Origin: Octopus sinensis
Taxonomy: Eukaryota
Length of the DNA: 64,000 nucleotides
Reading direction: 5' to 3'
Assembly (NCBI RefSeq): GCF_006345805.1
Contig: NC_043014.1
Coordinates: forward strand, 44,826,001-44,890,000
Below the pieces are notes generated by a model. The model saw only the letters and a list, made by a program, of their open reading frames with translations, made no database searches and had not been told where the DNA came from. The translations under genes and the position numbers were made by a program. This document shows positions 1 to 64,000 of the stretch, one piece after another. Each line of letters begins with the position of its first letter. Position 1 is the first letter of the stretch.

Positions 1-892
1 GTGACTCTAATTGCAGGTAGATACAGGTAAATTCCACAAAATATAAAATTATTAAAATTTTGTTCAAACATCGCTATAGAAAATGGGTTATTAGCTAATA
101 TTCAATTGGGTATATAACAAAATTTTACGATAGAATTTGTTATTCTGGGTAACTTTCTGATACCCATAATAATATTTACGGCAAAATAGTCTTAATTTCA
201 TTTAAGGTTGAGGGAAACCACAAACTATCGTTTCTTTTGCTTTGTTTACGTTTAGCGTAACGGTTCGTCTCCGCTGTAATGATTTCAAATAGGCTCATTC
301 GAAAAAGTAAAAAGAAATAGTCTAAGGCTTTACTCTTCTGGGAAAGTCTGTGGCTTGGTCCAGTTTCTTCAGAGAAATCACCGAAAGGAACAGTTTTTAA
401 ATTTTCACTCCATTCAGGTGCCAATTCGTTTTCTTTATCGCTGTCGGAGATCTCAGATTCACTGTTTTCACTTTCGGAAAATGAAACATCAGATTCATTA
501 TCAAATACCACATGCTTTTTTTTTTCAGTCATAGAGTTAGATTTATGAAGGTCTTCAGTAGAAAATCCTTCGAATTCTGACTCGCTGCTTGATATAATGA
601 AATTCGTATCCATTTTTTGTCAGAATTACAAATTTTGAAAACACAATAGGAACAAATTTCGGAAAAAAATCTCCCAAAATTCACGGAATTAAAATTACAC
701 TTCGATTATTGTACAAAACTGTAGTTGAACTGTTTACGAAGTATAATACGTGTTTTCACGAATGTACTGAAGAGATTTGCTCTGATATTCTCATTTAAAT
801 ATGAATAGGTAAATTCGGGCGGCTTTGGGCGGTTTGGTTTCATAAACCAAAATTTTGTTCGGGCGGCTTTGGGCGGTTTGGTAACGAAAGGG
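1..892 (-). mobile_element. piggyBac-like transposon 5' end with truncated transposase (ORF 176-613)
   Basis: TTAA|CCCTTTCGTTACC terminus at 892-896. The ORF has an acidic N-terminus and LDYFFLLF...IITAETNRYA...W, typical of piggyBac/PGBD transposases. Left boundary uncertain. Confidence 0.8.
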
Positions 893-1603
893 TTAAAGAA
901 CCTTTCTAGGCAAGGATCTACACTCTTGGAGTGGTTGGCGTTAGGAAGGGTATCCAGATCAGACTGGAGCCTGGTTTGCCAGACCTCAGTCAAATCGTCC
1001 AACCCATGCTAGCATGGAAAGTGGACGTTAAACGATAATGATGACGAAAGAGCTGTCTCAAAGTATGAACACATTGAGAAGTTGCTTGGGGACCTCATGG
1101 GACTAGGGCTCAATTCTAATCTATGTGTATTGTCACTTGCCATCAATAAATAATACTATAAGGTGCAGCGACATTAATTTGCCCAGCCCAAGGGCCTGTA
1201 ATAATCCTAAGACAGTCCTGACAGAACACATTAGCTATGGAGTTCTGACTAGTTAATCTCAAGCATATTTTTTAAAATCTAACTTTTGCAATTTAAATTG
1301 AACACATAATCTCTTGATTTTTGAATTGTTGCTAAGGTAAAAAGCACCAACCGATCGTGGCCGTTTGCCAGCCTCATCTGGCACATAAAAAGCACCCACT
1401 ACACTCACGGAGTGGTTGGCGTTAGGAAGGGCATTCAGCTGTAGAAACACTGCCAGATCAGACTGGAGCCTGGTGCGGGTCTCTGGCTTCCCAGACCCCA
1501 GTTGAACCGTCCAACACATGCTAGCATGGAAAACGGACATTAAATGATGATGATGATGAAAAGAAAGTGGTGCCACTTTTTGACAGCTTCAAATAGCATT
1601 TAA

Positions 1604-2238
1604 CCCTTTGACATTTAAACTGGCCATATCCAGCTCAAATATTCTACCTGTTACATGTTCGAAATAACCAGATTTGATCTCTTGCACCTACCCTACAATG
1701 TCATCCTAAAAATAAATTATCACATCATCGAAATCTCAAAGCTTTGAGCTTCAAGATAACGCATGATTAATTCAAAGCAATGTGAATAGATAAGCATTAC
1801 ATTTGACAGAATAACCTGAACACTAAACTCTTTACTCTTTTACTTGTTTCAGTCATTTGACTGTGGCCATGCTGGAGCACCGCCTTTAGTCGAGCAAATC
1901 AACCTTATTCTTTGTAAGCCTAGTACTTATTCTATTGGTCTCTTTTGCCGAACCGCTAAGTTACGGGGACGTAAACACACCAGCATCGGTTGTCAAGAGA
2001 TATTGGGGGAGACAAACAAAGACACACAAACATACACATATATATATATATATATACACATATATATGATGGGCTTCTTTCAGTTTCCGTCTACCAAATC
2101 CACTCACAAGGCTTTGGTCGGCCTGAGGCTATAGTAGAAGACACTTGCCCAAGGTGCTATGCAGTGGGAATGAACCCAGAACCATGTAGTTGGTAAGCAA
2201 GCGACTTACCACACAACCACTCCTGCACCTATAAAGGG
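1604..2238 (+). mobile_element. Second TTAA MITE family with a SINE nested at 1828-2229
   Basis: ttaaCCCTTTGAC...AAAGGGttaa termini. Related copy near 53575-53800. Confidence 0.55.
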
Positions 2239-2545
2239 TTAAAATTCTTTTTCTACTGCATAGATATGGAACAAAAAGAATAAGGGATCTGACTGAAAGA
2301 TGGAGGTCTAGAAAGGAATCAAAAATCTTAAATCTTGTCTGCATAAGAGCAAATGATTCGAACAAAACTCATTGAAACAAAACCAACAAATAATATATGA
2401 TGAATGTGTGGCAAAGCAGATGGAGTGGGGGAAAAAGATACATTAGGTGATCTGTTTGATTAAAAATTTTATAATAGGATTTTGAAAATTTTTAATTTGA
2501 CATTTTACAACAAACTAGTACAATAAAGGTTAATAAAGAAAATAC

Positions 2546-2637
2546 CTGTTAGCTGGACGATGTTGTCGGATATCTTTATCATGAATTCACCATACTCATC
2601 TTTGCAAACACCATGAAATACCCAATTCTGTAGGTAG
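2546..2637 (-). CDS. TUBGCP6: TUBGCP6 exon 14 (gene continues beyond window start)
   Basis: YLQNWVFHGVCKDEYGEFMIK matches GCP6 FIHDWVYSGVFRDAYGEFMIQ. Phase 2->1. Confidence 0.92.
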
Positions 2638-3462
2638 CTGGAAGGTGGAAAAAAAACAACCAAAATAGTGACTGTAGTTATTTTAGGTCTGAAGTTGTGC
2701 AATAACAAATAAAAGATTTTAAATGTTAAATTAGATTATTATTATTGTTGTTGTTGTTGTTGTTGCTGCTGCTGCTGTTGTTGTTGTTAAGAAACAAGAC
2801 AGGTGATTAGGTGATGGTCTAGGGCTTAGGGGCGGGAGACTCCAGACCTTGGGAAAAAAAATAACTTTGGTCATCTTGTAGTCGAGGGCTCTTCGTTGAC
2901 GCCCAACACCACTGGGAGATAGCCCTTGAAGTCGCTGGAAATGGCTGCTGCTGCTATTATTATTATTATTATTATTAAGGAAGAAAATTCATTAGTTCCA
3001 AATATATAATGCCTTAAAATAAAAGTTGATACATGAGTACAAGGCCATAAAAGGTGAGGAGAGAGTAAAGTCAAATTAAATTGACCCCATTTTAAGACTG
3101 GTACTTATTTGATCAACCCTGAAGCAATTGAAAAAGCTATGTGATTTGAAATTGAAATATAATAGGATTTGGAAGAAGGAGTATATGATATTAATTAACA
3201 GAAAAAAATACTCGTTTCAAATTTTGATACAAGGCCAGTAATTTCAAGGGTGGGGAGTAAGTCAATTACATTGCCCCCCAGTGGTCAACTGGTACTTATT
3301 TTATCAAACCCAAAAGGATGAAAAGTAAAGGTGACTTTGGTGGAATTTGAACTTGGAACATAAAACCTGATCAAATACCATTAAACATGTTGCCTGGTAA
3401 TGCTAATGACTCTGCCAGCTTTCCACCTTAATTAACAGAAAGAAATGTTAACAGATAATTAA

Positions 3463-3935
3463 CCCTTTCGTTACCAGCCCGGCTGAAACCAGCTCTGGCT
3501 CTGTGGTATAAATGTCTTGTTTTCATAAGTTTTGAATTAAAATCTTCCACCAAACCTTAGTCACAACTTATGTTCCTAACACTAACTTAATGATAACTAA
3601 GTTATTTTACTAAATTCTTTGTTATATTTAAAGTAATTGAAAGAAACACAGAGCATCTCAAAATAAAACACAGTAATGAAAGGGTTAAAATATATAATAG
3701 AGAAACAATTCTTAACCCTTTTAATACCAACCCAGCTGAAACCACTTCTGGCTCTGAGTACAAATGTCTTGTTTTCATAAGTTTTGAATTAAAATCTACC
3801 ACCAAACCTTAGTCACAATTTGTGTTCCTAACACTAGCTGAATGATAACTAAGTTATTTTACTAAATTCTTTGTTATATTTAAAGTAATTGAAAGAAACA
3901 CAGAACATCTAAAAAATAATACAGTAACGAAAGGG
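3463..3935 (+). mobile_element. Two adjacent ~220-bp piggyBac-type (TTAA) MITEs (3463-3684, 3716-3935)
   Basis: TTAA-CCCTTT...AAAGGG-TTAA termini. Same family at 7675-8101 and 26531-27154 (both split by an RTE-tail insertion) and at 19589-19809. Confidence 0.8.
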
Positions 3936-4280
3936 TTAACCAGCTAGTTTAAAGAAAAGTTTGTCATTGGCGGACGTTATGTTTAGTATGGTAAACAGAA
4001 CTTTGATGGAATCTAGTATGCACAGTGAAGCACTGAAAGATTATTCTAACATTATTGTGTCTAAGTGTTGTGTGAGTATATACAGAAAAATACTGTAAAG
4101 TATTCAGTCCAACACTATCATTTCTGTTAGTCCACAACTACTGGTATTGGTAGTATCTCTAGTGATAAGAACCTTGAATAGAAGACCAGTCCTATATCAT
4201 CACTTCACCTAATGTCTGCTTTTCAAAGCTTGCTAACAGCTAAACCTGTTTCTCCACAGCTATTGCCATAGCCAAATTAA

Positions 4281-4850
4281 CCCTTTCGATACTAACCCGG
4301 CTGTAGCCAGCCAAAAGGTTTTTGGTTCATAAGACCAATCCAGTCGTAGACGGCCGAGAGTACCCATTGTTATTTAAATGTGAATTAAAGCACAAATCAC
4401 GTTAGTACATTTGTGAAAATACGTGATTTCACTTGTAAATAGTTGAATTATAGTATTCAACAATGCTTGATGTGATATCTGAACTCAGTGAATTTGGAGA
4501 GATTTTTTTCCACATTTTTTTTGGCGTCAATTTTTTTTTTCAACTTTGAAAATGGATAGGAGTTTCACACTATCAAGCAGTGATTCCGAATTTAAAGGTT
4601 TTTCAACGGAAAATATGGAGATATCAAGAAAAAGAATGAATGAGGTACAAAAGCACGTGGTGTACGAGAATGAATAGGATATTTCTGTATATGAAACTGA
4701 AAGCAGCAATAGTGACAGCAAAGACGATTTTACATTGGAATGAAGTAAAAACTTTTAAATATTTTTATTAGCAATTTTTCTGAAGAGATGGGGTCTATCC
4801 ATAGTCTTTCTTAAAGCACATTAATCACCTCAATAATCGTTTTGATTTCT
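4281..4850 (+). mobile_element. Degenerate piggyBac 5' fragment related to 1-892
   Basis: TTAA|CCCTTTCG start. MDRSFTLSSSDSEFKGFSTE remnant parallels MDTNFIISSSESEFEGFSTE. Confidence 0.65.
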
Positions 4851-4884
4851 CTAAAAGGCAACTCTGCTGTTAATGGATACTTAC

Positions 4885-4994
4885 AGAGCAAATGGAGTGC
4901 AGGCTCTCTGGAATATGGAAAGCATCAGGTAATACTGTTCGCTGTCCCACATCTCAACAGTTTTCTTATATAAATAATCAAGTAATTCTAAGCC
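4885..4994 (-). CDS. TUBGCP6: TUBGCP6 exon 13
   Basis: GLELLDYLYKKTVEMWDSEQYYLMLSIFQRACTPF matches GCP6 GVKLLSYLYQEA...YPVLLSLLKTSCEPY. Phase 0->2. Confidence 0.9.
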
Positions 4995-5236
4995 CTGCAA
5001 AGAAAAAAAAAATACAAAGTACTTGATATAACATTGTTTTTGTCATTCAGAAACATTAAAGGCAACAGCCAGCTATGCCCAGTGCTATAGCAGCTGCCAC
5101 CAACACTATCAATAATGTATTAGCAATTGGTTGATAACTGATAAAGAATTAGGGACCTTCTATGGTTATCTCCTGTCTGTTTTACATTCAGTATACATTA
5201 TGTTGTATGTTTATTTACCATACATATTTTTCATTT

Positions 5237-5272
<36 letters not shown>

Positions 5273-5932
5273 ATATATCATTGTTTAACGTCTGTTTTCT
5301 GTGCTAGCATGGGTTGGACAGTTCGACTGGGGTCTGGGAAGCCAGGAGGCTGCACCAGGCTCCAGTCTGATCTGGCAGTGTTTCTACAGCTGGATGCCCT
5401 TCCTGACACCAACCACTCCATGAGTGTAGTGGGTGCTTTTTATGTGCCACTGGCACAGAAGCCAGCAAAAGTGACGCTGGCATCGGCCACGCTCAGATGG
5501 TGCTTTTCACATGCCACCGGCACAGATATATATAAATACACACACATATTGTACGTATATGTATATCAGTGAAAGATGCATACATTCAAGTAAGCATAAC
5601 TTGTGGTATTTATTCTACTTAACTTACACTCTCTTTTGCCACTGGAAATGCACTGTGGCATAATGTGTCAGGATATATGTAGCTGGATGCGTTGTGGTAT
5701 ATATATATATATATATACATACCACAAATGTTCTTAAAATTTAAATCCACATCTTTGTCTATAATGTTGCCACTTGATATGAACATTCTTGTATTAATGG
5801 AAAACCTCTATAATTGGCTGATGAGTGCTCAGCATTTTAAATCTGTTGTAATACTTACAACATTTAATAAAATGATGTAGTACGAAACAATTGTACCAAA
5901 TTACCGGAGTCATTCTTGTTGCTTATTTTGAT

Positions 5933-5963
<31 letters not shown>

Positions 5964-6105
5964 TATATATATATATATATATTATATATATATATATATA
6001 TAAGTATATTAACATAGATATACATGTATATGCAGTGTTGTGCATACACGTGCACGTAGATATACATGAGCATACTGTATGAGAAATGAGCATAAATTTA
6101 CTTAC

Positions 6106-6166
6106 AACAGGAATGGATGGTGTGCTGTTAATCTGTCCATTAGAGCGACAGAGGCCTGACAGGAAC
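6106..6166 (-). CDS. TUBGCP6: TUBGCP6 exon 12
   Basis: FLSGLCRSNGQINSTPSIPV (cf. YLAELC...FPT). Acceptor gttgtcag, donor gtaagt, phase 2->0. Confidence 0.82.
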
Positions 6167-6587
6167 CTGACAACAAACAAAACACAATGAGAAATATATA
6201 AAACACACATACATGGGTGATAGGTGAAAGGATCTCTCTGTGGTTATTCAAGCTGCTAGAAATAGCAGCTAAATCTTTCTTAAACCATACTGCAGTTTTG
6301 TAACAAAAAGAAAATTAGATAAAGTAATTCTAGATTTCCTCAACAAAATATGGTATGTTCACAGTTGGAGTGTCTTTGATCATAGGTTTACTAGATAGGG
6401 GTTGACCTAGGGTTAAACATGTCATCAACATCACCACCACCTACTTCTTGCATCCCGTTAGTGAAATTCTTTTGCAAACATTCTGACCAGATACCAAGTT
6501 GGTTCCCTCTATATGTATATGTATATATACAGTCAACAGGTGAGATTTAGAGATGCTCAATATATACACACTAATACTGAACAGTTT

Positions 6588-6850
6588 GGAGGTGCGTTGG
6601 CTTAGTGGTTAGGCTGTCAGCATCACGATCCCAAGATTGTGGTTTCGATTCCTGGACCGGGTGATGTGTTGTGTTCTTGAGCAAAACACTTCATTTCACG
6701 TTGCTCCAGTCCATTCAGTTGGCAAAAATGAGTAACGCTGCGATGGATTAGCGTCCCGTCCAGCCAGGGAACACATACACCATTGAAACTGGGAAACTGG
6801 ACCCATGAGCCTGGCTAGGCTTTAAAAGGGCGCATTTATTTATTTATTTA
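6588..6850 (+). mobile_element. CORE-like tRNA SINE (family E)
   Basis: A/B boxes, ttcttgagcaaaacacttcat core-like segment and (TTTA)n tail. Confidence 0.7.
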
Positions 6851-8498
6851 ATATTGAACAGTGAGAATGAATGCTCAACACTTCATTGGTGGATAAATAT
6901 TCTTTATTTATGGGTTAACAAGGCTACCATTGGTTTAGGTAGACCCAGGAAGGCATGGGACAAGGTGGTAAAGCATGATCTTCAAACTTTGAGCTTCACA
7001 AAGGCAATGTCTAGAGACTGAGACCTTTGGTGATATGATGTGCTTGAGAAGACTCATCAAGCCAAGTGAAATCATAGTCATGGCTGATGCTGGTGTCACG
7101 TAACTGGCACACGTGCTGATGGCATGTAAAAAGCACCTGTCAAGTGTTGGACCTCATGGAGGTAATATCTATTTCTTTTCTACCCACAAGGGGCTAAACA
7201 CAGAGGGGACAAACAAGGACAGACAAACTGATTAAGTTGATTACATTCGACCCCAGTGCGTAACTGGTACTTAATTTATTGACCCCGAAAGGATGAAAGG
7301 TAAAGTCGACCTCGGCGGAATTTGAACTCAGAACGTAACGACAGACGAAATACAGCTACGCATTTCGCCCGGCGTGCTAACGTTTCTGCCAGCTCGCCAC
7401 CTTGGAGGCAATGACAAATGACCAAGACACTTGCCATTATGCTATACTTGAGAAGAAGAGCCACCAAACCAAGTGAAATTGTAGTGGTGACAGATACTGG
7501 TGTCATGCAAATGGCACCTGTTCCGGTGGCACATACAAGCACCCATTACACTTTCAGAATGGTTGGCATTAGGAAGAAACCATGCCAAATCAGACTAGAG
7601 TCTGGTACAGTCTTCCAGCTTGTCAGTTCCAGTCAAACTGCTCATTTCATGCCAGCATGGACAACGGACATTAACCCTTTCATTACTGTATTTATTTTGA
7701 GATGCTCTATGTTTCTTTCAATTACTTTAAATATAACTGCCTGACTGGCGTCCATGCCAGTGGCACGTAAAAAGCACCCACTACACTCTCGGAGTGGTTA
7801 GCGTTAGGAAGGGCATCCAGCTGTAGAAACTCTGCCAGATCAAGATTGAAGCCTGGTGCAGCCATCTGGTTCACCAGTCCTCAGTCAAAATCGTCCAACC
7901 CATGCTAGCATGGAAAGCGAACATTAAACGATGATGATGATGATAACAAAGAATTTAGTAAAGTAACTTAGTTACCATTCAGCTAGTAGTAGGAACATAA
8001 ATTGTGACTAAGGTTTGGTGGAAGATTTTAATTCATTTATGAAAATAAGACATTTGTACTCAGAACCAGAACCGGTTTCAGCCAGGTTGGTAATGAAAGG
8101 GTTAAATGATGATGTGTGTGTGTGTGTGTGCAACACAGCAATACATGCTTGGACACACGGGCACGTAAAAAGCACCATCCGATCATGGCCGTTGCCAGCC
8201 TCGCCTGGCAGCTGTGCCGGTGGCATGTAAAAAGCACCTACTACACTCACGGAGTGGTTGGCATTAGGAAGGGCATCCAGCTGTAGAAACACTGCCAGAT
8301 CAGACTGGAGCCTGGTGCAGCCTCCTGGCTTCCCAGATCCTGGTCTAACTGTCCAACCCATGCTAGCATGGAGAACGGACGTTAAACAATGATGATGATG
8401 AAAGTGAAAGTACAGGACAAAAGAAAAAGGTTGAGAAACCCTGGCCTATGCCATTATAAGACTGCTACACATACACCCAATGTTTACAAGTTACTTAC

Positions 8499-8794
8499 TT
8501 CAATTGTTTCACCAGTCGACGGCAATAAAACTCCAGCTGAAGCAATGTAATATCTTTGGGAATAGACAAAACGGCAGCTCGGTAGTAGAGTAGGTAGTTG
8601 TCAATAGCTTGTATGAAAGCCTGATATGTGTGTCCACCACTGTCGGTAATTTTATGGACGGGTAGCTGTACTAACAAGGACAGCTGATGGTAGGTGCTAC
8701 CAGATTCTACAAATGGTGCAAGCAGGTTATCCACTGATGTTGGTGTTAACCCTGATACACAAATCCAGTCTTTCATATAAAATTTCTGAGTTTC
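8499..8794 (-). CDS. TUBGCP6: TUBGCP6 exon 11
   Basis: VSGLTPTSVDNLL...QAFIQAIDNYLLYYRAAVLS...LVKQLK matches GCP6 VSGASPESISSLL...QAFTSGLRRYLQYYRACVLS. Phase 0->2. Confidence 0.93.
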
Positions 8795-9017
8795 CTGCGA
8801 AAAGAGACAAATGAAGCACATCCATAAAAAATATAAAATAGAGTTTGAACGTAACAAGGTTATAATTGTCATCATCGTTTAACATCTATTTTTTCATGCC
8901 TGTATGGAAACAGGTGAGGAGCTGACAACAGGAATGATATCTGACTAGAAAATCCACCACAACAAATTCCATCCAACACATACGAGCATGAAAAAGAGGA
9001 CATCAAAACAATGACGA

Positions 9018-9055
<38 letters not shown>

Positions 9056-9117
9056 CTTTACTGCCCACAAAGGGCTAAACATAGAGGGGACAAACAAGGA
9101 CAGACAAAGGGATTAAG

Positions 9118-10433
9118 GCAGACTGTATGATGCATATGTATGAACAGCCATGCTACATGGCAGTGAAACATGGGCCGTGACTGCTGAGGACATGCGTAAG
9201 CTTGCGAGAAATGAAGCTAGTATGCTCCGTTGGATGTGTAATGTCAGTGTTCATAGTCGACAGAGTGTAAGTACCTTGAGAGAAAAGTTGGACCTAAGAG
9301 GAATCAGATGTTGTGTGCAAGAGAGACGATTGCGCTGGTATGGTCATGTGGTGAGAATGGATGAAGATAGGTGTGTGAAAAAGTGCCACACCCTGGCAGT
9401 TGAGGGGACCTGTGGAAGAGGTAGACCCAGGAAAACCTGGGTCGAGGTGGTGAAGCACGACCTTCGAACTCTAGGTCTCACCAAGGAAATGACCAGAGAC
9501 CGAGACCTATGGAAGTATGCTGTGCGTGAGAAGACCCGGCAAGACCAGTGAGAACAATCAAAATCAAATCATATATCAGAAAGCAGGGGTTAAGTGACCC
9601 ATCCGGTCGTGTCCGCTGTCAGCCTCATCTGGCACCCGTGCCGGTGATACGCAAAAGCATCATTCGCTCGTGGCCGTTTGCCAGCTCTGCCTGGCCCCGT
9701 GTCGGTGGCACGTAAAAGCACCATCCGTTCATGTTCGTTGCCAGCCTCGCCTGGCCCCGTGCCGGTGACACGTAAAAGCACCGTCCGTTCGTGGCCGTTT
9801 GCCAGCTCTGTCTGGCCCCGTGTCGGTGGCACGTAAAAGCACCATCCGTTCGTGGCCGTTTGCCAGCTCTGTCTGGCCCCGTGTCGGTGGCACGTAAAAG
9901 CACCATCCGTTCGTGTCCGTTGCCAGCCTTGTCTGGCCCCCGTGCCGGTGACACGTAAAAGCACCGTCCGCTCGTGGCCGTTTGCCAGCTCTGTCTGGCA
10001 ACCGTGTCGGTGGCACGTGAAAGCACCATCCGTTCGCGTCCGTTGCCAGCCTCGGCTGGCCCCCGTGCCGGTGACACGTAAAAGCACCGTCCGTTCGTGG
10101 CCGTTTGCCAGCTCTGTCTGGCCCCGTGTCAGTGGCACGTAAAAGCACCATCCGTTCGTGTCCGTTGCCAGCATCGCCTGGCCCGGTGACACGTAAAAGC
10201 ACCATCCATTCGTGGCCGTTCGCCAGCTCTGTCTGGCACCTGTGCAGGTGGCACGTAAAAAACACTCACTACACTCGCGGAGTGGTTGGCGTTAGGAAGG
10301 GCATCCAGCCGTAGAAACACTGCCAGATCTGACTGGGCCTGACGAAGCCTTCCAGCTTCACAGATCCCAGTTGACCCGTCCAACCCATGCTAGCATGGAA
10401 AGCGGACGCTAAACGATGATGATGATGATGATG
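9118..10433 (+). mobile_element. 5'-truncated RTE-clade LINE: ORF C-terminus (9150-9551), tandem-repeat 3' UTR and (GAT)n tail
   Basis: HGSETW, RRLRWYGHV and RGRPRKTW motifs of the RTE ORF C-terminus. Inserted inside a family B SINE. Confidence 0.88.
9597..10256 (+). repeat. ~11 x 60-62 bp tandem repeat in the RTE 3' UTR
   Basis: Unit aaaagcaccatccgttcgtggccgtttgccagctctgtctggccccgtgtcggtggcacgt, recurring at about 9654, 9714, 9774, 9835, 9896, 9957, 10019, 10080, 10141 and 10195. Confidence 0.95.
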
Positions 10434-10869
10434 ACATTGGCCCCAGTGCGAAACTGGTACTTTATTTATCAACCCTGAAAGGATGAAAGGCAAAGTCGAC
10501 CTTGGCGGAATTTGCACTCAGAACGTAACGACAGACAAAATACCGCTAAGCATTTTGCCCGGCGTGCTAACGTTTCTGTGCGTTTTATATATATAGCTGT
10601 CCTCCATGGCAGAAGTGTTAAGGTTGCATCCCCTGGTGAAGAGAATTGGCCTACAAGAGCCTTGTGCTAGTGCCATGTAAAAAGCACTCATGCCAGTGCC
10701 ACGTTCAAAGCACCCAGCACACACTGTAAAGTGGTTGGCATCAGGAAGGGCATCCAGTCACAGAAACCAAGCCAAATCATATTGGAACTCAGTACAGCTC
10801 TGGTCAAACCGTCCAACCCATGCCAGCATGGAAAACGAACGTCAAAGGATGATGATGATATATATTTAC

Positions 10870-11077
10870 CTTGTTTAGTAGAAACAGGTGAGATGGGACC
10901 CCAACGAGTAACTGAAGAATATCATTGACAAGCTGCTTAACAGAGACAGTAACTTTAGATGCTTCTTGAAGACTGGGACATAATATGGACATCTCGTTGA
11001 GTTTAACAGCAAATATTTTGTCCACTGCTTCTGGACCAGCCTCAGTGAGGTAAGGCAGTTCTTGTAATCCTGGATGT
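10870..11077 (-). CDS. TUBGCP6: TUBGCP6 exon 10
   Basis: ELPYLTEAGPEAVDK...QLVNDILQLLVGVPSHLF matches GCP6 EEPYLTEAGRDAFDK...ELVKDVLNVLIGVVSATF (start of GRIP1 domain). Phase 2->0. Confidence 0.93.
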
Positions 11078-12227
11078 CTGAAAATACACAAAATGGTACA
11101 AATATTAGTTGAAGAAATAGCTTTGAAATTAGACACACTCTCTTTACTCTTTTACTTGTTTCAGTCATTTGACTGCGGCCATGCTGGAGCACCGCCTTTT
11201 TAGTCGAGCAACTCGACCCCAAGACTTATTCTTTGTAAGCCTAGTACTTATCCTATCGGTCTCTTTTGCCGAACCGCTAAGTGACGGGGACGTAAACATA
11301 CCAGCATCGGTTATTAAGCGATGTTGGATGGGACAAACAGACACACAAACATACACGCACACATATACATATATACGACAGGCTTCTTTCAGTTTCCGTC
11401 TACCAAATCCACTCACAAGGCTTTGGTTGGCCCGAGGCTATAGTAGAAGACACTTGCCCAAGGTGCCACGCAGTGGGACTGAACCCGGAACCATGTGGTT
11501 GGTAAACTTTGTAGAGGGTTTTACTTTCTCTCTTCTTTTTATTTTCATCCTATTTTTTTTTTCAGAACAAGATTTAAGATTCCTATCCATGGCCTGTATT
11601 TTTAGAATGTACACACATCAGTCTCCAAGATATATCATACCCAGAGTAAATTTACTTCATGTAAACTCTACTATTTATAAATTTTCTCTAATGCTTGAGT
11701 CACTATAGACACATGCGGGATTGTTGGGGACTGCTTCTGAAATCCACATATTCCCATGAAACTTCTTCCAAGGAAGAAGCCGATTCAACCCGCCCAGGGT
11801 GAATGCCGCCACAAGTACAAGTAAGTAGTACTATAGATACAGGTTTTCACTTACCCTTTTTTTTAGTTTTAACAATGGCCTTTGCTCCTCTAAAACTGCT
11901 GACTACCATTTCCTGTTAATCTATTTAATGCACTCATCTTGCCTCCCTTTACATCTACTGTACACCATCTAGTCTTTTTAATGGCCTCTGCTTCTCTAAA
12001 AGTGCTGACTTTGTAACATCATGTGAATCTAAGAGATGAGGAATTATGTACATTATTTACATTCGATGAATATTTGTCCTCATCTTGTTTGTTGTTAACA
12101 CGTTTCGGCTGATATACCCTCCAGCCTTCTTCAGGTGTCTTGGGGGAAATTTCGAACCTGGGTTCTCATTCCTAAGGTATGTTTCAATACTATTATTATT
12201 ATTATTATAATTATTGTTTGGGCCCAT

Positions 12228-12427
12228 GGGCATATGGTATAGTGGTTAAGAGCGCAGGCTACTAACCCCAAGATTCCGAGTTCCGTTCCAAGCAGTGACT
12301 AAAAAATTATAATCACATCAAAAAATACCTTAGGAATGAGAACCCAGGTTCGAAATTTCCCCAAGACACCTGATGAAGGCTGGAGAGTATATCTGCTGAA
12401 ACATTGTGTTAACAACAAACAAGACGG
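12228..12427 (+). mobile_element. tRNA-headed element ending in a hammerhead-like motif (12365-12410)
   Basis: A-box tggtatagtgg and B-box-like gagttccgttcc, then gacac CTGATGA a ggctg...GAAAC att gtgtt. Tail copies at 12036-12188(-) and 26064-26182(-). Confidence 0.6.
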
Positions 12428-13043
12428 CCTTTCTTTTTACTATCTTTTTTTTATTTAAAAAAAAATTTTCTTTTTCACTTATTTCAGTCATTTGACTGCG
12501 GCCATGCTGGAGCACCGCCTTTAGTCGAACAAATCGACCCTGGGACTTATTCTTTGTAAGCCTAGTACTTATTCTATCGGTCTCTTTTGCCGCACCACTA
12601 AGTGACGGGGATGTAAACACACTTGCATCGGTTGTCAAGCAATGCTAAGGGGACAAACACAGACACACAAACACACACACACATACATATATATGACAGG
12701 CTTCTTTCAGTTTCCGTCTACCAAATCCACTCACAAGGCATTGGTCGGCCCGGGGCTATAGCAGAAGACACTTGCCCAAGATGCCACGCAGTAGGACTGA
12801 ACTCGGAACCATGTGGTTGGTAAGCAAGCTACTTACCACACAGCCACTCCTGCGCCTTGTTTGTAATTTCAGTAAACAAACTATTTGCAAGAATCAGTGA
12901 AAAGTCTGTTTACTGAAATTACAAACGAGGTCACTGGCTGTTATCAGATTCATTAGTCCAAGTATTTCTGGCTGAAAACACACAATATGTCAAAACAGCA
13001 GTGTTCCAGAGTCCCTTTACTATATAAAAATAACATTATCTAA

Positions 13044-13338
13044 CTAGCAGTATCGCCCGGCGTTGCTTGGGTTTGTAAGGGAAATAACTATATAAGCATT
13101 TTTAGAGAGTTACTTCCCTTATATAAACTGAGCAAAAAATGCGAAAAAATGGTAAATTTTTTTTTAAATCGTAGACTCATTGTAGACGCACGCTAATACC
13201 CAGAAGGGCTCGATATGAATCATGACTATAAGATACCCGCTTTTGGTTAAACTGCACCGCAAAATGTGGGAGTAGTTAGGAATCTAAATTGGAGGAGACA
13301 GACTCTCACACACACAACTTCAGTTTTATATATAAAAA
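13044..13338 (-). mobile_element. Non-autonomous Helitron-like element
   Basis: Minus-strand 3' end cccaagcaacgccgggcgatactgCTAG|T. A similar hairpin+CTAG end occurs at 34384-34420(-). Confidence 0.65.
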
Positions 13339-13886
13339 TATGCTGGTAGTTGAATATATGAAAATAGGGAGAATTTATGATAGGGACACAAAATGGTTTC
13401 TGATTTAGGCACAAGGCCAGCAATTTTGAGAGGATGATGAGTTGTTAACACTATCAACCAGTGAACTTGACTGGCATTTTATTTTATTCATCCTGAAAGG
13501 ATGAAACACAAAGTTGGCCTTTGCAGAATTTGAACTCAGAATGTAAAAAGCCAGAACAAATACCTATTTCTTTACTACCCACAAGGTGCTAAACACAGAG
13601 GGGACAAACAAGGACAGACAAACGGATTAAGTTGATTACATTGACCCCAGTGCATAACTGGTACTTATTCAATCGACCCCGAAAGGATGAAAGGCAAAGT
13701 CGACCTCTACGGAATTTGAACTCAAAACGTAACGGCAGACAAAATACGGCTATGCATTTCGCCCGGCGTGCTAACGTTTCTGCCAGCTCGCAGCCTGAAC
13801 AAATACCACAAAGCATTTCTTCCAATGCTCTACCTTTTCTGCTAGTCCACCGCCTTTTGTAGGGGTTACATAATAAGTTGACTTAC

Positions 13887-14098
13887 TTTCCAACAGTTTC
13901 CCATGTATAATGTTCACTTGGTTTGAACGACAGCGCAGCATCCCAAATACTGGTCTTCAAATCCGATGGCTGAGAAATGCCGCTGTCATTGGAGGAAGCT
14001 TCCAGTGTGGTTACTATTGGAGACACCTCTTCTTCACGAGAAGTCTCTTCATCAAGAAATCCTTCATCAAACAATGGCGAAGAAGTCCTCATTGGCAC
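13887..14098 (-). CDS. TUBGCP6: TUBGCP6 exon 9
   Basis: VP...DEGF...IWDAALSFKPSEHYTWETVG matches GCP6 DEGF...LWEAALTYEASKRRCWERVG. Phase 0->2. Confidence 0.9.
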
Positions 14099-15243
14099 CT
14101 GGATGTAAACATTATATATATATATAGATATATATTTATTATATATGTATGTATACCCACACATACACTTAATGTATTTATACACAAAAGAAGAGAAAGC
14201 TCAGTACAGATCCTTAAAGACTTGTAGAATTATTTCATTTTGGCAGAGCAGTATCTATGTAAGCATGATTTGGTTTGTGCAGCTAACTGTCGTTCAACCT
14301 GCGCATAAATACACATCATTGCCTTGTCATGTTGTCATGGAACGCATGAAAGCTTAAACGGTTCCAGCCACCACAAAACTGTGGTGACCCCGACATGATA
14401 TGAACATGTAGCCTTCTGATCTAGAACGTTTTATTATATACCATTATGTCATTTTTCATGCCATTAATGACATTGTTAATTCAATAGAATTCATCTAAAG
14501 TTTGAGGATCAGCTATTTATATACTGTGTGTGTGTGTGTGCATTTATAACTGTATATGAGAAAAATATAACAACAGATTTCATTGTTTTCACATGACCTG
14601 CTGTGCTTGAGGAGACCTATTGAGTCAAGTACATCAACATCAAAATAAAAATCAAATGGAATTGTAGTTGTGATACCTGTGCTGGTGGCACATAAAAAGC
14701 ACCATCCAAACGTGGCCGATGCCAGCACTGCCTTGGCTGGCTTCCGTGCCAGTGGCACGTAAAAAGCACCAAGTGATCATGGCTGTTGCCAGCCTCCTCT
14801 GGCCCCTGTGCCAGTGGCACGTAAAAAGCACCCACTACACACACACAGAGTGGTTGGCGTTAGGAAGGGCATCCAGCTGTAGAAACACTGCCAGATCAGA
14901 TGGAGCCTGGTGCAGCCCCCTGGCTTTCCAGACCCCGGTCAAACCTTCCAACCCATGCTAGCATGGAAAACAGACGTTAAACAATGATGATGATTTAAAC
15001 AGCTTAGAGAACAGACTTCATCCCCTGCTCAGTTTAACACCATTACTAGGCCCTCGTGATCCTTTGGCAGGGTTCATTCTTCTTCATGTATTCAGATCAG
15101 GTCTCTGGTTTGAGAATAACTTCCGCCCTTCCTCCAACCAGTTTCAAAGACCCTGAAGAAATACTAGTCATGGGTGCTACAAACACACACACACTCCATC
15201 CTCTCTGATTAAGCAGTAGAAAAATTAAAAGTTAGATACTTAC

Positions 15244-15280
15244 AGTTTTAACCGAACGAATTTTGGGACACACAAGATGC
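15244..15280 (-). CDS. TUBGCP6: TUBGCP6 exon 8 (37-nt small exon)
   Basis: Acceptor ttttttcctcag, donor gtaagt. Phase 2->0 bridges exons 7 and 9. HLVCPKIRSVKT. Confidence 0.72.
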
Positions 15281-15970
15281 CTGAGGAAAAAAATGGAAAT
15301 TATGAATGATTTATTAACTTCTTTAATGCATGAAATTTAATTAACCATAAAATAGTAGGAAGCCGAATTAGGGGAGCCTCTACAAAATTGTTCGATCTAC
15401 TAGAAATAGAAGCCAAATCTCCCTTAAATCAAGTTCTACAGTTTCAAAAAAATAAAGGACACAGATACCCTACAAATGAAAAAAGTTGAGATGGTTATGG
15501 ATAGAATGTCTTTGCTTATAGGTTTGCTTCACTAGTGCTTTTTATGTGGCACTTTGGTTTTAGGATAATTATTCTGTTGTGGTAAGCAGGTCTTCTTAAG
15601 TACAGTAATGTGTCACATCTCGGCCCTGTCACACGTCACACATATACAACAGGCTTCTCTCAGTTTCTTATTTCTTTATTGCACACAAGGAGCTAAACAT
15701 TGAGGGGGCAAACAAGGACATTAAGTCGATTACATCGACCCCCAGTGCATAACTGGTACTTAATTTATCGACCCTGAAAGGATGAAAGGCAGAGTCAACC
15801 TCGGCGGAATTTGAACTCAGAACGTAACGGCAGACGAAATACCGCTAAGCATTTTGCCCAGCTTGCTAGCGTTTCTGCCAGCTCGCCGCCTTCTTTCAGT
15901 TTCTGTCTGCTTAATCCACTCACAAAGCTTTGGTCATTTCCAAGAGTACTGTAGGAGTTATTTGCACAAA

Positions 15971-16200
15971 GGTGGCGAGCTGGCAGAAACGTTAGCGCGC
16001 CAGGCGAAATGCTTTGCGGTATTTCGTCTGTCATTATGTTCTGAGTTCAAATTCCGCCGAGGTCGACTTTACCTTTCATCCTTTTGGGGTCGATAAATAA
16101 AGTACCAGTTTCGCACTGGTGGTCGATGTAATCGACTTACTCCCTTTGTCTGTCCTTGTTTGTCCCCTCTGTGTTTAGCCCCTTGTGGGTAGTAAAAAAA
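15971..16200 (+). mobile_element. tRNA-headed SINE family B (representative copy)
   Basis: Head ggcgagctggcagaaacgttag...gagttcaaattcc, body cctttcatcctttcggggtcgataaa. Other copies: 7168-7400(-), 9053-9117 plus 10434-10578(-), 13565-13790(-), 15669-15890(-), 50233-50469, 51345-51567(-), and several degenerate ones. Confidence 0.88.
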
Positions 16201-16489
16201 TATATTTGCACAAAGTGCCACACAGTGGAAATGAACCTGAGACCATGCAGTTGGGAAGCAAACTTCTTACCACATGACCACACCCACATCTATGATAGAA
16301 ACTGAAAATTACTCTTAAACAGAATGGTCCCACCTGCAATAGACAGGTGTTGCAAACAGACTGCCTTAGCAAATGTTAATGTGAAGTGAGGATTGTATTC
16401 CCATTATTACACCTTCAGTAAGCCACTGGCTGCCCATGATAGATTTGCTGCAAAGAGCTAGTTGCTACTGTTTAACCCTAAGTCAACCG

Positions 16490-17036
16490 CACCACCAAAG
16501 TACAGATCTACCAAGCACTAATGCGAACGATTCTCCTTTACGGCAGCGAGTCATGGCCGATGAGGGTGGAAGATATTAAGTGACTAGAATCCTTTGATCA
16601 CCTCTGTCTACGCCGCATCCTTCATGTTCGATGGCATCACTTTGTCTCCAACAATTCGGTGCGACACCAGTGCAAAATCACCTCCCTCTGACAAGTCATC
16701 CCAACGAGACTTCTGCGTTGGCTGGGTCATGCCCTCCGTCGTCAACCAGGAGAATTCATCTATGAAGCAATTGCCCCAGCTCCCCTTCAGGGTTGGCAAA
16801 AGTGATGTGGTGGACAACAAAAAACTTGGCTGATGACAGTCAAGGCTGATCTGGAACCCAACCTAGGCCCCCATATCTACGGCATTCGCCGCTAGAATAA
16901 GGAGTGGTTGGAGATCACGCAGTCGTTAGCCTCAAATCGCCAGGCCTGGTCAGCATTTATAAGAGATACAGCACTGAGGATGAATGAAGCCAGCTCAACC
17001 CACTCTGGGTGAGTGCTGTCTCAAGACAAGACAAGA
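16490..17036 (+). mobile_element. Degenerate LINE 3' fragment (RTE/RTE-X-like)
   Basis: Encodes RLLRWLGHALRRQP and ends in a (CAAGA)n tail. Confidence 0.65.
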
Positions 17037-17311
17037 AGGTCAACTGATTGAGTTGATCTACAGTCAAGCATTCCAGCCTTGACCATTCTCTTTTTCTTGC
17101 CTCCAAACAAAGTATCTAGGACTATAATCTAATGTATCCTTCACGTTTTAAGATAAAGGAGCAATTTTAGAGATTTGGTTATTTCTAGTAGATTGAGTGA
17201 CCACATAGAAAATTTCTTTGAGTCAGAGTTAACATAGTGGATAGAAAATGAATAAAAAGAGGTTAGAAAAAGAATAAAGGATAGCAATAATAGCACAGGT
17301 AGGAGTTTTAC

Positions 17312-17436
17312 CTTTGTTGGTTTGGTAGCAGGTCAGGTAGGCCCAGTTTAAGGTCCAGATTGTAAACACTGCGATGGCTGAGAGCACCATACAATGTCCT
17401 CTGTGTAAGGTTTTCATGGTTATCGTTGAGGATATT
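17312..17436 (-). CDS. TUBGCP6: TUBGCP6 exon 7
   Basis: ENLTQRTLYGALSHRSVYNLDLKLGLPDL matches GCP6 ERDTRVSLFGALVHSRTYDMDVRLGLP. Canonical splice sites, phase 0->2. Confidence 0.88.
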
Positions 17437-18097
17437 CTGAAAAATAGAGTTAAAGTTGCATTTTTCTAAAAATCATAGAGCAATCACAGGTATGTATGTT
17501 TGTTGCTTCTCGAGCCATCCCTGGCTCATAGGGGCCAGTTTCCCGGTTTCCCTGGAGTATAGGTTCCCCACCTGGACGGGACGCCGGTCCGTCGCAGGTG
17601 AGCTGCAAGATGCAGGAGGAAAGAGTGAGAGAAAGTTGTGGCGAAAGAGTCAGCAGGAGTTTGCCATTACCTTCTGCCGGAGCCGTGTGGAGCTTAGGTG
17701 CTTCGCGCATAAACACACACATCACCCGGTCTGAGATTCGAACCCGTGATCCCTCGACCGTGAGTCTGCTGCTCTAACCACTGGACCATGTGCCTCCAAG
17801 GTATGCATGTGACAGGAAAGCATGATTAACAAGAAGGTCTTACTGAGAGCAAAGAAGAAATCTGAAGATAAAGTAACCAAATTACAGCAGAGATGATTGA
17901 GACACCTTGTACATCTGCCCAACACCCAACTACCCAACTTTCTAAAGTAGCCTTTTACGTTATGTGGCAAACAGGAGTCCAACAATAGAAAAACCACAAG
18001 GTGCATGCTGAAACAGAACAAGATATCCTAAACTGGCCACAGTTCACACTGGCTGGTCTTCAACTGGACCTAATCAATATCAATACATCTCAATCAG

Positions 18098-18483
18098 TGG
18101 AGGCGCAATGGCCCAGTAGTTAGGGCAGCGGACTCGCGGTCGTAGGATCGCGGTTTCGATTCCCAGACTGGGCGTTGTGAGTGTTTATTGAGCGAAAACA
18201 CCTAAAAGCTCCACGAGGCTCCGGCAAGGGGTGGTGGTGATCCCTGCTGTACTCTTTCACCACAACTTTCTCTCACTCTTACTTCCTGTTTCTGTTGTAC
18301 CTGTATTTCAAGGGGCCGGCCTTTTCAATCTCTGTGTCACGCTGAATATCCCCCGAGAACTACGTTAAGGGTACACGTGTCTGTGGAGTGCTCAGCCACT
18401 TACACGTTAATTTCACGAGCAGGCTGTTCCGTTGATTTGGATCAACCGGAACCCTCGTCGTCGTAACCGACGGAGTGCTTCCA
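18098..18483 (+). mobile_element. tRNA-headed SINE family D (representative copy)
   Basis: Head tggaggcgcaatggcccagtggttag...ggtttcgattccc. Other copies: 22475-23131(-, split by CR1), 49038-49337(-), 55578-55862. Confidence 0.85.
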
Positions 18484-18959
18484 CATCTCAATCACTAGAA
18501 CATCTACTTTTACGGTTAGATGACTTTCCCATGGCTAACCACTCAACTGTGAAGTACAAATGATTCTTATTTTCCAGCCAGCAGTCATTGCACAGAGTGT
18601 GGTTGATAGATTTAATCTGTCATCCAGTTTAATCCTTTTAACATCAATTCACCTGGAACCACCTCTAATTCTATGATACAAACTACCTGTTTTAGAGTAG
18701 TCAATATTAAAACCTTCCAATGAAATTTCGTTTCAATTTATGTCCCAAACACCAGCTTGATAACAACAAAGTAATTTTTACAAAATTCTTCGTTCTTTTA
18801 AAAATGGACCGAAATAAAACAGTGTATTTCAACAGAAATATGGCACAAGTTGGATTGACTTTATTACATGGCCTTTGGATGCCTCTAACAGAGTATTCTA
18901 TGTTGCAATAATCAGGTCAAGTCTCCACTCAGAGGGTAACTTCTTCCATCCCAACTGCC

Positions 18960-19330
18960 AGTCTTGTACTTACTTGTACTTGTGGTGACATTCACCCTGG
19001 GCAGGTCGAGCCGGCTTCTTCCACCACCCTCGAGGCATCTCGAACCATGGCGGTGGAAGAAGTTTCATGGGAATGTGAATTTCACAAGCGATCCCCAACA
19101 ATCCTGCATGTAGAGATATCCTGTTTGCTGCAGATTGTCCGCAGACGCAGGGACAGAACGACCGAGGAGCCGCCAGTTGCCAAAACAGATGCTCCGAGGA
19201 TTTTCACCAGAGCCCTCTCTGCCGGGTTGTGGCCCTAATACCACTCGGTGTCAGACCAATCCGCCTTGGGTGGCCCTACCAGGAACCGAAGTTACCGACG
19301 GCATAGCTCTGCCAGTCTTGGAGACCTTGA
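18960..19330 (-). mobile_element. Short non-autonomous element with RTE-like 3' tail
   Basis: Tail gaagccggctcgacctgcccagggtgaatg...caagta is shared with 11712-11828(+) and with the LINE end at 16985-17036. Confidence 0.55.
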
Positions 19331-20733
19331 AAATGTGATAGGTTAAGTCATGTGAAAAAAATATAAAAGAGAAAAAGAAACCCTCCTTAACTTAGGTAAA
19401 GACTGAACTTTAGACTAACCCCTTTTTGCTAGTTCCCCAGGATTTTAGTTATTCTGCCATTTACATTTATTTCTTGTAGAACAATTTTCAAAAATTTTGC
19501 AGAAAATTTGCTGGGGCTTTGGGATTCACAATAGTTTTCAGCTAAATCAGACAGAAGCAAGTTAAGTCAAATGCTTTGTTTTGTATAACCCTTTTGTTCT
19601 CATATTTATTTTGAGATGCTCTGTGTTTCTTTCAATTATTTTAAATATAACAAAGAATTTAGTAAAATAACTTAGTTACCATTAAGCTTGTGTTAGGAAC
19701 ATAAATTGTGACTAAGGTTTGGTGGGAGATTTTAATTCAAAACTTATGAAAACAAGACATTTGTACTACAGAGCCAGAGCCGGTTTCAGCCGGGTTGGTA
19801 ACGAAAGGGTTAATTGGTTTATAGTGCTGGGTTCAAATACTTCCAAGAGTGAAATCCTTTTCACTAATCTACATTAATGAGGTGCTGCAGTACATCATCT
19901 TCATTTAACATTCACTTTTTCTATGCTTGCATGGGTTAGATGGAATATTTTCCTATAGCTAAACTTGTTCTTCATGAAGATTGAAAACAAACATGATTTG
20001 TATGAAGATAATGTTTATTTACAACCATCATATGATGTCACAGAAATACACAAATACACACATACATACAATGAGCTTCTCTCAGTTTCCATCTACCAAA
20101 TCCACTCACAAGGCTTTAGTCAGACCTGGGTTATAACTGGAGTCACTTACCCAAGGTGCTGAACCATGACACCACATCATCATCGTTTAACGTCCACTTT
20201 CCATGCTAGCATGGGTTGGACGTATGACTGAGGGCTGGCAAACCAGATGGCTGCACCAGGCTTCAATCTTGATCTGGCAGAGTTTCTACAGCTGGATGCC
20301 CTTCCTAATGCTAACAACTCTGAGAGTGTAAGTGGGTGCTTTTATGTGCCAGTCAGGCAGCACTGGCAACGACCTTGCTCAATCTTTTACACATGCCACC
20401 AGCGCGGGTGCCAGTAAGGTGATGCTGGTAACGATCATGCTCGAATGGTGTTTTTTACATGCCACCGGCACAGCGGCCAGATACCCGCTCTGGCAACGAT
20501 CATGCTCGGATGGTGCTCTTAATACCCTACTAGCACGGGGCTCGACTGCCAGTAGTGCGACGCTGGTAATGAACACGCTCGAATGGTGCCTTTTAAGTGC
20601 CACTGGCACGGAAGCCGGTTAGGAAATAAGCTCCATACCTACTGAATCACATAATGCCAAAATTTTATGAAATGAGGTACAGCAGGTCATTAAGATCTTT
20701 TTGCGCCCCCCAAAAAGAAGTACTAGAACTTAC

Positions 20734-20784
20734 CTTTACACGGAAATTGTCAGACAGACCCTGTCCTGGGGATTTTGCAAATAT
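20734..20784 (-). CDS. TUBGCP6: TUBGCP6 exon 6
   Basis: Acceptor tttatttcag, donor AAG|gtaagt, phase 0->0. IFAKSPGQGLSDNFRVK resembles GCP6 MEAAPGTGL. Confidence 0.75.
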
Positions 20785-21133
20785 CTGAAATAAAGTGAAT
20801 ATCATAGAAGTTCCAAACAGAAAAAAACAAATGGAAAGATTACATTGAGTAAAATGTTTATAAAATGCCTTGCTTTGTCTTAGACGGATTATAGGAACTG
20901 ACCACAGAATTTAACAGGTATTTGATTTTATTGATCCCAAAAGGACGAAAAGAAAGAAATTGAGCTCAGCAGGATTTGAACTCAGAACGCAAAGGGTTGT
21001 GAGCAAATACTACAGACACTTTGTCCGACATGCTAATGATTCTGTCAATTTACTGCTGTGATACAAAGTGTTAAAATCCATGGAGTTGTAGGAGTTGATC
21101 TTGAAGACTTAACATTCAGCAAGTGTATCTCTA

Positions 21134-21472
21134 TCTCTATAAATATAAATGGCAAAATGTCTGTGTGTGTGTGTGTGTCCTTTATACAAATCCACAATTT
21201 TTCAGTTAGAGGGCTCGCACTTTCTATGGTCATTCAAAACCGTCCAAGGGTGGCCGTGCACATCTTTACATTTCCCCAGTCACCCTGCAAAGCCATTAAA
21301 AAAATCAATAGAAGTGATGTTTTTGTGAATTTTCTATCCAAAACCCAATCAAAATGCCCGAAACTTGATACACCAATTGAATGCCAGCTAGCTGTATGTG
21401 ATTGGTCGGAGATTTGGACAGTACTCGCGTGTATGTGCGCACGCACGCAGCGTTGCCGGGTCATAGTGCTAG
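21134..21472 (+). mobile_element. Non-autonomous Helitron-like element
   Basis: A|TC 5' end, GC-rich subterminal segment and CTAG|T 3' end, no TSD. Confidence 0.65.
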
Positions 21473-22293
21473 TTTAAGATAAATCCCTTTTCATTGTTGT
21501 TACCGTTGTTGTAGATTACCTCTGGTGCAACCATGATTGAATAGACCTACAATTGAAGGCATTCCAGCCATGGCCCTTTCTATATTATTTAGCTAAGATT
21601 GTGTAATACCTATGCCACTAACACCACAACACAACTGCCACCATCGTACAGTCTCAAAGTTGGGGAATTGCTGCTGCTTCTAACTCAAACACCGAAATAA
21701 CAAAATCTATGTAAATACACATTTCCTTGATTGCATTCTTCTGAAGATAGGGATTTGCACCCAAAATATAAAGGTTTTTTTTTTAGCTTTATGCAATTTT
21801 AGAAGCTTTCCTTATTTCTCTTTTTGGCACGTAAAAAGCATACACTACACTCTCGGAGTGGTTGGCATTAGGAAGGGCATCCAGCTGTAGAAACTCTGCC
21901 AGATCAAGATTGGAGCCTGCTGCAGCTATCTGGTTTGCCAGCCCTCAGTCAAAATCGTCCAACCCATGCTAGCATGGAAAGCCTTGTGAGTGGATTTGGT
22001 AGACGGAAACTGAAAGAAGCCTGTCATATATATGTATATAAGTATGTGTGTGTTTGTGTGTCTGTTTTTATCCCCCCGACATTGGCTTGACAACCGATGC
22101 TGGTGTCTTTATGCCCCTGTAACTTAGCGGTTTGGCAAAGTGACCGACAGAATAAATACTAGGCTTACAAGGAATAAGCCCTGGGGTCAATTTGCTCGAC
22201 TAAAGGTGGTGCTCCAGCATGGCCACAGTCAAATGACTGAAGCAAGTAAAAGAGTAACAGAGAGATTAAGAGTATTAAGATCTTATCCCTTAC

Positions 22294-22342
22294 CTCTTGC
22301 CAGTCATGAGAGCAATCCAACCCATTAGACTCAAATAACTCC
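22294..22342 (-). CDS. TUBGCP6: TUBGCP6 exon 5
   Basis: Acceptor ttcttgtttcag, donor GAG|gtaagg, phase 2->0, ELFESNGLDCSHDWQE. Confidence 0.7.
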
Positions 22343-22532
22343 CTGAAACAAGAAAACATTTAAAATATGTTAGAAATACAACATTTAAGGGACATTCGGT
22401 TAAGGTTATCACAATGCTGGAACTCATGCAAATATGAAGAAAGGGAAGTAAAGTGGTGATGATGAAAATAATAATGACTGACTGGCACTCTGTCCGTCGT
22501 TACAACGATGAGGGTTCCAGTTGATTCGATCG

Positions 22533-22797
22533 TCGGCTGTGGGGGTCACTCCGAAAAGCTCTATCTGCGACGATTTCATCTCAATCGAAGGAGAGGGGCT
22601 TTCTCCGTCCGGGTTGAGGATCCGTGGAATAAGCTGCCGGACGAGATAGCGAAGATGCCGACGACCGCTCGGTTCAAAGTCTCTCTTGACCGGAAATGGC
22701 CTGAACTCTTTGCATGAACACCACCCTGTACATAACTCCATGTCCCCCTACATGGCCTTGCTTTTTGCTTTTTGAGCCAAAAAATTAACTTAACTTA
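22533..22797 (+). mobile_element. CR1 LINE 3' fragment nested in a family D SINE
   Basis: GHSEKL...RRGAFSVRVEDPWNKLP...FKVSLD, the CR1 ORF2 C-terminal motif. Confidence 0.8.
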
Positions 22798-23163
22798 ACG
22801 GAACAGCCTGCTCGTAAAATTAACGTGCAAGTGGCTGAGCACTCCACAGACACGTGTACCCTTAACGTAGTTCTCGGGGGAGATTCAGCGCGACACAGTG
22901 TGACAAGGCTGGCCCCTTTAAAATATAGGTACAACAGAAACAGGAAGAAAGAATGAGAGATAGTTGTGGTGAAAGAGTACAGCAGGGTTCGCCACCACCT
23001 CCTGCCAGAGCCTCGTGGAGCTTTAGGTGTTTTCGCTCAATAAACACTCACAACACCCAGTCTGGGAATTGAAACCGCGATCCTAAGACCGCGAGTCCGC
23101 TACCTTAACCACTGGGCCATTGCGCCTCCACTAAATAATAATGGCAGGAACATAATTATCAAG

Positions 23164-23481
23164 TGTCCTTCTTGTGGCCCTCAAGCATCCTTCCTGTGGC
23201 CCTCAAGCATCCTTCTTGTGGCCCTCAAACGTCCTTCCTGTGGCCCTCAAGCATCCTTCCTGTGGCCCTCAAGCATCCTTCTTGTGGCCCTCAAACGTCC
23301 TTCCAGTGGCCCTCAAACGTCCTTCCCGTGGCCCTCAAGCATCCTTCAAGTGGCCCTCAAGCATCCCTCAAGCATCCTTCTTGTGGCCCTCAAACGTCCT
23401 TCAAGCAGCCCTGAAGCATCCTTCCAGTGGCCCTCAGGAATCCTTCAAGCGGCCCTCAAGCATCCTGCAAGTGGCCCTCAA
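23164..23481. repeat. ~22-bp minisatellite (~14 units)
   Basis: Unit ccttc(c/t)tgtggccctcaa(gcat/acgt), degenerating rightwards. Confidence 0.92.
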
Positions 23482-23848
23482 CTGTCTTCTTTCATCATCA
23501 TCGTTTAACATCTGCTTTCCATGCTATATGGCTTGGACGGTTTGATTGAGGACTGGCGAGCCAGGGGCTGCACCAGGCTCAATCTGATCTAGCAAAGTTT
23601 CTACAGCTGGATGCCCTTCCTAACACCATAAATATAATAAATTTTTTCTTTAATTGACTTACGTTCTACTTCTTTTAGTGTGGCCCCCACCCCTAAAAAA
23701 AGTCCAGATTTTGGATCTGGTCCCCAGATATTAAAAAGGTCAAGAACCACTGGCCTCAGTGAAGCAGAGAGAAATATATCATAGTTGGGTGATTATGAAC
23801 AACAAATGAGGGACGAGGTATTCAAAGAGGAAAATAAACAGGCTATAC

Positions 23849-23946
23849 CTGGGATAGAGGGAATAATACATGAAACTAGCATTTTGTGAGGAATATTTCT
23901 GAGTAGATTTCAAATAGTCAAAGCCAACGAGTTTCAGCATAGTATT
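23849..23946 (-). CDS. TUBGCP6: TUBGCP6 probable exon 4 (phase conflict with exon 3)
   Basis: TACTAAC branch point, pyrimidine tract and ag acceptor; donor CAG|gtatag. Open only in phase 0: NTMLKLVGFDYLKSTQKYSSQNASFMYYSLYP. Confidence 0.55.
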
Positions 23947-25539
23947 CTAAAATGATAAAAAGAAATGTTAGTACTGTTAACATTGTTAAGTGGCAAATAA
24001 CAACAAAATTTATTGATAACAGGACTCAATACTAGTGATAGAGTTTTATATATGTATGTGCGTGTGTGTGTAACATCATCATCATCATCATCGTTTAACG
24101 TCCGCTTTCCATGCTAGCATGGGTTGGACGATTTTGACTGAGGACTGGCGAACCAGGTGGCTGCACCAGGCTCCAATCTTGATCTGGCAGAGTTTCTACA
24201 GCTGGATGCCCTTCCTAACACCAACCACTCCGAGAGTGTAGTGGGTGCTTTTTACGTGCCACCGGCAAGGAGGCCAGTCAGGCAGTACTGGCAATGACCT
24301 CGCTCGAATCCTTATGCCACCAGCACAGGTGCCAGTAAGGCGACTTTGGTAACAACCACGCTGCTGCTCTGGCAACGATCACGCTCAGATGGTGCTCTTG
24401 GCACCCTACTAGCACGGACATCAAGACAAAATTTTTTGACAGCCAGATGCACTTCCTGTCACCAACCCTCACTAGATTCTGAGCAAGGTAATATTTTTTA
24501 CTGGTCCAAACATGCTTTCACAGAAGACTGCAAACAAAACAACAGCGATGTTTTGTTTACAATTAGCATGCAACGTCAAGACAAGGAGACAGAACCATAC
24601 ATAGGCCTGGCTGTGTGGTAAGAAGCTTGCTTCCCAACCACATGGTTCTGTGTTCAGTCCCACTGCGTGGCATCTTGGGCAAGTGTCATCTACTTTAGCA
24701 TCAGGCAACCAAAGCCTTGTGAGTGGATTTGGTAGACAGAAACTGAAAGAAGCCCATCATATATATATATATTTCATTTTTGGATTTGGTTTGCAAGATT
24801 CTTTGTGTGAGTTCGTGTGTTGAAGCATATTCTGTTGTGTCTGGGGAGAGTCATTTTCTTTTTGTGCCTTGTGGTTTAACACACTCACCAGTAAAAGAGA
24901 ATGACTCTCCCCAGACACAACAGTATATGTATGTATATGTTTGTCCCCCACAATTACTTGACAACTGATGTTGGTGTGTTTAAGTGCCTGTAACTTAGTG
25001 GTTTGGCAAAAGAGCCTGCTAGAATAAGTACTAGGCTTACAAAGAATAAGTGCTGGGGTCGATTTGTTCGACTAAAGGCGGTGCTCCAGCATGGCTGCAA
25101 TCAATAAAAGAAAAAGAAACACACACACAGAGTTTCTACCTACCAAATCCACTCACAATACATTGGTTGGCTCAGGGCTATAGTAGAGAGACACTCACCC
25201 ATGATACTGCACAGTGGGACTGAACCCAAAACCACATGGTTGCAAAGTGAACTTCTTAACTACACAGTCACGTCTACACACAAACCCCAGTCCAGTCTTC
25301 TTGACATGTGTAAACAAAACGCTCATTCATACGGTGTTGTTTGTTTCCATTTCACCATATAACCATGTCTAGGCTGTTTGTCGCTCGACTGACTTGGGAG
25401 ATTATTTATCACCTTGCTTGGAAACAGGTAAGGATTGGTGTCAAGGCGTCTAGTCATAATAAAACTGTTCCAACATATCTTGTCTGACCCATGCAAGTAA
25501 GGAAAAAGTAGATGTTAAAACAGTAATGAAGTAATAATG

Positions 25540-25853
25540 ATGTTTTTACAGTGTTGCTGGCAAACCTTTCTGATATTAGACTGTAGTAGGGCTTCATCTC
25601 TTGTGAAAGGTAGGAGAGTCCAGTTTGCTGGACATTGCTGTAGAGCTGAAAATGAGGCAATTTCTACTCTTCTCCTCTGGAAGCCATCTACTTGCGATAC
25701 CAGAGGGCGCACACTCTCCTACCCTGATGTAATCTCCAAAGATACAGGCATCCAGCAACAGGACCTCCGTTATGCTATGATGGACCGTGAAGTCTGGTGT
25801 AGCATAGTAAATTCCATTGTCTCGACCATGGTCGAACAATGATGATGATGATG
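25540..25853 (+). mobile_element. RTE-like LINE 3' fragment
   Basis: RRVQFAGHCCR...LLLWKP...YPDVISKDTG...MMDREVW, followed by (GAT)n. Confidence 0.7.
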
Positions 25854-25901
25854 AGTACCTCATGTCTGATGTATAACACTGAGCAACAAAATAAAACTTA
25901 C

Positions 25902-26004
25902 TTTTCTTGGTTGGTAATGGTTCCTTTGATAGCCAAGAAGTCCTTTTTCTGTTCACCTGAGCCTGCTAACTGCAGTAAAAATCTCAGACAAGACTCCAAT
26001 TTAT
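25902..26004 (-). CDS. TUBGCP6: TUBGCP6 coding exon 3
   Basis: DKLESCLRFLLQLAGSG matches GCP6 VLDLLVQLAGSG. Acceptor cttctag, donor gtaagt, phase 1->2. Confidence 0.85.
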
Positions 26005-27294
26005 CTAGAAGTTTATGAAAAAGGATGCATGAAAAAAAAAAAACATTATTGATATTACAGTTCTATGAGGAATTATGTACATTATTTACATTTGACGGAT
26101 ATTTGACCTCATCTTTGTTGTTAATGTTTTGGCTGATAAACCCTCCAGCCTTCATCAGGTGTCCTGGCGAAATTTCAAACCTGCATTTTGCCCAGTGTGC
26201 TAACGATTCTGCCAGCTTGCTGCCCTTGCAAAAGGACTACTTTACAACAAGATCATTGCATTATCTTTATCTCAATACATTTTTAGTCCATATTCCTTCT
26301 CGTCTCTTCGTTAAACAGCCTTGGTTTGAAGCAAAGCACATAGGGAAAAAAATGAAATATTGGGCAATTAACTCTTTTGTTACCATTTCTCTGTTGAACA
26401 CAGCCTTTGTGGCAATTAATTTTGAAAATAATGAAGAATTAGTAAAATAACTTTGATATTGTTAAGCTGATATTTGAAACATAAATTAACATGAAATTTT
26501 GATGGAAGATTTAAATTTAGAACATTTTAACCCTTTCATTACTGTATTTATTTTGAGATGCTCTGTGTTTCTTTCAATTACTTTAAATATAACACAGAAT
26601 TTAGTAATCATCATCATCGTTTAACATCTGCTTTCCATGCTAGCATGGGTTGGACGATTTTGACTGAGGGCTGGCGAACTAGATGGCTGCACCAGGCTCC
26701 AGTCTTGATTTGGCAGAGTTTCTACAGCTGGATGCCCTTCCTAACGCCAACCACTCCGAGAGTGTAGTGGGTGCTTTTTACGTGCCGCCAGCATGGGAGC
26801 CTGTCAGGAGTACTGGCAACGACCTTGCTCGAATCCTTTTACACATGCCACCAGCGCAGGTGCCAGTAAGGCGACGTTGGTAACGATCATGCTCGAATGA
26901 TACCCTTTTACGTGCCACTTGTACGGAAGCCAGTTGGCTGCTCTGGCAACGATCACGCTCGGATGGTGCTCTTGGCACCCTACTAGCATGGACACAAGTG
27001 CCAGTAAGGCGACAACTTAGTTATCATTCAGCTAGTATTAGGAACATAAATTGTGACTAAGGTTTGGTGGAAGATTTTAATTCAACACTTATGAAAACAA
27101 GACATTTGTACTACAGAGCCAGAGGCGGTTTCAGCCAGGTTGGTAACAAAAGGGTTAAAATATAGAAATTGTGTCGGAGAACTATGGGCAATTTCAAGTG
27201 GGTTGGTATCAAAATTGTTAATTATGACTGAATGTAATGATCATTAACTAATTTGTGAAATGTCTTTAATTGTAGAAAATTGTTCTCATCTCAC

Positions 27295-27452
27295 CTGAAT
27301 CCAACTTGAGTAATTTCTCCACTAGTACCTGTAACTGTTGGCTTTCTTCGTGTTTGTTCTGTTGTAAAAGAACCACCACACAAGACAGTAACTTCACCAA
27401 TTGCTGGTTGATACCAGATATTGATGTCTTGTTTGAGCCAGTTTTCTGCTGC
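27295..27452 (-). CDS. TUBGCP6: TUBGCP6 coding exon 2
   Basis: Acceptor ttacttcag, donor CAG|gtgaga. Phase 2->1, open frame QQKTGSNK...VKLLSCVVVLLQQNKHEESQQLQVLVEKLLKLDS (a different frame from the ORF track). Confidence 0.8.
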
Positions 27453-28780
27453 CTGAAGTAATATAAAAGAGTAGAAATTGCTTAACAACAGAAGCAGCAA
27501 TCAGTCAGGAAAGCTCATCAGTTAGAATTTATCATCATCATCATTGTTTTGAGTGATGGGTAAATCTAGGTCAGTCTAGGGCTAAAAAACATCATCATCA
27601 TTTAAAGTCCATTCTCCATGCTGGCATGGGTTGGACGGTTTCACAGGAGCTGGCAAGTCAGGGAGTTTGCTTGTTCCTTCTCGAGCCATGTCTGGCTCAT
27701 AAGGGCCGGTTTCCTTAGCGTATAGGTTCCCCACCTGGACGGGACGCTGGTCCGTCGCAGGTGAGCTGCACGATGCAGAGTGAGAGAAAGTTGTGGCAAA
27801 AGAGTCAGCAGAAGTTTGCCATTACATTCTGCCGGAGCCGTGTGGAGCTTAGGTGTTTCCGCTCATAAACGCACACATCACCCGGTCTGAGATTCGAACC
27901 CGCGATCCCTCGACAGCGGGTCCGCTGCTCTAACCACTAGGCCATGTGCCTCCCAAGTCAGGGAGCTGCACCAGTCATCTGTTTAGGCAGAGTTACTGTG
28001 GCTAGATGCCCTTCCTAATGCCAACTACTTTACAGAGTGTACTGGGTGCCATTTACAAAGCACCCGCATGGGTGCTTTTCATGTAGCGCCGGCACATAAA
28101 AGCATTACATTTCCAGTTCTGAGAATAAAGATTTTGGTGCAGTATTTAGTACCAATTTCTCCCTGAAGTATTTTTAGAGTGAAAATACTCAAGTTATGCT
28201 GTATTCCCACTATTTTGGGAATAGGTTAAACATCATCTCTACCAAATTCCTGGTAAAGCAGTAATGACAAACACACATAGGAAAAAAAATTGCAGCTGAT
28301 TCTGTTCATCAGTTTCCTTCAATCATAACTCTTGAGCTGTATCATCATCATTTAACATCCGTTTTCTATGCTAGCATGGGTTGGACATGGTTCGACCAGG
28401 GTCTGGTAAGCCATGGAGGCTGCACCAGGCTCCAGTCTGGTTTGGCAGTGTTTCTACAGCTGGATGCCCTTCCTAATGCCAACGACTCCGTGAGTGTAGT
28501 GGGTGTTTTTTACGTGCCACCAGCACAGGGGCCAGGGGAGGCTGGCAAGCGGCCACGATCGGTTGGTGCTTTTACGTGTCACCGACATGGACGCCAGTGA
28601 GGCGGCGCTGGTATCTACCACATTCGGACGGTGCTTTTTACGTGTCACCGGGACAGGTGTCTTAACTACAATTTCCATTTGATTTATGCAACTATTTTTT
28701 TTTTTTGGCTCAGAAGTTCAGGTGGAGAGTAATGTAGACACAGGGACCCAGGAAGGAAAAAAAAAAACAATCCTATTTAC

Positions 28781-28962
28781 CTTGCCAGTTGCTCAAGGTA
28801 ACCAAATAATGCATTGTAAGCTTTAATCTGGAACCTCTTCACAAGTTGGTTGTGGTCCCCTTGCAGTCGTACTGGTTGAGAAAAATAATCCAAATCTTTG
28901 ATCATTTTTTCAACATGATGTTTACACAACTGCCGAACCAAACTGACAAAACTCACCTCCAT
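28781..28962 (-). CDS. TUBGCP6: TUBGCP6 coding exon 1 (ATG at 28962; exon acceptor at 28969, so a 5' UTR exon lies upstream)
   Basis: MEVSFVSLVRQLCKHH...KRFQIKAYNALFGYL resembles the GCP6 N-terminus (human MASITQLFDDLC...KKVAYNALFTNL). Acceptor ttctcttttag, donor AG|gtaaat, phase 2 out. Confidence 0.85.
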
Positions 28963-29913
28963 CGTGGACCTAAAAGAGAAATACAAAATATATAAATGAA
29001 TGAATGAAACACACACATATGCACACATAGTTTAATATATTTTTACAAGATTTATCTTTCTACTTGTTTTAGTCATTGGACTGTGGCCATGCTGGAGCAT
29101 CCCCAGAACTTATTTTTGAAGTATGATGATGATCATCATCATCGTTTAACGTCCATTTTCCATGCTAGCATGGGTTGGATGGTTCAACTGGGGTCTGGGA
29201 AGCCAGAAGGCTGCACCAGGCCCAGTCTGATCTGGCAGTGATTCTACGGCTGGATGCCCTTCCTAACACCAACCACTCCGCGAGTGTAGTGGGTGCTTTT
29301 TACGTGCCACCGGCACGGGGGCCAGACGAGGCTGGCAACGGCCTCAATCGGATGGTGCATTTTACGTGCCACTGGCACGGAGGCCAGTCGGGGCGGTGCT
29401 GGCAACGGCCACGTTCAGGTGCTTCTCTTATGTGCCATCAGCACTAGTATCACAGCTACAATTTCCATTGATGTTGATTTTTTTTTTTTGATACTTATTC
29501 AATTTTCTTCTGAATGAACTGCTAAGTTATGGGGATGCAAACAAACCAGCACAGTTGTCAAGTGATGGTGGTGGTAGAGAGGACAAACACAGTCACAATG
29601 ACACATACACACATATATGATGGGCTTCCACACAGTTTCCATCAACTAAATTCACTCACAAGGCAGTGGTCAACCTGGAGCTACAGCAGAAGATACATAT
29701 CCAAGCTATCACACAGTGGGACTGAACCCAACACCATGTGGTTGCCAAGTAAACTCCTTAACCACATAGCCAATGCCAGCACCTGACCAAAATGCATATA
29801 AATTCTGGGATACAGTTTTTCAAGCAGAGAATATGGAATATTTTATCATTTTCTTCTCATAAAGCCAAAGACTTTTTGTAAATGGAAAATATGTTTTACA
29901 GATTTTAACAATA

Positions 29914-30873
29914 CGGTAATGCCTTGATATATGAGTTAATTTGCTTCCGGAAACTACTCGTAAAGTGAAAACTTGTAAAGCAGAGCAAAAATTTGCCACA
30001 GCAGCAATGCTATAAATTATAATTCATTCTCAGAAAAATATCTTACCTATAAAATTTATAATGCTCATAAATAAATGCCAATAAAACAACAGTAGAATGT
30101 AAAGAATAATTTATGTAAGGCGCAGGGGTGACTGTGTGGTAAGTAGCTTGGTTATCAATGACATGGTTCCGGGTTCAGTCCCACTGCATGGCACCTTGGG
30201 CAAGTGTCATCTACTATAGCCTCAGGCCGGCCAAAGCCTTGTGAGTGGATTTGGTAGATGGAAACTGAAAGAAGCCCGTCATGTATATGTATATCTCCCC
30301 CAACGTCGCTTGACAACCGATGTTGGTGTGTTTATGTCCCCGTAACTTAGCAGTTCGGCAAAAGAGACCGATAGAATAACTACTAGGCTTACAAAGAATA
30401 AGTCCCGGGGTCGATTTGCTCGACTAAAGGTGGTGCTCCACCATGGCCACAGTCAAATGACTGAAACAAGTAAAAGAGTAATACTCATAAATAAATGGCA
30501 ATAAAACAACAGCAGAATGAAAAGAATAATTTATGTAATGTAAAAGGAATGTCAAGATTATTTATAAAAAAAACGTTGTTATAATTGTTTTCTGAATCAC
30601 TTTCACTTCCACTGGTCTCGCACACACCATCACCTGTAGACGTGATTGCCAATTCACAAACACTTGTAGATTTCTTAGATTTCCTTTTAAAAAACAAGTC
30701 TAGAGTTGTTTGCTTAGAAGAAGCCTTTTTTTTCACTCTATAAATTTCTTGGTAACACACAGAAGTATTTGTTATGGTAGTAGAAACTTCTTTTGCACTT
30801 AGTTCAAAAATTGTATCTTGTGCTAGAAAAATAAAACTCGTAAACCTGGTCCTCGTAAAATCAGGTATTACTG
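29914..30873 (-). mobile_element. pogo/Tigger-like non-autonomous transposon containing a SINE
   Basis: Imperfect CAGTAATACC/CGGTAATGCC TIRs. Remnant CYQEIYRVKKK...KQTTLDLFF resembles the Tigger-type C-terminus. Confidence 0.6.
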
Positions 30874-32611
30874 TTTATACAAGAATCAAGAGTTTCAGGC
30901 TTTACTTATTTACTATCACTATTATCATTTCACTGAAGACTCGGTCTTTGGATTGCTCATACCACATTCCTGACAACATCATATATTAATTTCCTCAAGT
31001 TCTTGTAAGTTGAAGAGATTTTGTCAGAATATGAAGACAAAATTACATATGCAAGGAGCAGTGTCAAGCATCTAAATTGACCATTTCCTAAGAGTATTAG
31101 CAACAGAAATTAAACAACTGCAATTAGAAATCAAAATAACCTCAATCTTGACTTAACAGGAATTTACAGCCTATTACATGACACTCTTAAATTCTATTTT
31201 TATTTTCAGAAAATAGAGGAAATATCAGGTCAAGATCTTTTAACACTGCAGTACTCAAAGTAAAGCTTTATATAGATCTGAAGCCACTTAGGAAATATCA
31301 AGGTATGGCAGGCATGGCTGTATGGGTAAGATGTTTGATTTCCAACCATGTGGTCTCAGGTTCAGTTGCATTGCATGTAATAGCTTAGGCAAGTGTCTGC
31401 TTTAGCCCCAGGTAATGTAAGCCTTGGGTGTGGATTTGATAGACAAAAACTGAAAGAAGCCCATTGAGTGCGTGTATGTGCATGTACCCCTGTTTTGACA
31501 TCATGTGATGGCTGTAAATGAGCATCACCATCACACAGGCAATGTTATGTTTCCAATTTTCTGTGTCTGGTCATGAGGAAATATTACCTTGCTTAGAAGG
31601 TTGACAAGAGGAAGGGACTCAGGCCATAGAAAATCTGCATCAATAAATTCTGTCTAACCCATGCAAGCGTGGACAAATGGACATTAAATGATGATGATGC
31701 AGCAGTAATTATTGAGTTGTTTTATAAAAATTTCAGAATAAACCCAAGTTCTTTTTCTGCTTAAAATAATTCTCCATTAGTAATTATCCTTTGCAAGTCA
31801 AACATATGTACTGATAAAACCATAACCATAAAAATTATCTCTAACGAAAGGTAGGTTCTTAAAGACCTTTAATTACATGGCTATACACACCTGTAATATA
31901 ATAGTTATAAAATCAATAAAATAAATGAGAGTCAATACTGGTTTCAAATTTTGGCACAAGGCCAGCAATTTGGGAGAAGGAGATAGTTGATTACATCAAC
32001 CCCAGTGCTCAACTGGTACTTGTTTTATGGACCCCAGAAAGATGAAAGGTAAAATTGACCTTAGTGGAATTTGAACTCAGAATGTAAAGATGAAATGTCA
32101 CTAAGCATTTTGTCCAGTGTGTTAACGATTCTGCCAGATTACTGCCTTAATGACAGTGAATATTAACATGAATATTACAACTGCTACATCAGAAAGGTCA
32201 ATCTGTAATCAAGATAAAGTATTCAGTAAGGTGATTTGTTGTGCTTGAGAACACAGGTCAAGCTAGGTGAAATTGTAGTCGTGGTCAGTGCTAGTGGCAT
32301 GTACAAGGCACTCATTACTCTTTGGAGTGGTTGTCATTAGGAGGGGCATCCAAGCGTAGAAACCAAGCCGAAACAGACTGCAGTCTGGCACAGCTCTCTG
32401 GCTTACCAGCTCCAGTCACATTGTCTTACCCATGCCAACATGGAAAATGGACGCATGATGATGATAACTGGAGTTTATGAGCAAGTTCCAATTCCTAAAT
32501 GAAGGTACTTCACTTTCTTTGTGTTGATATCAACACTGAGTAGGGCAGGTGTGTGTTTGTGTTGTTTGTAGATTAGTAAAATGATTGCAAAAAGTGTACA
32601 CTTTTTATATA

Positions 32612-32976
32612 GGCGTAGGAGTGGCTGTGTGGTAAGTAGCTTACGAACCGCATGGTTCCAGGTTCAGTCCCTCTGTATGGTACCTTGGGCAAGTGTCTTC
32701 TACTATAGCCTCAGGCCGACCAAAGCCTTGTGAGTGGATTCGGTAGACGGAAACTGAAAGAAGCCCATCGTATATAAGTATGTGTGTGTATATGTTTGTC
32801 CCCCAACAACCGATGCTGGTGTATTTACGTCCCCTTAACTTAGCTGTTCGGCAAAAGAGACCGATAGAATAAGTACTAAGCTTGCAAAGAATAAGTCCTG
32901 GGGTCGATTTGTTCGACTAAAGGCGGTGCTCCAGCATGGCCCAGTCAAATGACTGAAACAAGTAAAAGAATAAAAG
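32612..32976 (+). mobile_element. tRNA-headed SINE family A (representative copy)
   Basis: A-box tggctgtgtgg, B-box ggttcagtccc, CORE-like ccttgggcaagt, internal (TA/TG)n and a gtaaaaga tail. Other copies: 1828-2229(-), 11138-11503(-), 12476-12856(-), 21982-22258, 24604-25112, 30119-30480, 38800-39216, 42578-42972(-), 45087-45785(-), 49626-50020, 62591-62839. Confidence 0.9.
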
Positions 32977-34726
32977 ACTTGTTTCCTTTTAATTTTTCCT
33001 TTTCTTTTTCTTTTCAAAGATTTCCCAGTAGAAAACATGGAAATCTTTCAGGTGAAATGAGAGTACACCTATTGCAGTAATTATTTTAGAAAAATATATT
33101 AATTACTCTGCTGAACTGCACCGAGCTCTAAACATAGTTCATTGTCTGCTTTATTCTTAATAAGCAATTACTATGATATATACATATAGTGAAAGTTTAC
33201 GAAAAAAAACAAAAGACGAAGACAGGTGGTGTACAAAACAAACAGATGTATTAGTATAGCACTCAGGAATAGAAAAAGTCTTTTATGTTTCGAGCCTATG
33301 CTCTTCTACAGAAAGGTACACAGGAAAAACAAGGAGAGAAAAAAAATGTGTGTAGTGGCTAAAGATCTATCATGGTGTCTGACTCGGACAAAATGATATA
33401 TATATATGTTTATACCGCGTGTGTACCGTTGGCGATTTTTTTCCTCTGTCTTCCCTTCTCCTATGTTTCCGACGAAGAGCTCCGCTCGAAACACTAAGCC
33501 CTCCTTCTTTCCTGAGCATCCAATAATACTATAATTGTTCCATGTCCTCGCGTTGTTGTGTTTTTTTGTGCTTTCTTGTTTGGATTAACTATATATATAT
33601 ATATATACACAAACACATATGTCACTGATCTTTCCAGTAAATTTGCGTCATTACTTGAAAAGTCAAAATATATGAACAAAATTAATGGGATGTGATTGAC
33701 TCAGAAGGCAAATGGGTAGTAAGAAAAACAAATTGGTTAAGTTTTGACAGAGCCAGACAACACTGCTAATATAAAGATAACAAAATAAAGACAAATAATA
33801 CAAAGTAATAATTAATTATTGTTAATATACACATCAAGGGCTTTCAGTTAAAGTCAGTACACAATTAATAAAATTCCATTCATGCGTTGTTTTTCCTATC
33901 AATTATTGATATCCAGAAAATACATCTTTTCTACTCTCAGCACAAAGCCGGACATTTTGGGGGAGGGGGCCAGTCGATTGGAACGACTCCAGTACGCAAC
34001 TGGTACTTAATTTGGGGTTTTTATGCCCGGGTCAAGCCCTTTAGTTTAACCCTTAATTTATCGACACCGAAAGGATGAAAGCCAGAAAAATACATCTGAA
34101 CATTTGACATCATTAAATTTCCCTTTAAAGTATAGTGTAAACAAGGTCTTGCTCGTATCTCCTTGTCTATCCCAAAACTTTCAAATCTTAATAGTTTTCT
34201 TTTTAATTCTAATTAAATAAAAGATAATGGTATTATACGTAGTCTTTGAATGACTCATAGTATTTTGGTAGATTCCCTCCAAAAGAAAACAAATTATGCA
34301 AGACAGACTGTTAAAACACTAAACGAGTGCAAGTAAATGCCAAAATGAAAAGGCTTTTCTAGTTTCCAAATAAATGGGTACTACTAGCGAACAGTGGTCC
34401 CGGTGCGCGCCCTCGCGCACCTGTGCTAACTAGTCGTAAGTAGTCGATCCTACGACTTGTTAACCCTAAACCTAATTTTTTAACCCTAACCCTAACCTTA
34501 GTTTGTTTATAAAAATAACTTATTTACTTAGTTTAAAAAATAATTTACTTTGCGTTTTATTTACTTTGTTCGAAAAATATCTAATTTCCTTAAATCCTTA
34601 AAAATGTTTTAGCCCGAAGGCCGCGGCCATGCTGGGGCACAACCGCTGTATAAAAAAAATTATATACATTGTTTTAAAAAATATTTTATTTACTTAGTTT
34701 AAAAAAATTATTTACTTTGCGTTTTA

Positions 34727-35005
34727 GGCGATCTTTCGTCTCTAGTAGACCTTTCCGTCGATTTCCGTAAAAGACATTTTTTTTTTTACATATGGGCTTG
34801 CGGGAACTTTTGAAGTAATGAGAGCGAAAGAGACTAAGAGAAAGCGATTGTATGACGAGGGAAGTTCTTTTGAAGTTACCCTGCATGGGAAGCATTGATG
34901 TACATGTGTGTGTGAACTTCAAAAGTTCCTGCAAGCCCATAAGTAAAAAAAAAAATGTTTTTTACGGAAATCGACGGAAAGGTCTACTAGAGACGAAAGA
35001 TGGCC
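34727..35005. mobile_element. MITE with ~88-bp TIRs and 8-bp TSD (Merlin-like)
   Basis: GGCGATCTTTCG...CGAAAGATGGCC termini. TSD gcgtttta at 34719-34726 and 35006-35013. Confidence 0.85.
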
Positions 35006-35347
35006 GCGTTTTATTTACTTTGTTCGAAAAATATTATTTAATTTTGTTTTACTGCAAATATATAAAATACGTGTACGAATGTATATGGATACAAGTATGA
35101 ACATGATTTGACAGAAGGGACAACTCTTATTGTCACGTTTTCATATTTCTTCACATTAAATACAAACATTTTTTTTATCCTAGGCAACCTACTTGCAATT
35201 AGAAGAACCTGTGGATGGAATTAAGAGATGTTACTGACGGGGACACAGCAAAAACGAATCTAAAGTTTGGGTATTTCGCAAAAGGGACGACCCTAAACTA
35301 ATAATAACAAACAATTCTTGTGGTTTGAGGAATAAACGTAAACTTAC

Positions 35348-35520
35348 AATGTGTATAATGTTCTTTCAATAAATAAGTTAAACGAGCAATAACATTAGCA
35401 AAGCATGGAGTTCATCGTAACATATTCAAAGTACATTTGTCAAGAATTGTTCCTGAAAAAGTTCGATGAGAGAAAAAATAATTTCGTGTCTCCCTCCATT
35501 TTAGCTAAAATGGTTAGAGT
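35348..35520 (-). promoter_or_regulatory. Candidate non-coding first exon / promoter region of TUBGCP6
   Basis: Non-repetitive, relatively CpG-retaining stretch ending in a gtaagt donor (35342-35347). A 5' UTR exon is required because the ATG exon has an acceptor. The upstream boundary is a guess. Confidence 0.3.
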
Positions 35521-36039
35521 GACACTCAACTACAGTTTCGTGAATTTGTTAAAGGTCTTCAGCCGAACAATTGATTTTTTATAGTCTGTTCTTAATGCTT
35601 TTGTTAGTCTAGATCCATATCTGCCATAGCCAAGCAGATAGACGAACAAAGGCATTCCAAACCAGATCATCCCGGCTTTTTTTTTTTCTTTTTCTCCAGA
35701 TATAATTCATTTGGAACTACATTATCCAATGCCGCCTTGCTTTTTTTAACACGGTAGGTTGTGACTTGACAGAGATTTGGTTGCTATGTCTATGAAGGGA
35801 GATAACTGCTTCTAACTCAAGGGAAGTAACTTCTTTATGGTATTAAAGTACCTTGCGGTATCTGTTCCGTTACTCGTCTTTACATTAGAAGTTCAAATCA
35901 TACCCGTGTCCACTTGGCTCTTTCATCCTTCTGGAACCAATAAAATAAACATCTGTCGAGTATGATAGTCTATTTAGTCGACTATTCCCTTCCCTAAAAA
36001 ATATTTGGAGCCTTGTGCTTAAATAAAGAAAAAATATTG

Positions 36040-36255
36040 TATTTCGTTTTTGGATTTGATTCGCAAGATTCTTTATGCGAGTTCGTGTGTTGAAGCATAT
36101 TCTGTTGTGTCTGGGGAGAGTCATTTTCTTTTTGTGCCTTATTATGTAACTCACTCACCGGTAAAATTTCCACTTATTTCTTATTTATATTTTCCTAAAA
36201 TTTTCGTTGCGTCTTGCAACCTTTTCAATAGTCTTGACTCTCCCCAGACACAACA
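36040..36255 (-). mobile_element. PLE-like short element with inverted 21-bp end and U3-A8 hammerhead-like motif (36195-36231)
   Basis: tgttgtgtctggggagagtca (36103-36123) is inverted at 36235-36255. Related copy at 24770-24922. Confidence 0.55.
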
Positions 36256-36895
36256 AAAAATATTGTGTTGTATCAGAATTAGATGGCAGTGTCGTAGCAT
36301 GGAAGGTTAGAAGCTGGATTCGAAACCTTAACGGTGTCACCTTCCTCGTCATTAAAATAAATAATAATAATGTTCTAATAGAAATCAAATGAGTGTTGAC
36401 ACACTGAGTGAGGTATGCAAACAATTCTTACTGTATTGAAGTTCCCCTTTGTTAGAGAAATAAAACCGAAATTAACAGCAGACTCATAAAGAAAAGGGGA
36501 AGGTATCCTTAACATAGGTACTGGGTAGAATCAGCATGACAAAAGTCTGTGACTCGGCTATACCATTTTTGAACTCATTTTTGCCAGCTGGGTGGACTAA
36601 AGGAAAGGGAAAGGAAAAAATTGAATGAATTCGTTCATCTACATCCCTTCTTCCTTTCAAATCAACAATTAAAAATCACCTTAATTATAGTGTGGCAAAT
36701 TATATGAAACAGCACATCATACATGTTACCCCCCAGTATTGGAAGAATTTATATTGAAATTAAGACCTCAATCAAGATTTCTTAGTAACAATATGAAATT
36801 TTAGTTGCTCAACAGTATAATATATACCAATAGAGTTAGGCATTGAACTATATTCCTTCAAAATCTTGATTATATTAAAAGTTTATATGAATCAG

Positions 36896-36995
36896 NNNNN
36901 NNNNNNNNNNNNNNNNNNNNNNNNNNNNNNNNNNNNNNNNNNNNNNNNNNNNNNNNNNNNNNNNNNNNNNNNNNNNNNNNNNNNNNNNNNNNNNN
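36896..36995. other. Assembly gap (100 N)
   Basis: Run of 100 N. True size and contiguity across it are unknown. Confidence 0.99.
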
Positions 36996-37795
36996 ATTGG
37001 CAATTACAAAATCTGTCACTAAAGGGTACATGTGCACGCATGCACACACACACACACACACATTGGAATGTAAAAGCTGTAAGGTATATTAAAGGGTTAA
37101 TCTCTCATTCTTTCATGCCTTTTCTCTCTCTCATGCTCTCCCCGCCTCTCTCTCCGCCTCTCTCTCCCCCTATCTCTCTCTCCACCTCTCTCTCCCTCTC
37201 TCTCTCTTTCTCTATCTATTTATTTATTTACTTATGTTTGGTGTGGCATCCCTTCTCTGAGCTCAAGTTCTTGTTTGGACTAGCTTCACCTTTTATCCTT
37301 CAGGATCAGTAAAATACCCACCAATAATATATCCATAGTTCTTCAGTTAACCATACACACATACACGCACACAATTCAAAATTTCATCCTGGTATCAAAT
37401 TAAAAGAACTCATTATTACTTAATAATCAGTTTTAATTTTGCATCTCTCAGTTCTTTGCTTTAGTAAGTTATTCTGCTCCCTGAACTGTGCTATTCAGAA
37501 ACCAATCCGTTGGCACTCCTCCCTTACCTAACATTTCTGTGGATGCATCCCCACCCATCTAACCCTAGCCATTCTATACACACTCATCTCACCACCTTCT
37601 TGTCTCCTAACTGCTGTTTTTATTCTACACCCTCTCATCTCTTCTACTCACAGTGCCACAACACCCATAACCGAGGAGGAAATACTCAATTTATGCATTC
37701 TCAGTGTATCACTTCCCCATACCTCCACCACCTATATCCTGCAACCATTCCTTCTTCCTTCTTCCAAAATCAGGATATTGCATAGGGAGAATTTG

Positions 37796-38230
37796 GGATC
37801 TTTTCGGTTTGAACGGCAGTTTTTAAAATAATTTTCATGTAACTAAACACTTTTAAACTTCGTATACTGGTAGAATGTGTTTATAAAACATCTTTTTCTC
37901 TTGGCTTTATTGAGAAAATTCTATGGTTTGTAAGATATTTGTTGTTGTTTTTTTCTTCAATTTCAGCAATTTCAACCAATCAATGACGTCTATTGAGGTG
38001 AAAACATTCTGTGCCATATGAATATGTCCCTCGTTTAAGAAACAGATTGAGTTTATTTACATTTGTGAAGAAAAAAAAGATACCCTTCCCCCCAACCCTA
38101 ACCCTAACCCTAACTAACCCTAACCCTAAAACAGATTGAAATGCAATAGATCGATACTAGGGTCATAATTATGGGTGACAATTTCATATGACACTGCTAG
38201 AAAAAACTGCCGTTCAAACCGAAAAGATCC
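37796..38230. mobile_element. MITE with ~29-bp TIRs, 8-bp TSD and internal (CCCTAA)n (Merlin-like)
   Basis: GGATCTTTTCGGTTTGAACGGCAG TIRs. TSD agaatttg at 37788-37795 and 38231-38238. Confidence 0.85.
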
Positions 38231-38437
38231 AGAATTTGCATTCTAGCTGCCTTTAGCTACCCTCCCTGATTCTTCTGTCACCCTGCTCTCTTGGACATGT
38301 TACCTGTATGATATGCCCCTGGCCACTCATCATCATATTATCTCTTTTCTGCATCACTCTATCCACATATAAAGTGCATTAGCACTGAATCTCGTCCTAC
38401 TCACCCCCACTAATTCTTCCTCACTGCTTTTATCATG

Positions 38438-38469
<32 letters not shown>

Positions 38470-39539
38470 ATTCCCCTATCTCTAACTTCCCCTCCCATTA
38501 CCTACTTCCATCATATCTTTCCTTCATGCACCACCTTATCCACCATGTATAATGTGAGCTAGCACAGCATTTCCTTCTACTCAATCCTACCCCACTATCT
38601 TGTCACTCTCCTACTCTCTCTCTCTTTCTCACTAACTCCCTGATGTTACTTTCCTGATGTTACAAGTAGCCACTGAGTTTGCCAACGGTCCTTCAGCAAC
38701 AACACACCCTGATAAACTCAGAGGCTGCTTCTAATTTCAGACAGCAACAGACAGAGAGGATGCTCTTAAAGCTGAAAATTTGAACTTACAGAGACAATAG
38801 GCACAGGAGTGGCTGTGTGGTAAGTAGCTTGTTTACCAACCACAAGGTTCCGGGTTCAGTCCCACTGCATGGCACCTTGGGCAAGTGTCTTCTACTATAG
38901 CCTCGAGCCGTCCAAAGCCTTGTGAGTGGATTTGGTAGACAGAAACTGAAAGAAGCCCATCGTATATATGTATATATATATATATATGTATATATATATG
39001 TGTGTGTTTGTGTGTCAGTGTTTGTCCCCTAGCATTGCTTGACAACTGATGCTGGTGTGTTTATGTCCCCGTTACTTAGCGGTTCGGCAAAAGAGACCGA
39101 TAGAATAAGTACTGGGCTTACAAAAGAATAAGGCCCAGGTTCAAGTTGCTCGATTAAAGGCGGTGCTCCAGCATGGCCGCAGTCAAATGACTGAAACAAG
39201 TAAAAGAGTAAAAGAGAGAGAGAGAGTATCGACATATCGCCTGAGGAAACACAACTAGATCTCATAATGCAAGGGAAATGGTTGCATAATCAAGTACTTG
39301 CAGACCTGGAGAACTATGTTGCATAGAAACAATTGTAGTGATTGAAAATAAATGTCCATCTGTATTCCTTCTTGTTGACTCTAAATTTTTTTCCATAATT
39401 TATTCACACAGAACAGAAGACCACCAAATGCAAACCTGGAAGTACTTATAATACTACTGCTGGATAGCAGAGAGTGAAATCTGAAGGTGGACAAGCTTTA
39501 TACTGTACTCTGCTATGTTCTTAACAGAATATACCATAA

Positions 39540-39584
<45 letters not shown>

Positions 39585-39651
39585 ATATATATATAATATA
39601 TATATATATTATATATATATATACATGCATACATACACACACATATATTAC

Positions 39652-39706
<55 letters not shown>

Positions 39707-40651
39707 TACTTTATTTAAAAGCAGCAGAGATTCAACAAAACCTGTTACTCTGAGTTTCACGTTCCCATCGTCGGACAGTTTTTGTTAAAATAGAACCGAT
39801 ATGCCAATTCTATCAAGACTAGTATAAACGCTACACCTTTAAAAACGGACTTGTTTGATTGGTCCTTTCAAATAACGGGCATTTTCAAGCGATAAACAAA
39901 AATGAGCTCAATATAAAATATAAAAAAATATATATTTATATATATATATGGCACGTTAAAAACACCATTTGAGCGTGATCGTTACCTGCGTCACCTTACT
40001 AGCACTTGTGCTGGTGGCACATGAAAAAAGCATTCAAGCGAGGTTATTGTCAGTGCCACTGGATTGGCTCCTGTGCAGGTGGCACCTAAGAAGCACCATT
40101 TGAGCATGGCCGTTGCCAGTACCACCTAACAGGCCCTCGTGTCGGTGGCATGCAAAAGCACCCACTACACTCTCGGAGTCATTGGCATTAGGAAGGGCAT
40201 CCAGCTGTAGAAACTCTGCCAGATCAGATTGGAGCCTGGTGCAGCCATCTGGTTCGCCAGACCTCAGTCAAATCGTCCAACCCATGCTAGCATGGAAAGC
40301 GGACGTTAAACGATGATGATGATGAAATATATATATACATATATATACACACATATATATAAAACTGATGAGCTTCTTTTAGTTCCTGTCAATCAAATCT
40401 ACTTTCAAGGCTTTTCTCAGCCCAAGACTATAGAGGTATAGAGGAAAACACTTCCCTAATGTGCCATATGATGGGACAGAACCCAAGACCATATGATTGG
40501 AAAGCTAGCTTCTTAACCCCACAGCTGCCCTGCACCTATAACTACACCTGTGCCTATAGCCACACCTGTGACTATAGCCTGCCTGAGCTTATATCAAGTA
40601 CTATATTTTCAATAGTCTTTCCTTTTCTATAAAGCAGTAAGCTGGCAGTGG

Positions 40652-40687
<36 letters not shown>

Positions 40688-41038
40688 GGCTGCCATTTCT
40701 AGCATGTAGGGCAACCGTATGCTGTTGTCCACTGTTGTACTAATGTTATTCTATACTCTTACTGTCTATTTTGTATTTTCTGCAGAAAATACAAAACAGA
40801 CAGTTACAGAATTTAATAATCATGGGAGTCAGATCCATTTCCACATTCCTGCCATACACTCTTCCCTCAGCAATAGGTGACTTACTCCTCCTCTTCCTCC
40901 CCTCCAACTCCCAACGTCATATCATGTAAAAGTTCATCAACAAAGGTTGTATATGTGTGTGATGTTCTCTACTGGCCTGAAATCCTGAAATAATGTACTT
41001 TAATCTATTGCATTACTAACATATAACTACCTTAATTG

Positions 41039-41212
41039 CACACACACACACACAACACACACACACACCACACACACACACACACACTTATACATATACA
41101 TGTACAGATATATATATATGTATACATGTATAAGCACATATGTATATATACAGATGTGTATATATATGTGTATATACATATGCATATATATGAATGTATA
41201 TATATATGAATG

Positions 41213-41244
<32 letters not shown>

Positions 41245-41284
41245 ATATAATATATATATGTATGTATATATATATATATGTATG

Positions 41285-41316
<32 letters not shown>

Positions 41317-41355
41317 TATATAATATATATACACACACACATATATATATAATAT

Positions 41356-41386
<31 letters not shown>

Positions 41387-41419
41387 TAGATATATTATAT
41401 ATGTGTATATATGTATGTA

Positions 41420-41461
<42 letters not shown>

Positions 41462-41488
41462 GTGCAAAGATATGTGTGTATATATATA

Positions 41489-41564
<76 letters not shown>

Positions 41565-41652
41565 TATATATTTATATACAATATATATGTATGCATATAT
41601 ATATATATATACATACTAATACAGACATATGAATACACACACACACACACAT
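41039..41652. repeat. Compound (CA)n/(TA)n/(GATA)n microsatellite
   Basis: Direct inspection. Similar tracts at 39541-39705, 57595-58028 and 62156-62280. Confidence 0.95.
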
Positions 41653-42110
41653 ATCGGAATGTAAGAGCTGTTAAGTATATTAAAATATATTTACCTAGTG
41701 TAAATGTTATCTGATATAGAACTCAATCCATTGGGTAGAGTAGATATTATATCAAAAGCTGCTTGTTTACTCTGACGGCTGCAAACAGTTCAGCTATGTG
41801 TTGAACTTTGTGTAGGCTGTTAACTTTTGATATCGTTGTCATCATCATTGTCATCATCATCATTTAACATCTATTTTTCTTGATTGCATATCTTGGGATA
41901 TTCAACAGGGGTTCGTAAGGCAGAGAACTGTGCCAAGCTCCAATGTTATTGTGTACTTTGGCCTGGTCTCTATGGCTGGATGCCCTTCCTAATGCAAATA
42001 ACTTTACAGAGCATACTTGGTACCTTTTTTCTGGCACTGGCACCAATGAGGTCACACACACACATGAACACAGACACAGGCACACATGCACACAAACACA
42101 CACTACACAC

Positions 42111-42147
<37 letters not shown>

Positions 42148-45048
42148 AGCCACTACACACATTTTTTCTCTCCTTGTTTTTTCTGTGCCCCTTTCTGTAG
42201 AAGAGCGTAGGCTCAAAATGTAAAAGACTTTTTCAATTCCTGAGCCCTGTTTGTTTTGTACACCACCTGTCTTCGTCTTTTGTTTTTTTCGTGAACTCTC
42301 CCTATATATATATATATATAACACACACACATACATAAAAGGGTAAAGGGAGAAAGAGAGGAAGATAGGGAGTAGGATAATTGAGAAAGAGAAAGAAAAA
42401 ACAAAGAGGGAGGAAAAGATAGACAGACAGACAGAGAGAGGTTTCTTAACAATGATATTGTATCAGTGTGGTCAACCCATTGAAATTTAATTACAGTTCA
42501 AAATGTTATTTTTGATTCAGTCATTGTTTTTGAAAGCATCTCTTCCTCTTCCATTTTTTCTTCTCTCATTATATATACTCTTTTACTCTTTTACCCCCTT
42601 CAGTCATTTGACTGTAGCCATGCTGGAGCACCCCCTTTAGTCGAGCAAATTGATTCCAGGACTTATTCTTTGTAAGCCTAGTACTTATTCTATTGGTCTC
42701 TTTTGCAGAACCGCTAAGTTACAAGAACGTAAACACACCAGCATCGGTTGTCAAGCGATGTTGGGGGGACAAACACAGACACAAACATATACACACACAT
42801 ACATATATACAACGGGCTTCTTTCAGTTTCTGTCTACCAAATCCACTCACAAGACTTTGGTCAGCCCGAGGCTATAGTAGAAGACACTTGCCCAAGGTAC
42901 CATGCAGTGGGACTGAACCTGGAACCATGTGGTTGGTAAGCAAGCTACTTACCACACAGCCACTCCTATGCCTATAAATGAAAAGATGTGTATATCTACA
43001 AACATATTAATATGTATTTACAAATATGTATTTACAAATATATTGATATGAGAGAAGAAAAAAGGAAAGAGGAAGATGCTTTGGAAAGCAATGACTGACT
43101 GAAGAATAATTGTAATTAAACATCAATTCCTCCCCTACCATTAATATAATGGAATTGCTTCAAGTAACTACACCATTTTTTTTACAGATTTGTGGCCAGA
43201 TGTCAAAACGACACAGAAATAATTCCAAGATATTAACCACAGTAAATGCAATATTTAAGTTTGTGTTAACATATTTAATGCATGAACATTCGAAAAGCTA
43301 ATTAGAAGTAAATATGCAGCGAGGAGAAAACGATATTTGTTGACGACTAAAATTAACCAGTCAAGTACTGGGGTAGGAATTAATTCACTGTATCTTCAGC
43401 TAAAATATGTGGCCATGTGCCAATGTTCAAAAGGAATATCATTTTCTTCTTTTAAACTATGATACTTGAAAACCGACAGGAATTCAACTGTGAGATTACA
43501 ATTATGATGTCATTAGGGAAGAGGATTATGGGATATCAGGAGTGATAAGGTTTCTATATTTGATGTCTAAGAGGTGTTGGAGGTATGTGGTTAACTATGA
43601 TAATAAGACAGTATTGGAGTCTTGAGTGTGAAATTACAACTCTATGATCGTTGGGGAAGATTTATATAAAAGTAGTTGTGATAAGCTCTGTATGTTTGAT
43701 GTCTAATAAGATGGACAAATAGTAAATTATGATAGGAATTAAAACTACTCTGTTACTATCAGCCAGGATATTCATTTCTGATGGCTGAGTTAGTGTTAAT
43801 AGTTGATGCAGAGGAGATTAAACACTAAATATAGATATATAGAGAGAAAAGATCCATAGCTGGTAGAGCAGTACAGAAATTGGGGTTGGCAGGCATGTCA
43901 TGTTACAAGGCAAATGAAGTGGGCTGCTGAGGTTTTATGGGGTTGTTCATTTTTGGAAGGCTCTGATGCAGCAAGTAGGAGGGATATAAATTTCATAAAT
44001 TGAAGCAGCAGAGAAGGTCGCAAGGTGGCTTAGGATGAAGAGGGCAGACCAGTTGTTTGCTGATCTTGAGATGCAAGCTGGGGACTTGATTAACTGGGTA
44101 AGGCGGGGTCTAATGTCGAAAGATCCAAAGTCCAATCAGCTGGCCAAAAATGAGTAATTCTGTGACAGACTGGCATCCTGTCCAGGGGAAATATATATTA
44201 TATGCCATGGAATGTGGAGAACCAGCCTTACGAGTCAATGACTTTTGAAGGACCTTTAATCCTTTTGATATATATGTATATATATATATATATAATATAT
44301 ATATATATATATTATATATATTATATACATATAGACACATTATTGTCTTTACAGACAACGTAGAAAAAATACACCTGTCACAAATGACAAAAGTAGAAAA
44401 AAAATATTTCACCCTGTATCGGACAAAGTTCACAATAATTAATTGACAACAATTTTCTGCCCCATAGGATGAAAATACTATCAAAACAGCGTCAAAAATT
44501 CGATTCACACGGGAATCCACAAAAAGTATAACAATTAGCAAAAATCACCAACAGAAAATAAGACTCACACTAGTAAAGATTCCAGCAGCAAACGATGTAG
44601 TGAAGAGAGGCAGCTCTGGAGATGTACCTAAGAAAGGCAAACCTGAAGGAACTAAATAAAGCTTATAGCTTTATATATAATTCGGCCAACATATTGACTG
44701 ATTTGCGTTAGTAGATCGCCCGATTAAGAAAACTATCCGAGTAATGGTGCAAAGCAGTGTTTACGTATAATTATAATTTAGATTAATTGAAATATGTTTG
44801 TCACATATTTTTACTCCACAGTAACTGTAGTGTATTTGCGTTTAGCAGTTGAAATATGGGACAAACATATTTCAACTAACCTAAACTGTGCCATGTAAAA
44901 AGCACTAAGTCCACTCTGCTGAGTGGTTGGTGTTAGGAAGGGCATCCAGCTGTAAAATTCTTGCCAAAATAGTCACAGAAGTCTGGTGTACGCTTCAGCC
45001 TGGCCAGCTCTTGTAGTACCGTCCCACCCATGCTAGCATGGAAGAAGG

Positions 45049-45079
<31 letters not shown>

Positions 45080-45314
45080 TATCTTTCTCTTTTACTCTCT
45101 TTTACTTGTTTCAGTCATTTGACTGCGGCCATGCTGGAGCACCGCCTTTAGTCGAGCAAATCGACCCCGGAACTTATTCTTTGTAAGCCCAGTACTTATT
45201 CTATCGGTCTCTTTTTGCCGAACCGCTAAGTAACGGGGACGTAAACACACCAGCATCGGTTGTCAAGCAATGCTAGGGGGACAAACACAGACACGCAAAC
45301 ACACACACACATAT

Positions 45315-45602
45315 AATAATAATAATAATAATTGTGTACAGTGCTCAGGTGCACTACAACTCATCTAAAGTGTATATATAATCAGGTGTAGTTTCGACGG
45401 ATTTCGGGAAGCATGAGGGCCTTAAAGGATGCAGTGTCATGGCAGTCAACAACTGATGCAGGCAGTTTATTCCACGCTTCAGCAACCCTGAGCATGAAAA
45501 AATGTTTCCGAAAGTCATGGGAGCTGTGCTGTTTTCTGACTTTGTAGGCATGTCCACGTGTGTTAGACACATAGAGATCAAAAAGGTGTTCAGTGTTGTT
45601 GT
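45315..45602 (-). mobile_element. CR1 LINE 3' fragment nested in a family A SINE microsatellite
   Basis: TRGHAYKV...RKHFFMLRVAEAWNKLP...FK with a (TAT)n tail. Confidence 0.8.
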
Positions 45603-46140
45603 TATATATATATATATATACATATATACGACAGGCTTCTTTCAGTTTCCGTCTACCAAATCCACTCACAAGGCTTTGGTCGGCCCGGGGCTATAGCAGA
45701 AGACACTTGCCCAAGATGCCACGCAGTGGGACTGAAACCGGAACCATGTGGCTGGTTAGCAAGCTACTTACCACACAGCCACTCCACTACATAATGTTTT
45801 CATTTTTACAGGCAATGTAAGCAACAATTCTAGACATGACTCGACTTTATTTTCCCACCCCCTGCAAAGGTTTTCTAGATTATATGATTTTAAAAGAATT
45901 CTATTTTTGTATATCGAAAATTATGATGGCTTGTATAATTTACTTAGTGAATCATTCATCCCTATTTCGACTACTAAGACGTGAACACATCTGGAGTTGT
46001 CTCCTATGCTTTCTTCTTGAACCTACTTTCAACTTATTACAGACAAAACACACATCTAAGCGCTATTGCTTTTATATATGTGTGTGTGTGTGTGTGTGTG
46101 TATCTGTGTCTGTGTGTATGTATATGTATGTATGTATGTA

Positions 46141-46171
<31 letters not shown>

Positions 46172-47460
46172 GTATGTATGTATGTATGTATATGATATTA
46201 TTTAACTGTCACGTTTAACCAGTGGCCTAAACTTATTAGACACCATTCCAAGGTATCCAAGTCTTTTATAGTTATCATATAATTATCTAATCTTCCATAC
46301 GGGATCTTAATACTGTGCAAGTATCCTGTTTCCCAGTCATCTAACTAAATTGACTCCATTACAATGCATCTTACAACTAAGGTTATAATATTTATCTCTT
46401 CTAATTACTGCATTTGTTGTAATCATCTGGATTAGATCTTCATGCTATTTAACTATCGTAATCAACCATTTGTCTAATCTCAGGAATGAGATCTTGATAC
46501 TTCACAACCATTTCGTTCCTTGATTCCTATTTTTGATATTCCCTAATACTGGAATGATAGAAATGGTAGTACACTAGACTAAATAGGTTATTTACTAGAA
46601 CTTTTTTTTTGCGTGAGTTCATGGCTGTTTCCTGCACCTGCTTCACATAGAAGCCCCAGCCCATCCAAAGTACCTTGGATCGCAGGATGGCCTGCTGTGG
46701 TTTACTTTGGATCGTAGGGCCTGAGGAGACCTATTGAGTCAAGTACATCAACATAAAAAAATGAAATGGAAATTGTAGTTGCGATACCAGTATCGGTGGT
46801 ATGTAAAGAGCACCATCTGAACATGGCTGATGCCAGTGCCGCCTTGTCTGGCTTCCGTGCTGCTGGCACGTAAAACGCACCAACCAATCAAGGCCATTGC
46901 CAGCCTCACCTGGCCCCTGTGCTGGTGGCACATAAAAAGCACCCACTACACTCGCGGAGTGGTTGCCGTTAGGAAGGGCATCCAGCTGTAGAAACACTGC
47001 CAGATCAGACTGGAGCCTGGTGCAGCCTCCTAGCTTCCCAGACCCCAGTCGAACCGTCCAACCTATGCTAGCAGGGAAAACGGATGTTAAACGATGATGA
47101 TGATGATGATGAAAGAAGCATCAATGACAATTCAAAACCAACAAGACCTGTGGGGAGGAAGGCCTACCCTTAGGGAAATATGACGTGATGCAGCAAAATC
47201 TGAAAGGAAACTTATCCTGCACGATCAGGCTCTGGTCTGGAACCCAAAAAAGAAACAAAAGAGAAGATACACTAAAAATAACTGGCGGTAGGATACTGAG
47301 GTACGGTTGAAAAATGCAGGGATCTAATGGAGAGAAGTAGGAAAGAGAGCTGAGAGTTTAGAATAGAGGAGAAAAGCTACCAATGGCCTCTACTCCATTG
47401 GGAGCAAAAAGCTTCTGACTATTATCACAATTCATTGGTACATGCCATGTATTTAGCCTG

Positions 47461-48287
47461 TGGAGGCACATGGCCTAGTGGTTAGAGCAGCAGACTCGCA
47501 GTCGAGAGATCGTGGGTCGAATCTCAGACTGGGCGGTGTGTGTGTTTATGAGTGAAACACCTAAGCTCCACGCGGCTCCGGCAGAAGGTAATGGCAAAAC
47601 TTCTGCTGACTCTTTCGCCACAACTTTTCTCTCACTCTTTCCTCCTGCATCTTGCAGCTCACCTGCGATGGACCGTTGTCCCATCCAATCCAGGTGGGGA
47701 ACTTATATGCCAAGGAAACTGGGAAACTGGCCCTTATGAGCCAGGCATGGCTCGAGAAGGGATCGTGAGTTCGAATCTCAGACCAGGCAATGTGTGTGTT
47801 TATGAGCAAAACACCTAAGCTCCACGCGGCTCCAGCAGAAGGTAATGGCGAAACTTCTTCTGACTCTTTCGCCAAAACTTTCTCTCATTTTTTCCTCCTG
47901 CATCTTGCAGCTCACCTGCGACGGACTGGCGTCCTGTCCAGGTGGGGAACCTATACGCCAAGGAAACCGGGAAACCGGCCTTTATGAGCCAGGTATGGCT
48001 CGAGAAGGAACAAACAAACTCGCGGTCGAGGGATTGAGGGTCGAATCTCAGACCGGGCGATGTGTGTGTTTATGAGTGAAACGCCTAAGCTCCACGTGGC
48101 TCCGGCAGAAGGTAATGGTGAACTTCTGCTGACTCTTTTGCCACAACTTTCTCTCACTCTTTCCTCCTCCTGCATCTTGCAGCTCACCTGCGACGGGCCG
48201 GCATCCCATCCAAGGAAACCGGGAAACTGGGAAACCGGCCCTATGAGCCAGGCAAGGCTCGAGAAGGAACAAACACACAAACAACAA
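47461..48287 (+). mobile_element. SINE family D2 head-to-tail trimer
   Basis: Three ~270-300-bp units inside one TSD (catgtatttagcct). Monomers at 17499-17797(-) and 27666-27952(-), dimer at 56248-56807(-). Confidence 0.85.
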
Positions 48288-49783
48288 CATGTATTTAGCC
48301 TCAAGTAAAATAAGAAATTTAAGTAATAAAAATGTTGAAAGTAATGAATAAGTGGCAGCTACAGTTTTGAAACATAAGCCATATCAACTGCTGTTGGTGT
48401 GTTTGGTAGATAGAGGGGATATTTTCCGCCTTTAATATTTTTTTCTTTCTTTCTTTTTTTGTTAGGATAAAAATTATTAATAATGTTTGTCCATGCTTAT
48501 TTGACACACTAGAGTACCTTTCAAAGAGAAATTTTGCTGAGATCAGCATTCCGTTTTTTCGCCAGCAGTTTCTGCTCCAACCCTAACGACTATAAATCTC
48601 AAATCTGATTCTTGAAGAAAGCTCTTGAAAAGGATTAAGTATGCTAATGTCGTAGAATAAAAATAATCCAACATTCTTTAGACAACTTCGGTAGTTGTTG
48701 CTGATTGAGTTAACGTAAGAGGAAAGACATCCTGACTTGTTTTAAACTACATTCATTACCTAATGTGTGTGTGTGTGTGCATGTGCACATGTCTCTCTCT
48801 CTCTTTCTTTATGATGAAGGGATATAATTTCAGAGTTTTAGCTACTATTTCTTGCAACCTGAACAGTAAGCAGTAAAACAGGGCTTCACCCATCTATGGA
48901 TTGCATTTGGTTTTATGAAAATAAGAAAATTGGGGAAAATTGGAAGAACATAGCTAGGGCTAATTTAAGAAAAGTCCCCCTTACATTTTTATTTCAATTA
49001 TTAGATAATATTTAATAATATGATAAAATGATAAACGTTGCCCTTTTCAAGCCTAGCCAGGCTCATGGGCCCAGTTTCCCGGTTTCTGTGGCGTATGTGT
49101 TCCCCCCAGCTAGACGGGACACCAGTCCATCAAAGCGTTACTCAAGAAACAGGAACAGAGAGTGAGAGAAAGTTGTGGCGAAAGAGTACAACAGGGGTCG
49201 CCACCACCCCCTGCTGGGGCCTCGTGGAACTTTAGGTGTTTTTGCTCAAGAAACACACATAACGCCTGGTCTGCGAATTGAAACCGCGATCCTCCGACCG
49301 AGAGTCCGTTGCCTTAACCACTGGGCCATTGCGCCTCTAATATTTAATAATAGAGGTAATTAATTATTGAATAGTGCAAATATTTTATCTCTTCCTTCTG
49401 AACATCCAATGAAATATTTACAGTGCAAAACTGATCTAAAGATTATTTCAACAGAATTTGTATCCATAACTCCACTCTTGCTTCTCGAATACAGTTTTCC
49501 ATTCTATCCAGGACTTGTTTTCCTTTAAACTTGACTGTCAAAGAGTGAAGAAGATAAGATGAATGAGAGATAAACCTCCTCTGAGTGATAATATTAGTCT
49601 GTAACCATCTGTAAAAGTCTTGATCAGGAGTGGCTGTGTGGTAAGTAGCTTGTTTACCAACCACATGGTTCTGGGTTCAGTCCCACAGCGTGGCGCCTTG
49701 GGCAAGTGTCTTCTACTATAGCCTCAGGCCAACCAAAGCCTTGTGAGTGGATTTGGTAGACAGAAACTGAAAGAAGCCCATCG

Positions 49784-49814
<31 letters not shown>

Positions 49815-52800
49815 TTGTGTGTCTGTCCCCCCAACATCACTTGACAACCGATGCTGGTGTGTTTACGTCCCCTGTAACTTAGCAGTTTGAAAAAAAGAGC
49901 CTGACAAAATAAGTACCAGGCTTATAAAGAATAAGTCCTGGGGTCGATTTGCTCGACTAAAGGCGGTGCTCCAGCATGGCCGCAGTCAAATGACTGAAAC
50001 AAGTAAAAGAGTCAAAGAGTAAACCTTTAATCAAGGGAGTTCTGCTATGATCCTCTTGCCTTTTATTTAGGCACGATGTATCTAGGAAGGACCAAACTAG
50101 CTAATGTGCTTTTCTTTCGGTTGTTTTTGAGATTGTACAGTGTAATATGATGTAATGAGAAAGATTTGCTGTTATTTCTAGAAGGACAAGCGAATATTTA
50201 GATACTTGAAGGAAGCAGCTTTCTCACTTCAAAGGCGGTAAGCTGGCAGAAATGTTAGCACGCCGGGCGAAATGTGTAGCCATGTTTTTTCATCTGCTGT
50301 TACATTCTGAGTTAAAATTCCGCCAAGGTCAACTTTGCTCTTCATCCTTTTGGGGTCGATAAATTAAGTACCAGTTATGCACTGGGGGTCGATATAATCA
50401 ATTTAATCTGTCTGTCTGTCCTTGTTTGTCCTCTCTGTGTTTAGCCCTTTGTGGGTAGTAAAGAAATAGGTTCCTCACTTCAAAACTTGGTAAATATTTT
50501 ACATACACAGGTGAATTGAAGCATGTAGAATAAAGCATCCTGGTCAGAGACAGCAATGATGTAACAACCACAACAGTGGTTTGAACTCACGATGAAGAGT
50601 TTATAGCTGAGTATGTTTTCTATTTGGCCATTTCGAACTTACAGCATTCAATGCACTGTTACACCAGTAATCAAATGTCAAAAAGATATTTCTTTTCCTT
50701 TTGCTTCTCTGTAACAAATATGTTTAATATTTTAATGAAGAAACTTATCTGAGGTAATATGACCCTTGGATTTGTAATCTACGTGAAGTGGTTACAGTTT
50801 GTGAGTTCAGGCTGGTTCTGTAAGCCAATATATCAAAATGAGATGGGTGGTGCCAAGGAAGGGGAATTAACATGAGCCAATGTAGAAACTGAAGGATTAT
50901 AGCAAGCTAGTCAAAAATTGCTCGATAGTTGCTCTTTGCTTAGAGATTTCATTAAAGTACATCCAACCCTGTATCTTGATACTGTTTTTCACTTGGGGTA
51001 ATAATACTTCGAACCATTCCACTCCATTGTACCAATTTCAGACTTCTGGAGTATGTATGTAACTAAGTAACATAGATTCGTACTTGTAATGTTCGTTATT
51101 TCTTTCACCTCTCCAAGGAAAATGTGCTTGTGTCATCATGGGATGGGATCAGGTTGTTATTGTATGTTTTGCAGACGGGGATCACAAAAGTTATATCTGT
51201 GTTTTGGAAGGGGATGGGATTAGGAAAAAAAATTATGTCTGTGTTTTGTGGGGATAGGGGTCAGAAATGTTATGTTTGCATTTTGGATAACAGGGACAAG
51301 GGTTCTAGTTGATCCTATCAACAACCTGCTCATGAAATTAATGTATTTCTTTACTACCCACAAGGGACTAAACACAGAGAAGACAAACAAGGACAGACAA
51401 AGGGATTAAGTCGATTACATCGACCCCAGTGCATAACTGGTACTTAATTTATCGACCCAGAAAGAATGAAAGGCAAAGTCGACCTCGGCAGAATTTGAAC
51501 TCAGAACGTAATGGCAGACAAAATATGGCTATGCATTTTGCCCCGCGTGCTAACATTTCTGCCAGCTCATGTGCAAGTGGCTGAGTACTCCACAGGCATG
51601 CATACCATTAATGTAGTTTTCAGAGAGGTTCAGCATGACCCAGACTGTGACAAAGCTGGCTCTTTGAAATACAGGTACTACTCATTTTTGCCAGCTGAGT
51701 GTACTGGGGCAGTGTGAAATAAAGTGTCTTGCTCAAGGACAATGTGCTGTCTTGCCTCAAATTCATGACCTTACGATTGTGAGCTGCATATCCTAACCAC
51801 TAAGCCATATGTGTTTTGGTTATAAGATGAGAAAAATTATATTTGTGTTTGAGGGAAGAATTGTGTAAGTAGAATATTTTTTTTAAATTGCCATTTAGTC
51901 AGGAAAGAAAAGGCAGTGTCCATGGTTCTTTATTTTCCAGGGCCTTCAAGAATGGTGGCAGAAAAGTGAGGAAGTTATCCTCAAACTGGGAATCTTGTCC
52001 ATATTCTTAGAACAGAGTAAATTCTGTAACTGTCTTACAAATAGTTTCTTTCGTTTCCGCTCTGTAACACAGCTGGACCTTTGAATTTTGGGTTCACTCC
52101 ACCCAAAGAGCTTCCACACAGCTTCCATTAACCCAGTTTCACTCACAAGGTTTAATTTTACTCGTAGATTATGGTAAAAAAATACTTAAGCCAGATTATT
52201 ACTGGTACTTATTTAATAGACATATTGAATCCTCAAACTCTTTCTCCATTTCATCATGGACAGCCACTTGGTCAGAGAGAGAGAGACAAGCCACAAGAAG
52301 TGTTGCACAAAAGATTATCACACCAGTTCACTTTTGTCATTGTTCAGGAATCTTTGAGGTTGTATAGGTTTCAGCGTGATCATCATCATCATCATCTTTG
52401 TTTAACGTCCGCTTTCCATGCTAGCATAGGTTGGACAATTTGACTGAGGACTGGCGAACCAGATGGCTGCACCAGGCTCCAATCTTGATCTGGCAGAGTT
52501 TCTACAGCTGGATGCCCTTCCTAATGCCAACCACTCTGAGAGTGTAGTGGGTTCTTTTACGTGCCACCGGCACAAGGGCCAGTCAGGCGGTACTGGCAAT
52601 GGTCACGGAAAATCGTGTTTTTTTTTAACGTGTCACCTGCACACTGGCACAAGTGCTAGTAAGGTGACGCAGGTAACGATCACGCTCGAATGGTGCTTTT
52701 TACGTGCCACTGGCATGAACACCAGTTAGCTGTTCTGGCAACGATCACACTCGGATGAGGCTCTTAGTGCTCCACTACTCATGCATTATCAGCCTCAACC

Positions 52801-54170
52801 CTCTTGGAGTAGCTGTTGGCAGCAAATGGATCTCTTGACCAGCGGACCTTGTCACTTGCACCAGAAACAACAGAGTATATTCTTTCATCTGGTCAGATAT
52901 TTCCCTGAAACAAGTTGCAACAGTTAGATGGTAGTACATCAAAATATAGACATGAGTTACTCCTATCCAGTTTTCAGAAATAGCTTCTTCTCAGCCCATT
53001 CACAACCTCTTGAAACAGGATGAAAGGTCTGTAACACTTGAGGGGTGCAGGTCTCATCGCTTAAACTATTTGTCGAAGGAAAAGCCAAGACTTTGAATAT
53101 CTTCAACAACATAAATATTCTTTATTTTTCTGGATTCACAATAATATATATATATATATATATATTTCCTTCAGGGTGAACCGGTAGCTATGGAGCTAGT
53201 TGCTGTAGTTAAGTGGTGTGAACCAAATCCTGTTTTGTTCCAGCATAGAGTAGCTTCACCACGTGGTGGCAGCTTGGGATAGCTGTGAGCTTTGAGAGAG
53301 ATCGATACATGGGAAGTTTTGCTGCTGGTAGTTCTCTGTGTCACTACACTCTTCTCAGTTTTAACCCATGTGGTGATATGATTTGAACTACATCTCCCAA
53401 GGATTTCTAATACTAGCCAGAAGGTTTTAGGGGCCTTGTGCTTATTTGTTAACCCTTATGGCTACAAGAGACCTTTATGGAGGTATTTGTTGGGAGAAAG
53501 CTATATATGGTCATAATTTATTGAAACAGCTGTGTGTAGTTGCATAATATAGCTAATTACTTTATTAATTATTAACCCTTTAATATTCATACCGGTAATA
53601 TCTGGCCCATAATATTCTCTCTGTTTTATGTTCAGGCCAGCCAGATCCAGCTTCTCACACCTGCTCTATAATGTCAGTTTAAAATTAAATGGTCACATCA
53701 TCAAAACTTTGAAGCCAAGAGATAATGCAGAATTAATTAAAAAAAACTATGTGATTAAACAAGCATCACGTCTGACAGAGTAATCTGAATGCTAGAGAGT
53801 TAAGAGAAGAAAGACAGTTAACTCTGATTGGGCTTAAAATCAGATCTTTGAAGGGCTGGGGGAAAAAAAAACTAAATACAGTAGAGTACATTATTATATA
53901 TGGGGGTTCTACTCTTTCACATCCCCTTTGAATCCTAGTATTTAACCTTAACAACAATAAAACAAGCACTACAATAACAACACTGATGACAACAGGGCTG
54001 GGTTTTTTTCTTCTTTAATTATTCTTTTTATTTATTCATGAAATTGTAATTTTAGAATTCCACATGAATGTTACAAAATTCCTCGTTTTGTTTAACGAAT
54101 TTTTTTTCTAGTTGTTGGTGCTAGACCACACCTAAATTCCACTGAGCTGTGTGTGTTTTCTCTTTATTGC

Positions 54171-54255
<85 letters not shown>

Positions 54256-54265
54256 TATTATCATT

Positions 54266-54306
<41 letters not shown>

Positions 54307-54309
54307 TAT
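54171..54309. repeat. (ATT)n-(ATC)n trinucleotide microsatellite
   Basis: Direct inspection. Confidence 0.95.
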
Positions 54310-54894
54310 TTCCTCTTCTTCTCCAAGACTGGAATGTGTCAGAAGGAAACCAATTTGAGACTTTCTATTCAATACTATAAAAATGTTCCATATAACACCC
54401 TCCCAAAAAATAGCTAAGGTCCAGATCTCGTTTCAAGATAGTTGTTCCAGACACCAAACACAGACAAACTAAACATTTAATATGAATGTTTTTTTCCCTA
54501 CTTTTCATTTCACAAAATTTCAGAAATGTTTTTATTTCTTTTTTCATTTTTTATTTTTTCCTTCTTTAATTAAAATTAAATATTAGATTAAATGAATCAG
54601 ATAAAATGTTTACGGTATTAATACAAATATTCTGTTTGTAAGCATTGGACTAAATGATTACGCCGCTATAATTGTTTATAGCCCTGGGTCAACATTGATT
54701 AAGAAGAACTATAACCAAAAGCTTTCCAACCATGTCCATCCCATCTGTTATTCTGGCATAGTGTTATCTGGGATTATATTATCTAAAGTGTTCTTCCTTT
54801 TAAAAAAAACAGGGAGATTTGGCTGTCAATTTTAGTGGATTAAACAACTATGTGTGGAGGCGCAATGGCCCAGTGGTTAGGGCAGTGGACTTGC

Positions 54895-55936
54895 AGTATG
54901 CCAAGTGACATCACTGTGTTTGCTTTGCAGTGTGTATGCTGTAGTCTGGACAGGAACGAAGAGCCAACATGAAATTTTGCATTAAACTTGGGAAGTCTGC
55001 TATAGAGATATCAAGCATGCTTCGGCTAGCTTATGGCAATGAAGCAATGGGTTGTATGCAATGTTCCAAGTGGCATGGGCACATAAAAAGGAGAACATTC
55101 CTGGAAGATGGTGAACGATCTGGAAGACCTGCCGTGAGCGTCACCCCTGGAAATATCGAGAGTTTTACTGCAACGTTTTGGAGCATTTGGGGAAGTGCAT
55201 TCGGTGAAAGCGACCAGATTTGTGGAGCATCAAAAATTGGATTCTTCATGACGACAATGCACCCTGTCACTGAGCTCTCCTCACGCATGAGTTTGTTGCC
55301 AGAAACAACATGTTATTGCTTCTGCACCTACCCTCTTTGCCAGATTTAGCACCTGCAGACTTCCACCTCTTCCTCAAGGTGAAAATGCAGCTCAGAGGTT
55401 GCCATTTTAAAACTGTCCTCGAGAGCCAGAGCAAATTGCAGAAGGTCCTCAACTTGCTTACAGAAAATGACTGCCAGGCTGGATTCCAAAAATGGTAGGA
55501 AAGCTAAGACTGGTGCATTGCTGTGCAAGGTGACTATTTCAAAGGATATGATGTTAAAACTTTGGTAAAGGTAAAGAGGAGGCGCAATGGCCCAGTGGTT
55601 AGGGCGGCAGACTGACAGTTGAAGGATCGTGGTTTCAATTCCCAGACCGGGCGTTGTGCGTGTTTATTGAGCGAAAACACCTAAAGCTCCACGAGGCGAC
55701 CCCTGTTGTACTCTTTCACCACAACTTTCTCTCACTCTTTCTTCATGTTTCTTGAGTAACGCTGTGATGGACTGGCATCCCATCCAGCTGGGGGGAACAC
55801 ATACGCCACAGAAACCGGGAAACCGGGCTCATGAGCCTGGCTAGGCTTGAAAAGGGCGCATATAAAAAAAATTAATAAAGGTAAATAAGTTATTTTAATT
55901 AAGCATAATTAGTCCTGTAACTTTTTGACACCACCT

Positions 55937-55938
<2 letters not shown>
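54895..55938 (+). mobile_element. Degenerate mariner transposon (SINE inserted at 55578-55862)
   Basis: KFCIKLGKS...LEDGERSGRP, HDDNAP and PDLAPADFHLF motifs with frameshifts. 3' TIR-like end ...ctttttgacaccaccttg|ta. Confidence 0.8.
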
Positions 55939-55992
<54 letters not shown>

Positions 55993-57650
55993 TAAACAGA
56001 TCCAAGCTGACAGTAGAAGGGTAATTGGGTAAGAGAGAATGAGAGAGAGAGGGGGGATGGGGAGATGTTGGAAGGGGTACATAACTGTCATTGTTTGGTT
56101 GCAAGGTCAATTAATAAGGTCAACTCACTCTTACTCTTTCACTCATTATCTGTCTGTGAAGTTTTCTGTCTCTCTCACCCTCTATCCGTCTGTCTGTTTG
56201 TCAATCAGCCCATCTATGTTATTGTGTATCATGAGAGTTAGAACTGTTTTGTTTTTGTTCCTTCTCGAGCCATGCCTGGCTCATAAGGGCCGGTTTCCCG
56301 GTTTCTTGGCATATAGGCTCCCCACCTGGATGGGACACCGGTCCATCGCAGGTGAGCTGCAAGATGCAGGAGGAAAGAGTGAGAGAAAGTCGTGGCGAAA
56401 GAATCAGCAGAAGTTCGCCGTTACCTTCTGCCAGAGTTGCGTGGAGCTTAGGTGTTTCACTCATAAACACACACATCGCCTGGTCTGAGATTCAAACCCG
56501 CGATCCCTTGACCGTGAGTCCACTTGAGCCATGCCTGGCTCATAAGGGCTGGTTTCCTTGGCATATAGGTTCCCCACCTGAACGGGACGCCAGTCCGTCA
56601 CAGGTGAGCTGCAAGATGAAGGAGGAAAGAGTGAGAGAAAGTTGTGGCGAAAGAATCAGCAGAAATTTCGCCATTACTTTCTGCCGGAGCCGCGTGGAGC
56701 TTAGGTTGTTTCACTCATAAACACACACATCGCCCGGTCTGAGATTCGAACTCGCAATCCCTCGACCATGAGTCCGCTGCTCTAACCACTAGGCCATGTG
56801 CCTCCACAGTTAGAACTGTGACAGTAAGCAATTGAGAATCTGTGTTCAAGTATTCACTTCTAAAACACAGTACAGGAACGAAAATTATCTGTCTGTCTGT
56901 CTATCAATCTGTCTGTGTGTCCGTCAATTCATCTTTCTACATTTAAATGTATTGTAATAACCATGGCAAGGAACAATTGACAAGCTTTGTTCAAGTGATC
57001 ACTTCTAAAACAAAATAATGGAATGAAGATTACCAATTTCCACTTTAATAACAAAATTCATTTAGTACAAGTTCTAGTGTATGAGTGAAGGCAAGTAGCC
57101 CATTGTTTAGAGGCGTCTAGCTCATGATCACAAGGTTGTGGATTCAAGTCTTTGACAAGGTAGAGAATGACATCCTTGAGCAAGACACTTCATTCCATGT
57201 AGCTCCAGTCTACTTAGCTGCAATGAGTACCAGTCCTATACTAGTGCAGACACTGCCCTTTCTCTCTCGCACTCTCCCTTTCTAGCTGTCATGTCCAGGA
57301 TGTTTCACAGAAATAAAAGTGAGGTGATTGATAGGGTATCTAAAGCTTCCCATGAGCACATAGGCACTTAAAGCAATTAGCAAAAGCCTGGTACATGTCA
57401 CCAAACCATATTCACTTGTGAAAAATGGCTGGCTGAGTATGTAATACGTAGGTGTGAGTGTGTGCATGTATTTTCAAGTAAGTATGTATTTCCACACACA
57501 CATGTGGACGTATTTAAGGCTGTGTGTGTGTATAACAATCCTACAGATTCATCAAAACCCAAAAAGTGACATAGGCTTGGTGTGTATATTAAAAATATAA
57601 ATATATATATATATATATATAATATATATATATATGTGTATATATATATG

Positions 57651-57712
<62 letters not shown>

Positions 57713-57719
57713 ATATATA

Positions 57720-57781
<62 letters not shown>

Positions 57782-57830
57782 ATAATACATACCTATATAA
57801 TATACCACACACACACACACACACACACCA

Positions 57831-57879
<49 letters not shown>

Positions 57880-57977
57880 ACATATATATATATACACATA
57901 TATATATATTATTTATATTTAATATACACAAGCAAGCCTATGTCACTTTTTGGGTTTTGATGAATCTATAGGATTGT

Positions 57978-58028
<51 letters not shown>

Positions 58029-58032
<4 letters not shown>

Positions 58033-59452
58033 GAAATGTTAAAATAACTAAGTCTCTCTAAAAGAGAACAGCGGCAGCGTTCCCGAAAATAATAGTTATC
58101 GCCATACTAATATGGCATTCTTATAAAAATAAGAAAAAAGCTGTCCGCTTATTAGCTCCATGAGGCCATCGCCTTAAGTTAGCTATTTGATACACAACTG
58201 TATCCATATAACCTTCGAACAAGGGAGGTCAGTCGCTCCACACTACTTGACCGGCAGCTACAGACGCGTTTCGGGGTATTGCCCTTTTTCAATGCAGCGT
58301 AGCCAGCCAGTAGGTGTCGCTTCCGACAATCTCTGTTCGATGGTTTATTTACCTAGTTTCGGTGGAATACATCCACTTGTTTTCAATAATAGAAATGTTA
58401 AAATAACTAAGTCTCTCTAAAGAGAGAACAGCGGCAGCGTTCCCGGAAAATAATAGTTATCGCCATACTAATATGGCATTCTTATAAAAATAAGAAAAAA
58501 GCTGTCCGCTTATTAGCTCCATGAGGCCATCGCCTTAAGTTAGCTATTTGATACACAAACTGTATCCATATAACCTTCGAACAAGGTTATAACCCTTGTT
58601 CGAAGGTTATATGGATACAGTTTGTGTATCAAATAGCTAACTTAAGGCGATGGCCTCATGGAGCTAATAAGCGACAGCTTTTTTCTTATTTTTATAAGAA
58701 TGCCATATTAGTATGGCGATAACTATTATTTTCCGGGAACGCTGCCGCTGTTCTCTTTTAGAGAGACTTAGTTATTTTAACATTTCTATTATTGAAAACA
58801 AGTGGATGTATTCCACCGAAACTAGGTAAATAAAACCATCGAACAGAGATTGTCGGAAGCGACACCTACTGGCTGGCTACGCTGCATTGAAAAGGGGCAA
58901 TACCCCGAAACGCGTCTGTAGCTGCCGGTCAAGTAGTGTGGAGCGACTGACCTCCCTTGTTCGAAGGTTATATGGATACAGTTTGTGTATCAAATAGCTA
59001 ACTTAAGGCGATGGCCTCATGGAGCTAATAAGCGGACAGCTTTTTTTCTTATTTTATAAGAATGCCATATTAGTATGGCGATAACTATTATTTTCCGGGA
59101 ACGCTGCCGCTGTTCTCTTTAGAGAGACTTAGTTATTTTAACATTTCTATTATTGAAAACAAGTGGATGTATTCCACCGAAACTAGGTAAATAAAACCAT
59201 CGAACAGAGATTGTCGGAAGCGACACCTACTGGCTGGCTACGCTGCATTGAAAAGGGGCAATACCCCGAAACGCGTCTGTAGCTGCCGGTCAAGTAGTGT
59301 GGAGCGACTGACCTCCCTTGTTCGAAGGTTATATGGATACAGTTTGTGTATCAAATAGCTAACTTAAGGCGATGGCCTCATGGAGCTATAAGGCGGACAG
59401 CTTTTTTCTTATTTTTATAAGAATGAAGACGATGCCATATATAGTATGGCGA

Positions 59453-59458
<6 letters not shown>
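58029..59458. mobile_element. Penelope-pLTR/retrozyme-like ~360-bp tandem array with central inversion
   Basis: About 1.5 units on one strand, a palindromic junction at ~58589, then about 2.4 units on the other strand. Embedded in (TA)n, with a hammerhead motif in each full unit. Confidence 0.75.
58881..58922 (+). ncRNA. Minimal type-I hammerhead ribozyme, U3-A8 core variant
   Basis: gctgca|TTGAAAA|gggg-caata-cccc|GAAA|c-gc-GTC|tgtagc. Also at 59242-59283(+) and 58257-58298(-). Confidence 0.7.
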
Positions 59459-59511
<53 letters not shown>

Positions 59512-59561
59512 GTATACTACATACATACACATATATATATGTATATATATATATACATATA

Positions 59562-60446
59562 CACAGGATGCGGTGAATAAACTGTTATCTAACTTACGCA
59601 AAACTGAAAATAATGCTGACATCTCATTTTAACAGATATATTTACCAAAATTAAATTAAAATATCTTGAAATACTAAAGAGTAAATTTATTCAATAAATT
59701 CGCCATTGGCTTCAACCATGGCCTCCAGACGACTTTGGAATCTCATGCAGCTCTTCTGGATGGTTTTTTGTTTAAGTTGGTAAATGCTGCCATAATCCTT
59801 GCCGTCAGTTCATCTTTGGTGTTACAAGGAATTTTGTTGGTCTCTCGCTCAACTGCACCCCACACATAATAATCAAGGGAGTTACAGTCTGGGGAGTTAG
59901 GTGGCCAGATGTTAGGGGTGATGTGGTCGCAGAAATTGTATGACAGCCATGACTGGGTTCTCCTGCTTCTGTGGCATGGTGCAGAGTCCTGTTGCCAGAC
60001 ATTGGGTCTTCCAGCAGCCACCCTCTTGATCCAGGGCAGCACTATCTCCTCCAGGCACTTGAATTAGGCCTCTGTGTTAAGTCTGAGGCCGTGTAGGAAG
60101 ATGAATGGAGGCATAACGTCACCATCACTAATGATCACTGCAAACACCATAAAGTTGACTGGATGTTTGATTTTTATCACTCTTGGTACATGTTTTGGGG
60201 TTACAGCAAACACTCTGATTGAGACCCAGACACTCAGAAATAATTGTATTGGAGCTTCCAGGGTGAATGCCAAGCAGTACAGCATGTCGCTTCCAAATTT
60301 CTGGTAGAGTAAATTGCATCAGGGTGCTGTTTTTCTCACAGACAGTGCCCAACTGACCCTACTATACTGTGAAGTCAACAAAATCAAAAACAACGTGCAT
60401 ACATGAAATTAAAAATATAAAATGGTGACAATTTACCCATTGCAAC

Positions 60447-60451
<5 letters not shown>
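59562..60451 (-). mobile_element. Tc1/mariner DD37D (maT-type) internally deleted transposon
   Basis: CACAGG TIRs in TA sites. WQQDSAPCH...WPPNSPDCNSLD has 37 residues between the second and third Asp. Confidence 0.85.
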
Positions 60452-60490
<39 letters not shown>

Positions 60491-60831
60491 GTATAAGACC
60501 ATTATTTAAAATACGAATCTTATCAGGTGGCTAGCATGGGAATAAAAACCTCAAAGGTAATAATTAATTATTAAAATTATAATTAAGGGTATCTATTTTT
60601 TTTGCGCTAGGCCACTGGTAATAAAAAATTTCTATAATTCTTATTACCCTAATATTACTTATTATGTTTAAATGATTTTTGATAAATTTATTCAAGGTTT
60701 TTACTGGCATCCTCTCTGTTGCTGGAAATAAGCTGGGTCTGATCAGTGGATTTGAAAAGTTAGAATGTACAAATAATGAGTTTACATGTGGAATCAATCT
60801 CGTTGTGTGTATATTTGAAATCTAAAGGCTA

Positions 60832-60901
60832 CCTACTGATGAAGACTGGCCTCAGTAAATCTTTTTTTTTTACTGAAATAAGTCAGAAAGCATGGTCTAG
60901 G
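60832..60901 (+). ncRNA. Type-I hammerhead-like motif with canonical CUGAUGA core
   Basis: ccta|CTGATGA|a gact...agtc a|GAAA|gcatgGTC|tagg. Lies between ~75-bp direct repeats 483 bp apart (60595-60672, 61078-61152). Confidence 0.55.
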
Positions 60902-61433
60902 AACTAAATTAGATGGTAAATGTTTTTAATTTTCTTTCCTTCGAGAATTTATCCCTAATTAGTGGTTTGAGTTGTTTACTGCTCTTTCTAGTGCAAGGCT
61001 TTCCTATGATGGAAGCCTCTTAATGTGTTTTAATGTATACGATATTTCATATGAATAATATATAGTCTATTGGCTAATTTTTTTTTGCGCCAGGCCACTG
61101 GTAATAAAAAATTTCTATAATTCTTATTACCCTAATATTACTTATTATGTTTATATACATATGTATATATATACATACACACACACACTCCCACACACAT
61201 AAACAAATATATATATATACACACATACACAGAAAAAAAAAGAGACAAAGAGAGAAGGGTTAAGGAGAAGGCAAGACAAAGAATAACGTTTAAGTAACAG
61301 TTTGTAACACAATCTTTAGTTTTGGCTGTCGATTTATATTGTTCATTTTTTTCCCTTCTCATTCAAATATTCATTTCTAACATTGACACAAGGCCACACA
61401 CATCTTGTATATATAAATATATATGCACATATG

Positions 61434-61473
<40 letters not shown>

Positions 61474-61490
61474 CATATGTGCACACACAT

Positions 61491-61491
<1 letters not shown>

Positions 61492-61522
<31 letters not shown>

Positions 61523-62150
61523 TTAACGTCCGCTTTCCATGCTAGCATGGGTTGGACGGTTCAACTGGGGTCTGGGGAGCCCGAAAGCTGCACCAGTCCA
61601 GTCAGATCTGGCAGTGTTTCTACAGCTGGATGCCCTTCCTAACGCCAACCACTCCGAGAGTGTAGTGGGTGATTTTATGTGCCACCGACACAGGTGCCAG
61701 ACGAGGCTGACAAACGGCCACGCTCGGATGGTGTTTTTTATGTGCCACCGACACAGGTGCCAGACGAGGCTGGCAGACGGCCACGCTCGGATGGTGTTTT
61801 TTATGTGCCACCGACACAGGTGCCAGACGAGGCTGGCAGACGGCCATGCTCGGATGGTGTTTTTATGTGCCACCGACACAGGTGCCAGACGAGGCTGGCA
61901 GACGGCCACGCTCGGATGGTGTTTTTATGTGCCACCGACACAGGTGCCAGATGAGGCTGGCAAACGGCCACGATCGGATGGTGCTTGTTACGTGCCCACA
62001 GCACGGAGGCCAGTCGATGCGGTACTGGCTACGGCCACGTTCGGATGGTTTTCTTATGTGCCACGTGCCACCGGCACTGGTACCACAAAGATACAAATTC
62101 CATTGATGTTCATCTATTTTGATTTGTTTTGATTTGATTTTCACTTGCCT
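61492..62150 (-). mobile_element. RTE 3'-tail element (family C) with ~5 x 62-bp units
   Basis: Same tail as 10257-10433. Shorter copies at about 919-1045, 1338-1558, 5278-5523, 7737-7943, 8155-8400, 14595-14993, 20176-20620, 21826-21982, 24073-24417, 26607-27014, 28341-28682, 29132-29478, 39950-40324, 46721-47111, 52381-52777 and 62280-62446. Confidence 0.88.
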
Positions 62151-62938
62151 CATGCATGTATATGTATATATGTATGTATGTATGTATATGTATATGTACA
62201 TATAAATATGTATATATATATATATATTTGTACATATATATATACATATATATATATTTGTACATATATATATATATATACCCACTACACTCTTGGAGTG
62301 GTTGGCGTTAGGAAGGGCATCCAGCTGTAGAAACTCTGCCAGATCAGATTGGAGACAGGTGCAGCCATCTGGTTCCCCAGTCCTCAATCAAATCGTCCAA
62401 CCCATGCTTGCATGGTAAGTGGACATTAAATGATGATGATGATGATATATATATATATATATTTTACATACACATACACATGTGTTTGTGTGTGAAAATG
62501 TTAACAAAACTGAGATGTAAACAAGAGATATTATAAAGTTTGAGAAATATCCTGTACAATATATAGTTTCCATACCTATTGTTTGGCACCAAACTGAAAG
62601 AAGCCCGTCGTATATGTGTGTGTGTGTGTGTGTTTGTCTGTGTTTGTCTCCCCAACATTGATTGACAACCGATGCTGGAGTGTTTATGTCCCCGTAACCT
62701 AGCAGTTCGGCAAGAGAGACCAATAGAATAAGTACTGGGCTTACAAAGAATAAGTCTTGGGGTTGATTTGCTCGACTAAAAGGTGGTGCTCCAGCATGGC
62801 CGCAGTCAAATGACTGAAACAAGTAAAAGAGTAAAAGAGAGAGTATACATGCATATATGGATACAGGACGTCACCAACGGTGCAAATAATATGAACTATG
62901 TAAAGAAATGGGTTAAATATATAAACAACAATGGTGTG

Positions 62939-63017
62939 AGCGGTTTAGCCTATTGGTTCAGAGCACCACCACGCGTAATCACGGAGGTGTGAGTTCGAAT
63001 CTCATAGCCAGCCACCA
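62939..63017 (+). pseudogene. tRNA-like SINE head / tRNA pseudogene
   Basis: D-arm-like tagcctattgg, T-loop gagttcgaatctc, ends in cca. Followed by a family-A-like tail; acceptor stem is poor. Confidence 0.45.
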
Positions 63018-63819
63018 ACACTTTTAACGGTGGTACATCAGCATGGCCGCAGCTCTGAGCTGAAACTACAGGAAAAAAACAAGAAAATATGGAAAGCAGG
63101 ACAAGTAAACACAGAGAAAGGACCCGTCATTAGTTGTTGGTTGTCTATCTACTCCTCATATCGAACATCTAACGACAATATGAGTGTTCAAAGACAGTTG
63201 CTCCTACAAATTCTAAAATAAAATTTAGGATTTATGGAGGGTCAAAGTTGGGAACAAAAACATGACAGTGGAGACATACCAGGAAACCGAACAAAACCAA
63301 ACATGGAGGGTCGTTAGACCAGAATGAGAGGAAAAAAGTGAACACTGGGAGAAACATTTTTTTTGAAAAGAGAAAAGATAGAAGAGAGAGATATATATCA
63401 ACATTAGCAGCATCTCATGTAATGTTCACTTTTCCATGCATGTAGGGACCAGATGGAACTTTGATGAAGATTTCCAATGCTTGATGCCTTTCTTGTCACT
63501 AAACTTTAGCTGTTTTCAAGTATGGTAATACTTCCCCGTGGCTGACAAGTTTCTCATGGGAAACAGAAATGAACAGCATTGCTTGTATGATGGTGATGCT
63601 AATTCGCAACCATCACATGTCAAAACAAGAGTACACACACACATATATAAATATATATCATATATATATATATGATGATGATGATATATATATATATATA
63701 TTACATAATAAAACATATGGTATACACTGGGTAGCTTACCAGTAAGACACATTAACTTTCAACGTTTCTTGTGGTGATTAATAAATATTCTCATATCTTC
63801 CATTTCTCTCATTAACCAA

Positions 63820-63867
<48 letters not shown>

Positions 63868-64000
63868 ATATAAATATATATATATAGGGAGAGTTTACGA
63901 AAAAAACAAAAGACGAAGACAGGTGGTGTACAAAACAAACAGATGTATTAGTATAACGCTCAGGAATAGAAAAAGTATTTTACGTTTCGAGCCTATGCTC

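What the first reader, a model, noticed from the sequence alone, without database searches (positions are those of the whole stretch)
58029..59458. Retrozyme/Penelope-like 360-bp array with a covarying U3-A8 hammerhead ribozyme
Seen: a non-coding ~360-bp unit repeated head-to-tail, flipped at a palindromic junction (aacaagg-ttataa-cccttgtt, ~58589) and embedded in (TA)n. Each full unit has gctgca TTGAAAA gggg caata cccc GAAA cgcGTC tgtagc, which gives stem I, stem II, a palindromic minimal stem III (acgcgt) and a GUC site. Established: tandem or inverted pseudo-LTRs with minimal type-I hammerheads that fold as dimers are hallmarks of Penelope-like elements and non-LTR retrozymes, and C3-G8 is a Watson-Crick pair in the active core. 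Inference: UUGAAAA is a compensatory U3-A8 core that CUGANGA searches would miss. Self-cleavage of a multimeric transcript would release ~360-nt monomers or circles, making this a candidate mobile ribozyme RNA family.
Basis: partly seen in the sequence, partly recalled or inferred. Interest (0 to 1): 0.88.

Follow-up and report, generated by a model that had tools for sequence, protein, structure and literature searches.

The report
Hammerhead retrozyme targeted by a LINE
A 361-base repeat carrying a predicted self-cutting hammerhead RNA occurs over a thousand times in this animal genome, was likely spread by the enzymes of a Penelope-type jumping gene, and a second jumping gene (a LINE) sits almost only at one fixed spot just before its ribozyme.

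Summary
Observation confirmed: a 361-bp unit with a type I hammerhead (U3-A8 core), tandem and inverted, in (TA)n; 1,077 exact core copies genome-wide. The U3-A8 core is not new: it is published for Penelope-like elements (PLEs). The unit fits a non-LTR retrozyme. Three sister families keep the core and covary the helices. (1) Insertions carry a PLE signature: of 37 two-armed loci, 32 pair a short end with a 60-bp-longer end and none pairs like with like. A young Hydra-type PLE here shows the same pairing in 17 of 18 inverted pairs and is the likely helper, without pLTR homology. (2) A 5.3-kb L1/Tx1-type LINE lies at one site 9 nt before the ribozyme: 38 of 39 3' ends, 16-17-bp duplications; an ORF1-only element does so in sister families (17 of 17). 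My searches found this target in no paper, but this scan noted Tx1 LINEs in PLE hammerhead tails in two other genomes. Cleavage, circles and helper are untested.

The parts
57981..58029 (.). (TA)n target, left flank
58029..58586 (-). Inverted arm, ~1.5 units; its 3' end (58029) is the long end (unit position ~200)
58029..58088 (-). ~60-bp tail: the segment by which the long end exceeds the short end (approximate)
58257..58298 (-). Hammerhead copy with A at position 10.1 (weakened stem II)
58308..58324 (-). Empty LINE target site (17 bp duplicated at occupied loci)
   Evidence: sequence compared
58587..58592 (.). Inversion junction filler between the two arms
58593..59459 (+). Forward arm, ~2.4 units of 361 bp, ending at the short end (unit position ~140) after a small local rearrangement
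58855..58871 (+). Empty LINE target site, 9 nt before hammerhead stem I
58881..58922 (+). Type I hammerhead 1 (U3-A8, palindromic helix III); predicted cut after 58916
58917..59277 (+). Predicted 361-nt monomer between two cuts
59216..59232 (+). Empty LINE target site, second unit
59242..59283 (+). Type I hammerhead 2; predicted cut after 59277
59457..59500 (.). (TA)n target, right flank

Best explanation
This is a young, protein-free 361-bp repeat family (a non-LTR retrozyme) whose tandem transcript is predicted to cut itself with a dimeric hammerhead, which is likely copied into (TA)n by the reverse transcriptase and endonuclease of a Penelope-like element, probably the Hydra-type one in this genome, and which carries a LINE at one fixed site at dozens of loci, likely by site-specific insertion. 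Steps. (1) Shown: dispersed tandem/inverted copies, 2.4% apart between loci. (2) Predicted: two neighbouring units pair their palindromic helix III and cut after GUC, giving 361-nt RNAs; ligation to circles is by analogy with published retrozymes only. (3) Inferred: a PLE endonuclease opens (TA)n, and the two target ends prime reverse transcription at two fixed RNA sites about 60 nt apart; each cDNA runs one or more units and the two join head to head at a microhomology, giving inverted arms with one short and one long end. (4) Shown: a 5.35-kb APE-RT LINE and a related ORF1-only element lie at one site just 5' of the hammerhead with 16-17-bp duplications; inferred: the LINE endonuclease picks this site.
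For: Copy number 1,077 vs control 0. The dimeric hammerhead is the minimum-energy fold of two units, z -6.9, 0 of 100 shuffles as stable. Across 15 hand-picked copies of four families 98.6% of cells pair and 26 cells change on both sides vs 8.7 shuffled; helix III stays palindromic in four to five spellings. Ends: 32 short+long, 0 like-like, 5 with one atypical end among 37 two-armed clusters; 74 of 85 such ends run into (TA)3 vs 193 of 2,650 background positions. Tandem, inverted, tailed, microsatellite-biased insertions are described PLE traits (PMC8557442). Opposite arms differ by 0.79% vs 2.4% between loci; either arm can be longer (15 vs 17), which fits twin priming better than fold-back. 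Helper candidate: 717-aa ORF with RWK, DKT, CxCX5C, CxxC, CxH, the Hydra motifs; copies 94-97% identical to the query piece; short+long ends in 10 of 10 fetched inverted pairs and 7 of 8 others. LINE: 38 of 39 3' ends and 28 of 30 examined 5' ends (of 37) abut the site; LINE-duplication-LINE tandems at 2 loci; LINE copies 0.33% apart at informative sites vs 1.9% for their flanks; ORF1-only element 17 of 17.
Against: No cleavage, expression or circle is shown. In PMC4209133 a metazoan minimal PLE hammerhead cut only weakly, and in the 2026 preprint only 1 of 9 Xenopus dimers cut. The Hydra pLTR has no clear homology to the unit (8 of 300 shuffles score as high), its hammerhead lies 32 nt before the short end vs 175 nt here, and its tail is 74 vs 62 nt; only three PLE families were examined, so another helper is possible. 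Long arrays show variants with period 2-4, which a pure monomer circle would not give. LINE and flank trees are partly congruent (Mantel r 0.37, p 0.0002; 9 label changes vs 12.4 shuffled, minimum 4), so some LINE copies probably moved together with the unit. Two LINE 5' ends belong to 92-93% identical sister copies outside the unit. The covariation set was chosen for intact motifs and holds only four related families.
Confidence: 0.75

Rival explanations
1. Same element and helper class, but it moves as a linear multimeric transcript; the hammerhead only trims or is largely silent and no circle is needed.
For: Period-2, -3 and -4 variant patterns in arrays L034, L056, L083; weak or absent cleavage of many published PLE/retrozyme dimers.
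Against: Units and both arms of a locus are closer to each other (0.8-1.0%) than to other loci (2.4%), and both private variants of the window are shared by both arms; the circular monomer folds at z -6.3. Circular dimers or later duplication could also give periodicity.
Confidence: 0.3
2. The LINE association comes from one ancestral chimera (LINE inside a unit) that was then copied as cargo by the PLE machinery, not from site-specific insertion.
For: Nearly all LINE copies are full length; partial tree congruence and a supported clade of 4 copies with one flank type; a 29-kb array on C3 in which all five units carry a LINE.
Against: LINEs 4 substitutions apart in ~4.6 kb sit in different flank subfamilies; the duplicated allele follows the local target; LINE-duplication-LINE tandems; a different, ORF1-only element and a 70%-identical LINE use the matching site in families C and D; the four C3 copies compared differ by 9-14 substitutions.
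Confidence: 0.1
3. A satellite of solo PLE terminal repeats amplified at the DNA level, with a vestigial hammerhead.
For: Arrays up to 22 units (L083); the 2026 preprint proposes local amplification from a pLTR.
Against: 100 core hits fall in 52 separate loci on two contigs, each with fixed ends in (TA)n; no PLE ORF is joined to the unit in frame with a pLTR role in 52 loci; core and helices are kept across families 15-25% or more apart.
Confidence: 0.05
4. The inversion is a long-read fold-back artefact.
For: Homopolymer indels show read-type errors in the assembly (table 4).
Against: 37 of 55 clusters are two-armed, arms end at different fixed sites and have different flanks; an autonomous PLE shows the same.
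Confidence: 0.02

Closest known systems
Metazoan non-LTR retrozymes (Cervera & de la Pena 2020, PMC7229834; e.g. mussel 350-390-bp repeats)
   Same: Short tandem non-coding unit, type I hammerhead in each unit, weak helix III predicted to work as a dimer, self-paired predicted circle.
   Different: U3-A8 core; inverted arms, paired short/long ends and (TA)n targeting are not described for retrozymes in the parts I read; no RNA data here.
PLE pLTR hammerheads, including the U3-A8 variant of S. mansoni Cercyon (PMC4209133)
   Same: U3-A8 core, palindromic helix III, pairs on opposite strands.
   Different: Here the motif is in a multi-unit ORF-less array with 6-bp stem I and 4-bp stem II and no bulge at the base of stem II.
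Non-autonomous PLEs such as MRC1/Chlamys; Hydra, Naiad and Penelope insertion structure (PMC8557442)
   Same: Head-to-tail copies, inverted 5'-truncated copy, tail at one end, microsatellite target.
   Different: Published non-autonomous Chlamys share 3' sequence with their autonomous partner; none found here. Tail ~60 bp rather than 30-40, and paired strictly one-to-one.
Target-specific Tx1-clade LINEs: Tx1L in Tx1D, Tx1-Mar in Mariner-N4, Keno in U2 (PMC4494074)
   Same: APE-RT LINE at one site of a multicopy repeat, tandem insertions sandwiching a ~16-bp duplication, a non-autonomous companion with the same target.
   Different: The target is a hammerhead retroelement, 9 nt from the ribozyme; Tx1 membership was not tested by a tree.

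Membership tests
Type I hammerhead ribozyme | Core 3-9, GAAA, NUH site, three helices | tested here: met
   U3-A8 replaces C3-G8, a natural pair
Type I hammerhead ribozyme | Helices conserved by compensatory change | tested here: met
   (15 chosen copies, four related families)
Type I hammerhead ribozyme | Self-cleavage | not testable with these tools
   needs in vitro transcription
Non-LTR retrozyme | 150-450-bp tandem repeat, hammerhead in consecutive units, no ORF | tested here: met
Non-LTR retrozyme | Highly self-paired predicted circle; dimer fold for a weak helix III | tested here: met
Non-LTR retrozyme | Expressed as linear and circular monomer RNA | not testable with these tools
   only assembled contigs of runs not on record as RNA
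PLE (insertion signature) | Partial tandems, inverted truncated copy, tail at one end, microsatellite bias | tested here: met
   against PMC8557442
PLE (autonomous) | RT + GIY-YIG ORF between pLTRs | tested here: not met
   no such ORF inside any of 52 loci; adjacent PLE pieces are separate insertions
Non-autonomous derivative of a given PLE | Terminal homology to an autonomous family | tested here: inconclusive
   none with three families examined; other families not surveyed
Hydra clade (helper candidate) | RWK, DKT, CxCX5C linker, CxxC and CxH, (TA)n target, hammerhead | tested here: met
Hydra clade (helper candidate) | Placement in RT/EN phylogeny | not tested
   no named reference proteins in hand
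Tx1 clade (the LINE) | ORF1 zinc knuckle, ORF2 APE-RT-zf, closest to L1 among solved proteins | tested here: met
Tx1 clade (the LINE) | Target specificity (over 20% of flanks, criterion of PMC4494074) | tested here: met
   38 of 39 and 28 of 30
Tx1 clade (the LINE) | RT groups with Tx1 rather than L1 | not tested
   homologues were unnamed

The most novel reading that the evidence does not exclude
A four-tier chain of parasites built around one ribozyme: a Hydra PLE moves the retrozyme, a LINE lineage has tracked the retrozyme families through sequence change by inserting a fixed distance before their hammerheads, and an ORF1-only element rides the LINE. The LINE uses the host hammerheads as R2 uses its own ribozyme in rDNA: cuts one unit upstream and ~60 nt downstream release a co-transcript with target sequence on both ends, which explains why almost all copies are full length with exact 5' junctions.
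Probability: 0.3. Interest if true: 0.8.

Novelty: new variant of a known kind. Interest (0 to 1): 0.58.

Why it matters
Which autonomous element moves animal retrozymes is left open in print (LINEs or PLEs, PMC7229834; mechanisms 'remain to be elucidated', 2026 preprint). Here the insertion scars themselves match one PLE family in the same genome and not a second one, which names a helper to test. The strict pairing of a short with a long end, in both the retrozyme and the PLE, is a sharp constraint on the unsolved PLE integration mechanism. The LINE adds a site-specific retrotransposon whose target is a ribozyme element, with young copies and an intact ORF2 suited to endonuclease assays.

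Tried and rejected
Rfam: no hammerhead hit. U3-A8 as novelty: rejected. Helper candidates rejected: an AT-rich PLE abutting family B is one chance junction spread by duplication, with no pLTR homology and (TAA)n flanks; a very abundant PLE with a CX4CxxC linker (17,236 candidates) targets (TA)n but showed one 3' end in all loci where an end was found among 40, sharing only a 13-nt word in opposite orientation. Fold-back priming: rejected by arm lengths. Expression: no RNA holder listed (20 of 23 rows hold the stretch, 10 studies, six coded organisms). Contigs of runs guessed to be RNA cover the unit, and in two studies it assembles as one 392-nt contig (361 + 31) that closes on itself (X8; X11); this cannot tell a circle from a tandem, or RNA from DNA, and is used neither for nor against. 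LINE classification by name failed. Literature: no paper held 'retrozyme'+'Tx1'+'insertion'+'LINE'; searches listed no paper whose title or abstract start reports a LINE targeting a hammerhead repeat; Repbase and subscription journals were not searchable, supplements were not read and those of the preprint are closed, so these families may already be catalogued. Lunse et al. 2017 on dimeric PLE hammerheads is recalled only (not held).

Full report
Observation. The window lies in a 2.72-Gb animal genome (that it is a cephalopod is my recalled guess from its repeats, from no call). At 58029-59459 a 361-bp unit forms an inverted arm of ~1.5 units and a forward arm of ~2.4 units between (TA)n tracts. 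A relaxed type I hammerhead descriptor hits only 58881-58922 and 59242-59283 in 64 kb; the minus-strand copy has A at position 10.1. Rfam misses all three. No ORF of 130 aa or more lies in the element.

Family. The 30-nt core occurs 1,077 times exactly, control 0; 1,371 times with positions 3, 7, 8 and one stem I base freed, and 99 of the first 100 listed are U3-A8. For an unbiased sample I fetched the 52 loci holding the first 100 of the 1,077 hits; a 22-unit array (L083) was added by choice and left out of end counts and distances. Copies differ by 2.4% between loci, 1.0% within an arm and 0.79% between arms.

The ribozyme. The U3-A8 pair is published: Cervera and de la Pena found it in S. 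mansoni PLE hammerheads (PMC4209133, parts 1-2 of 4 read) and Perreault et al. call it a natural covariation active in vitro (PMC3088659, passages). The structure is well supported. Two units fold, unconstrained, into the dimeric hammerhead with a 6-bp intermolecular-type helix III (z -6.9); the circular monomer folds at -117.9 vs -84.2 +/- 5.3 kcal/mol for 60 shuffles. Related families B (~75% identical to A), C (82-85%) and D (no BLAST match to A apart from a short word, ~330 bp) keep the core and change helix III only among palindromes (ACGCGU, ACUAGU, ACAUGU, ACGU, ACUAUAGU, ACUGCAGU; one C variant is an imperfect 7-mer). On 15 copies chosen for intact motifs, 98.6% of cells pair and 26 change on both sides vs 8.7 in shuffles, while the count of pairs with such change (5 vs 4.2) is not above shuffles; these are four related lineages, not 15 events. 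Family D has U3.G8 in 22 of 25 matches, a possible step between C3-G8 and U3-A8. Cleavage is untested, and published relatives often cut poorly.

Insertion signature. In the sample 37 of 55 clusters are two-armed. Arms end at unit position ~140 (short) or ~200 (long): 32 clusters pair short with long, none pairs like with like (binomial p 2e-10), and 5 have one atypical end. 74 of 85 such ends run into (TA)3, against 193 of 2,650 background positions; two non-TA sites (L069, L082) show 9-12-bp duplications. The short arm is the longer one in 15 and the long arm in 17, so neither is a fold-back copy of the other. Tandem, inverted, tailed insertions in microsatellites are PLE traits not seen in LINE insertion (PMC8557442, passages). 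A read chimera would not give unequal fixed ends and different flanks. Variant periodicity of 2-4 in three long arrays argues that templates are sometimes multimeric or that blocks duplicated later.

Helper. No PLE ORF is built into any of the 52 loci. Three PLE families were examined. Two were rejected. The third (23,993 first-look candidates, 150 scored) has a 717-aa ORF with the Hydra motifs, its own hammerhead variant, (TA)n targets and two ends 74 nt apart. Short and long ends pair in 10 of 10 inverted pairs that I picked from the hit list and fetched, and in 7 of 8 further pairs (one long-long). Its pLTR is not clearly homologous to the unit. I put the Hydra family at about even odds as helper and a PLE of some kind at about 0.9. 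In print the helper is only suggested (PMC7229834, parts 2-4 of 6; preprint 10.64898/2026.07.22.740005, parts 1-3 of 5, by co-occurrence and pLTR homology in Xenopus).

The LINE. Three of the 52 loci hold a 5,348-bp LINE (ORF1 with a zinc knuckle; 1,140-aa ORF2 with endonuclease, RT and zf-RVT; best solved match human L1 ORF2p). Searching by LINE-internal words only: 39 3' ends, 38 followed by unit position 263/264; 34 of 39 show the matching upstream half by pattern and one more by BLAST, two are cut by assembly gaps, one is 5'-truncated with a target deletion and one is a 69-bp stub. Of 37 5' ends 30 were examined and 28 follow the site; the other two are 92-93% identical sister copies elsewhere. 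The duplication is 16-17 bp and ends 9 nt before stem I; the window's three sites are empty. For 28 of 34 full-length copies (6 dropped for lacking unit sequence on both sides in my filter) LINEs are 0.33% apart at informative sites and flanks 1.9% (raw 0.8% and 3.0%), with partial congruence: several independent insertions, plus some co-movement. An ORF1-only element of 1.7-2.1 kb with the same last bases occupies the matching site of family C (14 of 17 3' ends: 8 running into the hammerhead, 6 into another copy) and family D (3 of 17); two of the 17 lie in duplicated loci. A LINE 70% identical over ORF1 follows a D-type site. Tx1-clade LINEs are known to target other transposons and snRNA genes (PMC4494074, passages; PMC8869645, passages). 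I found no paper on a hammerhead repeat as target; a 2026 octopus repeat annotation does not contain the words hammerhead or ribozyme (PMC13282606, passages). This scan's unchecked notes report Tx1 LINEs in PLE hammerhead tails in two other genomes, seen after I had found this one.

Verdict. The element is a new member of a known kind and its headline feature is known, so the first score of 0.88 is too high. The paired-end signature that points to a helper and the site-specific LINE lineage make it a new variant worth bench work: interest 0.58.

Noticed in passing
L380/L386 (G000:C15:29010181) and L385/L387 (G000:C6502:254604): Two sister LINE copies (92-93% identical) start with a 17-mer that I recall as resembling the 5' end of U1 snRNA (too short for Rfam); L387 lies 370 bp from a full U2 gene. 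May mark a recent switch of target.
   Followed up: partly
L195-L197, L230 (G000:C3:72500871-72529901): A 29-kb array in which five consecutive units each carry a full LINE, four on one arm and one on the inverted arm, with short and long ends; the four LINEs compared are not identical.
   Followed up: partly
L248-L272: Family D: a ~330-bp retrozyme-like unit with a U3.G8 core, an 8-nt helix III palindrome in two spellings and two ends 41 nt apart; 4 of 25 matches carry the ORF1-only element. L341 holds a further relative ~68% identical.
   Followed up: partly
L343:2296-4446 and L313-L355: Young Hydra-type PLE; its hammerhead has a U4C core, a long bulged stem II and a GUU site.
   Followed up: partly
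L304:1667-4693, L068:6840-6900, L077: Very abundant (TA)n-targeting PLE families with minimal hammerheads bearing other core changes (A6U in L068; U4C in L077).
   Followed up: no
L034, L056, L083: Variant patterns of period 2, 3 and about 4 along tandem arrays.
   Followed up: partly
L389:223: The one LINE 3' end not followed by the target runs into unidentified sequence.
   Followed up: no
window 57483-57579 and 57933-58029: An older inverted pair (74% complementary) flanking the long (TA)n tract left of the element.
   Followed up: no
window 9599-10260, 61673-62064, 56267-56775, 23159-23481: Tandem arrays of 61-63, 252 and 22 bp; an RTE-like RT fragment at 9144-9551; PLE terminal repeats near 33196-33597 and 63894-64000.
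   Followed up: no
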